Source: a virus | Lineage: Duplodnaviria; Caudoviricetes | Virus record (IMG/VR): IMGVR_UViG_3300028805_000037 | Location: 128,001-192,000 of that record | DNA length: 64,000 bases | Strand: one strand, 5' to 3' | Shown here: piece by piece, positions 1 through 64,000 of the stretch | How the letters are laid out: each line of letters starts with the position of its first letter | Position numbering within the stretch: the stretch's first letter is position 1 | The notes under the pieces: model-generated | What the model saw: the letters and a program-made list of their open reading frames with translations, nothing else | Told to the model about the DNA's origin: nothing | Database searches by the model: none | Translations under genes and position numbers: made by a program

Positions 1-715
<715 letters not shown>

Positions 716-741
716 ATAAGTGCCTCCTGGTATATTAATAA

Positions 742-770
742 ATTATATATAATTTAAAAAAATTTGTCAA
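742..770 (-). promoter_or_regulatory. sigma70-type promoter for groES-groEL
   Basis: TTGACA-17-TATAAT exact; the -35 overlaps the polA stop codon. Confidence 0.85.
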
Positions 771-3229
771 GCATTTTCTTGTTCAAATTCTGCAAAAATA
801 TCTTCATTTAAAATCTTATCCGCATCTTCATCAAACTCTACTTTATCTAAATGTCCCCAAGCTTCACCAATTTCAATATCACATCTAATAATTCCATGAT
901 AATTTGGAACAGGTTGTGTTACAATTTTCATCATTTCTTCTGATACTTGTTTTGCAATTGCTTTATCACATTGAACTATTATTGAATCATGGACAGTTAA
1001 TATTATTTGTGCTCCTACTGAATCTAAATATGGTTTTAAATTAATCATATTTCTTGCTGTGATATCTGCTACAGTAGATTGCATAGGAAAATTAGAAGAA
1101 ACTCTATTTGCATAGTTTCTTATACTTTGTAAAGGATGATTAAATAAATGAGTTAATCTTCTCTTTCTCCCAAATACAGTTTGTAAATAACCATTCGCTC
1201 TTGCTACTACAGGAATATTTTTTAACCAAGCAGCAGCTTTTGGATACATTCCAAAAAATGTAGTCTGAATTCTTTGTGCTTCTGTTTCTGAACATCCTAC
1301 CAATTTAGCTGCACCTTCTATAGATATACCATACATTAATCCAAACACAACTCTTTTTGCAAATGTACGAAGTTCTTTTGTTACATCTTCCGGTTTCATA
1401 TTCCACACTTTAGACGCAACTGTTCTATGTATATCTAATCCATTCTTAATATCATTTAACATCTTTGCATCTTGTGCATAAGAAGCCCACGCATTAAACT
1501 CTCCTTGAGATAAGTCACATTGTATCATAACTTTCCCAGGCTCTGGTATATAAAGATTTTTAATATTTTTTTCTCTAGGGATATTTTGAAGGTTAGGATT
1601 TGTTGATGACAATCTTCCAGAGTCTGTACCATGCAAAAGATAATTTGTATGAACTTTATTGTTATCATCTAATAATGCTTTCATACCTGTTATAAAAGTT
1701 GATGTTTCTGTTCTTATTTTTTTATAATCCAATATATCTTGTAATACAGAATGTTTTTTTGCATACTTAGATATAGTAGCTTTATCTGTAGCAGGGTTTC
1801 CAGATTCTGTTATTCTTAACACCTTACATCCTAATTTTGTAAACATTAAATCTGCTAACTGTTGTGTAGAATTTACATTAAATTCTAAATCACCTACTTT
1901 ACCTCTTATAACAGCTAACTTATCTTCTAATGCTTTTTTATTATTTCTTTCTATTTCTGCTAAATGATTTATATCAACTTGCACACCATCATATTCAACA
2001 TCTATTAATACTTTCTGTAATGGCATTGTTAATTTATTAAATACATCTAACAAGCCTTCTCTTTCAAGTTGAATATCAAACTTACTGTATAGTCTATATG
2101 TTGCTAATGTATCTAAGCAACAATATGTGCCAAGAACTTCTATCGGAGCTTTATACATATCATCTTTAGTTATTTTATTTTCTCTTAACCAATTATATAA
2201 TACAGACTCATAACCACCCATATCTGTAAATAAAACTGATAAAAGTTTTAATGTTCGCATACCATTTAAATTCTCATTAAGTAAATGAGAAGCTAACATA
2301 ACATCAAAACTTGCATTATTTATACGTCTAACATTTAAATAATGTCTTATAAATTTAAAATCAAATTGACCATTATATGCAATTTTAAGTGTCTCATTTG
2401 AGACAAACTTTTTTAAATCTTCCTTAATTAAATTTTCAGTTTGCTCATCCCAAAAAGAAACTATTTTATTATCTTCATATTTATGAATTGGAATATAATA
2501 AGAGTTCTCTTTATCAAGAGCAAAACCTATACCTATAATCTTATCTTTTAAAAAGTTTAACCCACTTGTTTCAATATCTATAACTGTTTTAGCTGATACT
2601 AAAAGCTTTGATAAAGCTTCAGTCAATAAACGCTTATCAGTAACAATAGTACAATTTGTTTGTTGCATTGGTGGTTTTATACCATCAATAAAATTTTTAA
2701 TAAACTCAAATGATTTATCTCCATAGCAACGGTATTGTGTTTTCAAATATAATTTATATATATCTAACATACAAAACGTGTCAATATTATATAAAGGACT
2801 CTTTATAATAGCTCCATATACATCAAATAACTTTGCTTTAATATCTCCAAGAAAATATTTTGTAGGTCTATCACCTACACAAACAACCAACTTTGGCTTA
2901 ACTTCTTCTAAAACTTTATTTAGATGATGTCTACAATTTTCATAATATTTCTTCTTTACAGGATTGTTTGTCAATTTAAAAGCTTGATCTTTTTTTGGCG
3001 TACCAGAAAAACAATGTGTCATATATGTTATAGCAATATCATCAAAAGATATTTTATACTTATTTAAATATTGTTTAAATAACTCCATTACAGGTCCAGC
3101 TGTAATACGATTCTCTAAGTCAGCTTGGTAGGTAGGAGTTTCAAATAAAAATAATACTTTAGCATTACTTCCGATATAGCTACCTACATTATTTTTACAA
3201 TCAAAATTACAAATGTTACATTGTTTCAT
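767..3229 (-). CDS. polA: family A DNA polymerase with N-terminal family-4 UDG-like domain and 3'-5' exonuclease
   Basis: ExoI DIETSG, ExoII YNGQFD, ExoIII YCCLD, GRLSSTNPNLQNIP, motif A DLSQGE, motif B RTFAKRVVFGLMYG, motif C VHDS. N-terminal CxxC...FETP...HC...EEVKPKLVVCVG. Confidence 0.95.
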   Translation of the reverse strand: MKQCNICNFDCKNNVGSYIGSNAKVLFLFETPTYQADLENRITAGPVMELFKQYLNKYKISFDDIAITYMTHCFSGTPKKDQAFKLTNNPVKKKYYENCRHHLNKVLEEVKPKLVVCVGDRPTKYFLGDIKAKLFDVYGAIIKSPLYNIDTFCMLDIYKLYLKTQYRCYGDKSFEFIKNFIDGIKPPMQQTNCTIVTDKRLLTEALSKLLVSAKTVIDIETSGLNFLKDKIIGIGFALDKENSYYIPIHKYEDNKIVSFWDEQTENLIKEDLKKFVSNETLKIAYNGQFDFKFIRHYLNVRRINNASFDVMLASHLLNENLNGMRTLKLLSVLFTDMGGYESVLYNWLRENKITKDDMYKAPIEVLGTYCCLDTLATYRLYSKFDIQLEREGLLDVFNKLTMPLQKVLIDVEYDGVQVDINHLAEIERNNKKALEDKLAVIRGKVGDLEFNVNSTQQLADLMFTKLGCKVLRITESGNPATDKATISKYAKKHSVLQDILDYKKIRTETSTFITGMKALLDDNNKVHTNYLLHGTDSGRLSSTNPNLQNIPREKNIKNLYIPEPGKVMIQCDLSQGEFNAWASYAQDAKMLNDIKNGLDIHRTVASKVWNMKPEDVTKELRTFAKRVVFGLMYGISIEGAAKLVGCSETEAQRIQTTFFGMYPKAAAWLKNIPVVARANGYLQTVFGRKRRLTHLFNHPLQSIRNYANRVSSNFPMQSTVADITARNMINLKPYLDSVGAQIILTVHDSIIVQCDKAIAKQVSEEMMKIVTQPVPNYHGIIRCDIEIGEAWGHLDKVEFDEDADKILNEDIFAEFEQENA

Positions 3230-3603
3230 TATTTCTTATTTCTCCTTTTCTTTGTTACTTTAAATGCTTCTTTTATTACTTTAGGTTGTCTTTTTCTATG
3301 TTCTTTACTTATTCCTCTATTTAAAAACGACTCTGATGGTACATCTGTAAATACATCTGTCTTCACTACTTTCTTTTCTTGCGCTACACCTAAAATCTTC
3401 TTACGTAAATATGTTTGAATTTTGGAGCAAGCTTCTTTTTTAACAAAGGTGAAATAATACTCCTTTCCTAATAGTTTACGATTTTTGTAATAAGTTGTCA
3501 ACTCCTGAAAACGCTTATCTTCGTCTAAGGTTTTCATATCATAATCTTCATTTACATAAACTACATAACCACGATTTAATTTCCTTACATCAATAATACG
3601 CAT
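3229..3603 (-). CDS. hypothetical basic protein
   Basis: 124 aa ORF translationally coupled in the operon. Confidence 0.7.
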   Translation of the reverse strand: MRIIDVRKLNRGYVVYVNEDYDMKTLDEDKRFQELTTYYKNRKLLGKEYYFTFVKKEACSKIQTYLRKKILGVAQEKKVVKTDVFTDVPSESFLNRGISKEHRKRQPKVIKEAFKVTKKRRNKK

Positions 3604-4349
3604 TATATACCTCCAACTTTAGATTCATTACCTTGTTTATAAATTGTTATTAAATTTGGCGCTTTCTCTTTTATACTATTATTATGTGTAATTAATATTA
3701 TTTGTCTATTATTCTTTTCACTAAATTGTCTTAAAAACTCACCAAACGCACTTTGATACTCTGCAGATATATTTGCTCCAACCTCATCTAATATAACTGG
3801 TCCTTGTATCTTTGGCTTACAAAACTCTAAAAATATTAAACGTAAACAAACAGATAAAACGTTTTTAACTCCACCAGCTTCAGATTGTAATATATCAGAC
3901 TCACCAGCATCTGATACTGTATAAAAATATGTATCTACACCCTTCTTTGTTTCTTCCATATGAATCTTAAACTTTATATTTGTATCTTGTAATATATCTT
4001 GCAAAGCAACTGTACACAAATTTTCTATTTTAGATAGCTGTGTTTGTGATATTTTAGATAAAGCTTTTATCAAAATTTTTTCATTATCTAAATCATATTT
4101 AACAGATACTAACTCTTTCTGTTTTGCTTCTAGTTCTTGCAATTGTGTATTATATATATTAAACTCTCCTTCACGTTTAGCTATATCTAAAAGAATATCT
4201 TCTATATATTTTTTTAATTTATAAACTTTATCTAAAACCTTTTTATCTACACAAAAAGGTTCTTTAGGTGTTACATAAGGTTGCTTAACTTCAAAATATT
4301 CTTCAAGAGCCTTTTTTGTTCTAGGCATTTTTGGCACTTTATTTGGCAC
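3603..4349 (-). CDS. Rad50/SbcC-like ATPase, C-terminal half
   Basis: Coiled coil, signature-like QSEAGG, Walker B VILDE, H-switch LITHN; no Walker A. Confidence 0.85.
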   Translation of the reverse strand: MPNKVPKMPRTKKALEEYFEVKQPYVTPKEPFCVDKKVLDKVYKLKKYIEDILLDIAKREGEFNIYNTQLQELEAKQKELVSVKYDLDNEKILIKALSKISQTQLSKIENLCTVALQDILQDTNIKFKIHMEETKKGVDTYFYTVSDAGESDILQSEAGGVKNVLSVCLRLIFLEFCKPKIQGPVILDEVGANISAEYQSAFGEFLRQFSEKNNRQIILITHNNSIKEKAPNLITIYKQGNESKVGGI

Positions 4350-4392
4350 TTTACACCTCTACATAATATATAAAATATACTATTTTAAATAA

Positions 4393-4421
4393 ATTATATA
4401 TAAATAATCTCATTTTGTCAA
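4393..4421 (-). promoter_or_regulatory. sigma70-type promoter for the SbcC C-half/polA unit
   Basis: TTGACA-17-TATAAT exact. Confidence 0.85.
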
Positions 4422-4500
4422 TAATAACCTTGACAAAAGTATCATAATTCACATTACAATGTAATAGAATTTTATGCTAAATTTTTAATTTGTATAAAAA

Positions 4501-5658
4501 ATGATACAACATTATACTTATAATTATCGTTTATATCCAACTAAAAAACAAAGTATTTTATTAGATAAACACTTTGGATGCACTCGCTTTATCTTTAACT
4601 ATTATTTAAATAAAGAACAAAATTATTATTTAAATAATAAAGAAAATATTGAAGCTAAAAGGGTTAAAGGATTTCTTAATTATTACGATAATGCTAAAGA
4701 TTTAACTAACCTTAAACAAACAACACTTTGGTTAAAAGAAGTTAATTCTCAAACTTTACAATCCACTTTAAAGAACTTAGAAAGTGCATATAGAGGTTTC
4801 TTCCAGAAACGTTCTAAGTTTCCAAGATTTAAGTCTAAAAAGTCTAGACAATCCTTTTGTGTACCACAGCACTTATCTATCAAAAATAATAGATTGTATA
4901 TTCCAAAGTTTAAAGAAGGTATAAAGATAAACCTTCACAGAGACTTAGTTGGAGATTTTGTAACAGCTTCAATAGTTAAAACAAAAACCAATAAATACTT
5001 TGTTAATATAACTGTTGAACTTGATATTAAAGAACTTCCTAAATTAAATACTGATTTAGGTATTGATTTAGGTATTAAAAATTTTGTTATAACTTCAAAT
5101 GGCGAGGTATTTGATAACAAACATTTCTTAAAGAAAGTGGAATCTAAATTAAAATTCTTACAAAGACAAGCTAGTAAGAAAGTTAAAGGTTCTAATAACA
5201 GAAAGAAAGTCAACTTAAAAGTAGCAGAGTTATTTGAATATATAATAAATTGTAAGAAAGACTATCTTCATAAAGTAAGCACTCAATTAATTCGTGAAAA
5301 CCAAACGATTTATATTGAAGACTTAAATATAAAAGGTATGCTTTCTAATCATCATTTAGCTAAAAGTATTCAAGAATTATCTTGGTACGAGTTTATAAGA
5401 ATGCTTGAATATAAAGCTAAATGGTATGGTCGATCTATAATTAAGATTGATCGATTCTATCCATCTTCAAAGACCTGTAATAACTGTGGCTACATTAAAC
5501 AAGATTTAACATTGAAAGATCGAAATTGGATATGTCCTAAATGTCACACAGAAGTTGATCGAGATTATAATGCAGCACTTAATATTCTTAAACAAGGCAG
5601 GAACTGTCTTGTAAAGCCTATGGAGCTGTCTAGTAATAACATAGAAGCTGTGAAATAG
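4501..5658 (+). CDS. tnpB: IS200/IS605-family RNA-guided nuclease TnpB (no TnpA)
   Basis: N-terminal YRLYPT HTH, RuvC GIDLG / IEDL / DRDYNAA, CxxC-CxxC zinc finger. Confidence 0.95.
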   Translation: MIQHYTYNYRLYPTKKQSILLDKHFGCTRFIFNYYLNKEQNYYLNNKENIEAKRVKGFLNYYDNAKDLTNLKQTTLWLKEVNSQTLQSTLKNLESAYRGFFQKRSKFPRFKSKKSRQSFCVPQHLSIKNNRLYIPKFKEGIKINLHRDLVGDFVTASIVKTKTNKYFVNITVELDIKELPKLNTDLGIDLGIKNFVITSNGEVFDNKHFLKKVESKLKFLQRQASKKVKGSNNRKKVNLKVAELFEYIINCKKDYLHKVSTQLIRENQTIYIEDLNIKGMLSNHHLAKSIQELSWYEFIRMLEYKAKWYGRSIIKIDRFYPSSKTCNNCGYIKQDLTLKDRNWICPKCHTEVDRDYNAALNILKQGRNCLVKPMELSSNNIEAVK

Positions 5659-5701
5659 GAAACTCTTTTAGAGTAATTCATTTTGCATTTGTTTGTGCCT
5701 C
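5592..5701 (+). ncRNA. omega-RNA scaffold (to ~5681) plus guide of tnpB 4501-5658
   Basis: ACAAGGCAG/CTGTCTTGT stem, CCTA...TGAAATAGG stem, short ACTC/GAGT end hairpin, TTCA end typical of IS605 right ends. Confidence 0.7.
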
Positions 5702-6106
5702 GTTTATAATATCTTCTAACCATTTACGTCTAGCATCGTCATGCATATCTTTTGTTTCTTCTAATAACATTTCCTCAAACCTTGCTAAATTAGATAAAGC
5801 TGTTCGCATTGCAGTATCTAAACGTTTTTTATATTCAACTATATTTTCTGGTGTAGCTTCTATATTTAAAGTCTTTTCACACTCATGTATTTCAGATTCA
5901 AGTTGCTGTAATTGAGCTTTCGTTGCATAACTTTCAGAAGTTAACTTAGTTATACGCTCAACAATTTGTTCATGTGTCATATTCTTTATTTCATCTAATC
6001 TGGCATCAACTTGTTTATCTATTTGTAATTGTTTCTGTTTTTCTTCAAACTTATCTACAGTTGCTCCAAATTCACGACCTTCTCTAGTAGATGCACTATG
6101 TGCCAT
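5678..6106 (-). CDS. coiled-coil protein in the sbcCD cluster
   Basis: 142 aa helical E/K/Q-rich ORF, GGAG SD. Confidence 0.75.
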   Translation of the reverse strand: MAHSASTREGREFGATVDKFEEKQKQLQIDKQVDARLDEIKNMTHEQIVERITKLTSESYATKAQLQQLESEIHECEKTLNIEATPENIVEYKKRLDTAMRTALSNLARFEEMLLEETKDMHDDARRKWLEDIINEAQTNAK

Positions 6107-6119
6107 AACTTATCTCCCT

Positions 6120-7040
6120 CTATTTAGTTAATTTCTTTGTTACATTCTCTAAACGTAATTTAACCATTTCAGCATACTTTGGGTCTACATTTAATTGTTT
6201 TATTATATGATCTAATATTCCATATATATCATTAAAAACTAAATCTGTATCTTTTAAAACGTCATTAAACGAAATATTTAATTCTTTAGTTTCTGCAACA
6301 GTATTTTTATTAATAAATATATTTTCTAATATAGGAATAAAAATATCTCTATAATCTAATTTTGTTCCGACTTTATTAAATACAGCTACATGTGGTTTAA
6401 TATCTTTTTCTACAATAGATGTTCTTATTAAAGGTCCTGTATTTACAAATAAATTATTATTTTCCATAATATAAAACGGTTTATGTATATGTCCACACAA
6501 AAATATTTTACCATTAAATAATTGCGCTAAATCTTTTATGAGTATATGTTCATAAGGTAAACTTATATCTGAAACTGAATTATGAGTTACTATTATATCG
6601 CAATCTTTAAATATTAAATAATCATCTACTTTATTAGATAACTGACAAGGCATAACTCCTATAAGTAAATCTGAAGGAAATTTATAAATTGCTTTATCAT
6701 ATAAAACATTTATACAACCAGAAGCTTCTAACGTTCCAATAAATGATTGTTTATAAGAATCTAAATTATATCCATAAATATCATGTGAACCCGGAACATA
6801 AAAGAAAGGTGATTTTAGTTTCTTTAGTATAGATATTACACTATTAAGTATTGATGGATCTGATGACCTCGGTGAATCAAATAAATCTCCACCCATAATT
6901 ATAAAGTCAGGTAACTCTTGATTACATATATCAACTAAAGAACTCAACTTGTTCAGTTGAGTTTTTATAATATCATCAACTCTACAACTAGGTTGATGAA
7001 AACATATATGCCAATCCGTTGTAAATATAAATTTACTCAT
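6120..7040 (-). CDS. sbcD: Mre11/SbcD-like nuclease
   Basis: DWH, GGDLFD, GSHD, THN, GHIH phosphoesterase motifs. Confidence 0.9.
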   Translation of the reverse strand: MSKFIFTTDWHICFHQPSCRVDDIIKTQLNKLSSLVDICNQELPDFIIMGGDLFDSPRSSDPSILNSVISILKKLKSPFFYVPGSHDIYGYNLDSYKQSFIGTLEASGCINVLYDKAIYKFPSDLLIGVMPCQLSNKVDDYLIFKDCDIIVTHNSVSDISLPYEHILIKDLAQLFNGKIFLCGHIHKPFYIMENNNLFVNTGPLIRTSIVEKDIKPHVAVFNKVGTKLDYRDIFIPILENIFINKNTVAETKELNISFNDVLKDTDLVFNDIYGILDHIIKQLNVDPKYAEMVKLRLENVTKKLTK

Positions 7041-8100
7041 TCTTACTCCATAAAGGTCGTTTACATGTTGGACATACTTTAGTTACTTGTTTGCCTAACT
7101 CAATAAAATCTTCTTGTTCTTTAAGTTCGAATTCTTTATTTTTAAAATCTTGTTTCAAAATTTCTAATCTATTTATTATATCATAATTTTCATAACATTT
7201 CAATAAAATATTATATGTATTTAATACATTATCTTGACAACTAATTAATCTTTTTAAATGTTCTCGTTTTGCATATAATAATAAAATATTATTTATACGA
7301 TTATAGTCTACAACTATCCCTTTTAAAGCAATTGTTTTTTTAATTAGTTTCTCACGCTTTTCATAAAATAATTTTAATTTTAAATATGAAGCCATCTTAG
7401 TAGCTAAATTAAATAAGTTCACATATTTAAGATTTATTGTTTCAAGAACTTTTAATAAATCATTTAAGTTATTTTGCAATTGTAATATAAAATTTTTATG
7501 TGATTCTAAATTATCATATTTCTTTAAAACTTCTTTTAATTCTACAATTGATTTTTCTATATTATCTAATGACTGTTTATTATCTTGAATTTCTTTTGTT
7601 AATTCACGGTTTACTGCATCTACTATATGTAATTGTGTTAACCTATTTATAAATTTTGTTTTCATCGGAGCAGACTTAGTTAATAAAAAATGTGGATCAT
7701 CTTGCATATGTATATTTATATTTTCTGAATAATCAGAGTCTATTACTAAAGGGAATACTCCTAATATTTGTTTGACCTCTACAGGAGCCTGAATACCAAA
7801 ATTATTGAATTCTTTGGATGTTCCATCAGGTTTTATAATAGTTATTTTATTTAATCCATTTCCTTTTTCTCTTATAACTTTAATTCCATTATCTAAAGTT
7901 ATTGATACTTTAACAGACTTTTCACCAGTTCTAATAAATGAATCTGACCATACATCATTAAACATAAAATTTAATGCACGTAAAACAGAACTTTTACCAG
8001 ATCTTGTTCTACCTGCAATACATACAAATCCACCATCTAAATTTATGATGGTGGATTTATGTGATTGAAAATTCTCTAATTCTATCTTAGTTAGATACAT
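7033..8100 (-). CDS. Rad50/SbcC-like ATPase, N-terminal half ending at the zinc hook
   Basis: IELENFQSH, Walker A GRTRSGKS, Q-loop, coiled coil, terminal CPTC. Confidence 0.88.
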   Translation of the reverse strand: MYLTKIELENFQSHKSTIINLDGGFVCIAGRTRSGKSSVLRALNFMFNDVWSDSFIRTGEKSVKVSITLDNGIKVIREKGNGLNKITIIKPDGTSKEFNNFGIQAPVEVKQILGVFPLVIDSDYSENINIHMQDDPHFLLTKSAPMKTKFINRLTQLHIVDAVNRELTKEIQDNKQSLDNIEKSIVELKEVLKKYDNLESHKNFILQLQNNLNDLLKVLETINLKYVNLFNLATKMASYLKLKLFYEKREKLIKKTIALKGIVVDYNRINNILLLYAKREHLKRLISCQDNVLNTYNILLKCYENYDIINRLEILKQDFKNKEFELKEQEDFIELGKQVTKVCPTCKRPLWSKNE

Positions 8101-9121
8101 TTAAAGCACCTAACAATTCTTTTTGTAAATTTTCATCTTCTTTAATTGCTTTGGTAATCTCTAATTTACCTTTATACTTTTGCCCATTATACTCATAAAT
8201 AACATTATTTGGATGTTGTATAATATTTGCTTTAAGACATTCAGTTAAAAGTTCACTAGCAGTATCTACACCAACAGATAAATTTTCTGGACCTATATCA
8301 AAATAAACATCAAACTCACATGACATTTTAGGTCTATACAACTTATTCTTTTCTGTAGTAACTTTAACTCTTTGTCCTGCTAAACCTTCATCTTTATTTT
8401 TTGGATCTTTATAATAAGTAAATTCTGCACCTGTACGTTTATAAACATAAACTTTTATTGCATCATAAAATGTTAATGCTTTACCACCAGTAGACTGATT
8501 TGGGTTACCAAACATAACACCTGGATTAGACCTTACTTGATTAATCCATATTAATGCTGTTTTATTTTTAGCTCCTAAAGCTGCATTTACTTTTCTTAAA
8601 CCTAAAGAAAGCATCCTTGCTTGCTCAGCAATTGCACTACCTTCTTCAAGTCCTTTATCTATCTGAGATTGTGGTGTTAATGCAGATATAGAATCTACTA
8701 CAACTAAGTCTACTTCTGCTTCTATAAACTTAATCACATCTTCTAAGAAAGACTCTCCAGATCTTGGAGAACCATCGACAGTTCCACTTACTAAAAGTTG
8801 ATTTGGATCAATTCCTAAATTTAAAGCCCAATCCCTTGTAAATGAATTCTCTGCGTCTATTAAAGCTGCTACACCACCATTCTTCTGAACTTCTTTAATT
8901 GCAAGATAAGCCATTAAAGATTTTCCAGAAGATGGATCTCCATATAGTTCTGTCATTCTTCCCATAGGATAACCACCACCAAGTATACGGTCAAGACCAA
9001 TTGACCCAGAAGGTAACCTAGGAACTTCTGGTTGATTATCTCCAACAATTAGTGTATTCATACCTTGCTTTTTTAAACTATCTAAAATACTTTTCAAGTC
9101 TTTAGCCATTTTTAACCTCAT
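8087..9121 (-). CDS. recA: RecA/UvsX recombinase (start may be 9109)
   Basis: LDRILGGGYPMGR, GDPSSGKS, IDAEN, VVDS, QARMLS, INQVR, GGKALTFY. Confidence 0.95.
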   Translation of the reverse strand: MRLKMAKDLKSILDSLKKQGMNTLIVGDNQPEVPRLPSGSIGLDRILGGGYPMGRMTELYGDPSSGKSLMAYLAIKEVQKNGGVAALIDAENSFTRDWALNLGIDPNQLLVSGTVDGSPRSGESFLEDVIKFIEAEVDLVVVDSISALTPQSQIDKGLEEGSAIAEQARMLSLGLRKVNAALGAKNKTALIWINQVRSNPGVMFGNPNQSTGGKALTFYDAIKVYVYKRTGAEFTYYKDPKNKDEGLAGQRVKVTTEKNKLYRPKMSCEFDVYFDIGPENLSVGVDTASELLTECLKANIIQHPNNVIYEYNGQKYKGKLEITKAIKEDENLQKELLGALNVSN

Positions 9122-9125
9122 AAAA

Positions 9126-9154
9126 TTCCCTTACCATATAATATAGTAAGGGAA
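9126..9154. terminator. hairpin between SSB-like gene and recA
   Basis: TTCCCTTAC...GTAAGGGAA inverted repeat. Confidence 0.5.
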
Positions 9155-9169
9155 GTATTTACTTTATAA

Positions 9170-9862
9170 TTATAGCTTACTACCAAAATCTACTTTTTTA
9201 ACCGGAGGCATAGTTCCAAAATTTTGATTTGTTGGATTAGTTACTCTCTGTCCCATATTAGGAGCAGGATTTATACTAGGTCCAGCATATGGTTGTTGTT
9301 GGAACTGTTGATACATACCATTTGGTTGATTATTAATTGGTTTAATTGATTGATAATTAACTTTCAATGGTGGTTGCTGTTGCTGAAACTGTTGCGATTG
9401 CTGTTGAGGTTCTGGCATAATCATATGTTCTTGTGGAAACATTAACGGTTCTGCACCTCGTGCATTAGGTGAATAAGGTAAATATTTATCAACCTTCAAA
9501 TATATATTACCTTTCTGACTTCTTTTTTTAGAAACCATCAAAAGAATTTTTGTTCCACCTTTTATCATATCAGTATTAAATGTTGCTAAATCAAAATTAT
9601 TTGTAGTATCAATACCTAACGATACAAGTAAACCATCTAATTTATTACCAGGTGCCCATGATGTAGAAGTAAATAAACTTACAAAAATCTTAATTTTATT
9701 TACTTCATCTAATGTGAACAACCATTTAATCTGTGGTCCATACTGTCCTTGTTCTTCACTACATTTTACAAATGATGCAGGATAAATTCCATCCTCTACA
9801 TAATTTAAATCTGGTCTTGGTTCGTTACTGTAATCTTTTGCTTCTTGCCTTGTTAAAATCAT
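9170..9862 (-). CDS. putative single-stranded DNA-binding protein with Q/P/N-rich tail
   Basis: Beta-rich OB-like N-domain, low-complexity tail, adjacent to recA. Confidence 0.55.
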   Translation of the reverse strand: MILTRQEAKDYSNEPRPDLNYVEDGIYPASFVKCSEEQGQYGPQIKWLFTLDEVNKIKIFVSLFTSTSWAPGNKLDGLLVSLGIDTTNNFDLATFNTDMIKGGTKILLMVSKKRSQKGNIYLKVDKYLPYSPNARGAEPLMFPQEHMIMPEPQQQSQQFQQQQPPLKVNYQSIKPINNQPNGMYQQFQQQPYAGPSINPAPNMGQRVTNPTNQNFGTMPPVKKVDFGSKL

Positions 9863-9896
9863 TTTTTACTCTCCTATGTTCAATTTATTATATATT

Positions 9897-9917
9897 ATCT
9901 GTGAGGTCCTCACAGAT
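9897..9917. terminator. hairpin
   Basis: ATCTGTGAG-GTC-CTCACAGAT. Confidence 0.5.
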
Positions 9918-9922
9918 TTTTT

Positions 9923-10450
9923 CTAATTTATAGTCATGCGTTCACGCACATCTGGATGTACTACCATAGACATCTTTATTAAATCAATCTGCTTTTCAAG
10001 TAAATCTTGTTTATTTTCTAAATCTTTTGCAATAGTAGAAATAACTTGATTAAAAACATTTGCTTGAGATAAGTTATCTTCTGCTTTTTGTAAATCTGCA
10101 TATTGATTTTGCAACTTAACAGCAGCAGCTGCTTCCCTTTTTTCTTTAGATGTTTGTGCTAAAACATCTGGATCAGAACTCATTGCAATCGCAAACTCTG
10201 TTCCATAACTAGATTTAGCATTATTTGCTAATCTTTGTGCATTAGATTTATTTTTTAATGCATGCAATAGTATATCTGTCATCCTTTCTTTAGCAGCTTG
10301 TATTTTAGATAACTGTTTATTTATTCCAGGAAATCCTAACTCTGCTATAGGATCTTCTACTAACTGAACTGTATCACGTAAACTCTTTGCTTCATTAATA
10401 TAATTTTCACAATCTTGATATGATAATAATTCTATATTTTCTAATTGCAT
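9923..10450 (-). CDS. UvsY-like helical recombination mediator (putative)
   Basis: All-helical 175 aa protein next to SSB-like gene and recA. Confidence 0.45.
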   Translation of the reverse strand: MQLENIELLSYQDCENYINEAKSLRDTVQLVEDPIAELGFPGINKQLSKIQAAKERMTDILLHALKNKSNAQRLANNAKSSYGTEFAIAMSSDPDVLAQTSKEKREAAAAVKLQNQYADLQKAEDNLSQANVFNQVISTIAKDLENKQDLLEKQIDLIKMSMVVHPDVRERMTIN

Positions 10451-10650
10451 TATCTTTTACCTCCGAATATATTAGCTATATCAGTATTTACCATACTTAC
10501 ACACTTCTGAAATAACTCTGCTGATTTCTGATTTAATTCTTCATCATTTGCAACTTCAAACGTTTCTGTAAGTGAAACAGAAAACTTATAAGAATTATAA
10601 TCTTGTGAGATTGTTTGGGAATAACCTTTTGTTACTGTTACTTGTTTCAT
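10450..10650 (-). CDS. hypothetical protein
   Basis: 66 aa, AGGAG SD, coupled. Confidence 0.75.
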   Translation of the reverse strand: MKQVTVTKGYSQTISQDYNSYKFSVSLTETFEVANDEELNQKSAELFQKCVSMVNTDIANIFGGKR

Positions 10651-10666
10651 TTGTTTCTCCTGTTAC

Positions 10667-11182
10667 TTATTTAATATTCTCATTATATAATATCTTTTTT
10701 AAATTGTCAAGTATTTGATTATATTTATCAAAATTAATTTCTACTTTATTTATAATAATATCTTCTAAATATAAATCAAACAATTGCATACAATACATAC
10801 AGGAGTTCATTTTACTTGGATAAGCTTTAATATAATTATAAAACAATTCTGAACTATCTTTTAATAAACTTTGAAAAAAATCAATAGGTTTTTTATATTG
10901 TGTAGTTAATTTATATTTTAAAAATGTAGTTCCTAATTCTTGTTTTATTTCATAAATAGGCTTCTTTTCCATAAACGAAATTAATGTTAAAGCATCTCCA
11001 GACTTTTTACAAGTAAAACAATAAAATGAATTTGTCTTAGGATATATTGTAAGATTAGGTGTATTTTTATCATTGTGAAATGGACATAAACAAACATATC
11101 TATCACCAGACTCTTTTAAATCAAAGTTATAGTGTTTAAAAATTGAAACTATATCTAATTGTGGTAAACTAGAAAGTTGCAC
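10667..11182 (-). CDS. CHC2 zinc-finger (primase Zn-binding domain) protein lacking TOPRIM
   Basis: CPFHND...FYCFTC...GD motif. Confidence 0.85.
   Translation of the reverse strand: MQLSSLPQLDIVSIFKHYNFDLKESGDRYVCLCPFHNDKNTPNLTIYPKTNSFYCFTCKKSGDALTLISFMEKKPIYEIKQELGTTFLKYKLTTQYKKPIDFFQSLLKDSSELFYNYIKAYPSKMNSCMYCMQLFDLYLEDIIINKVEINFDKYNQILDNLKKILYNENIK
10682..10710 (-). promoter_or_regulatory. sigma70-type promoter inside the 3' end of the Zn-finger gene
   Basis: TTGACA-17-TATAAT exact. Confidence 0.75.
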
Positions 11183-12494
11183 TTACTGGCTCCTCCATCC
11201 GCATGTTTGAAAACATCGCAGTTATATCAAATTGACATTTCTGTCCATCTCTAACTTTTGGTGTACTTGCAGTCATCTCTACAATAGAAAGTCCTTGCAT
11301 AGCTGAAACCGGGTCTTTAAGTTTTAAAGCAAGAACTGTATCTGCATGATGAATAACCATAAATGAATTTGCTATATCTGTCATATTATAAACTGGGTTT
11401 TTAGAATTCTTTACTGCTTCAGATTTAACCTGCATAGCTGTAAGTACTGGGATTTTAAATGTTCTTGCTAAATGTCTAACATCTAAAGCTATGTTACCGA
11501 GCTCTTCCCATTTCTGTCCTGTAGATTTTTTAGGACGCATAATACCTAAGTAATCTATAATAATTAAATCTATCTTATGCTTTACTGAAATTTCTTCATA
11601 CTTAGCTGCAATTGAGTCTGCATTACATGTTGGATTATCTACAATATAAAATATATTTTCTTTCTGTTTAAAAGCCTGCATTGTATCTAAAAATCTTGTA
11701 TTCTCTTCTGCAGTTAATATACCATCTCTGAATCTATCAATATTTATATTTGCAGCAAGAGATATAAATCTACGAATGATTTGATCTTTAGGTAACTCTA
11801 TTGAAAAATATAAAATATTTTTTCCTTGTGCATATAAATGTCTAGCTACATTAATTAAAAAAACTGACTTACCTTCATTAGAACCTGCAATAACAATATC
11901 TAACTCTCCAGCTTTTAATCCGCCAGTTGCTTTATCAAATGTAGGAAAACCTGTTTGTAATCCTACAGACATTTCACCTTGTTGTACCTTTTTATATTTA
12001 TCGTAAAACTCATCTAAACTTAAAGCTAAATCACCTTCCACAACTTCTGAAGTTTCTAATGAACTAACTTTATTTAAACCTTTTTGTATTTTTAATATTG
12101 TATTATCTAAATCTGAAGAATCTAAAGAACTTGTAACATCAAGTAAAGAATTTCTTATAATAAATAAACTGTATTCTTTTCTTATAGTATCTAATAGGAA
12201 AGTAAAATTCGTTGTTAATACATAATCATTAGCTTGTTTTAAATATTGAAGTATAGGAATAGCCTGTTCTGGTTTAGAACAAATACTTGTTATAAATGTT
12301 TCTGCTTGTGCTAAAGTTAATAACTCATTATATGTTCTATAAAAACTTATAATACAATAACAAGCTGACCTTGATGCAGAAAATCCAGAAACAGAAAAAT
12401 CTATACAATTAAAATCAAATGGTTTACTTAATATATATAAAAGGTCTTCTTTATTTTTTAATATATGACTTGTAAATTCTAAATTTAAATCCAT
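11169..12494 (-). CDS. dnaB: replicative helicase DnaB-like
   Basis: TGFPTFDKATGG, Walker A GSNEGKS, FSIE, IIDYL, TAMQ, KVRDG. Confidence 0.92.
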   Translation of the reverse strand: MDLNLEFTSHILKNKEDLLYILSKPFDFNCIDFSVSGFSASRSACYCIISFYRTYNELLTLAQAETFITSICSKPEQAIPILQYLKQANDYVLTTNFTFLLDTIRKEYSLFIIRNSLLDVTSSLDSSDLDNTILKIQKGLNKVSSLETSEVVEGDLALSLDEFYDKYKKVQQGEMSVGLQTGFPTFDKATGGLKAGELDIVIAGSNEGKSVFLINVARHLYAQGKNILYFSIELPKDQIIRRFISLAANINIDRFRDGILTAEENTRFLDTMQAFKQKENIFYIVDNPTCNADSIAAKYEEISVKHKIDLIIIDYLGIMRPKKSTGQKWEELGNIALDVRHLARTFKIPVLTAMQVKSEAVKNSKNPVYNMTDIANSFMVIHHADTVLALKLKDPVSAMQGLSIVEMTASTPKVRDGQKCQFDITAMFSNMRMEEPVSATF

Positions 12495-12495
12495 A

Positions 12496-12792
12496 TTACA
12501 AAATTACTCCTTCATCTAAATTCGTAAATTCATACATATGCCCTACTTGTATTTTATACTTTCTTTTAATATATGCTTTATCATCATTTAATTGTGGCGA
12601 CTCAGTAACATATATTGGATACTTTAAACTAATTGCAATTGCTAAATGTAATAATGTAACTGGTGATACATCTTTATATCTATCAACCAATGCTTTTTTT
12701 ATTTTAAGTGTTTTATTTGTTAAATCATCAACATCCTTTTTATATAAAGGTTTTTTTGTTTTCGGATGTTTACCTAATATTTTTTTGGGCAT
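12496..12792 (-). CDS. hypothetical protein
   Basis: 98 aa in operon. Confidence 0.65.
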   Translation of the reverse strand: MPKKILGKHPKTKKPLYKKDVDDLTNKTLKIKKALVDRYKDVSPVTLLHLAIAISLKYPIYVTESPQLNDDKAYIKRKYKIQVGHMYEFTNLDEGVIL

Positions 12793-13459
12793 TGACTCCT
12801 CCTAATGATTTACGGTAGTCTACACATTCGAAAGGTAACTTAATATATGCATCATATAAAATTGATTTTATACGTAAGTTTTCAATATCTCTAGCTAATA
12901 TATTACTTGTTATAATTGTAGGTTTATTTCTATCATATCTATAACGAAGCATTTCATCTACTTGAGAATCTATAAATCCTTTTGTATCTGAAAACTCGCG
13001 ACCATAATCATCTATCAATGTAAAGTCAGACTCATTTACATTATAAATATAATCATTATCTTTATCGAATAATGCTCTCTTATATTGTTCTACTGTACAG
13101 AAAAAAGTAGAGTAACCTTTAAGAATAGCTTGTTCTAAAACATAACAAGCAACATAACTTTTACCTGTTCCTGTTGTACCATAAAGATATAAACCTGTAC
13201 CTGCTTTTCTGTGGTCGTTTAACAATTTTATATATGTTGTAATTTTATCTAAACTCGTTTTTAATTCTGGAACTTGAACTTCATTTATATCTGCATATCT
13301 ATACTTTGCTGGAATTGCAGACATAATCATGTTATGTAAAAATTTATATTTCTTAACGCACTCGCAATTATAATCAGAACCTCCGCACTTAGGACAATTT
13401 GTAACTCCATCTTGTAATACTTTTAATTCTTGTATATCTGCAGGAGTATATATTTCCAT
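12770..13459 (-). CDS. DnaC/IstB-like helicase loader ATPase
   Basis: N-terminal CxxC..CxC, GTTGTGKS, IDDYG, IITSN, DYR. Confidence 0.9.
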   Translation of the reverse strand: MEIYTPADIQELKVLQDGVTNCPKCGGSDYNCECVKKYKFLHNMIMSAIPAKYRYADINEVQVPELKTSLDKITTYIKLLNDHRKAGTGLYLYGTTGTGKSYVACYVLEQAILKGYSTFFCTVEQYKRALFDKDNDYIYNVNESDFTLIDDYGREFSDTKGFIDSQVDEMLRYRYDRNKPTIITSNILARDIENLRIKSILYDAYIKLPFECVDYRKSLGGVNAQKNIR

Positions 13460-13468
13460 TTATTTACC

Positions 13469-13813
13469 TCACTTATTTAGCTTATCTAGAAAGCATGCTT
13501 TTAATAATATAAGATAATTAATACTGTCACCAATCTTCTCATTTAACAAATCTTTAGTAGGTAATTGTCCAGTCTTTTCAAAACGTTTAACAATATCATA
13601 AACACTTACAATATGTTTATTCATCATACCAGCTAAAGCATATACATTAGTACAATCTAGTAGCTTAGCTGCTTCATTAAAATTATGTAGTTTATCTACA
13701 TCAGTTGAGTATTCTTTTGATTTACTCATTAAAATTGTATTTATACTATTTATACAATCTTCTACAACTTTATTAAAATCATGTGCATTCATTTTTAAAT
13801 CTCCTTTAACCAA
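13469..13813 (-). CDS. all-helical nucleotide-modification/dNTP-pyrophosphatase-like protein (DUF1599-like); start probably 13792
   Basis: KxxEY...LHNF...EKIGDSINYLILL motif. Confidence 0.55.
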   Translation of the reverse strand: MVKGDLKMNAHDFNKVVEDCINSINTILMSKSKEYSTDVDKLHNFNEAAKLLDCTNVYALAGMMNKHIVSVYDIVKRFEKTGQLPTKDLLNEKIGDSINYLILLKACFLDKLNK

Positions 13814-15024
13814 TCTTCTGCGTCTTCAACTGTCCAAAATATCTTATAATTAAGTTTATTCTTCTTAAAACATTCAAGCTTTCTCACATCTAAATCTGTC
13901 CATACATATATTGCATTTTTATAAAACTTTGTATTTTTACTTTCATATAAATTTAATATTTTCTTATGCTCTATACTATCTTTATTAAAACTTCCTAAAC
14001 ATCTGTCATGATACCAGCCATGAGTCCAATGTCCATTGTATTCTATATACAGGTCTAAGCTCTTAATGTAAAAGTCACAAGCAAAAGGATATAAATCACT
14101 TTTATATTGTCTAATAATATCACTTTTGTTAAACTTTGTCAAGAGTAGACTGTATATTTTCTCTTCAGATTTAGATTTATTATATGAATTATTTTTACGC
14201 AATGTTGCATTACGTTTAGATACAATATTAAATTTATTTAATTGATATTGTTTTTTCCACACATCTGTTTTTGCATAATTATCGACACCATATTTTTTAA
14301 TACAAGTATCTTTTAATTTAACAACACAAGCTTTTAATTTCATAGGATTATCAACATTAAATCTTTCAATATTAGTACGTTTTACCTTATCTTTGCACTC
14401 TTTAGTTTTACTATAATTATCAACACCATATTTTTGTTTATATGTATTTTTACTATGTTCTAAAATAATAGGTTTTTTTAATTTATAATCTTCAGATTGT
14501 GAATAATATTCAACACCATATTTTTGTTTACAAGCTTTCTTCATCTTATCTTGTATAATATTTATTTTTTGTTTATAGTCATTTGACTTACTATAATTAT
14601 CTACACCATATTTTTTCAGTAATGTAGCCTTTACTTTTAATCTAATATCTTTCTGTTTATCTTGTATAGTCTTTTTGTATATATCAGTTTTACTAAAAGT
14701 AGCAACACCATATTTCTTTAAGCAAGTTTGTTTACACCTTTCTTTTGTTGTAGGTAAACTTTGGTTATATATACCTGCACACTTTAAACTACAAAAAGTA
14801 CTATAGTAATTCTTTTTATAGTTATAATTAATCACTTTTTTACAATTTTTACAAATGAAAATTTTATCTAGTGCTATATTATTATTTAAACGATAGCATA
14901 ATTCTACAAAACTTAAATTATATTTATGTAAAACATCTTTAATTTCTTGATTTAAAAATTTAGATTCTAATAATTTATATCTACAATTTTTATGAGATTT
15001 AATATATTCTAATAAATGTTGCAT
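13795..15024 (-). CDS. free-standing homing-endonuclease-like protein (KYGV repeats plus PD-(D/E)XK/Vsr-like domain)
   Basis: About six KKYGVDNYSK-type repeats; C-terminal DFYIKSLDLYIEYNGHWTHG. Confidence 0.75.
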   Translation of the reverse strand: MQHLLEYIKSHKNCRYKLLESKFLNQEIKDVLHKYNLSFVELCYRLNNNIALDKIFICKNCKKVINYNYKKNYYSTFCSLKCAGIYNQSLPTTKERCKQTCLKKYGVATFSKTDIYKKTIQDKQKDIRLKVKATLLKKYGVDNYSKSNDYKQKINIIQDKMKKACKQKYGVEYYSQSEDYKLKKPIILEHSKNTYKQKYGVDNYSKTKECKDKVKRTNIERFNVDNPMKLKACVVKLKDTCIKKYGVDNYAKTDVWKKQYQLNKFNIVSKRNATLRKNNSYNKSKSEEKIYSLLLTKFNKSDIIRQYKSDLYPFACDFYIKSLDLYIEYNGHWTHGWYHDRCLGSFNKDSIEHKKILNLYESKNTKFYKNAIYVWTDLDVRKLECFKKNKLNYKIFWTVEDAEDWLKEI

Positions 15025-15031
15025 TAATAAC

Positions 15032-15289
15032 CTATTTCTTTTTAAATTTTATACTTCTACCTTCAAATAATTTTGATAAAGTTTTTAAATCAAAAACATC
15101 TAAAGTGCTTAGTATTTTATAATATTTATTATTTAAAATCAAGTCATAATCTTTTTTATCTACCGGAGTAATAATATTTACTTCCAATGTTCTTAAATTT
15201 AAAACAATATTATCTGTATATTTTGTTATTGCAAAATCTTGATCTGTCGCTGTACATTTAACTGACCAAATACTTTTTGTTTTTCTCAT
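15032..15289 (-). CDS. hypothetical protein
   Basis: 85 aa in operon. Confidence 0.65.
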   Translation of the reverse strand: MRKTKSIWSVKCTATDQDFAITKYTDNIVLNLRTLEVNIITPVDKKDYDLILNNKYYKILSTLDVFDLKTLSKLFEGRSIKFKKK

Positions 15290-15910
15290 TTACTTATCCT
15301 TATTTTCTAATTGTATTCTTCTATAATACTCTGCTATACAAACACTATCACCATCTCCAGACTCTTTAAGTATAACTGATGGATATAATTCTTTTGCTAA
15401 TTTATCTGCTGCTTTTTTAAGAAGTTTATTTCTTTCACCTTTCTCTAAACTCTTTACATATTCTTTATTATTTTTTCCAGTTGCTTCTGGTATCATTGCA
15501 TTTTGCCATTGCTTAGAATCAATCATTACATATTTAATACCTAAAGAATTTAATACGTACAAAACAGATAACCAGGCTCCAAATGCAGAAAGTGAACTTT
15601 GCATTGCCCAGCCTGCATGATAATTAACTGCAGGACGTTCTAAATAGCAAATTGTATCACTTACATTTGGTATTAAATTTTTAAGAATTTTTTTAAGTTC
15701 ATCAATATTTATAAATGTAAACTGTGCTTGATATGGTTTTGTTACATAACCATTTTTTGTTTTATATTTTCTTTTTGTTGGTTTACTCCAGCTTACTTGT
15801 TGATATGTAGGTACATTTTCAAATGCAAGTAATTTACCATTAACGTCAACAAGTGTAAAATGTGCAGTAGTTCCATTATCAAAACCAAGAATATATTTAT
15901 AACTCATCAA
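15290..15910 (-). CDS. RuvC-like Holliday junction resolvase
   Basis: ILGFDNG, YLERP, KQWQ, DGDSVCIAEY. Confidence 0.75.
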   Translation of the reverse strand: MMSYKYILGFDNGTTAHFTLVDVNGKLLAFENVPTYQQVSWSKPTKRKYKTKNGYVTKPYQAQFTFINIDELKKILKNLIPNVSDTICYLERPAVNYHAGWAMQSSLSAFGAWLSVLYVLNSLGIKYVMIDSKQWQNAMIPEATGKNNKEYVKSLEKGERNKLLKKAADKLAKELYPSVILKESGDGDSVCIAEYYRRIQLENKDK

Positions 15911-16190
15911 ATTCCTCCTCTAGATAATAATCTCTATAAAAATTATTAAGATACTCATTAAGTAATTTAAACACATCTATAATATCTAACGTATATGCCA
16001 TATAATCACAAGTATTATTTTCAATCACTGTGACAATAACTTCGTAGAAACCTTTTTTACCTTTAATTTTCATTGGACGAATATTTATAAGTTCATTACA
16101 AAGTGTATAAATCTGTATACTGTATTCATCTACAGAATAAGAAAGAACCATGTGTAAATTATTCTCAACAAACTTAACTATCTCATCCAT
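15897..16190 (-). CDS. hypothetical protein
   Basis: 97 aa in operon. Confidence 0.65.
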   Translation of the reverse strand: MDEIVKFVENNLHMVLSYSVDEYSIQIYTLCNELINIRPMKIKGKKGFYEVIVTVIENNTCDYMAYTLDIIDVFKLLNEYLNNFYRDYYLEEEFDEL

Positions 16191-16200
16191 AATAAAGTAA

Positions 16201-16980
16201 TCAAACCTCTATAATTAAATTTGGATTAAAATTCAAATTACATTCTCCATAAACAGAACTTCTGTATCCATAAGGATTACATACAACTCTTGTATTACCA
16301 ATCATAAAATCACTACTTGCATGTGTATGACCTGATATAACTAATGATAAATTCTTTTTCTTTTCAATAAACTTTGTTAAATCTGATGTAAAAGAAGCAT
16401 TTAAACTATTTGTAAAATACTTCGGATCAATTTGTAAAGGACTTACACAATGGTGTGTAATCAACACACACTTTTTATTTTTAAATTTTCTAAGTGTTTG
16501 TTTAATAAAGCTATATGACTCTTTAAACATATTTAAATAATGGTGTGGTTTAAGGCTTACAATTTTATCGCCTTCAAGTATCTTACCCCATCTAAAATCA
16601 TTTAAACCTTTTTCTGCAATTCGCATATTACTATTAACTGTACCATTATATTTATAGTCTGTATATAGACAACAGCCTATAAATACAATATCATTTATAA
16701 TTTTATATTGATTATTTAAGTATGAAATATCTGACTCTAAAGGAAAAGCATTACTATATATTTGTTGCAACTGTTGAATTGGTAAACCTAAATGATTATA
16801 AACTAAATGATTGCCGTGAACAAACAAACCATACTTAATATTATTCTTAATCCATTGAACTCCATTAACAGGGTCGCCACTAATATCCCCAGCTATTATT
16901 GTAAACGTATCATCATTATAATTCAAAGGATATCTATCATTTATATCTTCATGAATATCTGATATCACACGTATTTTCAC
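16201..16980 (-). CDS. calcineurin-like metallophosphoesterase
   Basis: SDIH, AGDI, GNH, THH, GHTH, NPYGY. Confidence 0.9.
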   Translation of the reverse strand: MKIRVISDIHEDINDRYPLNYNDDTFTIIAGDISGDPVNGVQWIKNNIKYGLFVHGNHLVYNHLGLPIQQLQQIYSNAFPLESDISYLNNQYKIINDIVFIGCCLYTDYKYNGTVNSNMRIAEKGLNDFRWGKILEGDKIVSLKPHHYLNMFKESYSFIKQTLRKFKNKKCVLITHHCVSPLQIDPKYFTNSLNASFTSDLTKFIEKKKNLSLVISGHTHASSDFMIGNTRVVCNPYGYRSSVYGECNLNFNPNLIIEV

Positions 16981-16997
16981 AGAGTTCTCCTAACAGA

Positions 16998-17031
16998 TAA
17001 GGCTATAGATTTAATTTATTCTATAGCCTTA
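16998..17031. terminator. hairpin/terminator
   Basis: TAAGGCTATAGA...TCTATAGCCTTA. Confidence 0.6.
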
Positions 17032-17050
17032 AATTTATTGAATTTTCAAG

Positions 17051-17353
17051 TTATTTTTTAGATTTCTTTTTAGAAGACTTTTTAGATTTCTTAACGTTTT
17101 CTAATTTAATACATGCATCTAATTTACATTGCAAATCATTTTTTATTCCAGTTAATTTATAAATTTCTTCTTTTAAGTTTTCATTTTCATTTTTTAATTT
17201 TTCATTATCTTCTATAATAAGTTCGTTAAGACAAGTCAATGTTTTAGAGATTTTTTCTAAAGCAATATTACTTTGAATTGTGTTGTTAAGGATAGTTTCT
17301 AATGCTCTAATTTTCTTTTTACCAAATAAATCCATTTCAATTCTCCTTTCCAT
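17051..17353 (-). CDS. coiled-coil protein with Lys-rich tail (start probably 17335)
   Basis: ORF with AAGGAG SD before the second Met. Confidence 0.7.
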   Translation of the reverse strand: MERRIEMDLFGKKKIRALETILNNTIQSNIALEKISKTLTCLNELIIEDNEKLKNENENLKEEIYKLTGIKNDLQCKLDACIKLENVKKSKKSSKKKSKK

Positions 17354-17367
17354 ATAAATTTCTTAAG

Positions 17368-17396
17368 ATTATACTAAATTTTATTTTAAATGTCAA
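17368..17396 (-). promoter_or_regulatory. sigma70-type promoter heading the replication operon
   Basis: TTGACA-17-TATAAT exact. Confidence 0.85.
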
Positions 17397-17399
17397 GAC

Positions 17400-17777
17400 T
17401 TTAAGATAGGACTTAAATTTGTTAATTTGGGATTTTTTAAATAAACTTAATTTCAAATATTTTTTATTTCCCACAGCTTTCTTTTTTCTTGAAAAAGAAA
17501 AAAGAAATTAAAGTGAAGTTATACTTAAACTTTAATTTACTAATGTCCTAAGTTAACGTGGTTAGCTTCTTCTGTTTCTAGGTATATTAAGCTAATGAAT
17601 AACCATCAGTATTAGGGCTTCCCTCAATTATACAAAGGAAGTTGCATACTATATACTTACTAGTATATACATTTGTACGTTGTATACTTCCTATTTCCCA
17701 ACGCTGTAGTAGTGAGCAGGAGCTTTATCATTCCTGATATTATAGTCGTAGACACTACTAGCAGATTTATCCTACGG
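17400..17777 (-). ncRNA. putative structured non-coding RNA / origin-associated transcript
   Basis: ORF-free, many nested inverted repeats, directly downstream of a consensus promoter. Confidence 0.5.
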
Positions 17778-17782
17778 TACGT

Positions 17783-17811
17783 ATTATAATATAAAAGTAA
17801 ATAAATGTCAA
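17783..17811 (-). promoter_or_regulatory. sigma70-type promoter firing into the non-coding region
   Basis: TTGACA-17-TATAAT exact. Confidence 0.85.
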
Positions 17812-17903
17812 GTAGTTTTTTATAAATTTATTTACCCTTGACATTTATATCATAATCCTTTTATTTTTAATAGTATTTATATTATTTAAAAGAGGTGTTT
17901 TTT

Positions 17904-18206
17904 ATGGCAAATATTGCATATGTACCAGTAACAAAAGACTGGACACTAGTAACAGACTTAATAGGCAATGGGTTTTCTTTTGATTCAAGTACTTTATACG
18001 TTATTGAGGCAAGAGGTTTAGGTGATGTATTACTTTTAGATTCAGATACAGAACCTGCCACAGATAGTTACAGTGGCATAAAGTTAGATGGTGCTGGTTA
18101 TAAAATTGCAAAATATACTCCGACAGATAGCACAAATTTATATATTAGATTGAACCGTAATTCATTAGAATCAGGAATTAATATTAGTACAGAAGAAGGA
18201 GAATAA
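17904..18206 (+). CDS. small virion/tail-fibre-associated protein
   Basis: GAGGT SD before ATG 17904; beta-rich; precedes the fibre genes. Confidence 0.6.
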   Translation: MANIAYVPVTKDWTLVTDLIGNGFSFDSSTLYVIEARGLGDVLLLDSDTEPATDSYSGIKLDGAGYKIAKYTPTDSTNLYIRLNRNSLESGINISTEEGE

Positions 18207-18207
18207 T

Positions 18208-20544
18208 ATGAGTATAAAAATAGTATCACCTAATATAGTTTATTTGGGTTCTGCAAAAGCTCCTAGTGGTTCTGGTGGTAGTGGTAAAGTAGAAACATTA
18301 AACTATTTTCAAGAAACAGAACCTACAAACCCACAAGATGGGCAAACATGGTTTAATACAGCAGATAGTAAAATATACACTTATAAAGATGGACAATGGG
18401 ATGAAGGTAAAACACCTACCATTGGAACATTTTATTTATATGATAATAAATATTATACTTATAATGGAACGACACTTGTAGAAAGTGATTTAAACATATA
18501 CCAATTAAAAAGTAATATAAGCCAAGATTATACTGAAACAAGCCAAGAAAAATATCCATCAAGTAAAGCATTAAGTGATGCACAAAAAACCAATGTAAAA
18601 TCCGTTAATTTTAAAACACCTGTCAATGATGGTAATGTATTAATAACGCAAGTAGCTACGGCAGAAAATTTAGTTTCACCGGACAATATTAATGATACTG
18701 CATATATATTATTTAGAACAGCAGGTGGAACAAAAAGTATAAGTGATGGACCTGCAACATTAATGAAGATAGCAGGTAATGTAATAAACCCAAGAAGAAG
18801 TTTAAATAACATAGATACTACACATAACGAAACTACAAGAATAAATGCAAGTATAGATGCAACAATATTTGGTACAGCAGTAAATAATGTAAGTGGTGAT
18901 TATACATTTACATTTGATGGAACAGATTGGAGTTATGATAGTAATGTAGTTAATTTAGAAGATTATGGTATTACATTAAGTGCTACTGCATTAAATGGAG
19001 ATAGTTTTGTAGTAAGTTACACTTATGATAATACAGGCGAAGAAGTTTCAGAATCTGCAACAGCCACATACAATGCAGTAGATAGATTAACAATAGCAGT
19101 AAATGAAACAATATTTGCACAAAAAGTAAATAATGAAATAGGTACATATTCATTTTTATATCAAGGTGCTGTATGGATGAATAATGAAGCTATAGTAAAT
19201 ATAAGTGAATATGGTATAACTATTACAGGAACACCACAAACAGGTGATACAATTACAATAACATATAATGGTGATATGCAAGTTGCAACACCTACAAGTT
19301 TTCAAGCAAGTGGCTTTAACCAATTTAATCCTGCCAATGTATTAAGTGGATATACAATAAATGAAAATGGTGAAATTGTAGCAAGTGCAGGTAGTTATGT
19401 TGCATATATACATGCAGTTGGTGGACTTGAAAACAATTACGGTAACAGGCATGGTGATTATACAATATACGATAACAACACAACAGGAACATTGGTAAGG
19501 GTTGGGTATAGTGCAACAATACCTACAACATCAAGCACTATTACATTAAGTGGCAATGATGGAATAGAAGTAGTAAATGATACATCAATATTACCTGCTA
19601 ATAAATTGCAATGGATAACATTCCCAAAAGATGGATATATATGTGTAGCATTAACAGACATAACAAAGTTATGTGTACATCCTACTTGGAGTAATTATAA
19701 AGACCAAGATTATACAGAATATGTTGCACCAAGTGTAATCAATATACCTACAACAGGTTATGATATTTCAGATCCAACACAAACACAAGTATCATTAAAT
19801 TGTGCAAACTATTTTGGTAAAGTAGGTAATGTATTTGATGAAATATTCTTAGAAGATAATAGATATGTAAACAGAATAGGAAGATATGCATATAGTCAAG
19901 CGAACTTAGATACAGTTATAGAATTAGGTGTAGATTATATTTATGATAGTAATTACATTTATTATGTATTACCTACACCGATAACTTATGTTGTAGATAT
20001 ACCAAACAATGGAAAATATACAGTAAACGATTTCGGCACAGAAGAGTTTGTAGGTACAACAGTGGCAGTACTTGCAAATACATTGTATGGTAATAACTTA
20101 GTAGATAAATTAAGAACAGACGTATTAACAAAATCTGCACAAAGTTTAAGCCAAGAACAGAAAGAGCAAGTATGGCAAAATTTAGGTTTACAACCGATAT
20201 ACAACCATGTAAATACATTAGAAGCAAATGGTACAGTAACGATAAATTTAGTTCCTACAAAACAAGTATACGAACTTACACCAACATCAAATACTACATT
20301 AGTATTTAATACAGACAATTTAGTTGAGTTTAATGCACAAGACAGTGATGTAGAAATAGAATTTACATTATATATAAAAATGGTAGATGCACAACAAGCA
20401 TGGGAAATAACATTTCCTGACACTGTAGTATGGGGTAACACTTCACCAACAATGACAGCAATGGCAAATTATAAATTTAGTTTCTGTAAACCTAAAGGTA
20501 GTAATGTATGGATAGGTAATCAAATGTACAGTTGGGTTGAATAA
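18208..20544 (+). CDS. tail fibre/structural protein with internal duplication and C-terminal adaptor-like domain
   Basis: T/N/G-rich; two ~60 aa repeats (..VNN..G.Y.F...G..W...VN...YGIT..GD). Confidence 0.7.
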   Translation: MSIKIVSPNIVYLGSAKAPSGSGGSGKVETLNYFQETEPTNPQDGQTWFNTADSKIYTYKDGQWDEGKTPTIGTFYLYDNKYYTYNGTTLVESDLNIYQLKSNISQDYTETSQEKYPSSKALSDAQKTNVKSVNFKTPVNDGNVLITQVATAENLVSPDNINDTAYILFRTAGGTKSISDGPATLMKIAGNVINPRRSLNNIDTTHNETTRINASIDATIFGTAVNNVSGDYTFTFDGTDWSYDSNVVNLEDYGITLSATALNGDSFVVSYTYDNTGEEVSESATATYNAVDRLTIAVNETIFAQKVNNEIGTYSFLYQGAVWMNNEAIVNISEYGITITGTPQTGDTITITYNGDMQVATPTSFQASGFNQFNPANVLSGYTINENGEIVASAGSYVAYIHAVGGLENNYGNRHGDYTIYDNNTTGTLVRVGYSATIPTTSSTITLSGNDGIEVVNDTSILPANKLQWITFPKDGYICVALTDITKLCVHPTWSNYKDQDYTEYVAPSVINIPTTGYDISDPTQTQVSLNCANYFGKVGNVFDEIFLEDNRYVNRIGRYAYSQANLDTVIELGVDYIYDSNYIYYVLPTPITYVVDIPNNGKYTVNDFGTEEFVGTTVAVLANTLYGNNLVDKLRTDVLTKSAQSLSQEQKEQVWQNLGLQPIYNHVNTLEANGTVTINLVPTKQVYELTPTSNTTLVFNTDNLVEFNAQDSDVEIEFTLYIKMVDAQQAWEITFPDTVVWGNTSPTMTAMANYKFSFCKPKGSNVWIGNQMYSWVE

Positions 20545-20564
20545 TTGATAGGAGTTTATATAAA

Positions 20565-23500
20565 ATGCTTACAGAACAAAATGGCATACAAGTAGATAAA
20601 TTTTATCCGCCTACGGATTGGCAATATAGTTTTCCTGAAGGGTATACAAGGTTGGAGTACTTGGAAGGTACTGGGACACAATGGCTTAACACAGGAATAA
20701 CAGCAAGTCAAGATTTACGAGTAAGAACAAAGATTTATAGTAAATCTAAAAATAATCAATCTGTTTTTTGTACAAGAAGTTCACAAGGAAGTAATAATTT
20801 TGCATTGTTATTAGTTAATGGCTATTTTAGACCTTGTTATAATACTACTTATTCTAATAGTGATCTGAAATATAATATTAATACTTTATATGATGTAGAT
20901 TTTAATAAAAATAATTTTTATGTTGACGGTGAATTAGTTAAAACTTTTACTTATAATACTTTTTCAAATGATGTTTCTATGAGAATTGCTAATAGTATTA
21001 ATGCTGGTGAAATTTATTATATTGGTAGAATATATCCATATTTGATATATAATAATGATGTGTTAGTTGCTAATTTAATTCCTGTTAAAAGAAATTCAGA
21101 TGGTGAACTAGGAATGTTAGATTTAATACAAGATGTATTTAGAACAAATCGCGGAACAGGAACATTTATAGCAGGACCTGAGCTTTACTTAAATAATTCA
21201 CAAATAGACATAAGGCAAAAGAATAACATAAACTTTGTAGAAAAATATAAGTTCAATGAAAACAATGAATTGATATGGGCTAATCCACAATTAAATTTAA
21301 GTGGACCTGTAAATTATAGTGTGGTAGGCAGTCCTACGATAACGGATAATGTAGTTAGTGAATTTAGCGACAGTAATTATATAGAATTACAACAACCATT
21401 TATTTTAAATGTCAATACTATTTCAGAAATTATAATAAAAATTAATTTTGATAATGAAAGTTCAGGCCAAGTTTTTTTAGGACATCCTAACACTTATGGA
21501 ATACAAATGATTAGAAGTTCCGGTGATAGTAAAATTCATTTATATTTAGGAAATAATAATAGTTGGAGTTTAATAAATAATGCAGTAGGAACAACGGTTT
21601 TATCTTCTTTAACAAACTATTATATTAAAGTAGTTTTTAACAAAGGTAATGTGCAAGTTTTATTGTCAACAGATAAAATAAATTGGACAACTGAAATTAA
21701 CAGAAATATAACTTTGACACAAGAATATAGTTATATTATAGATTTTGGTAAAGGTAGAGCAAGTAACCAATATCTTAAAGGTTCAATAGACCTCAAAGAA
21801 ATCTACATCAAAGTCAACGATGAAATGTGGTTTTACGGTAAAAACTACACAAGTGAAAACTATGCACCAGTACCTGCAGGGTTGAATTGTAAAATAAAAG
21901 GACCAGTAAATTATACAGAAGTTGGAACATTGACAAATAATGATGGAATATATAGTGGATTTAGTGCAAACGATTATTTAACAGCAACCGCATTAGATTG
22001 TAATAAAAATTTTGAACTTAATACAGTATTTACAACTGCTTCTAATTGGACATCAAGTGGAACAATTATAACAAATAATCTTGCTTATAGAGGTGGAGTT
22101 GTTATTGATAGTAAATCAATTAGATTTCAATGTAGGACAACAGTTCCAGAACAATATGCTTTAGCTTTTGACACACAAGCAGTAGCAAGTACAAAATATA
22201 CTGTTAATTGCAAACGAGAAGGAAATACATTAACAATAAGATTATATGTAAATGATGTATTAACTGAAACAAAAACTGATAATTTAACAGGTATTACTTT
22301 TAGTGTTGGTAATAATTTAATGATTGGTTATGGGAATAATGGCCAATTTAATGGTTCCATAGACCTCAACAATACATACATCAAAATAAATAACCAATTA
22401 TTGTTTGGAACAGAATATACAACACCAAGTATAGGCTATGTAAATACACAAACACAAGAATTTATACCTGCACCAACTGATGGAATAAAATATTCACAAA
22501 CTCGTGACCTTAAAGTAATACCACCTGAAGATAATACTATTACTTTGTTGTATGGTGTTGCAAGTGATTTTAGTAAATATTCTTTGTTTGGTTTGTTAGC
22601 AAGTGTATCAAGTGGAAATTACGATGTTTATATTGACGATGTATTATATGCCACAACAACCAAGAATACACAAACAGACATTGATTTTAGTACATTATGT
22701 AGTGAATATGTACCAATAGGAACTTGTACTACACCTGAAGAGTTAGTATTACATAAAATTGTGGTTAAACCTAATACAAATGGAAGCACAATTACACAAT
22801 TTAGATGTGCAAGAACTACTGGTGTTTCTACCAATCAACAACAGGGTGTATTGTGGGGACATTTTGAATTAGATAATAGTATAGCCTTAAATGCAGCATT
22901 TAGTGCAGGTTCTAATCAATATATTCCTATTGTTTTACAAGCAGTTACAGCTAAAAATGATAGTTTAAATGTTGATGTTATAAGTACAAGTTTTCGTGCA
23001 AGTTCATTATACTATTTACCTAAAATTACTAATGCAACTAATTTTAATTCTGCATTTAGAGGAAGTAAATTAAAACACATTAGAATTAGAAATTATAATG
23101 GATTTGGAACTTATACTTATGATAATTGTACATTATTAGAAAAGATAAGTATTAATGAAGTAACAAAAAAGGACATTCGTGAATTTGTTTTTAATAACAA
23201 TTATAATTTAAAATTATTACCATTTTTAAGTTCAACAAGAGATAATTTAATACAAGCTATTACATGTGCTCAAAAACTATATCCTACAAAAATAGACATA
23301 ACAGATAATACCACAACAAAATTAGGAATGTATGGCACTTCCACCTACCCAATGCGAGGTCTTCGTGGTTTGAAAGTAAGTAACGAAGCACCATTTACAG
23401 AAACAAGTCCACAAATTAATGTAAGTTACACAGGACTTGACAGAGATGCATTGGTAGAGTTGTTTAACAGTATGCCTTACAATGTTGGGTATACAGTTCA

Positions 23501-24662
23501 AGGAACATTAACTGAAAGTCCAAGTGGAGTGTTTAGTGGATTTAGTGAAAATGATTATTTAGAAATAACTAATAATTTAAATTTTAATTCTGAAAATCTC
23601 GAAATTGTAATTAAAATTCATACACCACCAACATTAGATGCTAATAGAGCAATATTTGGTATACCAGACCCATCATATTGGTATGCAATTGTTTTACAAG
23701 AAAATTATAGACCTACAACAGTGTTAAGAGATAGTAATAATAATATCTTTTATGTTGGAACAGGAGTAGCATTACCTACAGATACTGATTGTTTAATTAA
23801 GTTTACTAAAAATGGTAATAATTTACGATTAAGTCAATCGACGAATAATGGTGATAGCTGGACTAATGGTAGTATTATACAAAAGGAATTAAAAACAATA
23901 AATAATAAAGTATATATTGGAAGAGGTGGATATTATGCGAATCCTTTTACAGGCTCCATCGACCTGAATAACACCTACATCAAAATCAAAGAGAACAACG
24001 AATGGATACCATGGTTTACAGGCAAGGCAGCAACAACCAAAGCAATAAACATAACAGCAGCAACTGGGAATAACTTAACCAATGTTGGAACACCAAAGAT
24101 TGATGAAAATGGTGTTGCGAGTGGGTTTTCAAGTAGTGATTATGTGAAAATAAATAGTTTTACACCAAGTTTAAATACTAATACTAGATTTAAAGTTTAT
24201 ACTAAATTTAGTATTACAAATACTATTTCTAGTACTTGTAATATTTGTGGAATTAGTTCTTGGTATACTTTTGGTATTATAATAGGTGATAATAAAAAAA
24301 TTCGTGGAGTAAGTAATATTAATAATCAATATTATTATTGCAATTCAGATATTATAGTACAACTAAATGCCACATATTATTGTATTTTTGAAATAGATGT
24401 TACTAAGGGAATACAAATATTAGGTGTATCTACAGATAATATTAATTTTTCATATTTTGATACAGAAATAACTAAACAAAATTATATTAGCAATGTTCTT
24501 ATTAATTATCAATTTGGTTATGGAAGTTATGGTGTATTTAATGGCACAATCGATCTTGAAAACACATATATCAAAGTAGGTCAAAACTACTTGATGAAGG
24601 GCTATCTTACCGATAACGACAAGGCGATATTAACTAAGAAGAATTGGACAATTATAGAGTAA
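20565..24662 (+). CDS. modular receptor-binding tail fibre (four lectin/LamG-like modules plus LRR-like segment)
   Basis: Four modules ending G(S/T)IDLxx(T/I)YIK; N-terminal YTRLEYLEGTGTQW domain. Confidence 0.75.
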   Translation: MLTEQNGIQVDKFYPPTDWQYSFPEGYTRLEYLEGTGTQWLNTGITASQDLRVRTKIYSKSKNNQSVFCTRSSQGSNNFALLLVNGYFRPCYNTTYSNSDLKYNINTLYDVDFNKNNFYVDGELVKTFTYNTFSNDVSMRIANSINAGEIYYIGRIYPYLIYNNDVLVANLIPVKRNSDGELGMLDLIQDVFRTNRGTGTFIAGPELYLNNSQIDIRQKNNINFVEKYKFNENNELIWANPQLNLSGPVNYSVVGSPTITDNVVSEFSDSNYIELQQPFILNVNTISEIIIKINFDNESSGQVFLGHPNTYGIQMIRSSGDSKIHLYLGNNNSWSLINNAVGTTVLSSLTNYYIKVVFNKGNVQVLLSTDKINWTTEINRNITLTQEYSYIIDFGKGRASNQYLKGSIDLKEIYIKVNDEMWFYGKNYTSENYAPVPAGLNCKIKGPVNYTEVGTLTNNDGIYSGFSANDYLTATALDCNKNFELNTVFTTASNWTSSGTIITNNLAYRGGVVIDSKSIRFQCRTTVPEQYALAFDTQAVASTKYTVNCKREGNTLTIRLYVNDVLTETKTDNLTGITFSVGNNLMIGYGNNGQFNGSIDLNNTYIKINNQLLFGTEYTTPSIGYVNTQTQEFIPAPTDGIKYSQTRDLKVIPPEDNTITLLYGVASDFSKYSLFGLLASVSSGNYDVYIDDVLYATTTKNTQTDIDFSTLCSEYVPIGTCTTPEELVLHKIVVKPNTNGSTITQFRCARTTGVSTNQQQGVLWGHFELDNSIALNAAFSAGSNQYIPIVLQAVTAKNDSLNVDVISTSFRASSLYYLPKITNATNFNSAFRGSKLKHIRIRNYNGFGTYTYDNCTLLEKISINEVTKKDIREFVFNNNYNLKLLPFLSSTRDNLIQAITCAQKLYPTKIDITDNTTTKLGMYGTSTYPMRGLRGLKVSNEAPFTETSPQINVSYTGLDRDALVELFNSMPYNVGYTVQGTLTESPSGVFSGFSENDYLEITNNLNFNSENLEIVIKIHTPPTLDANRAIFGIPDPSYWYAIVLQENYRPTTVLRDSNNNIFYVGTGVALPTDTDCLIKFTKNGNNLRLSQSTNNGDSWTNGSIIQKELKTINNKVYIGRGGYYANPFTGSIDLNNTYIKIKENNEWIPWFTGKAATTKAINITAATGNNLTNVGTPKIDENGVASGFSSSDYVKINSFTPSLNTNTRFKVYTKFSITNTISSTCNICGISSWYTFGIIIGDNKKIRGVSNINNQYYYCNSDIIVQLNATYYCIFEIDVTKGIQILGVSTDNINFSYFDTEITKQNYISNVLINYQFGYGSYGVFNGTIDLENTYIKVGQNYLMKGYLTDNDKAILTKKNWTIIE

Positions 24663-24675
24663 AAGGAGATAAAAA

Positions 24676-24885
24676 ATGAAACAAACATTAGGGATGTGGT
24701 TATTTAAAGCATTAGAAATAGTTTTTGTAGCACTTTTAGGATATGTAATATATTTACTTATTACAACAATATTTGCACATTTCTGGACTATTTGTGGACT
24801 TTCAGTGATATTCTATTTCTTTAGTCCAATAATAAAACCTTATATTGATGAATTACGTGATTGGGTATTTGAGAAGATAGCATAG
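24676..24885 (+). CDS. small two-TM membrane protein (holin/antiholin candidate)
   Basis: Hydrophobic 69 aa, AAGGAG SD, next to lysis genes. Confidence 0.6.
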   Translation: MKQTLGMWLFKALEIVFVALLGYVIYLLITTIFAHFWTICGLSVIFYFFSPIIKPYIDELRDWVFEKIA

Positions 24886-24945
24886 AATATGAGTGCAATA
24901 GTAATTTTATACTTATTTTATTTGTTATTAATTTTATTTACAATA

Positions 24946-25016
24946 AGCGGGATAGTGTAAAGGTAACATTTTGGGTTCATATCCCAAAGCTGAGAGTTCA
25001 ATTCTCTCTCCCGCAA
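24946..25016 (+). tRNA. tRNA-Met(CAT), initiator-like, CCA not encoded
   Basis: Acceptor GCGGGA/TCCCGC with 1:72 mismatch; anticodon arm TTGGG-TTCATAT-CCCAA; T-arm GAGAG-TTCAATT-CTCTC. Confidence 0.93.
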
Positions 25017-25027
25017 ATTAAAAAATT

Positions 25028-25339
25028 ATGAAAAAGATAATTAATTATATTAAACACATGTTACAAGATAGAGGTGGAACACCAAATACAAAGCTCCACT
25101 TTGGTAGTTTATTTGCAATTACAATGATAGTTGGTTTATTTGTAAATGTAGATGCTGCTTTATATCAAACATTTGCATTTACAACATTAGCATTATTTGG
25201 TATTTCAGCTGTAGATAATATTAGTGCACCTAAAATAGAAATAACTAAAACGGAAAATATAAATAAGAATACTGAAACCACTACAACAACTGATGTAACA
25301 AATATTGTAAATAATATAGTAGACAAGGTAAAGAAATGA
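25028..25339 (+). CDS. putative holin
   Basis: Two TM segments, hydrophilic tail, upstream of the endolysin. Confidence 0.65.
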   Translation: MKKIINYIKHMLQDRGGTPNTKLHFGSLFAITMIVGLFVNVDAALYQTFAFTTLALFGISAVDNISAPKIEITKTENINKNTETTTTTDVTNIVNNIVDKVKK

Positions 25340-25539
25340 TAGAATATATTTGGCAAGTTATAATTAACAATGAAATTAAATATTATTTTACAAGTGAAAT
25401 TAAAGCACTAAATAGAATAAATAAATTAGGTAAAATTTTAAAACATCATATAAGTAAAGATAAACATAAAATAATTGTTCAAGATGATTTAGGCTTTAAA
25501 ATAAATATAATTGTAAATAAATTAGAAGTTGATTTGTAA
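25336..25539 (+). CDS. hypothetical protein
   Basis: 67 aa, ATGA coupling. Confidence 0.6.
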   Translation: MIEYIWQVIINNEIKYYFTSEIKALNRINKLGKILKHHISKDKHKIIVQDDLGFKINIIVNKLEVDL

Positions 25540-25551
25540 AGGAAAATAAAA

Positions 25552-25971
25552 ATGTATAAATGTAAATATTTTACAATTAAAGAATTAGTACATCCTAATA
25601 ATCTTAAAATAAATGAAGATATATTATGGTTATTACTTGATGATAGAATATTAAGATATGCTGATAAAATAAGAGAAAAATATGGTCCTTGTTACATTAA
25701 TACATCACAATTAAAAGATTGTGGATTAAGAGATATTAATTCAACAACAGGTGCAAAGTATAGTCAACACAAATTTGGTCGTGCTTTAGATTTACATATA
25801 ATGGCAATAGAAAAACAGAAATTAACACATGAACAAAAAACAAAAGAATATAATAGAATAAGGCAAGATTTAATGAAAAATAAAGAGTTTGATTGTTTGA
25901 ATTTTGAAAATAATATATATTGGTTACACATTGATGTAGGTAATCGTAAAAATAGGTTATTTAATCCATAA
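25552..25971 (+). CDS. endolysin, peptidase M15 family
   Basis: R...SQHKFGRALD...WLHID zinc motifs. Confidence 0.88.
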   Translation: MYKCKYFTIKELVHPNNLKINEDILWLLLDDRILRYADKIREKYGPCYINTSQLKDCGLRDINSTTGAKYSQHKFGRALDLHIMAIEKQKLTHEQKTKEYNRIRQDLMKNKEFDCLNFENNIYWLHIDVGNRKNRLFNP

Positions 25972-25985
25972 ATTGAGGTAAAGTA

Positions 25986-26204
25986 ATGGTAAATATAATT
26001 TTATACATTTTATTAGTAACAGTATTAGTGGTATTCATAGTAATTATTATTGATACTTTTTCTTATTTGTATAATGAAATTCAATATGCAAATGATGTAA
26101 TTACATTTAATGAATACATAGAAAATTGGATGTATTGGGAAAAACATACATTTTTAGGTAAACTTACAGAATTGATAAATGATATATATTTTTATTTTAA
26201 ATAA
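25986..26204 (+). CDS. single-TM membrane protein
   Basis: N-terminal hydrophobic helix; GAGGT SD. Confidence 0.6.
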   Translation: MVNIILYILLVTVLVVFIVIIIDTFSYLYNEIQYANDVITFNEYIENWMYWEKHTFLGKLTELINDIYFYFK

Positions 26205-26214
26205 GGAGTAAAAT

Positions 26215-26511
26215 GTGAATGAAATATTTAAAAGTTTTGTTATTACAATTATTGTTATTGTTTGTTGGAGTTTGCTTTGTTTCGGCGGAGGTTACGTATT
26301 TTGTGACAGAAACGCAACTAAACAAATTGACAGAGCAAATCAACAACTTGAACAGCAACAACAACGAATTGATGAGCTTATTAGAACTTCAGATCAACGA
26401 ATACGAAACATTAAAGAAGAATTACGAGCAAAAGTTCAAGATAATGGAACAACAGTCAATGAATTATCAAAACTTGTTGAGCAGATCCGAAAACAAAAGC
26501 TCACTATATAA
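26215..26511 (+). CDS. i-spanin-like protein (N-terminal TM plus coiled coil)
   Basis: Type II membrane topology downstream of the endolysin. Confidence 0.6.
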   Translation: MNEIFKSFVITIIVIVCWSLLCFGGGYVFCDRNATKQIDRANQQLEQQQQRIDELIRTSDQRIRNIKEELRAKVQDNGTTVNELSKLVEQIRKQKLTI

Positions 26512-26572
26512 GTATGGTATAGGTTTAGCATTTGCCGTAGGGTTAGTGTTAGGTGTAATATTAGTTAAATAG
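26219..26572 (+). CDS. overlapping spanin-like protein (signal peptide, coiled coil, C-terminal TM)
   Basis: +1 frame relative to 26215; MKYLKVLLLQLLLLFVGVCFVSA signal; C-terminal GIGLAFAVGLVLGVILVK. Confidence 0.6.
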   Translation: MKYLKVLLLQLLLLFVGVCFVSAEVTYFVTETQLNKLTEQINNLNSNNNELMSLLELQINEYETLKKNYEQKFKIMEQQSMNYQNLLSRSENKSSLYKYGIGLAFAVGLVLGVILVK

Positions 26573-26574
26573 AA

Positions 26575-26588
26575 ATTTAAATTTAAAA
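26575..26588 (+). promoter_or_regulatory. putative late promoter ATTTAAATTTAAAA
   Basis: Exact copies also at 29300, 32917, 37516, 39739, 41786, 43066, 50246, 62711 (+) and 37460-37473 (-), each upstream of a gene. Confidence 0.7.
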
Positions 26589-26606
26589 ATAAAAAGGTGT
26601 ATAATT

Positions 26607-27347
26607 ATGCCAACACAAATAACAAATAAACAAGTAAAAATAATAAATACAGTAAATTTTAATAATCAAGCTATAGAAAATGCATTAATTAATGCCACAG
26701 ATAATACAATTACAGGTTTGGTTACATATCAAGCATTTCCAAATTCTTGGCCAACAAATACAACATTTACTGCATTAATTGAAGCAATAAAAAATGATAC
26801 AACAGCAGTAAAAGGCATGGCATATTCAGGTGAACTTACTTGTTCTGGTTTACCAACAGGTTTGATAAATGTAGAAGCAGTTATAGAAATAATGAATGGA
26901 ACTACTGCACAAAATAAAGTAATACATACAATACTTACAAGTAGTAATTTGGAACCGTATAAGTGGGAATACACTTATTGGAGTGGTAATCAACAAGTAG
27001 ATTGGATAGGATTTGATTATAATAGAGAAATTAAAACTTTAAATACAACAACACCTACTACGAATATTTATTTAGATGCGAATAATACATATACATTGAA
27101 TTGTAGTGAATTAGTAGCAGGTTTAAATATATCATTATTGGAACCAAATAATGAAAATATAAATAATTCAATTTTATTACATAGTTATATTGGAACAACA
27201 AATATACAAATTTCATGGGGAACAGATAAGTTTTTTAATAATGAAACACCTACAATAGATAGTATAGGATATTATGACATTATTTACGTATGGAATAATT
27301 TATTAAATAAATATGTATGTAATGTAACATTCATAAGTGTAAATTAA
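26607..27347 (+). CDS. structural protein with C-terminal fibre-adaptor-like domain
   Basis: C-terminus resembles those of 18208 and 52904. Confidence 0.55.
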   Translation: MPTQITNKQVKIINTVNFNNQAIENALINATDNTITGLVTYQAFPNSWPTNTTFTALIEAIKNDTTAVKGMAYSGELTCSGLPTGLINVEAVIEIMNGTTAQNKVIHTILTSSNLEPYKWEYTYWSGNQQVDWIGFDYNREIKTLNTTTPTTNIYLDANNTYTLNCSELVAGLNISLLEPNNENINNSILLHSYIGTTNIQISWGTDKFFNNETPTIDSIGYYDIIYVWNNLLNKYVCNVTFISVN

Positions 27348-27349
27348 TA

Positions 27350-28219
27350 ATGAATATATTTAATTTATATAAAAATTATATAATACAAAATAAACAAATT
27401 ACGCCTCCAGAACCTACAGAATGGAAAGGTTTATGTTTTACAGCATTAGATAACCCTGTTAATATATCATATACTGTGACTGGTACTATAAGTGATATAG
27501 TCATATCGTATTCTTATGATGCAGAAACTTGGAGTACTTTAGCACCAAATACTGAAATAACTTTAAACACAAATGCAAAAGTTTATATTAAAGGATATAA
27601 TAGCATTCACGCTTATCGTGATAATAGCAATTATATGAGATTTAATTTTACAACTGATGAAAATAACAAAGGTTATGTAAAAGCCAGTGGAAATATTAAT
27701 TCTTTATATGATAATAATGACGGTTCAGGAATAACATCAATACCTACTCAATATGCCTATTATACATTATTTCAATCATGTTCATTATTAGTTGATGCTT
27801 CAGAATTATTATTACCATCAACTTCATTATCAAATTATTGCTATTCTTCAATGTTCTCATATGATACTAACTTAAGAGCAGCTCCATCAGTTCTACCAGC
27901 GACTAGTAGTACACTATGCTGCTATCAGAATATGTTCTCTTATTGCTCTAATTTAGAACAGTCACCTGAAATAATGTTGACAAATATTAGTTCTACTAAT
28001 CAATGTTGTATAAATATGTTTAGCAGTTGTCGTAAATTGAATAGTATTAAAATACATTATACTGGAATATTCCAACCTGAAGATTCTTTACCGTATTTGC
28101 CACCATTTAATTATTGGGTAAATCATGTAGCAAGTTCAGGAACATTCTATTATAATGGAAATGATACTACGAGAGGCATAAGTGCAATACCTAGTGGATG
28201 GACCGTTAATAATTTTTAA
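27350..28219 (+). CDS. BspA/LRR-like surface or receptor-binding protein
   Basis: LPxT...CYxxMFxYCxNL repeats; C-terminal IPSGWTV. Confidence 0.7.
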   Translation: MNIFNLYKNYIIQNKQITPPEPTEWKGLCFTALDNPVNISYTVTGTISDIVISYSYDAETWSTLAPNTEITLNTNAKVYIKGYNSIHAYRDNSNYMRFNFTTDENNKGYVKASGNINSLYDNNDGSGITSIPTQYAYYTLFQSCSLLVDASELLLPSTSLSNYCYSSMFSYDTNLRAAPSVLPATSSTLCCYQNMFSYCSNLEQSPEIMLTNISSTNQCCINMFSSCRKLNSIKIHYTGIFQPEDSLPYLPPFNYWVNHVASSGTFYYNGNDTTRGISAIPSGWTVNNF

Positions 28220-28258
28220 AATACTTTTTATCTTTTTATCATGTAAAATTTAGAAAGT

Positions 28259-28298
28259 TTTAAAAATAGAGAATAGATATCTATTCTCTATTTTTAAA
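28259..28298. repeat. perfect 40-bp palindrome at convergent gene ends (bidirectional terminator candidate)
   Basis: TTTAAAAATAGAGAATAGAT|ATCTATTCTCTATTTTTAAA. Confidence 0.85.
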
Positions 28299-28538
28299 TG
28301 TATATATAATTTGTTTAAGATAAATTTTACCAGATTTTGTTATATTCCAAAATTTATAACGAGTTATTGAATCTAAAAGTTGTCCGAATACATAACCTTT
28401 ATTCTGTAATCTTCTTAAAACTCTGTCTGGATTTCCAACATACCAATTTATTCCTCTACGAATAACTTCATAGGTTGGTAAATCTTTAGAATTTGCTACA
28501 ATTTGTAAAATTTTTACTTCTTGATTTAATTTCTTCAT
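28281..28538 (-). CDS. winged-helix DNA-binding protein
   Basis: ILQIV...VLRRLQNKGYV...WNITKSGKIYL (PadR/MarR-like pattern). Confidence 0.65.
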   Translation of the reverse strand: MKKLNQEVKILQIVANSKDLPTYEVIRRGINWYVGNPDRVLRRLQNKGYVFGQLLDSITRYKFWNITKSGKIYLKQIIYTFKNRE

Positions 28539-29052
28539 TTCTTCTTCTCCTTTATTTATAGTTTTGTTTATTAATTAAATATTGTTGTGCCAAACTTCTT
28601 ATAACATCAGGATCTATTTCATTTTTTGATAATTTTCTAGCCATTTCATTACAAAATTGACGATAATTATAATATGTTATATTGTCATTTATAGTATTTC
28701 TAATTTCTCCATAATTAAACATTTTTGCGTATCTATTTAATTTATTTATAAATTGACTTTCTAATTCTAAACCAGCAAAATAATATTGTAAAATTAAATT
28801 TTCAGGAATAAGAGTAGTATTTTTATTTATTTTCATAGGAATATCTTGGATCCATTCACAAAAACTAAACATTTCATCAGTCCAATGTTTAAAACGTTGT
28901 TTTCCTTTTGTTAATATAATTTTAATTGCATGATCCATAAATCTTTGTGAACGATTATCTGAAAGTTCTCTAATTACATCTTTTCTACTAAAAGCAAAAG
29001 CTTTTATTTTAAACCATTTCTTCATTTCTTCTTCTCCTTATTTATAGTTTGT
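28529..29052. repeat. ~38-bp direct repeats (28529-28567, 29016-29052) flanking one gene
   Basis: ATTTCTTCATTTCTTCTTCTCCTT(T)ATTTATAGTTT(T)GT twice. Confidence 0.9.
28552..29025 (-). CDS. DUF29-like helical protein
   Basis: HAIKI...HWTDEM pattern. Confidence 0.5.
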   Translation of the reverse strand: MKKWFKIKAFAFSRKDVIRELSDNRSQRFMDHAIKIILTKGKQRFKHWTDEMFSFCEWIQDIPMKINKNTTLIPENLILQYYFAGLELESQFINKLNRYAKMFNYGEIRNTINDNITYYNYRQFCNEMARKLSKNEIDPDVIRSLAQQYLINKQNYK

Positions 29053-29208
29053 AGTAAAATTATTTTCTTGTAAATATCTAAATTTCGTACATTTACCATT
29101 TAACCAATCAACATTTTTAAATTTCTGTTTTGAACAAGTATATTCAATTCCAGATTTCTTTTCATAAAATACACCATATTTACAATCTTGACATTTTCTT
29201 AAAAACAT
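29038..29208 (-). CDS. 56-aa Cys-rich protein (below ORF-track cutoff)
   Basis: MFLRKCQDCKYG...C...C...NYK; AGGA SD; TTTACA-17-TATAAT at 29239-29267. Confidence 0.7.
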   Translation of the reverse strand: MFLRKCQDCKYGVFYEKKSGIEYTCSKQKFKNVDWLNGKCTKFRYLQENNFTTNYK

Positions 29209-29336
29209 TTTACTTTTCCTTTTATTTTTGTTATAATAATTATATAAAATTTTTTAGTGAATGTAAATACCTTTTAAAAATTTAAATATTCATTACAAAA
29301 TTTAAATTTAAAATATGAGTTTTAAGGAGTGTAAAT

Positions 29337-30890
29337 ATGGATCCTATATTGCAAGATAAATTATTAGGTATTGGTACTCCTCAATCAGGTACCAATATGG
29401 AAAGAAATGAATTAATTGGCTTAATTCGTAGAATGATAAAAGAAAATAAATATACTGTTGATTATATTTTATCATATTGTGAAAGTTTATGTTATTCTTA
29501 CCGAATGGCATCAGATATATTTGAAGAACTTACTGGAATGAATCCTAAGATACTTGTTAATAATAATGAATATTATCAAAATCCAGTATTTGTTCCTTCT
29601 ATGACATTAGCCTGGGGTTATAAAAAAGCAACAAAGAATGAAGCATATTATATTGTACCTTTTGAATATGGTTATGGTGTAATGTATAAAAATGAAAAAG
29701 ATAACCCTGAAATGAAATTTGAATATGTATCTATTGATGAGGCTGTAAATAAATTAAAAACTTTAGTAACAAAAGTATTTACAATAAATAAAATTATCAC
29801 TGATAATTGTTTAGAAAATAATGATATACAATTAAATTCAAATACAGTTCATAATGTAAATAATCCATATTATAGTACGCCTTTACAAGAATTAAAACAA
29901 TCATATATAAATAAAGTAATTGATCAAAGCCAGTTTGAGAAAAAAGCATTCAGATTAGTAGCTGAAGAAAAAATTACAACAAGTGAAGCTGAAGATGCAA
30001 TGAAATGGTTAGATGAATTACAAAAAGAAAGAGATATTGAAGAATTTGAAGATGTAGAATTTGGTAATCTTAAAAATGATGATAAAATGAAAATTCAAGA
30101 AGAGAATAAACAGCTTGAAGGTTCATTAGAATTTGAAGATATTGTTGATGAAATATATACAACAATTGGTGACGAATATGCTGATAAAAATAAATTAGGA
30201 AAAATATATAATCAAAATAAATCATTTTTTAAAGGTTTAGATAAAGAACAAGCTGCACAAAGATTATATGAATTATATTTAGGCTTTAGTAAAGATGAAA
30301 TCAAAAACAAAGAAAAATATGTAAAAAAAGATATTAATGCTTCTCTTAAAAAGAAAGCTGCAGATGAAGATATAGAACTTGAAGATATTGAAGATAAAGA
30401 TATAATAAAAGACACTATTGATGAAATAAATGATACTGATTTTAATAATCTTGTTAATGATATTACTCCAGAGCAATATCTTGAAGAAGAAAGTAAAAAT
30501 GATCAAGTAATAAAAATAAATGAAAAAGTAAATAAAATTATAGATGAATTTACATCAAAATTTGAAGAATTTACAAAATATAAATTACAATTAAATACAT
30601 ATAAATTACAAATATTAAATCAAGGTAATACAGATACAAAATTAAAATCTATTGAAGATGATGAATTAAATGCACAAGCTATTGTACAAATTATTATAAC
30701 TATTGCTCCAGTTGAAAATCTTAATAATACTAAAAAAGGATTAGCAATATTTAGTATAAATAAAGATAAAGTAAATTTCAACGGAGTGATTAGGATGCAA
30801 GATGGATTCGTGGCGTTCAGTGAAGATGGTTTTGATGCAGCATTTGAAGATGATAAACAAGCAAAAGATGAAATTGAAAATTTAATATAG
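29337..30890 (+). CDS. acidic late protein, probable head/internal protein
   Basis: Late motif and AAGGAG upstream; very D/E-rich. Confidence 0.55.
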   Translation: MDPILQDKLLGIGTPQSGTNMERNELIGLIRRMIKENKYTVDYILSYCESLCYSYRMASDIFEELTGMNPKILVNNNEYYQNPVFVPSMTLAWGYKKATKNEAYYIVPFEYGYGVMYKNEKDNPEMKFEYVSIDEAVNKLKTLVTKVFTINKIITDNCLENNDIQLNSNTVHNVNNPYYSTPLQELKQSYINKVIDQSQFEKKAFRLVAEEKITTSEAEDAMKWLDELQKERDIEEFEDVEFGNLKNDDKMKIQEENKQLEGSLEFEDIVDEIYTTIGDEYADKNKLGKIYNQNKSFFKGLDKEQAAQRLYELYLGFSKDEIKNKEKYVKKDINASLKKKAADEDIELEDIEDKDIIKDTIDEINDTDFNNLVNDITPEQYLEEESKNDQVIKINEKVNKIIDEFTSKFEEFTKYKLQLNTYKLQILNQGNTDTKLKSIEDDELNAQAIVQIIITIAPVENLNNTKKGLAIFSINKDKVNFNGVIRMQDGFVAFSEDGFDAAFEDDKQAKDEIENLI

Positions 30891-30893
30891 GTA

Positions 30894-30922
30894 TTTACAA
30901 ATTATTAAAAATTTATTATAAT
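30894..30922 (+). promoter_or_regulatory. sigma70-type promoter
   Basis: TTTACA-17-TATAAT. Confidence 0.65.
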
Positions 30923-30955
30923 ATTTATATAAATTAAATAAGAGAGGTAATATAA

Positions 30956-31201
30956 ATGTCTTGGACAAAAGTATTAAAAGCAAGTATAAAATTTAAAGAT
31001 AGTGATTATGTTGATTATATGGATCAAATTGAATTTCAAGATTATTTTTGTAAACAAAATAATCTTGAAGAAGGTACAATTTATTTTGATGGAGAAGAAT
31101 GTGTAGATGCAGAAACTGGAAAAACTATTCCAGGAGCTGATTTAGGACAAACATATAAAAAGATGTCTGATGCAATTAAAAAATATTTTAAAATTAAATA
31201 A
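30956..31201 (+). CDS. small protein with shared N-terminal leader
   Basis: MSWTKVLKAS. Confidence 0.7.
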   Translation: MSWTKVLKASIKFKDSDYVDYMDQIEFQDYFCKQNNLEEGTIYFDGEECVDAETGKTIPGADLGQTYKKMSDAIKKYFKIK

Positions 31202-31202
31202 A

Positions 31203-31412
31203 ATGAATTATTGGACTAAAATACTTGCAAGCAAATATAAAATAGTTAAAACACCAGTTTATGAAACTGAAGATTATGTTACTAAAAAATCTGATAAATA
31301 TACATATAGAATACTTAAAGATGGCGATTATGTTAAAGATAAAGAATCAGGTTTAAGATTAGAATTTAGTTCAAAAGAAGAAGCACAAAAATATATTAAA
31401 ATGGAGAAATAA
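31203..31412 (+). CDS. small protein with shared N-terminal leader
   Basis: MNYWTKILAS (start re-called to 31203). Confidence 0.7.
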   Translation: MNYWTKILASKYKIVKTPVYETEDYVTKKSDKYTYRILKDGDYVKDKESGLRLEFSSKEEAQKYIKMEK

Positions 31413-31414
31413 AA

Positions 31415-31735
31415 ATGGTAAAGTATTTTAAAAGAAGTATAGCAAAAGAAGAATTTAAACCTTTTTATGTAATTAGTAAACCAAATTATGAATGGTTAAT
31501 TAGTAAAGATGGTGATTATAGTGGTTATAGTGCTGATAGTGAAGATTATAAATTTTATAATAAGTTAGATGCTGAAAAAGTATTAAATTCAGTAATACCA
31601 GATTTAATAGAAGAATCTAATTTTGATGATGATAATGAAGTTACTGAACAAGATATAAGAAATGAATATACAATACAATATATAGATAACGAACAAAAAG
31701 CACAAGAATTTGAAGATTCATTTAATAATATATAG
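31415..31735 (+). CDS. small acidic protein with shared N-terminal leader
   Basis: MVKYFKRSIA. Confidence 0.7.
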   Translation: MVKYFKRSIAKEEFKPFYVISKPNYEWLISKDGDYSGYSADSEDYKFYNKLDAEKVLNSVIPDLIEESNFDDDNEVTEQDIRNEYTIQYIDNEQKAQEFEDSFNNI

Positions 31736-31745
31736 GAGAATATAA

Positions 31746-31949
31746 ATGAGTAAATTTTTTAAAGTTAAGAAAGCAGAAAATATAATTGTAGATAAATATA
31801 GAACAATTCTTATAAATGCTATAGATGAAGATTTAGTTGATCCAAAGCAAATAGCAAAAGATTTAGCACGGTATATATCAGAAGAAATGTGTAAAGATTT
31901 TTGCAGAATTTATGAAATAAAAGATATCAGTGAATTAAATAATGAATAA
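31746..31949 (+). CDS. small protein with shared N-terminal leader
   Basis: MSKFFKVKKAE. Confidence 0.7.
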   Translation: MSKFFKVKKAENIIVDKYRTILINAIDEDLVDPKQIAKDLARYISEEMCKDFCRIYEIKDISELNNE

Positions 31950-32669
31950 TTAATTTTCAGTACAAAACTCTTTCATATTACAATATTTACATTGACTACT
32001 AAAATTTTTCTCAAATTTGGTAGTCAATGTTATTTTATTTATAATATCATTTAATTCAAATTCTGTTTCATCCAGAATTTCCTGATTGATTTCTAATGCA
32101 TTATTTTTATTTACTTTAAGGTATATGTAATCTATTGAATTTGTCATTACTCCATACAATTTCTGCATTACTAATGCATAATATGTAAGTTGTTCTACAC
32201 TTTTAGAATATTTACCAGTCTTCCAATCAAGAATTTTAATATTATTTCCATCTTTAATTATAACATCAATTAAACCATTAAAATATATATTATCTTTTAT
32301 ATTATATGAAAAGTATTGTTCTGCAGCAATAAAATTAGGTTTAATTTGTTTATAGTAATTATTATAAAAATATGTTAAACAATTTTTACCTGTTTCTAAC
32401 CATTGCGGAATAATAATAAGTTCTTTATTTTCAACTTTATCAAGATTCTTAATAAATAAATCTGGAAACATATTAAGAACTTCATTTAATTCTAATATTT
32501 TTTCATTTTTTAATGTATCTTCTATCACTTTATGTGTACTCGATCCAAAACAAGTATAAATATTATCTTTGAATTCTGGTTGTAATTTCTTTATATGTTT
32601 TAATTCAAAGCATTTAGGACATTGTTTATAGTCGCATATTGAACTATAACTTAGTTTAAATTTTTTCAT
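31950..32669 (-). CDS. Cas4/RecB-like PD-(D/E)XK exonuclease with Fe-S cysteines
   Basis: LSYSS...QCPK, GSSTH, GLID, LDWKTG, QLxYY, CKYCxxxxxC. Confidence 0.85.
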   Translation of the reverse strand: MKKFKLSYSSICDYKQCPKCFELKHIKKLQPEFKDNIYTCFGSSTHKVIEDTLKNEKILELNEVLNMFPDLFIKNLDKVENKELIIIPQWLETGKNCLTYFYNNYYKQIKPNFIAAEQYFSYNIKDNIYFNGLIDVIIKDGNNIKILDWKTGKYSKSVEQLTYYALVMQKLYGVMTNSIDYIYLKVNKNNALEINQEILDETEFELNDIINKITLTTKFEKNFSSQCKYCNMKEFCTEN

Positions 32670-32904
32670 ATTGTTTAAATGATTGTTTTGCACGTTCATA
32701 TTTTTCTAATTGTTTTTGTTGTTCTATACTATGTTCATTCATTTTAAATTTTGTATATTCTTTACCATTAACACATTTCCAACAAAATCTTCTTACTACG
32801 TTATCATTTACTACTTTTTCATCTTCACCACATATATAACATTTCATTTTCTTCATTTTATAAACTCCATGAATTTTTATGTATATATTATATAAAATTC
32901 TCAC
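32656..32904 (-). CDS. small Zn-ribbon protein (start probably 32856)
   Basis: CYICG...CWKC. Confidence 0.6.
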   Translation of the reverse strand: MRILYNIYIKIHGVYKMKKMKCYICGEDEKVVNDNVVRRFCWKCVNGKEYTKFKMNEHSIEQQKQLEKYERAKQSFKQYEKI

Positions 32905-32951
32905 AAAAATTTTAAAATTTAAATTTAAAACAATATAGATAAAGGTGCATT

Positions 32952-33524
32952 ATGCCTAAAAAGTTTGTATATAAACCTAAAACAATTAATTTAGTTAAAC
33001 CTAGTAAAAAGAATTATAATACAAGTAAAATTGTTAAACCTAGTAATTCTTATAATATTACTCAGCCTAAAAAATCTCCTATTACTAGAATTAAACCTAC
33101 TAATAATACTAAATTAGTTAAACCTAATAAATATACAATAGTAAGACCTAAAAAATCTCCTATTACTAGAATTAAACCAAAAAGTGTTACTAAACTTGTT
33201 AAACCTAAAAAAAGAAAGATAAAAGTAAAAAGAATATATAAAGGTAGAATAGATCAAAGTTTACCAACATTAAAAAGATTATTACAAATAGGTTATGATG
33301 TATTAACATTTGAAGCAAGAAATACAGCTTGCCCTATTTGTCAAGGTTTAAATGGTTATACTTTTGATTTAAAATTTTGGTTAGGACAATTAAAACACAA
33401 ATCACCGATCTTCGAAATTTCCCACGTGCAATGTCTTGATTATGTTAGAGTTTGGGATTCTGAAAATATACTTCCACCTTTATGGGTAAATTGGACAGGA
33501 AATTATTTTGAACAACAGCCTTAA
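32952..33524 (+). CDS. Mu gpF/SPP1 gp7-like minor head protein with basic repeat N-terminus
   Basis: ACPICQGLNG...HVQC motif; K/P-rich repeats. Confidence 0.65.
   Translation: MPKKFVYKPKTINLVKPSKKNYNTSKIVKPSNSYNITQPKKSPITRIKPTNNTKLVKPNKYTIVRPKKSPITRIKPKSVTKLVKPKKRKIKVKRIYKGRIDQSLPTLKRLLQIGYDVLTFEARNTACPICQGLNGYTFDLKFWLGQLKHKSPIFEISHVQCLDYVRVWDSENILPPLWVNWTGNYFEQQP
33066..33178 (+). repeat. 32-bp exact in-frame direct repeat (33066-33097, 33147-33178)
   Basis: CCTAAAAAATCTCCTATTACTAGAATTAAACC encoding PKKSPITRIKP. Confidence 0.9.
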
Positions 33525-33539
33525 TTAAGGAGATAATAT

Positions 33540-34328
33540 ATGAAATTTTTTAAAATAAAAAAGATAGCAGAACAATTAAAACCAACAATGCCAAAACCTA
33601 CTACAGAACCAGCAAATGGTTATGAATGGTCTTGGGATGTAAATTCGGCACAATGGATTCAAGTTCCTGTAAATAACAATAAATCATATAATGTTACTGA
33701 TAGCAATTATAATAGTAATACAAATAGTCAATCTTCAAGCACAGCTACAAGTTATACTACAGCTTCATTAAGAGTTACTGATAATATAGTTGCATGTTTA
33801 AATCAATTTTTAGCTGGTGATGATTTTAATGATGGTATATTACTTGTTAATGGTTTAAAATTTAAACCTACTGCAAAAATGTATGATGATGGACTTGTTA
33901 AATATGCTGGTTATGATTTTGTAAATGGTAGTTTAGTTAAAATTACAGCAAAAGGACTTGATTATATTAAAAATCATGAACAAAAAATATATAACAAATT
34001 AAAGAAACAAATTGATGCAAGTGAGATTGATATAATACCATCAACAATTCCTGGATTTGACAATCCAGTAGGAAGCATACCTATAGTTGATGGAGCTTAT
34101 GATGCAGATGCCAAGAAATTTGCTAAAGATGAAGATATAATGAAGCCTGAACAAATGAGTCATGTCATTGATATGCTTGAAAATAAATATTATGATGAAA
34201 TTTATAAAGCTTATAAAGATAAAAATCTTGATAAAAAATTAAAAGAAATTTTAATTAATGAAGATTTAAGAGTAGATGATACAACTTTTGGCAGAATAAT
34301 AGAATATTTTGATGTATTATTTTTATAA
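33540..34328 (+). CDS. virion protein with shared N-terminal leader
   Basis: MKFFKIKKIAE. Confidence 0.6.
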   Translation: MKFFKIKKIAEQLKPTMPKPTTEPANGYEWSWDVNSAQWIQVPVNNNKSYNVTDSNYNSNTNSQSSSTATSYTTASLRVTDNIVACLNQFLAGDDFNDGILLVNGLKFKPTAKMYDDGLVKYAGYDFVNGSLVKITAKGLDYIKNHEQKIYNKLKKQIDASEIDIIPSTIPGFDNPVGSIPIVDGAYDADAKKFAKDEDIMKPEQMSHVIDMLENKYYDEIYKAYKDKNLDKKLKEILINEDLRVDDTTFGRIIEYFDVLFL

Positions 34329-34343
34329 TTGGAGTAATAATTA

Positions 34344-35624
34344 ATGTTACTGACATATCCTGATAATATTTTAGTAATGAATAAATGTCAAGGAACTCAA
34401 GGAAAATATAAAATTCAATGGGATCCAGCTATACTTGCTGAATCATATAATATATATTGGAATTATGTTCCTTATGGTAGTTTTATGTTTTTAGCTAATA
34501 CCACTGATACATATTATATTCATTCTGACTTCTCGGTTATCGACGGAACTTATTGTTATTATAAAGTATCAGCAGTAAGAAATGGTAAAGAATCAGAATT
34601 ATCAAGACCACAAACAGCACAAAATACATCAGAATATATTAATAATAGTACTGGCACTTGGATTGATACCAATAATATGTTATTTGATCCACATACAAAT
34701 AAATATCCTACATCAAATAATAAAACATATAAAGGTGTAAATTATCTTCCATTAAATGTTTTACGTAGATATCAATTTAATAAAATACAACGTGATGAAA
34801 TGTGGATTCTTCAAGATAGAGGTGAACTTGTTTGGTTAATAAAACAAAAAAGAACAAACTATTCTCAACCAGATGACGATGATGCAAGAAGAATTGGTAA
34901 TAGTGAAATAGTAGAATATTATGAACCTATAAAAATATGTGTAGCATTAGCATCACCTAATCAAACTCATACTATTATTAAAGGTGGTATGGTACTTGAA
35001 AAGAATACAAGAAGTTGGACAATATATACACCAAGAATAGATGATAATGATATTATTATAGATAAAGAAAATAATAGATGGCAAGTTCAAAATGTAACTA
35101 GACAGAAATCATTTAGAGGCAGTGTTACTTGGCAACAATTTGATATTATACAAGTAGGAATAAATTCACCTATTTATAATAATGAAAAAATAAGAAATGT
35201 GGATGGATTACAATTATATCCACAAAAATGGAGTTTAATTATGGATGCAAAAGAAACTTTTGATATGATAAATGGATTTAAAAAACAAGATAATTTGACA
35301 AATGACGCATTATTTATAAGTACAAATAATCAGTTACAAGAAGCAATAGCAATTTCTTTTTCTGATTTAAAAGCTTTAATTTCAAATAATGAACAACAGT
35401 TAAACTTTGTAGTTGGAACACCTAAAGATAATTATGACGGTAATAAAAAAATATTTGATATAGGTGTTGATTTAAGTAATAGAATATATAAAGTTTTTGT
35501 TGGTTTATTAATGAAAGAAAATAGTGAAGGTGAACTTGATGGTGATTATAGTTATAATAATGGTATAATAACATTTAATGAAGATTTAGAAATTGGACAA
35601 AATGTAACAATATATTATATATAA
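34344..35624 (+). CDS. neck/head-closure protein with FN3-like N-domain
   Basis: W...YNIY...YYKVSAV..GKES FN3 pattern; TPRIDDNDIIID...WQV; position before tail genes. Confidence 0.6.
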   Translation: MLLTYPDNILVMNKCQGTQGKYKIQWDPAILAESYNIYWNYVPYGSFMFLANTTDTYYIHSDFSVIDGTYCYYKVSAVRNGKESELSRPQTAQNTSEYINNSTGTWIDTNNMLFDPHTNKYPTSNNKTYKGVNYLPLNVLRRYQFNKIQRDEMWILQDRGELVWLIKQKRTNYSQPDDDDARRIGNSEIVEYYEPIKICVALASPNQTHTIIKGGMVLEKNTRSWTIYTPRIDDNDIIIDKENNRWQVQNVTRQKSFRGSVTWQQFDIIQVGINSPIYNNEKIRNVDGLQLYPQKWSLIMDAKETFDMINGFKKQDNLTNDALFISTNNQLQEAIAISFSDLKALISNNEQQLNFVVGTPKDNYDGNKKIFDIGVDLSNRIYKVFVGLLMKENSEGELDGDYSYNNGIITFNEDLEIGQNVTIYYI

Positions 35625-35634
35625 GGATTTTATT

Positions 35635-36246
35635 ATGCTTTTTCGTGGACGTAGATTAATAAAAACTACATTTGTAAGTATATTACAACAATTATTTACA
35701 AATGATCCTAAATTTCCATGGAATAAAAATGTATTACAAACAAAAATCTTTCTCGATGAAAGTTTTATGAGAAGTGATCGTAAATTCCCCTATATAGTAG
35801 TAACTGATGTAACTAATGACAATTTTTTTAAAACAAGCTTTGATAGAAATTATCAAACAGAAGTATATGATGATGAAGGAAATCTTAAAGGTACTCGTTA
35901 TGGTGGTGCTATGCATCCAAGTTTTAGATTAGAATTTGGTGCACTTAATATTTATGATCTTGAGATTATTATTGATAAAGTTGAATCATTTTTCGAATTT
36001 ACTGGTGTACAAAAATTACATGATGCTGGAATAGTAATTGAAAATATAAGTGATAGTGGAATAAATACAGAAACTTATGGTAAAGATAATGTATATATAT
36101 TAAGTATAACTTTTAATATATATACTGAATGGGAAAAATATATTACAGTTGAAGAAGCCGAACTTATTAATCAAGTTGAAGTAGAAAATATAACTATATA
36201 TGATAAAGATGATAATGTTTTACATATTGATAAACCTGGTGATTAG
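35635..36246 (+). CDS. tail completion/terminator protein
   Basis: FPYIVV motif; synteny upstream of the sheath. Confidence 0.55.
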   Translation: MLFRGRRLIKTTFVSILQQLFTNDPKFPWNKNVLQTKIFLDESFMRSDRKFPYIVVTDVTNDNFFKTSFDRNYQTEVYDDEGNLKGTRYGGAMHPSFRLEFGALNIYDLEIIIDKVESFFEFTGVQKLHDAGIVIENISDSGINTETYGKDNVYILSITFNIYTEWEKYITVEEAELINQVEVENITIYDKDDNVLHIDKPGD

Positions 36247-36356
36247 CAAAGTAAAATTTAAATTTCTATGAGAATTATTTTCTCTATACATTTCAACGAT
36301 GTTGTTTTACTACCAACTATCTCGATGTACATTTATGAATGATAGACTCACCCAAA
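36243..36356 (-). ncRNA. omega-RNA 1 (scaffold overlapping the tnpB 3' end, guide from ~36262)
   Basis: GGGTGA/TCATTC, GTTG/CAAC, GAGAA/TTCTC stems; TCTAT:ATAGA pseudoknot. Confidence 0.75.
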
Positions 36357-37625
36357 CTTTTTAAATTTAAAGCTGCATTTAAATCTCTATTTATTAAAGA
36401 ACCACAATTAGGACAAGTCCATTGTCTATCTTTTAATTGTAATTCTTTATATTTATAACCACAATTATTACAAATTTTAGAAGAAGCAAAAAATCTATCA
36501 GCAAATATTAAATACTTTCCTTTTCTTTTTAATTTATATTGTAATTGCCATATAAATTGAGCATAACCAAGATCATTTACTGATTTACCAAAAATTTTAC
36601 TCATTCCTTTTAAATTTAGAGATTCTACAACTATTATGTCATTTTCATTAACTAATTTATTACTTAAATTATGTAAAAAATTAGTTCTTTCATTAGTAAT
36701 ATGATAATGAATTCTACTGATTGATTTTCTCAGTTTTCTAAATCTATTACTATTATGTTTTTTCTTACTTATTTTTTTATTTAATTGTTTTAAATATTTT
36801 TCATATTTTCTATATAATCGTATATATTCTGGAGAATTATTATTTGAATCTATAAAAAATGATTGTAAACTCATATCTAAACCTAAAATTTTAGATTCAT
36901 CATTAATTTGTACTTGTTTAATATTAATATCTTGTTCAACATTAAAAGAAATAAAATAATGTTCTGAAGTATCTTTACTTATTGTAGCATGTTTAATTTT
37001 ACCTATTATTTTTCTTTTATCTTTATAATTTATCCATCCAACTATAGGTATTTTAATTTTATGATTATCATAATTAATTTTGATATTATTATTTATAAAT
37101 GATGTAGTATAAGAACCACCATATTTTTTCTTTTTAAATTGAGGAAAACCAAAATTATTTTTTACCTTTAATGATTTATAAAAATTATTATAAGCATCTT
37201 TTAAATTAACAAAAGTCCACATAAATGATTGTGAATCAACTTCATCCATAAATTTATATTCATTTTTTATTTGTTTTATTGTTTTATACTTATATTTATA
37301 TAATGTATTTTTATCATTTTTATATTTTTGATATATTTCTTTTCTTTCAGCTAACATTAAATTATACATTAATCTATTACAACCAATAGTTTTATCTATA
37401 AGTTCTTTTTGTTTATTATTAGGATAAATTCTAAATTTATAAGCAAATTGTTCCATAATTTTTAAATTTAAATTAAGTTGAATTTAATATTTTATATCAT
37501 TTAATTAAGTGCATAATTTAAATTTAAAAAGATAGGACGAATCCATCGCTCTTAAATGTACATCGAGATAGGAAGTATTAAATTCCATCAATGAAATGTA
37601 TAGAGAAATAAAATTCTCATGGAGA
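36263..37625. mobile_element. transposase-less tnpB element with two outward-facing omega-RNA ends
   Basis: 115-nt imperfect inverted repeats 36257-36371 and 37517-37631; excision restores a late-promoter motif. Confidence 0.8.
36317..37456 (-). CDS. tnpB: IS605-family TnpB
   Basis: YKFRIYP, RuvC LGLDM / VVESL / NRDLNAA, CxxC-CxxC. Confidence 0.95.
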   Translation of the reverse strand: MEQFAYKFRIYPNNKQKELIDKTIGCNRLMYNLMLAERKEIYQKYKNDKNTLYKYKYKTIKQIKNEYKFMDEVDSQSFMWTFVNLKDAYNNFYKSLKVKNNFGFPQFKKKKYGGSYTTSFINNNIKINYDNHKIKIPIVGWINYKDKRKIIGKIKHATISKDTSEHYFISFNVEQDINIKQVQINDESKILGLDMSLQSFFIDSNNNSPEYIRLYRKYEKYLKQLNKKISKKKHNSNRFRKLRKSISRIHYHITNERTNFLHNLSNKLVNENDIIVVESLNLKGMSKIFGKSVNDLGYAQFIWQLQYKLKRKGKYLIFADRFFASSKICNNCGYKYKELQLKDRQWTCPNCGSLINRDLNAALNLKSLGESIIHKCTSR

Positions 37626-37645
37626 TTTAAAATAGATTTTTAAAT
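37532..37645 (+). ncRNA. omega-RNA 2 (stand-alone paralogue, also leader of the sheath mRNA; guide from ~37626)
   Basis: 19- and 17-nt blocks identical to omega-RNA 1, with compensatory GGAA/TTCC and TCCAT:ATGGA changes. Confidence 0.75.
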
Positions 37646-37659
37646 GTGAGGTAAAATAT

Positions 37660-39402
37660 ATGACAAGATTAGGGCCGGGAGTTTATACAGAAGATGGAGC
37701 AAATGCAAATTTAGCTTCTTCTTTATCAGGATTTAATATAACAGCAGTTATTGGTTTAGGTAAAAATTGGAAATTAATTAGTGATGTTGAAATAGTTAAA
37801 TCTGAACCTGAAACAAATGAACCTACAGCAAATGAATTACTTTATAGTAATGTAGTTGATACATTTATTGGTGATAAATTAATTCCATATACAACTTATG
37901 TTTTACCTATAACTTCTTCAAATGCTGGTTATTATAGAGTTAATTCATCAATACAAGGTGCTTTAGAAGTTGTAAGTAATGATACTGAAAATCCTACAGA
38001 TAAACAAATAAAAATTGAAAATGTTACACCTTGGCAAGAATCAGATTCAGTTGTTATTGGTGATTATGTAATTGAATGTAATGATGGTGATTATCTTGAA
38101 AGAGATGAAGATGTAACTGGAGTAAAATTTGTTATACCTACATTAAAAAATAATGATATAATTACTGATGCAAATGGAGCTGCAATAGATTTTGATGTTA
38201 TACAAAGTATAGTAAGTTTAGGAACACTTCCTGGATTAAATCAATATAATATAAATCAAGATTATATAATAGAAAAAATTTCTTCAGAAGATGAATTAAA
38301 TGGCAAAGCTCAAATAACTTGGTTATATAATAATTATCCTGCAGTTGGTAGCTCATTTTATATTACATATAAGCAATTAAAAGATGATAAAGATTATTCG
38401 CCTAAATATAAATATTCTACTGAATCTATAACTAATGATTATGGAGCTGAATATGATAATGGTGTTGTAAATTCATTATCATTAGCAGCAGATCTTGTTA
38501 TTGAAGGCCAGACTGTATTTGGTGGTGGAGTTCTTTGTTGTCAAGTAAAAGATAATACTCTTCAAGGTTGGAAAGATGCAATAGATAAACTTGATAGTAA
38601 AGTATTTAATACATATATATTAACAAATCAGCAAGGCGAATTTGGACAACAATTACAAACATATTTAAAAAGTAAAATTGAAATGTTATCAAGTATAACT
38701 TATAAATCTGAAAAGACAGCATTTTATATTCCATTTGATAAAGATATGGAAATAGAAACAATTAATGCTTATAGAGAAGCTTTAAATTCACAAAGAATAA
38801 CATTATTTGGTAATAAAACTTGTACAGTAGAACTTGTTGATAATACAACATTAGAAACTGAATTTGTAGAATTACCTTCAATTTATGCTTGTGCAAATCT
38901 TTCTGGTATTGAAGGAAATCCTGAATATACATTTAGTGAACCTATGTTAAGAAAGCAATTATCACCAAGAATAACATTTAATGAAGAACAAAGATATAAT
39001 CCTTCTGAAATGACTTCACTTGATAATAATGGCGTTAGTATATTTGATATGGATTTATTAACAAATATTTCTTATGTATATGTTATTGGTACCACTGATA
39101 TGACTAATGTTATAACCGAAACTAGAGCTGTTAGAAGAGAAACTGATTTACTTAGACAAAATGTAAGAAGAAATCTTAATCAATACATTGGTAAAAAGAA
39201 TAAACCTATAACTGCTGCTAGTGCTACTGAAACAACAAAAGCGATGTTAAGAAATTTTGTTAATATTGATGAGATAGCTGGATTTAGAGATGTTACATCT
39301 TGGTTTGATGAACAAGATCCAAGATTATTAAAACAATCATTCTGGTATTTAAGTTATTTGGAAACCAGATGGATTCATGTAACTATTGGAGCAGAAATTT
39401 AG
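37660..39402 (+). CDS. contractile tail sheath protein
   Basis: PGVYTE N-terminus; C-terminal RRETD.LR...YIG...DPR..WIHVTI. Confidence 0.9.
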   Translation: MTRLGPGVYTEDGANANLASSLSGFNITAVIGLGKNWKLISDVEIVKSEPETNEPTANELLYSNVVDTFIGDKLIPYTTYVLPITSSNAGYYRVNSSIQGALEVVSNDTENPTDKQIKIENVTPWQESDSVVIGDYVIECNDGDYLERDEDVTGVKFVIPTLKNNDIITDANGAAIDFDVIQSIVSLGTLPGLNQYNINQDYIIEKISSEDELNGKAQITWLYNNYPAVGSSFYITYKQLKDDKDYSPKYKYSTESITNDYGAEYDNGVVNSLSLAADLVIEGQTVFGGGVLCCQVKDNTLQGWKDAIDKLDSKVFNTYILTNQQGEFGQQLQTYLKSKIEMLSSITYKSEKTAFYIPFDKDMEIETINAYREALNSQRITLFGNKTCTVELVDNTTLETEFVELPSIYACANLSGIEGNPEYTFSEPMLRKQLSPRITFNEEQRYNPSEMTSLDNNGVSIFDMDLLTNISYVYVIGTTDMTNVITETRAVRRETDLLRQNVRRNLNQYIGKKNKPITAASATETTKAMLRNFVNIDEIAGFRDVTSWFDEQDPRLLKQSFWYLSYLETRWIHVTIGAEI

Positions 39403-39415
39403 TTTTAAATATAAA

Positions 39416-39541
39416 AAGGTATTGCGAACACCTTAGACTAGTTAAAAATATTAATTATTATATTTTTTAATATAATATATAAATGTAGCTTATAGAATCT
39501 AGTCTAAAGTTCGCAAAACTTAAATAAAATTCTATAGGCTA
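39416..39541. other. structured intergenic element with inverted CTAGTCTAA/GTTCGCAA copies
   Basis: Pairings 39422-39441/39499-39516 and 39486-39498/39529-39541. Confidence 0.6.
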
Positions 39542-39564
39542 TTTTTATTTATGGAGATATAATA

Positions 39565-39690
39565 ATGAATAAAGAAGAAATACAAAAAATTATTGATGAA
39601 TTTATTAAAGAAGATTTTATTGTTACAAATAGCCAAGGATGTTTAAATTTACGTAATAATAAAAATATAATAAATAAATATAATAATTGA
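39565..39690 (+). pseudogene. 41-aa ORF, probably truncated by IS607
   Basis: GGAG SD; MNKEEIQKIIDEFIKEDF... decays into AT repeats. Confidence 0.4.
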
Positions 39691-39770
39691 AAATATATAA
39701 AATAATATAAAAAAATATAAAATTATTAAAACACTTTAATTTAAATTTAAAATAAATGAAGGAATAATAA

Positions 39771-40385
39771 ATGAAATCAAAACAAGTTTTAAAATTATTA
39801 CAAGTATCAAGAGTAACACTTTCAAAATATGTAAAGACTGGCTTAATTAAAGTAACAATGAAAAAAAATAAAACTTATGATTATGATGAAGATAGTATAT
39901 ATTCTTTTTTGGGAAAAAATAAAGTTGAAGAACAAAAATTAAATATAATTTATGCTAGAACTTCAAATCCACCTAAAAAATATGCTGAAGAGCAATCACA
40001 AAGAGTATTAAATTTTTGTACTTCTAAAGGTATACAAATAGATAAAATATTTATTGATGTTAAATCTGGAATGAATTTTCAAAGAATAGAATTTTTAAAA
40101 TTAATAGATTTAATAATTAATAATAAAGTAAAATTAGTAGTTATTGAAAATAAAGATAGATTAGTAAGATTTGGTTTTGAATTATTACAAGAATTATTTA
40201 AAAAGTTTGGATGTGAAATATTAATAGTAAACAATTTGTCTGAAAAAACTTATGAGCAAGAATTAACTGAAGATTTAATTTCAATAATACATTATTTTTC
40301 TATGAAATCATATTCTAATAGAAGAAAATTAAATAAAATTAAAGAAGAATTACAAAACAATGATAACATTAAAAATCAAATATAA
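39771..40385 (+). CDS. tnpA: IS607 serine recombinase TnpA
   Basis: N-terminal HTH, YARTS, DVKSG, KDRLVRFGF, ELTEDLISII. Confidence 0.95.
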   Translation: MKSKQVLKLLQVSRVTLSKYVKTGLIKVTMKKNKTYDYDEDSIYSFLGKNKVEEQKLNIIYARTSNPPKKYAEEQSQRVLNFCTSKGIQIDKIFIDVKSGMNFQRIEFLKLIDLIINNKVKLVVIENKDRLVRFGFELLQELFKKFGCEILIVNNLSEKTYEQELTEDLISIIHYFSMKSYSNRRKLNKIKEELQNNDNIKNQI

Positions 40386-41727
40386 CACTAATTTAAATAA
40401 TATAAATATAATTAAACAATATCAAAGACAATATACTATTTGTTATAAAGTTATATATAAATATTTAAAATTAGGTTTAAAATCTAATCAAATTAAAGAA
40501 AAATTAAAAAATTATAAAAATATTAATTTAATTATAAATAATTCTTGGTTTATAAATTGTTTATTTTATGATGTTAAATGCATTTTAAAAGAAACAAATA
40601 ATGTATGTTTTAATTATAATTTACATTTAAAAAGAAATAAAAATTTAATAACAAAACAAGAATTTAAAGAAAATAAGTATTTTCAAGTTTGTTCTAATGG
40701 AGAAATAGATAAAAAATGTAATAGATTCTTTAAAATTTTAAATATTAATCAAATTTTATTTAAGCCCAATAAATATACAAAAATATTATTAAATTTGCAA
40801 AGTTTAGGTAAAAATAGGATTAAAATATTACAACAATTATTAAATTTACAAAATAAAAATAATATTTTATCTATAACTTATAAATTAAATAAAGATTATA
40901 TTTATTTAACATTTGATGAATCTAATTTATCTTTAATTAAATTAAAACCAATAAATAATAGAATATTTGCTATAGATATGAATCCTAATTATATAGGTTA
41001 TTCTATTATAGATTGGAAAGATACTGAAAATTTAAAATTTAATCTTATTAATGCTGGCATAATTTCTTTAAAATCATTAAATGATAAATATTTTAGTTTT
41101 AAAAAATTAAAATTATCATCTAATAATAAATTAAAATTGCATTTAACTAATAAAAGAAAATTTGAAATCTTTGAAGTAAGTAAACAATTAATAAAATTAG
41201 CTAAACATTATAAATGTGAATTTTTTGCTATTGAAGATTTAAATATAAAATCTAATGATAAAAATTTAGGTAAAAAATTTAATAGTTTATGTAATAATTT
41301 ATGGAATAGAAATAAATTACAACAAAATATACAAAAAAGATGTAATTTAATAGGAATAAAATTTAAAAAAATAATTGCAAATTATAGTTCTATATTAGGT
41401 AATTCATTATATAGAAATTTAAAATTACCAGATATGATTTTATCTTCTATAGAAATTAGTAGAAGATGTCAAGAATTTAATTTACAATATATTAAAAAAA
41501 GTAAAAAAGTTACAAAAAATATTATTTTTCCAAATTTAACTGAAAAAGTAAGAAATTTATTAAATCAGACTATGGAAGTATTGGGAAATAAATTTCAATT
41601 TGAAACAATCAATAATTTTTGTTATTTTTTAAAAAAGAACTTTAAAAATAAATATAGAGTTCCTCTAGATTTAACTAGAGTCTTTAGACAAAAACATTTA
41701 AAATATCAATTAATAAATTTTATATAA
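40360..41727 (+). CDS. tnpB: divergent IS607-type TnpB (no zinc finger)
   Basis: RuvC AIDMNP / AIEDL / NYSS..G / PDM. Confidence 0.8.
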   Translation: MITLKIKYNTNLNNINIIKQYQRQYTICYKVIYKYLKLGLKSNQIKEKLKNYKNINLIINNSWFINCLFYDVKCILKETNNVCFNYNLHLKRNKNLITKQEFKENKYFQVCSNGEIDKKCNRFFKILNINQILFKPNKYTKILLNLQSLGKNRIKILQQLLNLQNKNNILSITYKLNKDYIYLTFDESNLSLIKLKPINNRIFAIDMNPNYIGYSIIDWKDTENLKFNLINAGIISLKSLNDKYFSFKKLKLSSNNKLKLHLTNKRKFEIFEVSKQLIKLAKHYKCEFFAIEDLNIKSNDKNLGKKFNSLCNNLWNRNKLQQNIQKRCNLIGIKFKKIIANYSSILGNSLYRNLKLPDMILSSIEISRRCQEFNLQYIKKSKKVTKNIIFPNLTEKVRNLLNQTMEVLGNKFQFETINNFCYFLKKNFKNKYRVPLDLTRVFRQKHLKYQLINFI

Positions 41728-41827
41728 ATTTATATTGTTTTAAATTGTTTTTGTTATTTAAATCAATTTAAAAATTGGTATAATAATTTAAATTTAAAAT
41801 AGATTTGTATAAGAGAGGTAAAAATAT

Positions 41828-42361
41828 ATGTCAGATATTTTCCTAAAACCGGGAGTTTCGCGTTACAAACTTGCAACTAATTATGAATGGTATGCTGTTG
41901 TACCTGGTACACAAAAACGTATAAAAATTGGTGGTTGTCAATCATTAAATGATTCGCAAACAAAAAATGTTACAAGAACTCATGAATTGAATATGGAAGA
42001 ACCTAGATGTGTAGAATTAACTCAAGGTTTAGTTACAGATATAAGTGTTACTGTTTCTAGAATAGAATTAAATACATCAAATTTACTTGAGGAGTTTACG
42101 GGAATTTCGGGAATCGAGTCATTATATGATCAAAGTTTATATTTTGATATAGAAGCTGCAGTATATATACCAAGACAAAATGCTGATGGAACTTTTGATC
42201 CTAAAAAAGAAAATGCAACAAGAATAATACAAAGAACTTATAAGGATTGTGTTATTACATCTTATGGAAGAAATGTAGGAATAGAAGGGAATATACAAGT
42301 AACTGAAAATGCAACAATACAAGTAAGATATATACAACCTGGTAGTAAATCTGAAAATTAA
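41828..42361 (+). CDS. tail tube protein
   Basis: IGGCQS..., YKDCVITSYGR...VTENATIQ; follows the sheath. Confidence 0.8.
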   Translation: MSDIFLKPGVSRYKLATNYEWYAVVPGTQKRIKIGGCQSLNDSQTKNVTRTHELNMEEPRCVELTQGLVTDISVTVSRIELNTSNLLEEFTGISGIESLYDQSLYFDIEAAVYIPRQNADGTFDPKKENATRIIQRTYKDCVITSYGRNVGIEGNIQVTENATIQVRYIQPGSKSEN

Positions 42362-42376
42362 TTTTGGAGAAATAAA

Positions 42377-42733
42377 ATGAGACCTTGGACAAGAATAATA
42401 AGTAAAAAAGTAAATGCAACAATAAATTTTGCTAATATATTAAACCCTACATATTGGCCACTTGTTGGTGATAAAGCTAAACAATTTCATGTAGGTGATC
42501 AAGTTCAATTAAGTATACCAAGTAATTTTGGTCCTGCTCATGATGGTGGTGATATGCCTTCTAATATTGTTGATTTAAAAGATAAAAAGAATGGTACAAC
42601 TGGTAAAATAATTAGTATTGATGAAGTTCAAGGTATTCCTGGAAGTGATGCTTCGGCAATGACAATTATGCTTGATGATGGTGAAAGACTTGAAAATTTT
42701 CCAGCTGCATGGGTATTAAAAATAACTGAATAA
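42377..42733 (+). CDS. SH3/KOW-like protein with shared N-terminal leader
   Basis: MRPWTRIISKKVNA; FHVGDQV...GTTGKI. Confidence 0.6.
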   Translation: MRPWTRIISKKVNATINFANILNPTYWPLVGDKAKQFHVGDQVQLSIPSNFGPAHDGGDMPSNIVDLKDKKNGTTGKIISIDEVQGIPGSDASAMTIMLDDGERLENFPAAWVLKITE

Positions 42734-42772
42734 GCTTTTTCTCGCTACTTTTTTCATATAAAAACCTCCTTA

Positions 42773-42802
42773 AATAGGATATACGACTGGGTATATCCTA
42801 TT
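42773..42802. terminator. hairpin, probably bidirectional
   Basis: AATAGGATATAC...GTATATCCTATT. Confidence 0.65.
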
Positions 42803-42974
42803 TTAATTTATCTAAAAAATTATTTCTGTCTTTATCAAATATCAAAAATAAAGCAGCTTCTTTATTTAATTCAGCTTCATCATAATTTTTCTTATTTAGT
42901 TTTTCTATATAAATTTTGTTTCTATCAATAACAATTCTACAATGTGGTACTTTACATTTAAATACAAATTGCAT
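42798..42974 (-). CDS. 58-aa antisense moron protein
   Basis: MQFVFKCKVPHC...; AAGGAGG SD; TTTACA-17-TATAAT at 43002-43030. Confidence 0.7.
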   Translation of the reverse strand: MQFVFKCKVPHCRIVIDRNKIYIEKLNKKNYDEAELNKEAALFLIFDKDRNNFLDKLK

Positions 42975-43104
42975 ATATAACCTCCTTTATTTTATATAAT
43001 TATTATAATCAATTTTTAAAAAAATGTAAATAATGTAAATTTGTATTATATTATTCAAACTAAAAATTTAAATTTAAAATATGAGAAAAAAGGAGAGAAC
43101 AAAA

Positions 43105-43506
43105 ATGAATCCAATGGAAGAATTTAAACAGCAACAAACAAAAGAAGTAAAATTAGGTGATAAACTTACAATTTTATTTAAAGATTTAATGGCAAAAGAT
43201 TCAGCAGAAATTGAGAATCGTGTTGCTATGGTAAGTGTCAAAGATACTATGAGTGAATATCAAATGAGAAAAATTGAAACATTAAAAAGATGTATAGTAT
43301 CTATTAATAATGTTTTGCTTAAAGATTTTGATAATGTTAAAAAAGATTTGAGTAATTCTATTTCAGAAGATATTGCAATACAAAATGAAATAATGAGTTG
43401 GAATAGTATTATTACAGATAAAATATATAATTATTATTTGCAATTTTTAAAAGAAAGAAATGAGAAAATTGATAAAGATATCAATTTTCAAAACTCCCTA
43501 AGTTAA
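43105..43506 (+). CDS. tail assembly chaperone (gpG-like)
   Basis: Between tube and tape measure; AAGGAG SD before 43105. Confidence 0.7.
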   Translation: MNPMEEFKQQQTKEVKLGDKLTILFKDLMAKDSAEIENRVAMVSVKDTMSEYQMRKIETLKRCIVSINNVLLKDFDNVKKDLSNSISEDIAIQNEIMSWNSIITDKIYNYYLQFLKERNEKIDKDINFQNSLS

Positions 43507-43850
43507 GGTTTTATTGGAAATTACGTAAAATCTTTTCTAAAGAAGAAATAGATAAATGGGATTCTACTGATTATAATTGGGCTTATGATAATATAATTCA
43601 AGATAATAAAGAAGAAGATGATAAATTGAATTATATAATTGATTCATTAAAATTTTATATAAACCCTAAGATATATATTGAAGAAAAAGGTATAGATAAG
43701 AAAGAAGAACAAAAAGAAGTTGTACATAGTAATAAAGAAATAAATAAAATAGCAGAAGAAAAAGGTATTAAAAATACCGAATTCGTAATAAGTAATATAA
43801 ATAATTCTAGTGTATTTGATGATGAAATACCTATAATAATGGAAGAATAA
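43476..43850 (+). CDS. -1 frame extension of the chaperone (gpGT-like)
   Basis: The -1 frame is open 43476-43850 with no good start of its own; CAATTTT overlap. Confidence 0.65.
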   Translation, partial: RYQFSKLPKLRFYWKLRKIFSKEEIDKWDSTDYNWAYDNIIQDNKEEDDKLNYIIDSLKFYINPKIYIEEKGIDKKEEQKEVVHSNKEINKIAEEKGIKNTEFVISNINNSSVFDDEIPIIMEE

Positions 43851-43852
43851 TA

Positions 43853-45469
43853 ATGGCAGATAATAATAACTTTGTAAGAGATTCTATTAATCAAGCACAA
43901 AGTACTCCACAAGTTATAACAAAACAAGAAGCAGCAACATTTAAAAAAGAATATGGTGCTGACTTATTTAATGATTTACTTAAAAATAATACTATAGCTA
44001 TAGAAGAAAATACAAAAGCTATAAAAGATATACAAAGTCAAGATAGAAAAAATGCTGAACAAACTAAAAAACAAGAAAATGATAAAAAATCATTATTAAA
44101 TACAATTGCAACAAAATTAGCTACTATTAATTTAAGTTATGAATCTTTAACACAAAAACAAGATATAAATAATGTTATTAATAAAACAGCAAATGGTTTA
44201 AAAACAATAACAGATAAACTTGGTATATTAAGTACTACTATGGGAATATTTATTGACACAATGAGAATTGCTGCTCAAGTATCATTTGCTGCCAATAAAA
44301 ATCAAATAGAAAATAATAGATTATATACACAATTATTTGGTTTTAGTTCTTTATCAGGTCAAGGAACTTATGCTGTTCCAGCAACATTATTTAAAAGTAA
44401 ATTGCATGCTGCTACTGGAGTAAATTTTGATGAAAAAGATGAAATTAATCCAATGTTAAATATAATGGCGCAATCATATAATACAGCAAATTTAAGTGAA
44501 AATACATTATTAACAAGATTAAGAAATTCATTGGCATATAATAGAGTAAATCCAAATTTAGCTAATATTTATAATACAATGTTAGGACAATCAGGTGGAA
44601 GTAATGAATTTATATTAAATAGTATGGCTTTATTTGCAAAACGTTTTGAACATAATAATTTAGGTTTAGATAAATCTTTACAACAAACTAAGGCTTTATA
44701 TGAATCTAATAGAAGATTTAATATGTCAATGGGTGAAGCTGCAGGATATATACAAAAATTTAATAAACAATTACAAGATGGAACTTTAACTCTTCAAGAT
44801 TTGACAACAATGAAAAATATGGTTAAAGGTAATTCAATGGGACAAAATGCTGGTTTAGGACAAATGTTATTAAATGCTGGTTTAGGAACACCTAAATTAT
44901 TAACAGCTGCTGGTAATCCTGCAAAAATGGCAGTGGTATTAAGAGAAGGTGGAAAAGAAGAATTAGATGCAATACAAAAATTACTTTGGGATATTGCTTC
45001 TTCTACTGGTTTAGGAACTGATCAACAAGCCATGGGAGAAACATTAAGAGATTTATACAGTAAATTTGGTATTAATTTATCTGATCAACAAGTAAAATAT
45101 ATTTCACGTGGTAGAAATTATTCTTTACAAGCTGGAGCATTAGCACCATCAAAAAAGCAACTTATAACAAATGAACCAAAAGAAGCAATGGCTGAAGTTT
45201 TAAGTGAATATATAAAACAAACAACTACAGAATCAGATAAAATAACTAATAAAATTAAACAAGATGTAAGTGATTTATTAGGTGTAGTCAATGTTATGGA
45301 AAATGATTTTAGTAATTCTTTAAATAATTTTTTAAATGAAAGAAGTTTTGGTTCAATGCTAACAAGAGTTCTTATAAGTACAATTAAAATATTTGGTGGA
45401 GATAAAGAAGAATTAAAAAATGCAATAACTAAAAATGAATTAATATCGTATATTAATGATAATATGTAA
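43853..45469 (+). CDS. tape measure protein
   Basis: Helical A/G/L/Q-rich 538 aa after the chaperones. Confidence 0.7.
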   Translation: MADNNNFVRDSINQAQSTPQVITKQEAATFKKEYGADLFNDLLKNNTIAIEENTKAIKDIQSQDRKNAEQTKKQENDKKSLLNTIATKLATINLSYESLTQKQDINNVINKTANGLKTITDKLGILSTTMGIFIDTMRIAAQVSFAANKNQIENNRLYTQLFGFSSLSGQGTYAVPATLFKSKLHAATGVNFDEKDEINPMLNIMAQSYNTANLSENTLLTRLRNSLAYNRVNPNLANIYNTMLGQSGGSNEFILNSMALFAKRFEHNNLGLDKSLQQTKALYESNRRFNMSMGEAAGYIQKFNKQLQDGTLTLQDLTTMKNMVKGNSMGQNAGLGQMLLNAGLGTPKLLTAAGNPAKMAVVLREGGKEELDAIQKLLWDIASSTGLGTDQQAMGETLRDLYSKFGINLSDQQVKYISRGRNYSLQAGALAPSKKQLITNEPKEAMAEVLSEYIKQTTTESDKITNKIKQDVSDLLGVVNVMENDFSNSLNNFLNERSFGSMLTRVLISTIKIFGGDKEELKNAITKNELISYINDNM

Positions 45470-45480
45470 AGGTAATAATA

Positions 45481-46266
45481 ATGAATAGTACATTAGCAAA
45501 TTTAACAAATAGAATGATGATTGGTAATTATGATATACCATTAATTATTGTTATGCGTCCGAATCCTCAATCTTTTAATAAAAGAACACAAAAGATGAAT
45601 TCACAACAATATACAAATAGTGGTTGGATTACAAATCATTTTGGTAATGAGTTAGACGTAATATCAATAGAAGGTTTTACATCAGCAAAAGTACGTGAGC
45701 CTTTTAGACAATCAAATAAATCAACAAATATTGCTGCATCTATTGTAGATTCATTTACTGGTAAAAATAATACAGCAAATTATGGTCCAACTCAATGGGC
45801 TGATATTGATAGATTTATAATGAAGATGGAACAACTTGTTAAACTTGATAAAGAAAGATTAGGAAGTTTAATAGAAATGTTAAAATCTTCATTAGTCGGT
45901 TATGGTTTATCAAAAATTACAAATAAAATTAGTAATCCTTTAACTGGTGGAAGACAAGATTTTATTGCTTCTCAAAATACTACAGCATCACAAACGCATT
46001 CATTTATGATTTATCAATATGTATATTATTCTGGTTATTTTAATTCATTTGATTATAGAATTGATGTAAATGATCCAAGTAGATATAGATATAATTTTGA
46101 ATTTGTTGTTACTGAATCATCACAAGATTGGTTAACAAAAAATCTTATTACTAATTTCCCAGAAGCACGAGTATTAAATCTTTTCACCCAATTTAAAGAG
46201 CTTACAAATTATACTTCTAACTTAATTAGTAATGCTGACCAATTATTAAAAGGAATATTTTTATAA
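45481..46266 (+). CDS. baseplate/tube initiator protein
   Basis: NPQS...GW...ISIEG...YSGYF...YNFEF pattern; synteny. Confidence 0.6.
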   Translation: MNSTLANLTNRMMIGNYDIPLIIVMRPNPQSFNKRTQKMNSQQYTNSGWITNHFGNELDVISIEGFTSAKVREPFRQSNKSTNIAASIVDSFTGKNNTANYGPTQWADIDRFIMKMEQLVKLDKERLGSLIEMLKSSLVGYGLSKITNKISNPLTGGRQDFIASQNTTASQTHSFMIYQYVYYSGYFNSFDYRIDVNDPSRYRYNFEFVVTESSQDWLTKNLITNFPEARVLNLFTQFKELTNYTSNLISNADQLLKGIFL

Positions 46267-48654
46267 ATGAATATATTACAAGATTTTACTAATGATAATA
46301 AAATACAAAATCAAGAAATTCAAGTTTTTATAATTAAACAATTTGAGCGTAGAGATAAAAAAGATTTTGAGAATAAATATAGTAAATATATTAATGGTAA
46401 TAATATATTTCTTCAAAGTAATATATCTGATGCATTAGATGGTCTTATAAGTTCAAATGGAAGACAAAATTATTTAATACCATTAATATATGATGAAAAT
46501 AAAAAAGATGATATAATACTTCAAGAACATAAATTAAGTAATAATCTTTATTATTATACTGATAAATATATTGAAAATGTTAATGATGTTCAAATAATAA
46601 ATATAGATAATGGTAAAAAAAAGTATTATAAATATAAAATAAATAATTATTATTATTTTAGTAAATATTCATTTTTACTTGAATGCCCACTTCTTGATTA
46701 TACAAAATTAAGTTATGTTTATCAAATTAAACATAATAATATGTTAGGTATTGGTAATGTAACTGCAGTAAATACATCATTTAATGTAAATTCAAGCTCA
46801 AATTGTACAATAACATTTACTTGTGGTGATAATGATGAAATAAATAAAGAAATGTTTGATACTAATGATATTGTTATAATAAAAATATTAAAAAGTAATA
46901 AAGATCTTAATTTATTAAATAATAAAGATAAAGAATCAATAAATATATTTGAACAAGAATTTAATAAATATCAAAATATATTTACTGGTTATATTGACAA
47001 TATTAATTATACAATAAATTTTGGCGGTTTAAGTAAAACATTAAATCTTGTTTGTAGCGGTCCTACTAAAAAGATGTTATTTACAAGAATAATTTCTGGA
47101 CAAGCTTCAGCAGATATGGCTGATATAACAGCATCACTCAATCCTATAAGTGTTTATTCATTTCCACAAACATTAGGTTCTAATAATGAAGCTCAACTTG
47201 ATAATGAATCAATTGTTAAAAATATTGTAATAAGAACACTTTGTGATATTGATTCAATACCAGAAATAAAAGAAGCAAAATTAAATATAGAATATTATTT
47301 TAATAAAAATGCTATAGCTGTAACAAAAGATTCACAAACATATCAAGATTTACATAAGTATAAAAATCAATATAATGCAGCTATAAATGCACACTTTGAT
47401 GATTTTATTAATTATAAAGATTCATATATGGAAATTAATAAAAATTCTATATATGATAGCACTTTTGATACTGGACTACAATTACATGGATATAGTACTA
47501 TTCAATTACCAATTATGATGATTAAAGGTACAAAACAACCAGCATATCAAATGACTTTTAATACATTTACAAATACATTTATTACACAATATGATACATT
47601 ATTTCAATTTATAAGAAAAATTGCCAATACATTAGATTTTTGCTTTTATGATGATGCTGACGGAATAATACATTTTGAAACATATAATACAAGCTTAAAT
47701 CATCTATATAATTTAGATGATGCTAATCATTTAACAAATATTATTAGTTTTACTGAAAATCAAAATACTAATGAAATGTATAATATTATTCTGACATCAT
47801 CTTTAGGAACAATACAAGGACTTCCTGATTCTGCTGAATATGGAATATATAGTTTAATAAGAGATGAAAAATCAATTAAAAAATTAGGTGAAAGATTTCT
47901 TAACGCTGGATCAGTTACTGGTTTATATAGTACATTAGATAGGATAAAAGATAGGATAAATGATTCTAATACAAATATTATTGATGAAATGTATAAAAAG
48001 CCATTAACAATATATTCAAGATGTTTAATGCAAAGAATAAATAGTAAAGCATTATCTCAAATTAGTGTACAAATAACCGGAAATCCAATGATTAAATTTG
48101 GTAAATATGCATATATAAAACAATTAAAAAAACTTTTTTATATTGATAGTATTAGACATACTTGGTCTGCTAATAGTTTTTATACAAATGATATAACAGG
48201 AATTTATACAAGAGATATAATATGTAGTGTAGATGATATTAATAGTGGTTCATATAATTTATTTGAAAGTTTATTTACAATTCCAAATAGTAGAAAAAAT
48301 GGTAAAACATCAAGATTTTTATATGCGCAACAACAACTTAATAATAAATTAGATAAAGAATCAAAAAGTGGAAATATAATTAAAACTATAGAAGATTTAT
48401 TTAATAAAATAGATATATATAATAAAATTAAACAAGAATTAAAAAATAAATTTTATTATGATGACGATAATTTTCTTGAATTAATATATAGTAAAAATAA
48501 TAATTATGCATTTACTTTTTTAGATGGTTATTTTTGGACAATACCAGTGCAAAATGATGCATATAATTTAGCTATAGAACAAAAAGAAATAAATAAATAT
48601 AGAAATTTAATGCCATTTGCTAATTTATCTAGCAATAGCAAATTGAGTTTATAA
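46267..48654 (+). CDS. baseplate hub protein
   Basis: FTGYID, FYDDADGIIHF, ITGNP...FYIDSIRH. Confidence 0.7.
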   Translation: MNILQDFTNDNKIQNQEIQVFIIKQFERRDKKDFENKYSKYINGNNIFLQSNISDALDGLISSNGRQNYLIPLIYDENKKDDIILQEHKLSNNLYYYTDKYIENVNDVQIINIDNGKKKYYKYKINNYYYFSKYSFLLECPLLDYTKLSYVYQIKHNNMLGIGNVTAVNTSFNVNSSSNCTITFTCGDNDEINKEMFDTNDIVIIKILKSNKDLNLLNNKDKESINIFEQEFNKYQNIFTGYIDNINYTINFGGLSKTLNLVCSGPTKKMLFTRIISGQASADMADITASLNPISVYSFPQTLGSNNEAQLDNESIVKNIVIRTLCDIDSIPEIKEAKLNIEYYFNKNAIAVTKDSQTYQDLHKYKNQYNAAINAHFDDFINYKDSYMEINKNSIYDSTFDTGLQLHGYSTIQLPIMMIKGTKQPAYQMTFNTFTNTFITQYDTLFQFIRKIANTLDFCFYDDADGIIHFETYNTSLNHLYNLDDANHLTNIISFTENQNTNEMYNIILTSSLGTIQGLPDSAEYGIYSLIRDEKSIKKLGERFLNAGSVTGLYSTLDRIKDRINDSNTNIIDEMYKKPLTIYSRCLMQRINSKALSQISVQITGNPMIKFGKYAYIKQLKKLFYIDSIRHTWSANSFYTNDITGIYTRDIICSVDDINSGSYNLFESLFTIPNSRKNGKTSRFLYAQQQLNNKLDKESKSGNIIKTIEDLFNKIDIYNKIKQELKNKFYYDDDNFLELIYSKNNNYAFTFLDGYFWTIPVQNDAYNLAIEQKEINKYRNLMPFANLSSNSKLSL

Positions 48655-48655
48655 A

Positions 48656-49513
48656 ATGAACACATTAGTTACTAATAAACAACAAAATACATTAAGATAT
48701 GGTAGAATAATTAAAGTAGATAATAATCTTACTACAAATTCTACTAAAAATGAAATTAATGTTGCTAATACAAATGGTTTTCAAACTATAGATATAAGTT
48801 GGTTAACTGGTCAAAATTATGTAAGTTTACAAGTACCATTACCATATTCTTATATTTCTAGACAAGGTTATGGAGTTCAATTTTTACCAAGTGTTGGTGA
48901 TTATGTTATAGCATATTTTTTACCAAGTGGTTTACCATTAATTTTAGGTTATAGTAAAGTTAATCCTCTTCAAAATGCTGGAGTATTAGATACTGAAAAT
49001 AAAGAAATAAAAAAGAATAATTTTGGTGATCCATTAAGTAATAATGATAATCTTCCATTTAGATATATTGAACCTGGTGAATTTAATATTATAAGTAAAA
49101 ATCAAGCTGAAATTTATTTAGATAAATATGGTAATATAAAATTAATAACTAGAAAACAAAATGAAAATAAGGGCTATCATGATAGATTATATGAAATAAC
49201 TATAGGTGAAAATATAATTGATGAAGCTACTGGAGAAAAGAAAGATTGTCAATTTGAAATTAAAAATTATGAAAATAATATAAGAATTTCTATAAATAAA
49301 GATGGACAAATTCAAGTTGAAGCAGAAAAAATACTTATTGGTAATAAAAATTTACAACCAGCTGTTTTAGGTAATGAATTAAAAGATTTTTTACATACTA
49401 TTATAAATACTTTTAATACACATACTCATGTATGTCTAGAAAGTACAACTGATATACCTACTCAACAATTACAAGAAAAAGATGTACTTTCTAAAAAAGT
49501 GGAGGTTGAATAA
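48656..49513 (+). CDS. baseplate central spike (gpV/gp5-like)
   Basis: OB-fold LPSVGDYV; C-terminal HTH metal motif (NTHTH). Confidence 0.8.
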   Translation: MNTLVTNKQQNTLRYGRIIKVDNNLTTNSTKNEINVANTNGFQTIDISWLTGQNYVSLQVPLPYSYISRQGYGVQFLPSVGDYVIAYFLPSGLPLILGYSKVNPLQNAGVLDTENKEIKKNNFGDPLSNNDNLPFRYIEPGEFNIISKNQAEIYLDKYGNIKLITRKQNENKGYHDRLYEITIGENIIDEATGEKKDCQFEIKNYENNIRISINKDGQIQVEAEKILIGNKNLQPAVLGNELKDFLHTIINTFNTHTHVCLESTTDIPTQQLQEKDVLSKKVEVE

Positions 49514-50242
49514 ATGTTTGATTTAAAATTGACAAATCAATGTAATCATAGAATAATAAATGAAAAACTTACAATAAAAGGAACTTATCCTAATTATTAT
49601 GCGGTGTTAAAATCACCAGCTATTGGTAATAATCATAAAATAAAAATTGTTGATCAAAATAATTTATTTAAACAAAAACCTATATTAATAAATTATCAAT
49701 TAAATCAAAATAATAAATATATATATTTTAATATTATTAATGATTTAAATCCTGATTATGATGTAGATATAAGATCTGAAGTTTATCCTAAAAATTCATA
49801 TTATGCTACATATTATACAAATGCCGAACATTGTAATAAGTGTATTATGCATTCTAATTATAGTAATGATATAAATTTTGATGTTATAGGTAGACTTGAA
49901 ATTATTGATGGCAAACCATATTTAATACAAAAATTTAAAAAGAATCTTATTACAGAAAAAGGTAAAAATATATTTAATAATGAATATGGAAGTGAATTGA
50001 ATAAATATATAGGTAAAACAAAAACAGCTTTGGCTATATTAATGTGTCAAAATACTATTAAAGATACAGTAAATTTTATTAAAAATCAACAAATTAATTA
50101 TAGTGAAATACTTGAAAATAATCAAAAATTATTAAAAATTGATGATTTTCAAATTATGCCAACGAATGATGAAAGAATGATAAAATTTCAATTTTATCTT
50201 TTAACTTATGCAGATAGTGAACTTATAAATGTAACACTCTAA
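49514..50242 (+). CDS. gp25-like baseplate wedge protein
   Basis: TEKG.N.F...YGS.L motif. Confidence 0.7.
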   Translation: MFDLKLTNQCNHRIINEKLTIKGTYPNYYAVLKSPAIGNNHKIKIVDQNNLFKQKPILINYQLNQNNKYIYFNIINDLNPDYDVDIRSEVYPKNSYYATYYTNAEHCNKCIMHSNYSNDINFDVIGRLEIIDGKPYLIQKFKKNLITEKGKNIFNNEYGSELNKYIGKTKTALAILMCQNTIKDTVNFIKNQQINYSEILENNQKLLKIDDFQIMPTNDERMIKFQFYLLTYADSELINVTL

Positions 50243-50278
50243 TATATTTAAATTTAAAATACAAATAGGTATAAAAAT

Positions 50279-51730
50279 ATGAGAGATTTAAATGAAATTA
50301 AAGATAGTTTAGTAAATGAAATATTAGCAAAACAACCTAATGCTGATATTACAGATGGTTCTATGATTAGAGATTTAATGGTAGATCCACAAGCTACTCA
50401 AATTTATTTTCTTGAAGAACAAATTGATTACACAAGATTATTAAGTAGCTTTATTACTAATGCTGAAAAAATAATAAAAGAAGATCTTGATGAAATTGGA
50501 GCTAATTATAATATAGCTAGAGCAAAAGCTATGGCTTCTACTGGAGTTGTTACATTTAGAGCAACTTCTTTACCACAAAATGATATAAGAATTGGTAATC
50601 AAGATGGTACTGGCGGAATTCTTGTACAAACATTAAATATAAATGATGGTAGTGTAATAAGTTTTCTTACAACTGAAACAGTATATTTAAAAACAAACAC
50701 AACTTTTAATAGTGAAAGCGGCTATTATGAAGTATCAGCACCTATACAAGCAACATCCACTGGATTAGAAACTAATGTATCAATTGGTACAATTATTAAA
50801 TTAGGACAAATAATAACTGGCATAGATTCTTGTTATAATTATGTTGCAACAACAGGTGGTACAGATGAAGAAAATAATACAGATTATGCAACTGATATAT
50901 CAGTTGTTATACAAGGTGGTAGTGTTAATACATATAATGCATTATTAAAATTAATAGATCATTATGATGGTGTAATTGATTATAAAATTTATCATCCAAA
51001 TTCTTCTGATTATCCTTCAGAAAGTGGTTATGTATATGTTTATATTAGAGGAAGTCAATTAAGTTCAACAACTGAATCAATGACTTATAGTAATACTTTA
51101 CGTTATTATGGTTTAAAATATAAACCAGTTAATTCTATAATTTCAGTAAATGCTAAAGTTAATAATAATGATACTATATTAAGAAATAATATAGATTATT
51201 ATTTATTTAAAGATATTAATTCAATATACTCATATTCTAATCAAAGTAGTGATGGATTAGAATTTATTATAGATGATGAAAGTAAAAATCCTGATCCAAA
51301 TTCAAGCTTTACAGTAAGTTATACATATAATTCATTAATTACAAATATACAATCAACAATAAATGAAGCAATTAAAGATTTACTTATCTTAGGAAATATT
51401 ATTGTTAAAGAAGCAACTGGAATTAATATTATTATTAATATTGATATAAAATTAAAATATCAATATAATAATATTAATGTACAAAATACAATATTATCTG
51501 ACTTACAAAATTATTTAAATTCTACTGAAATTAATGGTACAATTAAACAATCAACAATATATAATTATATTTTTAATAAATTTAATACATATATTGAAAC
51601 AATAAACTATCCTTTTAATAAATTTAAAAGAGAAGATGATATATATAATTCAGTAGTTGATGAAATAAAATTAAATTATAATGAATTTGTAAATATAAAT
51701 AAATCACAAATAATTATACATTGGAATTAA
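50279..51730 (+). CDS. baseplate J-like protein
   Basis: GSMIRDL, LDEIG, GVVTF, GGTDEE. Confidence 0.88.
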   Translation: MRDLNEIKDSLVNEILAKQPNADITDGSMIRDLMVDPQATQIYFLEEQIDYTRLLSSFITNAEKIIKEDLDEIGANYNIARAKAMASTGVVTFRATSLPQNDIRIGNQDGTGGILVQTLNINDGSVISFLTTETVYLKTNTTFNSESGYYEVSAPIQATSTGLETNVSIGTIIKLGQIITGIDSCYNYVATTGGTDEENNTDYATDISVVIQGGSVNTYNALLKLIDHYDGVIDYKIYHPNSSDYPSESGYVYVYIRGSQLSSTTESMTYSNTLRYYGLKYKPVNSIISVNAKVNNNDTILRNNIDYYLFKDINSIYSYSNQSSDGLEFIIDDESKNPDPNSSFTVSYTYNSLITNIQSTINEAIKDLLILGNIIVKEATGINIIINIDIKLKYQYNNINVQNTILSDLQNYLNSTEINGTIKQSTIYNYIFNKFNTYIETINYPFNKFKREDDIYNSVVDEIKLNYNEFVNINKSQIIIHWN

Positions 51731-51733
51731 ACT

Positions 51734-52903
51734 ATGATATTATGTAAAAATTTATTAGTTTGTCAAATTGATGATTATAATTATTCATTAAGTTGGGAAC
51801 TAAATATAAAACAAATAAAACAATATTTAAAAGAAAATTATAATATAACAAAAATATATAATTTTTATGCATTTATTGATTATATTATTGAAATAGACAA
51901 TGCTGATACGTTTGATAGTATAAATAAAAAATCATATATATTTAAAACACTTGAACATAATGTTGGTAAAATTGTTCAATCATGTATAATACATTTTGAA
52001 CCACAACTTGAAAAAACAAATTTTTATGTAAGAGTAAAAATTATAGATGATAATTATACATTTCTTGTTGATGTAAATAATATAAGACAAAATATAGATG
52101 TACAGTTTAATAATGAATTTGACAAACCTTATAATGTTATAGTAAATAAAAATTATACTTTAGATATAATAAAAGCGATGTATAATGGTATTCCTGATAG
52201 TTATGCTTATAGTAAAGGTGCTTATGATGCAAATTTTTATTATATTTTACAATGTTTTGCAGTTCAAGATAATTATCTTTATAATAAATTAAATAATGTT
52301 AAAAATAATTTCTTCTTATATAAATGTAATCCTAATAATTTAAATGAAAGTTTTGGTGGTATGCTTGGTTTTCAACAACCAACAAATATCACAGATGAAG
52401 AATATAGAAGATTAATTGCACAATTGTTTATATCTTTACAAAATGCTGGAACAGAAAAAAGTATAATAAATGTAATACAATATTTAATTGGTGATGAAGT
52501 TAATATACTTTATTATACCAATTTCTATCCTTGGATTTTAAGAGAGAAAAATTATCAAGAAATACCAGCACAACATAAATGGATTTATGAAAATATAAGT
52601 ATTGATGATCCAAATTCAGGTATAGATGATATTAATATTCCTCCTAATCCAAGTTATATAAATAATTCTTCAAATTATTTTTTATTTAAACAAAATGATT
52701 CACTAGGATTAAATTGGCAATTTGCAAATAGAAAAAATAAAGCTATATTATTAAATAAAAATTTTAAATTATTTAATTTTCAAATATCAAGTGAAAATTT
52801 TTTTAATAATGATATTAATATAAATGCAATAGAACAAATTGTAAATAAATTAAAACCTTTATATACAAAATATTTTTTAAATATAGATGCAATGGAGGAA
52901 TAA
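51734..52903 (+). CDS. baseplate wedge (gpI-like) protein
   Basis: FG..LG...DEEYRR...AGT; KLKP. Confidence 0.65.
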   Translation: MILCKNLLVCQIDDYNYSLSWELNIKQIKQYLKENYNITKIYNFYAFIDYIIEIDNADTFDSINKKSYIFKTLEHNVGKIVQSCIIHFEPQLEKTNFYVRVKIIDDNYTFLVDVNNIRQNIDVQFNNEFDKPYNVIVNKNYTLDIIKAMYNGIPDSYAYSKGAYDANFYYILQCFAVQDNYLYNKLNNVKNNFFLYKCNPNNLNESFGGMLGFQQPTNITDEEYRRLIAQLFISLQNAGTEKSIINVIQYLIGDEVNILYYTNFYPWILREKNYQEIPAQHKWIYENISIDDPNSGIDDINIPPNPSYINNSSNYFLFKQNDSLGLNWQFANRKNKAILLNKNFKLFNFQISSENFFNNDININAIEQIVNKLKPLYTKYFLNIDAMEE

Positions 52904-54427
52904 ATGCCTAATAATGATAAAAATACAACATATCCTGTATTTTCAAATATGTTACCATATTCTGAAGATTTTCAATTAATTGTTGATTCATTAAGAGAAC
53001 AAATGAAATATAGATTAACCGGTGATATGATTTTTACTGGTGGTATCTGCTCTGGTAAACAAATTTATGTTCAATCTGGTAATGAACATGGTTATAATAA
53101 CAATACAATTATGATTTTACCATTTATAGGATATAATATTAATGGTGATAGAATAAGAAATTCTGAAACATTAATAAATTTGGCACCACAATCTAATGGA
53201 CAAATAGTAATAAATGATGAAAATATTGTTAAAAATCGTGAAGATATTCCTTATTGGAGACATTATACAACAAGTTATACACAATTATCTAATATAGATT
53301 CATCTTCAGCAGTAACACAATACAGTTATACTTTTGCTCAATTAAAAGCTGGAAGTATTCTTCAAGGTATAAAATTATTTTTATTACAAAGTTATCAAGA
53401 TATAGGTGACGTATATATGTCTATTGGTATTAATAATGATCTTGAAAAATATTATCCAATAACAAAAATATCTAATGAAGTTTCTAATATTGATATAGGT
53501 ACAGCAAATATGTCATATTCAGAAAATCAAGAAAATGAAACAGATATATTAATCACATTTTATTGTGATAGTGATAAAAATCTTAAAGATTTAATTAGTG
53601 GTAATTTGTCAATAGATTTATTAATAACAGATTTATCAAATATAAATCATAGTGAAGAACAAGATGCACAATCAAGTCAAAAGTTACAACCACAAACTTC
53701 AGCTTCATCTTGGCAAGCAAATACAACTTATTATATAGTTGCAAGATATAAACAATCTTCAAGTGATTTAAGATCAGGCTTTGTTATGAATGATGAAAAT
53801 GGTAATACAGTATCATCTAAACCATTTTATGCAAGAATAACTGATGATGTTGATTATTATGCATTAAGAAAAACTGGTGAAATAATAGATGCAAGTTATG
53901 ATACAGATATAAAATTAGCTGAAGTTATTACTGATACTAATGGCAATGTTTCAAGTGATTCACAAATATATGCAAATGGTTATAGTTCTATTTATAATCG
54001 TTATTATACAGATTATTTAACATTAAATCAAGATGTTTTACCATCTGAATTAAATAAATATGCTAGTAAAATTTATCAAGATGTTACTATAATTAATGAA
54101 GATAGTGATGGTAATGTAATAATTCCACTAAATGATAATTATGATGTATATGAATATCGTGCAACAAGAAATCCAGTTAAAATATCTATAAATATTGATA
54201 ATATAAATGTAGCTTTACCAAATTATATTACATTTGAATTTACTATTAATATGCAAGAAACATTATATACTATTAATTCTAGTTCTTTTGATAGTAATAT
54301 AAAATGGTTAGATAATACTGTTCCTGAATTTAATTCTACTGGTGTATATTATATGACTTTTAGAAGTAGAGATGCTGGACAAACATGGATAGCTAACTTC
54401 GAAGGTAAAGAAGTTACAAATATATAA
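52904..54427 (+). CDS. tail fibre attachment protein
   Basis: Follows the wedge genes; adaptor-like C-terminus. Confidence 0.55.
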   Translation: MPNNDKNTTYPVFSNMLPYSEDFQLIVDSLREQMKYRLTGDMIFTGGICSGKQIYVQSGNEHGYNNNTIMILPFIGYNINGDRIRNSETLINLAPQSNGQIVINDENIVKNREDIPYWRHYTTSYTQLSNIDSSSAVTQYSYTFAQLKAGSILQGIKLFLLQSYQDIGDVYMSIGINNDLEKYYPITKISNEVSNIDIGTANMSYSENQENETDILITFYCDSDKNLKDLISGNLSIDLLITDLSNINHSEEQDAQSSQKLQPQTSASSWQANTTYYIVARYKQSSSDLRSGFVMNDENGNTVSSKPFYARITDDVDYYALRKTGEIIDASYDTDIKLAEVITDTNGNVSSDSQIYANGYSSIYNRYYTDYLTLNQDVLPSELNKYASKIYQDVTIINEDSDGNVIIPLNDNYDVYEYRATRNPVKISINIDNINVALPNYITFEFTINMQETLYTINSSSFDSNIKWLDNTVPEFNSTGVYYMTFRSRDAGQTWIANFEGKEVTNI

Positions 54428-54448
54428 AAATATATAAACATCAAAAAT

Positions 54449-54486
54449 AATTAAACCTGAGTTAACAGAATAACTCAGGTTTAATT
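54449..54486. terminator. bidirectional terminator at the late/early convergence
   Basis: ATTAAACCTGAGTTA...TAACTCAGGTTTAAT. Confidence 0.8.
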
Positions 54487-55122
54487 TTAATTGTTAGGAT
54501 ATGTATTCATTTCAAATAATCTATTCTTATTTATAACATTAAGATTAAGTGATTTCATTTCAATTGATTTTACTATAGATGTTAAATCATCAACTATTTT
54601 TTGCTGTTCTCTTATTGCATTCTGCCAATCTTGATAATCTTTTTTTCTATATTTAATTATTAATCTTAATTCTTTATTTTGAGTGCTATATTGAGCGCGT
54701 ATATCTTTTACCATTTTAGGATCCAATATATTTTTTGTTAAATCTTCATCAAGTTGCATAAAAGTTTCATTATACCAAATTGTATAGCCATCTTCAAGTA
54801 TTGATAACTTTTTTACTGCATCATTTTTTCTAAAACACCAATAGGAATATATATAATTTACTTCGGCAATTTGTTCTTCAAGATCACCATTATAAATATC
54901 ATCAATTAATTTTATATCATTAATTATTGAGCGTTCTTCACGAAAATCAAAATTATTTAATTCAAAATAAGTTATTGGTATATTTTTAAATGTTTGTAAT
55001 TTATTTTTAACATCAATAGCATTATCATATACATTTTCAACAATATAATTTTTATTAAGTATTAACATTCTTTCAAAATTATCATTTTTTACACATTTTA
55101 CAATATCGCCAACTTTAAACAT
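54487..55122 (-). CDS. SH3-like plus UvsY-like helical protein
   Basis: FKVGDIVKC N-domain, coiled-coil C-domain. Confidence 0.5.
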   Translation of the reverse strand: MFKVGDIVKCVKNDNFERMLILNKNYIVENVYDNAIDVKNKLQTFKNIPITYFELNNFDFREERSIINDIKLIDDIYNGDLEEQIAEVNYIYSYWCFRKNDAVKKLSILEDGYTIWYNETFMQLDEDLTKNILDPKMVKDIRAQYSTQNKELRLIIKYRKKDYQDWQNAIREQQKIVDDLTSIVKSIEMKSLNLNVINKNRLFEMNTYPNN

Positions 55123-55157
55123 TTTTCTTCTCCTTAATATTAATATATTATATAAAA

Positions 55158-55385
55158 TTATTTCTTTTTAGCTTTAGCTTCTGCAATAAATCTTGTTATT
55201 GTTTCATGATCTTGATCACAGCTAAACGAAGTTTTATTTTTTAAATATACTCTATAGTCTGTCCAAGCTGCAATTTCACTAATTCTAATACTAATTTTAA
55301 CAATATGAGTAAATCAACTAGTTCTAAATATTCCAGTTTTTACTTCATGTTCCTCTTTTCTTGTTACTGTAATAAATTCTTCCAT
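55158..55385 (-). pseudogene. 75-codon ORF with one in-frame TGA (55314-55316)
   Basis: MEEFITV...IFRTS*FTHIVK...AKKK; coupled to the upstream stop. Confidence 0.55.
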
Positions 55386-55840
55386 TAGCCTCTCCTATTA
55401 TAAAATTTAAAATATTCTTTTACTATACCTTCAAGATTATCTGCAAGATAACCAATTTTACAAACATAAACTGGATATTTTTCATTTAAAACTGATATTT
55501 GTAACCATCTTTCCCAATTAACATTAACATTTTCAATAAACTCTTTTGTATTGCCACGTTTTTTGTAATTTTCAATAAACTCTTCTTTTCTATCAATTGA
55601 AGGTATGACATAAATAAAGTTTAATTTTTCATCTAACATAGCATTACGAACTTCAATATGAGATGATGTTAAAATTATAAATTTTTTTGGTATCATCTTT
55701 TTAATGTGTTCAATATAATTTTTTGGAAAATCTTTCTTTTCAAATTTTGATGAATCTGAATCTGATAAATGTGCTTTATTAGACATCTCAAAAAGTTTAC
55801 TTTTACCAATTCCCGGAAATCCTGAAATAATCATAGCCAT
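55385..55840 (-). CDS. P-loop kinase-like protein
   Basis: ISGFPGIGKS. Confidence 0.75.
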   Translation of the reverse strand: MAMIISGFPGIGKSKLFEMSNKAHLSDSDSSKFEKKDFPKNYIEHIKKMIPKKFIILTSSHIEVRNAMLDEKLNFIYVIPSIDRKEEFIENYKKRGNTKEFIENVNVNWERWLQISVLNEKYPVYVCKIGYLADNLEGIVKEYFKFYNRRG

Positions 55841-55848
55841 AATATCTC

Positions 55849-56262
55849 CTATTTTAAGTTTTTATGTAAAATTTTCCCTAATTTGTGCCATCTTTCACTT
55901 TCTTCTTTATATGTATTTCTAAACCAAATATCATAGAGAATTTCACTTAATTTTCTATTATCTTGAACACGATTACCTGGTTCAATTTGAACATAATTAT
56001 CACAAGTAAATGGATTCCAAGTAGGAAAATCTATTTCTATATTAAAACCAAATTTTTCATTTTTTTGTTTATAATAAGATGTCCATTCTTGTGGATCTGT
56101 ATAAGAAATTATTTTTATATATTTTCTAAATCCAAAAATATTTCTTTTATTGAAATAAAGTTTAAACAACCAATAACTACCAGCAGATGTATAAACATCT
56201 GTAATAAATCTTATTTTATCTTTATTTTCTATTATACAACCTGTAATTGATGTTCCTAACAT
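55849..56262 (-). CDS. hypothetical protein
   Basis: 137 aa in early operon. Confidence 0.65.
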   Translation of the reverse strand: MLGTSITGCIIENKDKIRFITDVYTSAGSYWLFKLYFNKRNIFGFRKYIKIISYTDPQEWTSYYKQKNEKFGFNIEIDFPTWNPFTCDNYVQIEPGNRVQDNRKLSEILYDIWFRNTYKEESERWHKLGKILHKNLK

Positions 56263-56263
56263 T

Positions 56264-56482
56264 TTATTCTGCTCTCTTCTTTATCAATAATTTATATTCT
56301 TCTTCTTTAATTTTTTCAATATTTTTTATATAATAACTTTCAGATTGAATTACTGTATTCTTTACTTTAAAAGTTATATATTCACCTTCATTTAATGTTG
56401 AAATTACAACACAAAATTGTAATGCTATACCAGCTATTATCCCGATAAATCCAAATATAATTGCACACCAAAATTCTTCCAT
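56264..56482 (-). CDS. single-TM protein
   Basis: GGAGG SD; N-terminal TM. Confidence 0.65.
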   Translation of the reverse strand: MEEFWCAIIFGFIGIIAGIALQFCVVISTLNEGEYITFKVKNTVIQSESYYIKNIEKIKEEEYKLLIKKRAE

Positions 56483-56560
56483 TATTTATCCTCCTTTCAT
56501 TACCATTTAAACATTTCTTATAATATACATAAACTATTATATTTAGCCATTTATTTCTCT

Positions 56561-56857
56561 TTATTCGAATTCAGGTTCACAACCCTTATCTTTACCTTTA
56601 TATTCTCTTACTATTTTATTGTCTGATTTAGATATACAATCTTGTATCGTTTCACCATAAGGAATTTTTAAAAGGTTTATTAAATTTTTTATAAATCTTT
56701 TATTTTGTCTTTTTCTTTTCTCACTCATGTTCATTATCTGTCTATTTCTTTTTCTGGATAATTTAGGTATTCTGTTTCTGTTCTTCTTATAGAAGATTTG
56801 TTTCTTTTTTCTAATAATGTTACCATCATTATCAAGATATATTGGCATTAATTTCAT
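56561..56857 (-). CDS. basic hypothetical protein
   Basis: GGAGG SD. Confidence 0.65.
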   Translation of the reverse strand: MKLMPIYLDNDGNIIRKKKQIFYKKNRNRIPKLSRKRNRQIMNMSEKRKRQNKRFIKNLINLLKIPYGETIQDCISKSDNKIVREYKGKDKGCEPEFE

Positions 56858-56915
56858 TATTCCTCCCTAATTATTTTTGTTCCACATGTTACCACTACAC
56901 CACTTCCGAAATTAT

Positions 56916-57296
56916 TTACCATTTAAATATTTCTTGATAAGGTAAATCACAACTACATACTCCACCACCTGATGGATTATTTTTAAAATTATTTGGACAA
57001 TTTTTACAGCATTCAAATGGTGGCTCAAGCTTATCAAGTACTGTATTTCTTTGTGCATTATAAAAACTTTGATAATCTTTTATCTTTACTGCCCTCCCAT
57101 CACAAGGTGTTTCCTCTTGAGTTTTATTATCATAATTCAAATGTAAATCTAAATCACTATCACCTTTATAAACTTTATGTTCATTTGGATCATATTCATT
57201 CATTTTTATAAACCATTCTAACTTATCTATTTTCTTTCTAAGTTCCTTTACTTCTTCTTTCATTTTATTTATTTCTTCTTGAGAAAGTTTAAACAT
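56916..57296 (-). CDS. hypothetical protein with Cys-rich C-terminus
   Basis: CCKNCPNN...GVCSCDLP. Confidence 0.7.
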   Translation of the reverse strand: MFKLSQEEINKMKEEVKELRKKIDKLEWFIKMNEYDPNEHKVYKGDSDLDLHLNYDNKTQEETPCDGRAVKIKDYQSFYNAQRNTVLDKLEPPFECCKNCPNNFKNNPSGGGVCSCDLPYQEIFKW

Positions 57297-57516
57297 AAAT
57301 ACCTCTTTTTGCTAAATTTTTTTCCACTTCTTTTGTATATTTTTCAGCAGCATCTATATTATCAAAGCTCTTATTTAGTGTTTCAAATGTAGGAAAAATT
57401 TTAAATTTTTCATCTATATAACTTATTTTTACGGTTATAGTTTCTTTTTCAAGTTTAAACATTTTATTTCTCCTATATAAATATTTATAAATTTTAAAGA
57501 ATAGGTATTTTTTCAT
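57289..57516 (-). CDS. hypothetical protein (start probably 57462)
   Basis: AGGAG SD before MFKLEK. Confidence 0.6.
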   Translation of the reverse strand: MKKYLFFKIYKYLYRRNKMFKLEKETITVKISYIDEKFKIFPTFETLNKSFDNIDAAEKYTKEVEKNLAKRGIYV

Positions 57517-57781
57517 CTTCTACATCAAAATTAGAAAATATAAAAAGTTTATTTAAATCTATTTTTAAAACAATAGAATGACTTTCAGTATTGAAACAAA
57601 CAAAATCTTCTTTGGCTAATTTTTTTATATATTCATGATTTACACTATATCCTTGTATAAAAGATAGAAATTGTTCTTTAATTTTTTGTTTTAACGAAAA
57701 ACTCCACATTTGCATGTAATATTTCTTATTCATATTATATATAAAATTTTTAATAGCTATTATAATTTCTTTGTTTTTCAT
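57494..57781 (-). CDS. hypothetical protein
   Basis: AAGGAG SD. Confidence 0.55.
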   Translation of the reverse strand: MKNKEIIIAIKNFIYNMNKKYYMQMWSFSLKQKIKEQFLSFIQGYSVNHEYIKKLAKEDFVCFNTESHSIVLKIDLNKLFIFSNFDVEDEKIPIL

Positions 57782-57793
57782 TTTATTCTCCTT

Positions 57794-58000
57794 TTATTTT
57801 ATATTTTCAGGTATAAACCTATCTCCATATTCCATTATAAAATTTTTATCTTTATCTTGATCCAAACCATCTCCTACACCAATCCTAAACTTTATTTCTT
57901 CTTCTTCATTTTTATACTTTACAATACCTATACATTTGCCATCACAAGTATTATACCACCAAGTATTAATTATTTTTGACATTTTATTTCTCCTATGCAT
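57794..58000 (-). CDS. hypothetical protein (start probably 57982)
   Basis: AGGAG SD before MSKI. Confidence 0.65.
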   Translation of the reverse strand: MHRRNKMSKIINTWWYNTCDGKCIGIVKYKNEEEEIKFRIGVGDGLDQDKDKNFIMEYGDRFIPENIK

Positions 58001-58484
58001 CTTTTATTATAAAATCTACATAAATAAATCCATCTGCATTTCCACTAAAATGATATTCTTCATGTAATTCTTTTAATTCATTATTATATGATTTGAATTT
58101 TAATATTAAATCCGCAAAAAATTCTATATATCCATCTATATCGAAGTATCTGCCATGAATAAGTTTTATCATATGCCAACTTATAAATTGTGCAAATTCG
58201 AGTGCAGGATGTTCTTTATTAATATCCCATCTATCTTTTATAATGTCATCATATTTATAAGAAACTTCAAAATCTAAAAATTTATAATAATAACCATCTT
58301 GATCAACTTGTTTGACTTGAAATTTTGGACTATATTTCACATTTTTATTTTGCATTTTATAACTTATACTTAAACCAGATAAATTTTCTTTTTTATTCAA
58401 ATCCAATGATTTTTGTTCAAAACCAAAATCACCATCAGTAAAGATTTTAGTACTTTTTATTTTAAAAACTATTACTTTTTTCAT
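57993..58484 (-). CDS. hypothetical protein
   Basis: 163 aa. Confidence 0.65.
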   Translation of the reverse strand: MKKVIVFKIKSTKIFTDGDFGFEQKSLDLNKKENLSGLSISYKMQNKNVKYSPKFQVKQVDQDGYYYKFLDFEVSYKYDDIIKDRWDINKEHPALEFAQFISWHMIKLIHGRYFDIDGYIEFFADLILKFKSYNNELKELHEEYHFSGNADGFIYVDFIIKDA

Positions 58485-58671
58485 CCATTTTCTCCTTAAT
58501 TAACCATGGACATTTAAAATTTTTATCTCCTGGATATTTATATTCATCATCTATTAAACAATAAAAATTTTGTCCATATTCATCTATATATTTTATACAA
58601 TTACTACAACATTTACAAATACCAATTATAATATCAGATTTATAAATTTTAGTTATTTTTATCTCCTTCAT
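58462..58671 (-). CDS. Cys-rich hypothetical protein
   Basis: CxCCxxC...C...CP. Confidence 0.6.
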   Translation of the reverse strand: MKEIKITKIYKSDIIIGICKCCSNCIKYIDEYGQNFYCLIDDEYKYPGDKNFKCPWLIKEKMDEKSNSF

Positions 58672-59039
58672 TTTATTTCATCCTCTATTATATCTTCACT
58701 AAGTGAAGGTTCAATATATATAATTATTATTTTATTTGATGCTACTTTAATATCAATAATATCTTTTTCACTTGTGAATTTATTTATTTCTTTTTCAGAA
58801 CGACCGTCATAAAACATTTTAACTTTGCAATTCTTATACCATCCTTCACCATTATTATAATTCATACCACCTAAAACTTTTTCTTGCTGTTTCTCTTTTT
58901 CTATTTTATATTCTTTTTTTACTGATTCTTTTCCCTTATTATAAAAATACTTTATACAAGCATCAAGCAATGTATTTACTATTATAAAAGTTATTAAAAA
59001 ACCAAGGCAAATAATTACTAATTTTGTTGTTTGTTTCAT
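58668..59039 (-). CDS. single-TM protein
   Basis: N-terminal TM. Confidence 0.65.
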   Translation of the reverse strand: MKQTTKLVIICLGFLITFIIVNTLLDACIKYFYNKGKESVKKEYKIEKEKQQEKVLGGMNYNNGEGWYKNCKVKMFYDGRSEKEINKFTSEKDIIDIKVASNKIIIIYIEPSLSEDIIEDEIK

Positions 59040-59129
59040 TTATTTTTCCTAATTATATTTTAATTTTGTATTATCATTTGTTGAACTATCTTGACTAATA
59101 TTATATTGTAAAATTGGTACATATGATTT

Positions 59130-59303
59130 TTATAAATCTGCAGGTGAAATCATTCCAATTTGATATATTCTTGGTCCAACATTTTGTTGCTCATAAAACT
59201 CTAAACGTTGTTTCAATATACTTAAAGTTTTTTCAAGTTCTTTTATTTGCTTTTTTAAATTTTCTAATTCTTCATCAGTTATTGGTTCAAATAAATTACC
59301 CAT
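59130..59303 (-). CDS. 57-aa coiled-coil protein
   Basis: MGNLFEPITDEELENLKKQIKELEK... Confidence 0.5.
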   Translation of the reverse strand: MGNLFEPITDEELENLKKQIKELEKTLSILKQRLEFYEQQNVGPRIYQIGMISPADL

Positions 59304-59367
59304 ATTTTAATTCTATATATTTTTATAATATATTATATAAAAATTTTTAATTTTTTGTCTTACCATA

Positions 59368-59901
59368 TCATTTCTCAACTCTAATCTCACATTTAGGACT
59401 ATTTTCTGATGTTCGTTCAGTTTCTTCTTGTTTTAATTTTTTATCAAATTTTTTCTGTAATTCTGGTAATGCTTTTTCCGCATCTTCTTTAGTTTTAAAA
59501 ATCCTAAAGAACTCACTATTATATAGTCTATCAGTAAAATAATAACCCATTTGATTTTCTTTTGGATAACTGAGGTAAATTTCAACATTGTTTTTTATAG
59601 AATCATTAATTTCGATTTTTTTAATTCTAAACTTTTGAATAGTAAGTGTTCCACGTACTTTATCGTAATCATTCTTAAAACCTCTTCCCCAACATTTTGG
59701 GCAACTAATTGTTTTACCTGTTGTAGTTGTTATCTTACCAGTTGTTTCGCATAGGTCACAAGGTATAGTATATGAATTTTTATCAACATCACATTCTCTA
59801 ACTACTACATAAACTTCTTCATTAATTTCAAATGGTATTTCTCTTACTTTCATTATTTCTTTTGCTTTCATTTTATTATCTCCTTTTATTTTTCTAAACA
59901 T
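59368..59901 (-). CDS. DnaJ-type zinc-finger-containing protein (start probably 59871)
   Basis: CDLCETTG...CPKCWGRG. Confidence 0.7.
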   Translation of the reverse strand: MFRKIKGDNKMKAKEIMKVREIPFEINEEVYVVVRECDVDKNSYTIPCDLCETTGKITTTTGKTISCPKCWGRGFKNDYDKVRGTLTIQKFRIKKIEINDSIKNNVEIYLSYPKENQMGYYFTDRLYNSEFFRIFKTKEDAEKALPELQKKFDKKLKQEETERTSENSPKCEIRVEK

Positions 59902-60086
59902 TTAATTTCTTGAGAATTTAAATATTGCCAAATAATATTATCAAAATTATGTTTTCTTTTAAATTGTATATCCCTTCTTTGTTTTCTATTTAATTTCTTA
60001 GGAACATCAGTATTAGGAACACCAAAAGTAGATGTATCATTTTCATAAGTAAAATTATCTTTAAATGTACTAGTATCTTTATCCAT
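59886..60086 (-). CDS. hypothetical protein
   Basis: GGAGG SD. Confidence 0.6.
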   Translation of the reverse strand: MDKDTSTFKDNFTYENDTSTFGVPNTDVPKKLNRKQRRDIQFKRKHNFDNIIWQYLNSQEIKCLEK

Positions 60087-60108
60087 TATCCCTCCATTTT
60101 TATATTTT

Positions 60109-60636
60109 TCAATTTTTTTCTTGTAATATTCTTTGTACTTTTATTCTATGAAATAATTCATCATTATTAACTACATAAGCAAAAATAAACTCTTCTGTTT
60201 TTTCTATTTTCTTTAAATTCTTTAAGTTCTTTAATGGCTTTATATTAATGTTATTTAATGTATGGTGAAATTTTTCATAATTTTCAGGTTTTATTTTTAT
60301 ATTCATCACTTTTTTATATTTAGTAATTTCAGCTTGATATTGTAAAATTTGTTTTGTGTTGTCATTAATTCTACTTTGGAAATAACCAATGCCATAATAA
60401 AGTTCTTTTATTTTATCTTCTAAATCTTTTTTATTATTATATATTGAATAACATTTTCTATAATTTTCTCTATTAGTAGGATTATCGTAATATTTATTTT
60501 TCTTAATCCAATCAAAATATACTCTTATATATGGCGTTAGATTTGCTGTTTCTTCTTTTTCATATTTATCAAGTTTTTGCCAATCAATATCATACTTTAT
60601 TTTTTCTTTTGTCATTTTATTCCCTCCAATCATCAT
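60109..60636 (-). CDS. hypothetical protein (start probably 60615)
   Basis: GGAGG SD. Confidence 0.65.
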   Translation of the reverse strand: MMIGGNKMTKEKIKYDIDWQKLDKYEKEETANLTPYIRVYFDWIKKNKYYDNPTNRENYRKCYSIYNNKKDLEDKIKELYYGIGYFQSRINDNTKQILQYQAEITKYKKVMNIKIKPENYEKFHHTLNNINIKPLKNLKNLKKIEKTEEFIFAYVVNNDELFHRIKVQRILQEKN

Positions 60637-60871
60637 ATATTTCTATTTCTAATTGATATGGTAATCTATTATCATACGGTAAACTTGTAATCAAATCTAT
60701 ATTTTCTAAATCTCTTTGTAATAATACTAATTCTTCTAAATTACTTAATTCTATACAATCATCTTCATCAATTTTATATTTTTTTAAAATTGGATAATGT
60801 TTTTGTACATCAGAATGCCCTGTTGATGTTATTTTTATTTTCATTTTATCCTCCTGAATATTTTTAACCAA
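60617..60871 (-). CDS. hypothetical protein (start probably 60844)
   Basis: C-terminal IEIYDDWRE typical of a small phage protein family. Confidence 0.65.
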   Translation of the reverse strand: MVKNIQEDKMKIKITSTGHSDVQKHYPILKKYKIDEDDCIELSNLEELVLLQRDLENIDLITSLPYDNRLPYQLEIEIYDDWRE

Positions 60872-61167
60872 AATCTAATTAATTTATCGTATTCACAATT
60901 TGCCCATATTATTTCACTTATATCTTCACCAAGCCATATATCAATGAAATACTTTTTAGTATGCATATTTATAATTGGACATAATTCACATTTGTTACTT
61001 ATTTTCCTTAATAATCTACAAGGTAAACAATTAATTACTTTTTTTAATTTTCTTTTTAAATTTCTAAATTGTTGTTTTCTTCGTTTTTTCTCATCTTGAT
61101 AATTCATGAATTTAATTGTTGTTAAACCTTTACTTATACCTTTTGCTTTTTGTTGTGGTGTATTCAT
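60841..61167 (-). CDS. basic Cys-containing hypothetical protein
   Basis: 108 aa. Confidence 0.6.
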   Translation of the reverse strand: MNTPQQKAKGISKGLTTIKFMNYQDEKKRRKQQFRNLKRKLKKVINCLPCRLLRKISNKCELCPIINMHTKKYFIDIWLGEDISEIIWANCEYDKLIRFWLKIFRRIK

Positions 61168-61168
61168 A

Positions 61169-61312
61169 TTATTTCCCTATATTAATTATTCCTGGTTTAT
61201 GATTTAAGTTACTTAATTCTTTATGTATATTACTTAAATTTATATTTAACACCATTAAACTTCCTATAACAAATCCAATTAAAATTATAAATATTATCTC
61301 TTTAAAATTCAT
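61169..61312 (-). CDS. 47-aa single-TM protein
   Basis: MNFKEIIFIILIGFVIGSLMVL...; GGAGG SD. Confidence 0.55.
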   Translation of the reverse strand: MNFKEIIFIILIGFVIGSLMVLNINLSNIHKELSNLNHKPGIINIGK

Positions 61313-61484
61313 TGGCTTCCTCCAACTCATTTAGTTCTTGCTCTGCTTTATGTTTGATTTCTAAACATTTATCTAAATCTATATTAACATCATCATCTCT
61401 ATAAGTTAATAAATATGCAATTCTATGTATTTGTCTATCCATAATACTTCTCAACCTTTCAATATTTTCTTGTTTTGTTCCCAT
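61302..61484 (-). CDS. hypothetical protein
   Basis: AGGAG SD. Confidence 0.6.
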   Translation of the reverse strand: MGTKQENIERLRSIMDRQIHRIAYLLTYRDDDVNIDLDKCLEIKHKAEQELNELEEANEF

Positions 61485-61494
61485 TAGATTACTC

Positions 61495-61710
61495 CTAAAA
61501 TAATAAGTGTTCGCACCATATTCTATTAAACATATTCATAGATATAGCTTTTCTACAATTACTCCAACACTTACAATCTCTACAAAAATTTCTCATTTCT
61601 AATACATCTTGTTTTCTTGCTTCATAATTTCTTTTAGTAGCTTCTTGTTGGGTAATGTATTCACTACCATACCAAACATATTTAGTTTCCATATTCCAAC
61701 TCCATTTCAC
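61495..61710 (-). CDS. Cys-rich hypothetical protein
   Basis: CRDCKCWSNC. Confidence 0.55.
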   Translation of the reverse strand: MKWSWNMETKYVWYGSEYITQQEATKRNYEARKQDVLEMRNFCRDCKCWSNCRKAISMNMFNRIWCEHLLF

Positions 61711-61879
61711 AATATTGTATGAATTCTATTTTTGCATCTAATCGAGTTAATAATGGTTTTAATCTTTTAAATCCCTTTTTATCTACATCATAATTTTTTA
61801 TTTTGTTTAAAATATCTCTAGCTGTATTCTCACTTTTAACTTTCATTTCTTTATAATCTTTCTTGCTAAATATTGCCAT
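61682..61879 (-). CDS. hypothetical protein (start re-called to MAIFSKK)
   Basis: AAGGAG SD; avoids long overlap. Confidence 0.55.
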   Translation of the reverse strand: MAIFSKKDYKEMKVKSENTARDILNKIKNYDVDKKGFKRLKPLLTRLDAKIEFIQYCEMELEYGN

Positions 61880-62195
61880 TTCTTGTATTACACTCCTTTT
61901 CTGCTTGTTCTTTGGTTGCGAAACAATTTTCTTCTGCAACACAATCAGTATCATTTGCCCATTGTAAATCATGTATACTACAATTGATTTTAATAGTATT
62001 ATTGTATTCAACATAACAAGTTATATAATAAATTTTCATCTTTTTTATAAAATATTTTTTCTCATTTGTATTATAGTAAATGACATAAACTTTATCTCCA
62101 ACATTAAACTTAGTTCTTATTTCCATTATTCCTCCTTTGACATTCATTTCTTGCTTATTTTTCTGTTCTAAATATATTATTTTCAAGTATATCAT
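61866..62195 (-). CDS. KOW/SH3-like hypothetical protein (start probably 62126)
   Basis: TKFNVGDKVY...FATKEQAE. Confidence 0.65.
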   Translation of the reverse strand: MIYLKIIYLEQKNKQEMNVKGGIMEIRTKFNVGDKVYVIYYNTNEKKYFIKKMKIYYITCYVEYNNTIKINCSIHDLQWANDTDCVAEENCFATKEQAEKECNTRNGNI

Positions 62196-62445
62196 CTAAG
62201 CAATCTAATTTATATCTTAATGTACATAAAAATTTAGTCCATACTATAACAACTGCTGTTATTTCTGCTTTGCCACTATAAATCCATTTTACACCATTTT
62301 CATCTTCAACAGATTCAATTACATGAATTATTTGACCAACCTTAAATTTAGTTCCAAGTTTTTCTTTATAATATTGTTGTAGATCTTTACCATTTATTTT
62401 AATTTTAAATTTATTTAAATCTACTTTACCTAATTGTTTATTCAT
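62155..62445 (-). CDS. KOW/SH3-like hypothetical protein
   Basis: TKFKVGQII. Confidence 0.6.
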   Translation of the reverse strand: MNKQLGKVDLNKFKIKINGKDLQQYYKEKLGTKFKVGQIIHVIESVEDENGVKWIYSGKAEITAVVIVWTKFLCTLRYKLDCLDDILENNIFRTEK

Positions 62446-62749
62446 TTTTTATCCCTAATATTTTATCTATAATTAAACATAAATCTGATATACTTTCTAT
62501 TTTTGTATCTAATGATATACATTCGACTTTATTTTCTGCGATTACAAATGATAATTTTAATTCCCCTAAATTATCTGAAATTCATATATAACATCTATCT
62601 TTTACTGATCTATCATCAATTTCAATTCTATTATTGTTTTTATATATTAAAAAACTATTAAAAATCATTAAATTTAATTTTATAATATATTATATAAAAT
62701 TTTTATCTTAATTTAAATTTAAAAATTATAAAGGAAATATTTATATATA

Positions 62750-63937
62750 ATGTATAGAGCTTATAAAATTCAAATTAAAGAAAATGATTATTTAAAACAA
62801 ATTACTATGTCATCTAATAATTTGTATAATTATGCATTATATAATGTTAGACAAAATTTCTTTAAAAATAAAACATTTTTAAATTATTTTGGTTTATATC
62901 CTATATGTAAAGAAAATGAAAATTATAAAAATTTACCTTCTCAAGCTGCTCAACAAGTATTAAAACAAGTTGATAATTCATTTAAATCATTTTTTCAGAC
63001 ATTAAAAGATTATAAAAAGAATCCTAAAAAATATAAATCTAGACCTAAGATTCCTAAATATAAAGAAAAATGTTCTAAAAATATAATAACAATACCAGGA
63101 CAAACTGCTTATAAAAAAGGTAATTATTTACAGTTTCCAAAAACAGATTTTAAAATATTTTTAGGTAAATTACAAATTAATAAAATAATAGAAGTTAAAA
63201 TAAAACCTTATAATAAATATTATGAAGTTTTTATAATATATGAAAAGGAGGATAAAAAACATGTAGAACAAAATGAAAATTATATTGGTATTGATTTAGG
63301 TATTAATAATTTTGTAACTATTACAAACAATATTGATAAGAATCCAATTATTGTTAAAGGCAAAGTAATTAAAAGTATAAATCAATATTATAATAAGAAA
63401 AAAGCAAAATTAATGTCTTATATTGGTAATAAAGGTACTTCTAATAAAATTGAAAAATTATCAAGAAAAAGAGAAAATAAAATTAATGATTATTTACATA
63501 ATGTTTCAAAAAGAATAATAAATTATTGTATTAATAATAATATTTCTAATATTGTTATTGGTTATAATAAAGGATGGAAACAAAATGTAGATATTGGTAA
63601 AGTTAATAATCAAAAATTTGTTAGTATGCCTTTTAATAGATTTATTAATCAATTACAATATAAGTCTGAAGAAGTAGGAATAAAATTAATTTTAAATAAT
63701 GAATCATATACATCAAAATGTGATGCGTTATGTTTAGAAGATTTAAAACATAAAGAAAATTATTTTGGTAAAAGAATAAAAAGAGGTTTATTTAAAACTA
63801 AAAATAATGAATTAATTAATGCTGATATTAATGGTTCATTAAATATTTTAAGAAAAGTAATTGGGAATGACTTTATAAGTTTACTCAATAGAGGGTTAGT
63901 TAAAAGCCCATTTAAAGTGAATTTTAATTCATTTTAA
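62750..63937 (+). CDS. tnpB: IS200/IS605-family TnpB (RGLF type, no TnpA)
   Basis: GIDLGINN, ESYTSK, KRGLF, INADINGS. Confidence 0.92.
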   Translation: MYRAYKIQIKENDYLKQITMSSNNLYNYALYNVRQNFFKNKTFLNYFGLYPICKENENYKNLPSQAAQQVLKQVDNSFKSFFQTLKDYKKNPKKYKSRPKIPKYKEKCSKNIITIPGQTAYKKGNYLQFPKTDFKIFLGKLQINKIIEVKIKPYNKYYEVFIIYEKEDKKHVEQNENYIGIDLGINNFVTITNNIDKNPIIVKGKVIKSINQYYNKKKAKLMSYIGNKGTSNKIEKLSRKRENKINDYLHNVSKRIINYCINNNISNIVIGYNKGWKQNVDIGKVNNQKFVSMPFNRFINQLQYKSEEVGIKLILNNESYTSKCDALCLEDLKHKENYFGKRIKRGLFKTKNNELINADINGSLNILRKVIGNDFISLLNRGLVKSPFKVNFNSF

Positions 63938-63966
63938 TAAAGTTAAATATTATTTAATATTTTTCA
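63860..63966 (+). ncRNA. omega-RNA of tnpB 62750-63937 (guide from ~63946)
   Basis: GGGTT/AGCCC and AAAGTGAATT/AATTCATTTT stems; GACTTTAT(63869):ATAAAGTT(63937) pseudoknot. Confidence 0.6.
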
Positions 63967-64000
63967 TTTAATATTCTTTTTCTTTTTCATTAATTAAAAA

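Follow-up and report, generated by a model that had tools for sequence, protein, structure and literature searches.

The locus raises the question of how a tnpB gene, flanked by two inverted copies of one RNA sequence, came to lie within the promoter of a phage structural gene, whether it arrived there as one element or as two, and what it may do for its carrier. It was found in the window, the whole 64,000-nucleotide stretch of DNA analyzed here; the source is a jumbo phage from the ruminant gut, described as virulent-type. The whole insert spans 1,363 bp (36263..37625, not assigned to a strand). On its left is a 203-aa gene (35635..36246, plus strand), with its stop codon 16 nt from the insert and in the same gene order as in the relatives L014 and L015. 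On its right is a putative tail sheath gene (37660..39402, plus strand, 580 aa), identified by a weak Phage_sheath_1C match: seven of 15 homologues match the same model (best E 6e-6), while the PDB sequence search and PHROGs gave no match to the sheath protein.

tnpB itself (36317..37456, minus strand, 379 aa) is flanked by two inverted paralogous sequences of about 115 nt, just as an earlier note, made from the sequence alone, had reported. The inverted-repeat arms map to 36306-36371/37517-37582, 36279-36301/37586-37608 and 36248-36281/37607-37640, the two blocks described as exactly shared are present in both copies, and blastn aligns these at 80% identity across 116 nt. One copy, omega RNA 1, is canonical and overlaps the tnpB 3' end (36263..36371, minus strand); its scaffold covers about 36263-36352 (minus strand), and its promoter motif (36360-36371, minus strand) falls within the A-L-N-L-K codons of tnpB. 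The other, omega cassette 2 (37523..37625, plus strand), is a stand-alone paralogue of about 103 nt, whose inner boundary can be fixed only to about 10 nt. A promoter motif lies ahead of cassette 2 (37514..37530, plus strand), and a perfect 17-nt inverted copy of it serves as the presumed tnpB promoter, 2-3 nt ahead of the ATG (37459..37475, minus strand). The 25-45 nt or so between these divergent promoters have no homologue in the related elements L005 and L075, nor in a third copy of the RNA described below. As the note had maintained, both RNAs read outward, each into one half of the split site: from the position of the scaffold ends, and by analogy with characterized TnpB, guide 1, beginning TTTAAATTTTAC, would correspond to 36243..36262 (minus strand), and guide 2, beginning TTTAAAATAGAT, to 37626..37645 (plus strand), where it would double as 5' leader of the sheath mRNA.

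The site without the insert is found in nature. In L014, which is 95-97% identical in the flanks at the DNA level, an unsplit TTTAAATTTAAA precedes the sheath gene and all 1,363 bp are missing: the left flank aligns up to this sequence, the right flank aligns from there on, and the intergenic region measures 45 nt, versus 1,413 nt in the occupied phage. Deletion of 36263-37625 rebuilds exactly this sequence, as predicted in the note, and the predicted junction is present, unsplit, in three relatives (L014, L015 and L007). ATTT is repeated at both junctions, and the cut point is therefore ambiguous by those letters (-1 to +3 nt); the further claim that no target duplication had occurred has to be relaxed, since as many as 4 nt may equally well have been duplicated. 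A 7-nt ATTTAAA duplication for the whole insert was ruled out, because the empty allele retains both TTTAAA copies; an IS605 model where TAM and TEM are both AAATT and no repeat is removed was also discarded, because it needs three ancestral TTTAAA half-sites and the relatives have two.

The occupied form recurs with the same arrangement in a second study of the sheep gut, and a diverged version of it in a bovine-gut run. Cassette 2 of the bovine variant carries five substitutions, all of them structure-preserving or structure-improving: a compensatory double change, a G-U to G-C change, a mismatch turned into a pair and a loop reversion to consensus. The flanking TTTAAA half-sites are lost in this variant, so the guides are not strictly conserved. 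In every allele seen, the block at the sheath site is either wholly present or wholly absent; no allele with a single module was found there, and the nesting proposed below is thus deduced by comparison, with no intermediate observed. No contig from four DNA sequencing runs has a join across the element, the listed contig joints having sides of 20-24 nt that resemble AT-rich noise. Searches of IMG/VR gave no match, either with single-protein patterns from the sheath protein and TnpB or with an exact 17-mer from the RNA core, and blastn against a phage collection returned distant tnpB similarity only, with no relative of the locus.

The interrupted sequence, as proposed earlier, is the core of a recurrent promoter-like motif: it occurs 27 times, against about 2 expected, typically 15-40 nt ahead of an RBS plus ATG, and precedes, among others, genes for a baseplate wedge and for a virion protein. 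Each omega-RNA copy retains a perfect motif. No RBS is present between the tnpB promoter motif and the ATG, and the tnpB mRNA is likely leaderless. No terminator-like site is found from the cassette 2 promoter to the sheath ATG; as the inserted modules bring promoter motifs of their own, transcription of the sheath gene should now start within the cassette.

The protein encoded by the insert has the features of a TnpB nuclease. The reading frame is intact and its product matches HTH_OrfB_IS605, OrfB_IS605 and Cas12f1-like_TNB (Pfam, E 1e-16 to 2e-20); with NCBIfam models it reaches 279 bits against guided_TnpB (cut-off 100), and the IS200_TnpB score is higher than the IS607_TnpB one. A CxxC...CxxC zinc finger is kept, and D194, E278 and D358 align with D191, E278 and D361 of ISDra2 TnpB (8bf8/8exa), at an identity of about 30-35%, judged by eye from the alignment. 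This RuvC D-E-D triad, already recognized in the note, is invariant across 17 homologues; as it is intact, the phage protein is not a TldR, a class marked by an inactivated RuvC site. A structured omega RNA overlaps the tnpB 3' end, its guide presumably being taken from the flank. The interior of the insert holds no transposase, again in line with the note. In the whole genome no intact Y1 transposase was found, the sole trace being a 39-residue Y1 remnant, below cut-off, 87 kb away (genome 251522-251638); an IS607 serine TnpA is encoded 2 kb from the insert (39771-40385). At the left end of the tnpB element no subterminal hairpin was recognized, only an AT-rich palindrome. The combination typical of TnpA-mobilized IS200/IS605 elements, a Y1 TnpA with subterminal hairpins at both ends, is missing here; a TnpA may be supplied by the host.

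The two RNAs were evaluated with a covariance model (CM), which finds exactly three matches in the genome: omega RNA 1 (123 bits, 36249-36370), cassette 2 (115.6 bits, 37518-37639) and a solo copy (116.4 bits), located outside the window, 34 kb from tnpB (genome 199096-199216). In nine family members 95.8% of the cells pair, versus 32-44% after sliding partners, and 16 of 29 pairs are altered on both sides, a figure reached by none of 500 shuffles; the differences between the flanking copies are thus largely compensatory, as the note had held. G-U pairs are found on the proposed transcript strand. When the three genomic copies, about 80% identical, are compared, eight of the ten variable pairs are paired in all three; the copy upstream of tnpB has an A-C mismatch at one position of stem 1, and its stem 3 is that of L005. 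Thermodynamic folding is weak by itself (z -1.4 to -2.4), so that the structural case rests on covariation. Neither RNA is matched by any Rfam family, only sub-threshold snoRNA-like noise being returned. Comparison within the family supports the assignment of both flanking RNAs to the omega-RNA family of this TnpB clade.

The third copy helps in deciding between one element and two. The three copies become homologous precisely from the promoter motif onward and have no left-end sequence in common. In L081 (helicase 95% identical in amino acids) the site of the solo copy is empty: the latter is therefore a 102-nt insert, between two TTTAAA halves, into the same promoter core. No CM match was found in L081 or L082. 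A copy standing alone, with an empty site in a relative, indicates that a cassette of about 102 nt inserts by itself. Cassette 2 and the solo copy both contain a complete scaffold and no ORF, with a compatible TnpB encoded in the genome, as is characteristic of stand-alone omega RNAs; neither keeps both LE and RE, as PATEs do.

A survey of related loci points in the same direction. In all 67 of them the CM places the omega RNA solely at the tnpB 3' end; the divergent upstream copy, for which the note had proposed such a search, is present in none, nor in either of two whole related viral genomes with CM matches. In the closest relatives, L005 and L075 (TnpB 88% identical), the left region is homologous and directly abuts the promoter of a host gene, without a second RNA. 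The L005-like element is found at three different sites (L005, L075, L076), each time with a single RNA; at these junctions flanking direct repeats range from 4 to 14 nt, and no consistent rule emerges for a fixed target-site duplication or for a TAM 5' of the conserved left end.

In the reading of the note, both RNAs belong to a single composite element of a new kind, with an omega-RNA right end on either side; it would have entered the dyad centre in one piece and been shaped by evolution for double cutting of the uninserted allele. The all-or-none distribution of the 1,363 bp and the perfect inverted repeat formed by the two internal promoters fit this proposal and, as far as homing by recombination is concerned, the block acts as one unit regardless of its origin. 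Nevertheless, we consider such an origin unlikely, because the second RNA is found in no other family member, the cassette inserts alone at another site, the two RNAs, just 80% identical, resemble different relatives, and the left regions of L005 and L075 have normal architecture.

The locus is better described, with moderate confidence, as two modules nested head to head, which would home in rival phages: a conventional tnpB-only element of the IS200/IS605 type that has a 3'-terminal omega RNA (module A, about 36263-37522), and an independent omega-RNA mini-cassette of about 103 nt, of the same kind as the solo copy (module B, about 37523-37625). Both would have been placed in the TTTAAA/TTTAAA core of the structural-gene promoter motif, the promoter sequence within each module keeping the locus functional. 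From the motif of the cassette, a transcript would extend across omega RNA 2 and on to the sheath gene, its inverted identical copy would express tnpB, probably as a leaderless mRNA, and the third motif, in the A-L-N-L-K codons, would express omega RNA 1. Assembled into an RNP with either RNA, TnpB would use a TAM inside TTTAAA, together with the flank next to it, to recognize the promoter in its unsplit form in a co-infecting relative, and would cleave it; repair of the break from the occupied genome would copy the whole 1.36 kb, resulting in homing with co-conversion, or in exclusion, of the flanking markers of the rival. The solo cassette would act in the same way at the site it occupies, with TnpB supplied in trans. 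The occurrence of occupied and empty alleles among close relatives at two sites (the window versus L014, the solo-copy site versus L081) is what homing predicts, and suggests that the insert probably spreads between related phages as a homing gene does.

To judge from the junctions, the TAM may be TTTAAA/TTAAA, or AAATT should the right end run through GAAATT. From the presumed TAM, the natural empty alleles match guide 2 over 7-9 nt and guide 1 over 6-10 nt, with 1-nt indels immediately past TTTAAAA; the sampled relatives are probably not cut with these guides. At the promoter of the structural gene that comes next (41787-41812), 14 TAM-proximal nt match guide 2.

These matches also bear on a different role: cassette 2, and perhaps the solo copy, would owe its retention chiefly to an effect on late transcripts, as a leader acting in cis or as a regulator dependent on TnpB, rather than to service as a guide for cutting rivals. 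TnpB, which is known to process its own transcript (PMC10278001), could for example bind the leader of the sheath mRNA or process it; weak docking at late promoters, all of which provide TTTAAA and a 7-nt seed, is another such option. Such a role is favored by the poor fit of the guides to the empty alleles, by the 14-nt match just described and by the necessary identity of omega RNA 2 with the 5' leader of the sheath transcript, no terminator intervening; it is made improbable by the intact RuvC triad, in contrast to known TnpB-derived repressors, and by the presence/absence polymorphism at two sites. That the extra copies are inert remnants of earlier tnpB insertions, with no present function, is highly improbable. 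Solo right ends are indeed frequent as relics near IS200/IS605 elements, but the copies found here have diverged by about 20% and still pair in 85 of 87 cells, each hold a perfect promoter motif and, at 115-123 bits, equal the CM scores of tnpB-attached copies, and the bovine variant of cassette 2 differs only by structure-preserving changes.

The two-module reading may be extended into a broader scheme, which we offer tentatively and regard as rather doubtful: a small dispersed set of self-promoted guide-RNA genes, served by TnpB, would colonize the cores of late promoters in the phage itself, with all guides beginning with the half-site, the 102-nt cassettes spreading from one promoter to the next via TnpB breaks and short motif homologies, and the paired guides of the sheath promoter cutting both arms of an essential promoter of a rival. 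Should this hold true, the locus would represent a naturally occurring TnpB weapon, or gene drive, that acts between phages with several guides, and would mark an advance in the direction of a Cas12-like layout of one nuclease and many guides.

The locus bears on the transition from a nuclease with one guide built in to a nuclease served by many guides in trans. It provides a compact natural case: beside a single nuclease gene there are three guide-RNA genes, each complete and under structural selection, and two of these stand apart from the gene for the protein. Occupied as well as empty alleles occur naturally at two of the sites, and one defined motif combines the roles of phage promoter, site of insertion and presumed TAM region. 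Trans guide use, TAM choice, promoter rescue and homing or exclusion are directly testable on short synthetic substrates. The locus also illustrates how an essential promoter may accommodate a mobile element while the gene remains functional.

Among known systems, module A is closest to the tnpB-only (IS1341-type) elements of the IS200/IS605 group, such as ISDra2 (PDB 8bf8/8exa/8h1j). It shares with them the domain architecture and catalytic triad, the pseudoknot-closed omega RNA that overlaps the tnpB 3' end and would read its guide from the flank, the presence or absence at a fixed site, and a guide fitting the unoccupied site of the immediate ancestor. It differs in residing in a phage genome without an intact Y1 TnpA, in a left end without recognized GC-rich subterminal hairpins, in occupying and supplying a promoter motif, and in having the omega RNA promoter inside the coding sequence.

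Stand-alone omega RNAs using TnpB in trans are already known (Altae-Tran 2021, as summarised in PMC10691335), as are PATE-like non-autonomous elements with trans-acting omega RNAs (Meers et al., preprint 10.1101/2023.03.14.532601). The cassettes resemble both: they are complete scaffolds without a protein, in a genome with a compatible TnpB, evidently mobile, and contribute an extra guide. Unlike PATEs, in which both ends are kept, the cassette has about 102 nt and no left-end homologue, starts exactly at a promoter half-site also found within the tnpB codons, and enters promoter cores while leaving their promoter function in place; one of the copies, moreover, is nested head to head with the tnpB element.

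The free-standing homing endonucleases of T-even phages, known for intronless homing and marker exclusion (review PMC13565253), are likewise nuclease genes located between conserved phage genes and present or absent among close relatives. By analogy, the expected action would be on co-infecting relatives, with co-conversion of the flanks; here, in contrast, RNA guides instead of a protein would give specificity, and self-protection would come from the splitting of TAM and target. TldR is a TnpB-family protein too, with guide RNAs pointed at promoter regions, but the RuvC triad of the phage TnpB is intact. Finally, TnpB is the ancestor of Cas12 and, as in type V CRISPR-Cas12 / TranC systems, several guide genes correspond here to one nuclease; instead of a repeat-spacer array or a split tracr/crRNA, however, there are dispersed guide genes that each consist of a complete scaffold.

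The tnpB gene (36317-37456, minus strand) belongs to a virus record of 300,445 bp, of which the window covers bases 128001-192000, with a G+C content of 26% and an estimated completeness of about 98%; the public sequencing runs containing the stretch are gut metagenomes from sheep, bovine and other sources. The gene encodes a full-length TnpB, with three Pfam domains of the family, scoring above the threshold of the NCBIfam guided_TnpB model; the IS200/IS605 model outscores the IS607 one. The catalytic residues of ISDra2 TnpB are D191, E278 and D361: D194, E278 and D358 of the phage protein align on them, and neither these three RuvC residues nor the four zinc-finger cysteines vary among 17 homologues. 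The sole Y1 (IS200-type) TnpA trace in the phage is a transposase remnant of 39 N-terminal residues with an in-frame TGA (genome 251522-251638, in L080, a stretch of the phage's own genome), directly upstream of a second tnpB paralogue (genome 251635-252726).

Two inverted copies of about 115 nt flank tnpB, at the positions stated in the earlier note, and every one of the shared blocks and differences that it listed between them was found. The sequence family is present at the tnpB 3' end in all eight fetched contigs carrying TnpB relatives (66-88% identity). In a nine-member alignment it forms four helices, plus a pseudoknot pairing the loop of helix 1 with the 3' tail: 95.8% of the cells are paired, versus 32-44% with slid partners, 16 of the 29 pairs feature changes on both sides, and the observed values were reached by 0 shuffles. 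G-U pairs are common in helices 1 and 2, consistent with an RNA from the proposed strand; energy-based folding yields the same helices, though just mildly above shuffles. The family represents the clade's omega RNA, for which Rfam holds no model.

A covariance model, made from the nine-member omega alignment, finds exactly three matches in the whole phage genome. Two are at tnpB: the canonical RNA at its 3' end (36263-36371, minus strand) and an upstream RNA (37523-37625, plus strand). The third is a solo cassette (genome 199096-199216, minus strand; 3096-3216 of L004, another stretch of the same genome), at a distance of 34 kb from tnpB, 7 kb past the window end, in a 1.2-kb non-coding stretch with a PIF1-like helicase gene on one side and a 586-aa gene on the other. 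A hairpin (AAGGTATTGG..ACCTT) downstream of the solo cassette recurs at genome 257688 and 262428, in both places behind a promoter motif, and may represent a further small-RNA or leader family.

The three local copies have a mutual identity of about 80% and keep pairing in 85 of 87 cells; ten pairs differ among them, eight of which are paired in all three. In the alignment they agree in helix 4, differing there from the copy of L005, a relative's contig, and helix 3 of the upstream copy is the same as in L005: by this mixed resemblance, the local copies are old paralogues within the lineage. In a bovine-gut run, the occupied locus is found in a version about 3% diverged, whose upstream RNA carries five substitutions: helix 1 shows a compensatory double change, one G-U pair has become G-C, one C-A mismatch has become U-A, and one loop position has reverted to the family consensus. 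Known from low-depth contigs, and hence supporting evidence rather than proof, these substitutions argue for the upstream copy as a working RNA, not a relic.

The 580-aa gene downstream of the insert (37660-39402, plus strand) is a putative tail-sheath gene: its own Pfam match is weak, and the sheath C-terminal domain is matched by 7 of 15 homologues. Across the genome, TTTAAATTTAAA is found 27 times, versus about two expected; it is nearly always followed by A, and stands on the plus strand, 15-40 nt ahead of an RBS and ATG. Genes downstream of it in the window code for a baseplate wedge subunit, a virion structural protein, an IS607 transposase and another transposase-like product, and it may reasonably be taken as the promoter motif of structural (late) genes. 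The IS607-type element (39740-41727) lies directly downstream of the sheath gene, with TTTAAATTTAAA ahead of it at 39740; its serine transposase (39771-40385) matches the NCBIfam equivalog transpos_IS607 with 162 bits, while the 455-aa ORF that overlaps the transposase gene (40360-41727) has just a weak TnpB-related match.

Removal of the insert had been predicted to restore an unsplit motif, and this junction was confirmed in three relatives. L014, a Logan contig with the same gene order, a 98% identical sheath protein and flanking DNA 95-97% identical on both sides, separates the sheath gene from the 203-aa gene by a spacer of just 45 nt, featuring the unsplit TTTAAATTTAAA, then AATAGATTTT; the motif is also unsplit at the sheath site of the more distant L015 and L007 (sheath identity 76% and 44%, respectively). 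The letters ATTT leave the cut point ambiguous; a target duplication longer than this is ruled out, because the empty allele retains both TTTAAA halves. The solo site is empty in L081, a contig whose neighbouring helicase is 95% identical: the motif is unsplit, no covariance-model match is found in the contig, and the phage has 102 nt more between the TTTAAA halves. The RNA cassette of about 102 nt is therefore an insertion module by itself, which, on this comparison, inserts on its own into the same kind of site as the tnpB insert.

Other junctions were also observed. Genome 223151-223251 (intergenic) is the empty version of the site occupied by tnpB in L005 and in L010, another relative's contig; next to it, at 220925-223150, a homologue of the L005 613-aa MJ0330_N-like protein is found in two pieces (220925-221179 and 221567-223150), about 390 nt apart, which could reflect an intron, a further insertion or splitting of the gene. 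A 13/14 direct repeat (TTTATTTTAA[A/C]TAT) surrounds the L005-like tnpB of contig L075 (1540-1575 and 2790-2830), abutting both conserved ends; repeats at other family members span 4-11 nt, and a classical target duplication was rejected because of this variable length. The contigs L007 (4190-4225) and L008 are identical except for a 10-nt indel, placed exactly where the omega guide begins; taken with 1-nt indels in the empty alleles L014 and L081 and with deletions at the junctions of the bovine variant, it suggests an indel hot spot in the first bases adjoining these elements.

The earlier note had described the insert as a single twin-ended element. This was not borne out: one RNA is the family norm, and the cassette moves by itself. 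Applied to 67 relative loci, two more metagenome loci and the complete genomes of two related viruses, the covariance model finds one match per tnpB, always at the 3' end, and no omega copy upstream of tnpB. The closest relatives, L005 and L075 (TnpB identity 88%), and L076, which adds another right end, are each at a different site and have one RNA apiece. Upstream of tnpB, L005 and L075 are homologous to the phage; the homology extends to a motif that faces outward, about 65 nt from the ATG, and that in their contigs directly forms the promoter of the neighbouring phage gene. By such comparison we infer that the insert consists of nested modules, its 1,363 bp (36263-37625) corresponding to an ordinary tnpB element of about 1,260 bp plus a cassette of about 103 bp, with an inner joint, fixed to about 10 nt at best, that recreates TTTAAATTTAAA. 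Among the alleles sampled, none features one module alone at the sheath site. For homing by recombination the choice between nested and twin-ended structures is immaterial, since either way the copying would take in the entire block.

The insert contains motif copies of its own: on the minus strand, 2-3 nt ahead of the tnpB ATG, without an RBS; on the plus strand, directly ahead of the upstream RNA, as a perfect 17-nt inverted copy of the tnpB motif; and, again on the minus strand, directly ahead of the canonical RNA, encoded within the codons A-L-N-L-K. The solo copy likewise begins with the TTTAAATTTAAA motif. No terminator-like site is found from the upstream RNA to the sheath ATG. In more distant phages (L006, L009, L010, L012) a different motif, TTTCATTTAWATTTATAT, is directly ahead of tnpB, and the left flank closes with TTTAAA or TATAAA, then TGAAAT/TGAT, which is also the guide start; the element family seems to track the promoter-like motif of each phage.

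The guide of TnpB is the DNA directly beyond the right end, and its target is that same DNA beside the TAM in an unoccupied site (10.1101/2023.03.14.532601; PMC10691335). Both RNAs point outward, each into one half of the split promoter, with presumed guides at 36243-36262 (guide 1, minus strand) and 37626-37645 (guide 2, plus strand). The core being palindromic, each guide would, in the unsplit site, meet TTTAAA on its own strand, directly 5' of its target. The carrier would be protected by the scaffold end standing ahead of each guide in the occupied genome, a break in a co-infecting relative would undergo repair templated by the occupied genome, and the insert's own motifs would make the element tolerated, without cost, in a needed promoter. 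The whole mechanism (guides, self-protection, repair, promoter replacement) is proposed by inference. GAAATT is common to six right ends: the right end may be two letters longer, in which case the presumed TAM would move to AAATT.

In the natural empty alleles, guide 2 is matched over 7-9 nt and guide 1 over 6-10 nt, followed by a 1-nt indel or other divergence, and the solo guide matches the L081 empty site over 7 nt; cleavage of the sampled relatives is improbable. The flanking half-sites are lost in the bovine variant. The structural gene that comes next (177 aa; virion structural protein by PHROG) has in its promoter, at 41787-41812, TTTAAA followed by a TAM-proximal perfect match of 14 nt to guide 2 (17/20 overall). 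This possible regulatory site or self near-target may be tolerated or may play some role; for guide 1, a comparable match of 14 nt lies at genome 1803.

Stand-alone omega RNAs, mobile and trans-acting, have already been described (PMC10691335), PATE-like elements encode omega RNAs (10.1101/2023.03.14.532601), and homing of transposons from one co-infecting phage to another is a published idea (PMC13565253). Particular to the phage locus are the very small cassette without a left end, starting at a promoter half-site, the insertion into a promoter core with an apparent built-in promoter replacement, the head-to-head nesting of the cassette with a nuclease element, and the natural empty alleles available for both sites.

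Follow-up and report, generated by a model that had tools for sequence, protein, structure and literature searches.

A partial guide-RNA match at a phage tail-tube promoter, probably a by-product of a TnpB element inserted in the paralogous tail-sheath promoter

How does a phage tail-tube promoter come to carry a long match to a guide RNA of the phage's own TnpB element, and does this match expose the promoter to cleavage or recruit the enzyme as a regulator? The original prediction had described such a near-target and had offered two explanations for it, namely that its distal mismatches are escape changes that prevent self-cleavage, or that a TnpB with unusual RuvC motifs binds late promoters as an RNA-guided regulator. 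We analysed the window, by which we mean the whole 64,000-nucleotide stretch of DNA, corresponding to positions 128001-192000 of a 300,445-bp phage genome that is 98%-complete and has a GC content of 24.7%. An alternative genetic code (TAG = Q), prompted by DNA matches to Lak phages, proved needless as the standard code fits.

The near-target and its late promoter

The near-target spans 41787-41812 and comprises the following features.

41787-41799, + strand: late-promoter motif TTTAAATTTAAAA, one of 27, preceding the putative tail-tube gene; the TAM-like TTTAAA makes up its first six bases (41787-41792)
41793-41812, + strand: protospacer-like stretch with 14 contiguous guide-2 matches, 17/20 in total and 15/16 of the first 16
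41813-42361, + strand: ribosome-binding site GAGAGGT (41813-41819) and 177-aa putative tail-tube gene with its ATG at 41828, from the ORF list

Direct sequence comparison bore out the near-target as it had been described. The TTTAAA is followed at 41793-41806 by TTTAAAATAGATTT, which is identical to the first 14 bases of guide 2 (37626-37639), and over the full comparison of 41793-41812 with 37626-37645 the three mismatches fall at guide positions 15, 18 and 20, leaving a perfect 12-nt seed. This is the sole fit to guide 2 within the window, and among the 1,952 TTTAAA sites of the entire 300,445-bp genome it alone has a contiguous TAM-proximal guide-2 match of more than 9 nt. By its match the tube site is a predicted off-target or self-target of guide 2; the site itself is an ordinary promoter.

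The motif TTTAAATTTAAAA occurs 27 times in the genome, 24 times on the + strand, and lies nearly always 15-35 nt upstream of start codons, mostly those of structural genes. It precedes the sheath gene in all five relatives whose sheath upstream region was seen, and the tube gene in two relative contigs, L014 and L032. A conserved motif that keeps a short fixed distance to genes and is retained in relatives fits a phage late promoter, and we refer to it as such. The earlier statement that every other late motif offers the TAM plus a 7-nt seed holds for the 27 TTTAAATTTAAAA sites, nine of which reach 9 nt; the latter are explained by TTTAAAATA, a common extension of the late motif. The putative tail-tube protein has a weak PHROG match to a virion structural protein, and its gene, which encodes 176-177 aa, comes directly after the sheath gene in 6/6 relative contigs that show this flank.

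A TnpB element with two guide RNAs in the tail-sheath promoter

Guide 2 belongs to an element that lies upstream, next to the tail-sheath gene.

36243-36262, - strand: canonical guide TTTAAATTTTACTTTGCTAA, the flank of the canonical scaffold
36263-36367, - strand: canonical omegaRNA scaffold, overlapping the tnpB 3' end and starting at a late motif within codons L-N-L-K
36317-37456, - strand: tnpB, 379 aa, ISDra2-like with an intact catalytic triad, from Pfam and PDB matches
37521-37625, + strand: second, inverted, protein-free omegaRNA scaffold copy, with an intact outward-facing late motif (37517-37529) ahead
37626-37645, + strand: guide 2, adjoining the second scaffold and made up of the sheath leader and the half of the sheath late promoter lying downstream of the split
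37660-39402, + strand: tail-sheath gene, 580 aa, whose homologues carry PF17482 (Phage_sheath_1C)

Comparison with an empty site places the TnpB element at 36263-37625, at the exact junction of the TTTAAA halves that form the tail-sheath late promoter. In the relative contig L013, whose sheath protein is 98% identical, the element is missing and 36262 is joined to 37626 with no target duplication, so that an intact late motif, ATAGATTTT and the sheath leader run continuously; the element boundary coincides with this joint. Because the element splits the sheath promoter, guide 2 is native sheath promoter-leader sequence, and the other half of that promoter (TTTAAA, 36257-36262) would be the guide-2 TAM in the empty site. 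The same hexamer is the left neighbour of the insertion and flanks all three scaffold copies of the genome, and from these three flanks TTTAAA is likely to be the TAM, as had been predicted.

The empty site of L013 (L013:5085-5143) diverges from both guides in the seed, with an extra A after position 7 of guide 2 and divergence from the canonical guide (36243-36262) past position 10; by ISDra2 rules this relative would escape cutting by the present element. Genome-wide, the canonical guide has the TAM plus an 11-nt contiguous match at six late promoters and a 10-nt match at six more, since an A-run usually precedes late motifs. Seeds of 10-11 nt are under the ISDra2 cleavage threshold and within the reported range for binding without cutting.

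TnpB carries the Pfam domains HTH_OrfB_IS605, OrfB_IS605 (RuvC) and Cas12f1-like_TNB zinc finger (E values of 1e-16, 2e-17 and 2e-20) and matches PDB entries 8bf8, 8exa and 8h1j at E ~1e-63 (8bf8: 9e-64). Its GLDMS, VESLN and NRDLNAA align to GVDVG, GTEHL and DRDENAA of 8bf8_A, with the catalytic D-E-D kept; we take the catalytic residues of ISDra2 to be D191/E278/D361. The proposal that DMS and ESL are non-canonical RuvC contexts, and hence mark a regulator, does not survive this alignment, as D/E/D coincide with the ISDra2 triad and the contexts of ISDra2 itself are DVG and EHL. From its motifs the protein does not look nuclease-dead. A PF01797 search found no Y1 transposase TnpA beside the element and no intact one in the genome. 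The sole PF01797 match, at 251.5 kb, covers a 39-residue remnant interrupted by a stop codon, beside a different tnpB. The latter, a fourth tnpB (genome 251474-252759, L031:1474-2759), encodes 384 aa of a different subfamily and follows this 44-codon Y1 transposase remnant, the only TnpA trace of the genome.

The second scaffold repeats the terminal 105 nt of the element in inverted orientation and is 80% identical to the canonical copy. Its structure was assessed by covariation among nine scaffold copies, three from this genome and six from related elements in metagenomes. The fold comprises five helices and 27 pairs, including a pseudoknot between the 5' hairpin loop and the 3' tail; 97.5% of the cells are paired, 16 pairs show compensatory changes in the nine copies, none of 500 shuffles reached this level, and sliding the partners makes the signal collapse. 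The late motif embedded in the tnpB codons L-N-L-K lies upstream of all helices, and the 3' end (...AUrGA-AA) is conserved in the nine copies. The second scaffold keeps 26/27 of the covariation-supported pairs and scores 110 bits with the covariance model. The genome holds exactly three copies, each followed by TTTAAA. Neither RNA of the element matched Rfam at E <= 1; searches of viral contigs with the sheath protein, TnpB, the scaffold pattern and the tube promoter pattern returned no matches, nor did a search of genome contigs with the scaffold pattern. Trimmed functional ISDra2 scaffolds, in which deletions kept or raised activity, measure 116 nt and ~98 nt (the latter by our own count), and the ~95-105 nt of the phage scaffold are within this range.

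The start of guide 2 at 37626 agrees with the earlier assignment: an intact scaffold abuts this position, the scaffold end is conserved in the nine copies, and the L013 joint falls at the same point. Since the second copy has an intact fold, its own late motif and a length in the functional range, 37626 is a legitimate guide start. We infer that the late motif ahead of the second scaffold drives its transcription and that the RNA loads TnpB; it would then also be the 5' leader of the sheath mRNA. Both guide RNAs and tnpB sit behind late motifs. The late motif of tnpB (37460-37472, - strand) ends 4 nt ahead of the ATG, an interval that contains no ribosome-binding site, and this layout recurs in L020, L021 and L029.

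A further solo scaffold lies outside the window (genome 199110-199213, - strand), also behind a late motif, and its guide position starts TTTAAAAAAGTTG. Both protein-free copies start at the same internal point of the tnpB 3' end, between one TTTAAA and the next, and this shared start points to a site-specific event at that position. A nested insertion, in which the present element entered an older copy of opposite orientation, would account for the second arm only with an extra 1.25-kb deletion between TTTAAA repeats. Among close elements, those with a visible left end (L020 and L029) lack the second arm.

Paralogy of the sheath and tube promoter-leaders

The leaders of the two genes had been described as paralogous, and comparison of the promoter-leaders sustains this. 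They are identical at 40/46 bases, against a mean of 31.9 +/- 2.4 for motif-led pairs, and no motif-led unit matches that of the sheath better than the tube unit (alignment score 31, next best 20). This identity lies in the range of known paralogous repeats, and the similarity spans all 46 nt of the unit, the ribosome-binding region among them. Of the 14 bases matched by guide 2, nine belong to the generic late-motif extension, and the specific part is the five bases GATTT, with a chance level of roughly 1-3%. The expected number of late motifs sharing the 7 extra bases by chance is ~0.01, and pairs of the 27 intact motifs have at most 6 in common. The simplest reading of these sequences is that the near-target match is not due to chance and arises from the promoter-leader paralogy of two adjacent tail genes.

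The order of events can be read from the relatives and from an insertion that separates the sheath and tube genes in the window.

39402-41790, + strand: 2.4-kb insertion, absent in L032, made up of a DUF7487-type cassette (5' leader module plus N- and C-terminal ORF remnants) and a nested IS607-like pair
39771-40385: serine recombinase, IS607-like, from its Pfam Resolvase match
40360-41727: 455-aa TnpB-like ORF, following the serine recombinase

Contig L032 encodes a tube protein of 91% identity, and there the late motif overlaps the stop codon of the sheath gene and is followed by ATAGATTT, the leader and the tube ATG, with no insertion; the contig measures 998 bp, too short to show whether its phage carries the TnpB element. 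Because the same promoter stands there directly after the sheath stop codon, the tube promoter is native, and we read 41787-41812 as the native late promoter and first leader bases of the putative tail-tube gene. L032 thereby rules out that the 2.4-kb insertion brought in the tube promoter, as had first been inferred from L013 alone. The paralogy predates the element: at loci free of the respective insertion, L013 has one of the two promoters and L032 the other.

The insertion has AATTTA at both junctions and entered between TTTA and AATTTAAAA, leaving the late motif intact. Its 455-aa ORF had no Pfam, PHROG or PDB sequence match; it shows the RuvC-like motifs IDMNP, IEDLN and PDMILSSIEISRR, with no zinc finger, and is called TnpB-like on these motifs, which were read by eye. 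A paralogue of this ORF, 33% identical and without a recombinase, lies at genome 194094-195380, and the region has DNA-level relatives in Lak megaphages. Paralogous DUF7487 cassettes are found at genome 257688-263860. The mobile-looking cassette recurs directly after late motifs in the window (39402-41790), at genome 257688-263860 and at L013:7444-8053. It comprises a late motif and a structured, covarying leader (AGGTATTG.GAACACC...), together with a DUF7487 gene that ends in a stop codon running into the late motif that follows. The copy in the window, after the sheath gene, and that in L013, after the tube gene, are 97% identical and thus occupy different sites in close relatives. The sheath-tube spacer of L013 is 30 nt long and is without a full late motif; at L013:6880-6914 the initial 15 nt of the cassette (GTTTTAAATATAAAA) are retained and the late motif of the tube gene is missing. 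The spacer looks like a deletion scar that would have left the tube gene co-transcribed with the sheath gene.

Alternative readings and known systems

We consider the near-target to be probably a side effect of a guide taken from the flank when the promoter there has a duplicate, and not an evolved regulatory contact, because guide 2 is flank-derived sheath promoter-leader and this is paralogous to the promoter-leader of the tube. In this account an ISDra2-like TnpB element lies precisely between the TTTAAA halves of the tail-sheath late promoter; guide 2 is thereby the sheath promoter-leader itself, which with that of the tube forms a pair of paralogous units of ~44 nt. To our knowledge, the guide of all IS200/IS605-type elements is whatever DNA flanks the scaffold end. 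The competing view that two independent late promoters share five bases past TTTAAAATA by pure coincidence could appeal to the AT-rich genome and to the 9-nt prefix common to nine other motifs, but the expectation of ~0.01, the similarity of the whole 46-nt unit with the tube as best match of the sheath, and the adjacency of the two genes as functional partners make it very unlikely. Promoter paralogy explains the match and does not exclude a present consequence of it. In ISDra2, the closest relative with a solved structure, which uses a 16-nt guide, only positions 1-12 are essential and mismatches at 13-16 reduce cleavage without abolishing it (PMC13639567). If the second RNA is made and loaded, the tube site could by these rules be cut at reduced efficiency, and the phage would then tolerate or repair the cut, or the second RNA may be little used, or this orthologue may be stricter than ISDra2. 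The suggestion that the mismatches are escape changes fares poorly on the same grounds. The bases at guide positions 18 and 20 are the same in the tube site of the window and in L032, so these states look ancestral in the tube leader; position 15 differs in all three sequences, and since mismatches at 13-16 only reduce cleavage by ISDra2, a lone mismatch there would not protect the site (PMC13639567). Both functions proposed for the tube site, escape and regulation, are unsupported.

In the case of a genuine self-target, TnpB loaded with an expressed second guide RNA would cut the tube promoter of its own phage together with the same site in related phages, the cost being borne by recombinational repair among replicating genomes or offset by the cutting of competitors. 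The intact triad, the intact second scaffold behind an intact late motif, and the TAM with a perfect 12-nt seed and 15/16 equal bases all agree with this, as does cleavage by ISDra2 despite mismatches at 13-16 (PMC13639567). However, standing self-cleavage of an essential promoter should be counterselected, and yet this 98%-complete genome contains both the site and the RNA, which leaves the self-target unlikely. An RNA-guided regulator would instead use partial pairing to bind without cutting and so tune tube or general late expression, with 14 nt paired at the tube site, 7-9 nt of guide 2 elsewhere, and 10-11 nt of the canonical guide at twelve late motifs. Wild-type ISDge10 TnpB with a 10-nt guide does bind DNA without cutting it (PMC13507860), seed matches at late motifs are widespread, and tnpB and both RNAs stand behind such motifs. 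Since binding without cutting was shown with 10-nt guides, it fits the seeds of the canonical guide better than the tube site, whose 14-nt match with 15/16 is in the range of cleavage rather than of binding only. Moreover, seeds arise automatically from insertion into a repeated motif, the known RNA-guided repressors (TldR) are nuclease-dead whereas this triad is intact, and the arrangement was not found conserved in the relatives, L020 and L029 being without the second arm; we accordingly give the regulator very little credence. The boldest proposal, likewise a long shot, is that a nuclease-competent TnpB with the second guide RNA, equal to the sheath mRNA 5' leader, engages the tube promoter and, via 7-11-nt seeds, other late promoters, coupling processing of the sheath leader to tube and late transcription. 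If true, this would be natural RNA-guided feedback on tail stoichiometry by an enzyme still able to cut.

The preferred account, a by-product of promoter paralogy, can be set beside known systems. ISDra2 TnpB with its right-end omegaRNA (IS200/IS605) recuts the vacated site in RNA-guided homing (Karvelis 2021; Meers 2023, PMC10055086). The phage element resembles it in protein family, domain order and aligned catalytic D-E-D, in a scaffold that overlaps the 3' end of the gene and abuts the flank used as guide, in the pseudoknot between 5' hairpin loop and 3' tail, and in a likely TAM on the other side of the insertion point. It is unlike ISDra2 in that it resides in a phage, that it lacks an adjoining TnpA in a genome with no intact Y1 transposase, that its TAM appears to be TTTAAA instead of TTGAT, and that its scaffold is short (~95-105 nt). 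Moreover, its insertion divides the palindromic core of a promoter, and an additional scaffold in inverted orientation, behind a promoter of its own, means that both halves of the empty site are addressed. The TldR proteins are nuclease-dead TnpB-like repressors that bind promoters under RNA guidance (10.1101/2023.11.30.569447). The phage shares with them a TnpB-family protein and a guide complementary to the promoter region of a structural gene; however, RuvC catalysis is lost in TldR and the phage triad is intact, and the full target pairing of TldR contrasts with partial pairing at the tube site (14 contiguous, 17/20), which promoter paralogy explains. Like protein-free omegaRNA cassettes and PATE-like ORF-less IS200/IS605 derivatives, 37521-37625 and genome 199110-199213 each consist of a gene-less scaffold with a guide; unlike these, both start exactly at the tnpB-embedded late motif and one is fused in inverted orientation to a full element. 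The binding/cutting switch of ISDge10 (PMC13507860) offers a mechanism by which short seeds could lead to binding without cleavage, but that system was engineered in human cells with truncated guides, and for natural partial matches in a phage it serves as an analogy only.

The twin guide RNAs that split a palindromic late promoter are a more unusual feature than the near-target at the tube gene. When an element homes into a repeated regulatory motif, its flank-derived guide gains off-targets automatically. Such off-targets are a cost or an opportunity, and may mark the beginning of a path from selfish nuclease to RNA-guided regulator. This locus is a clean natural test case, as it combines a TnpB that looks active, two guide RNAs, relatives with a perfect empty site and, within the phage itself, a site with a perfect 12-nt seed and distal mismatches; binding versus cutting on these sites would indicate the complementarity that a natural TnpB needs.
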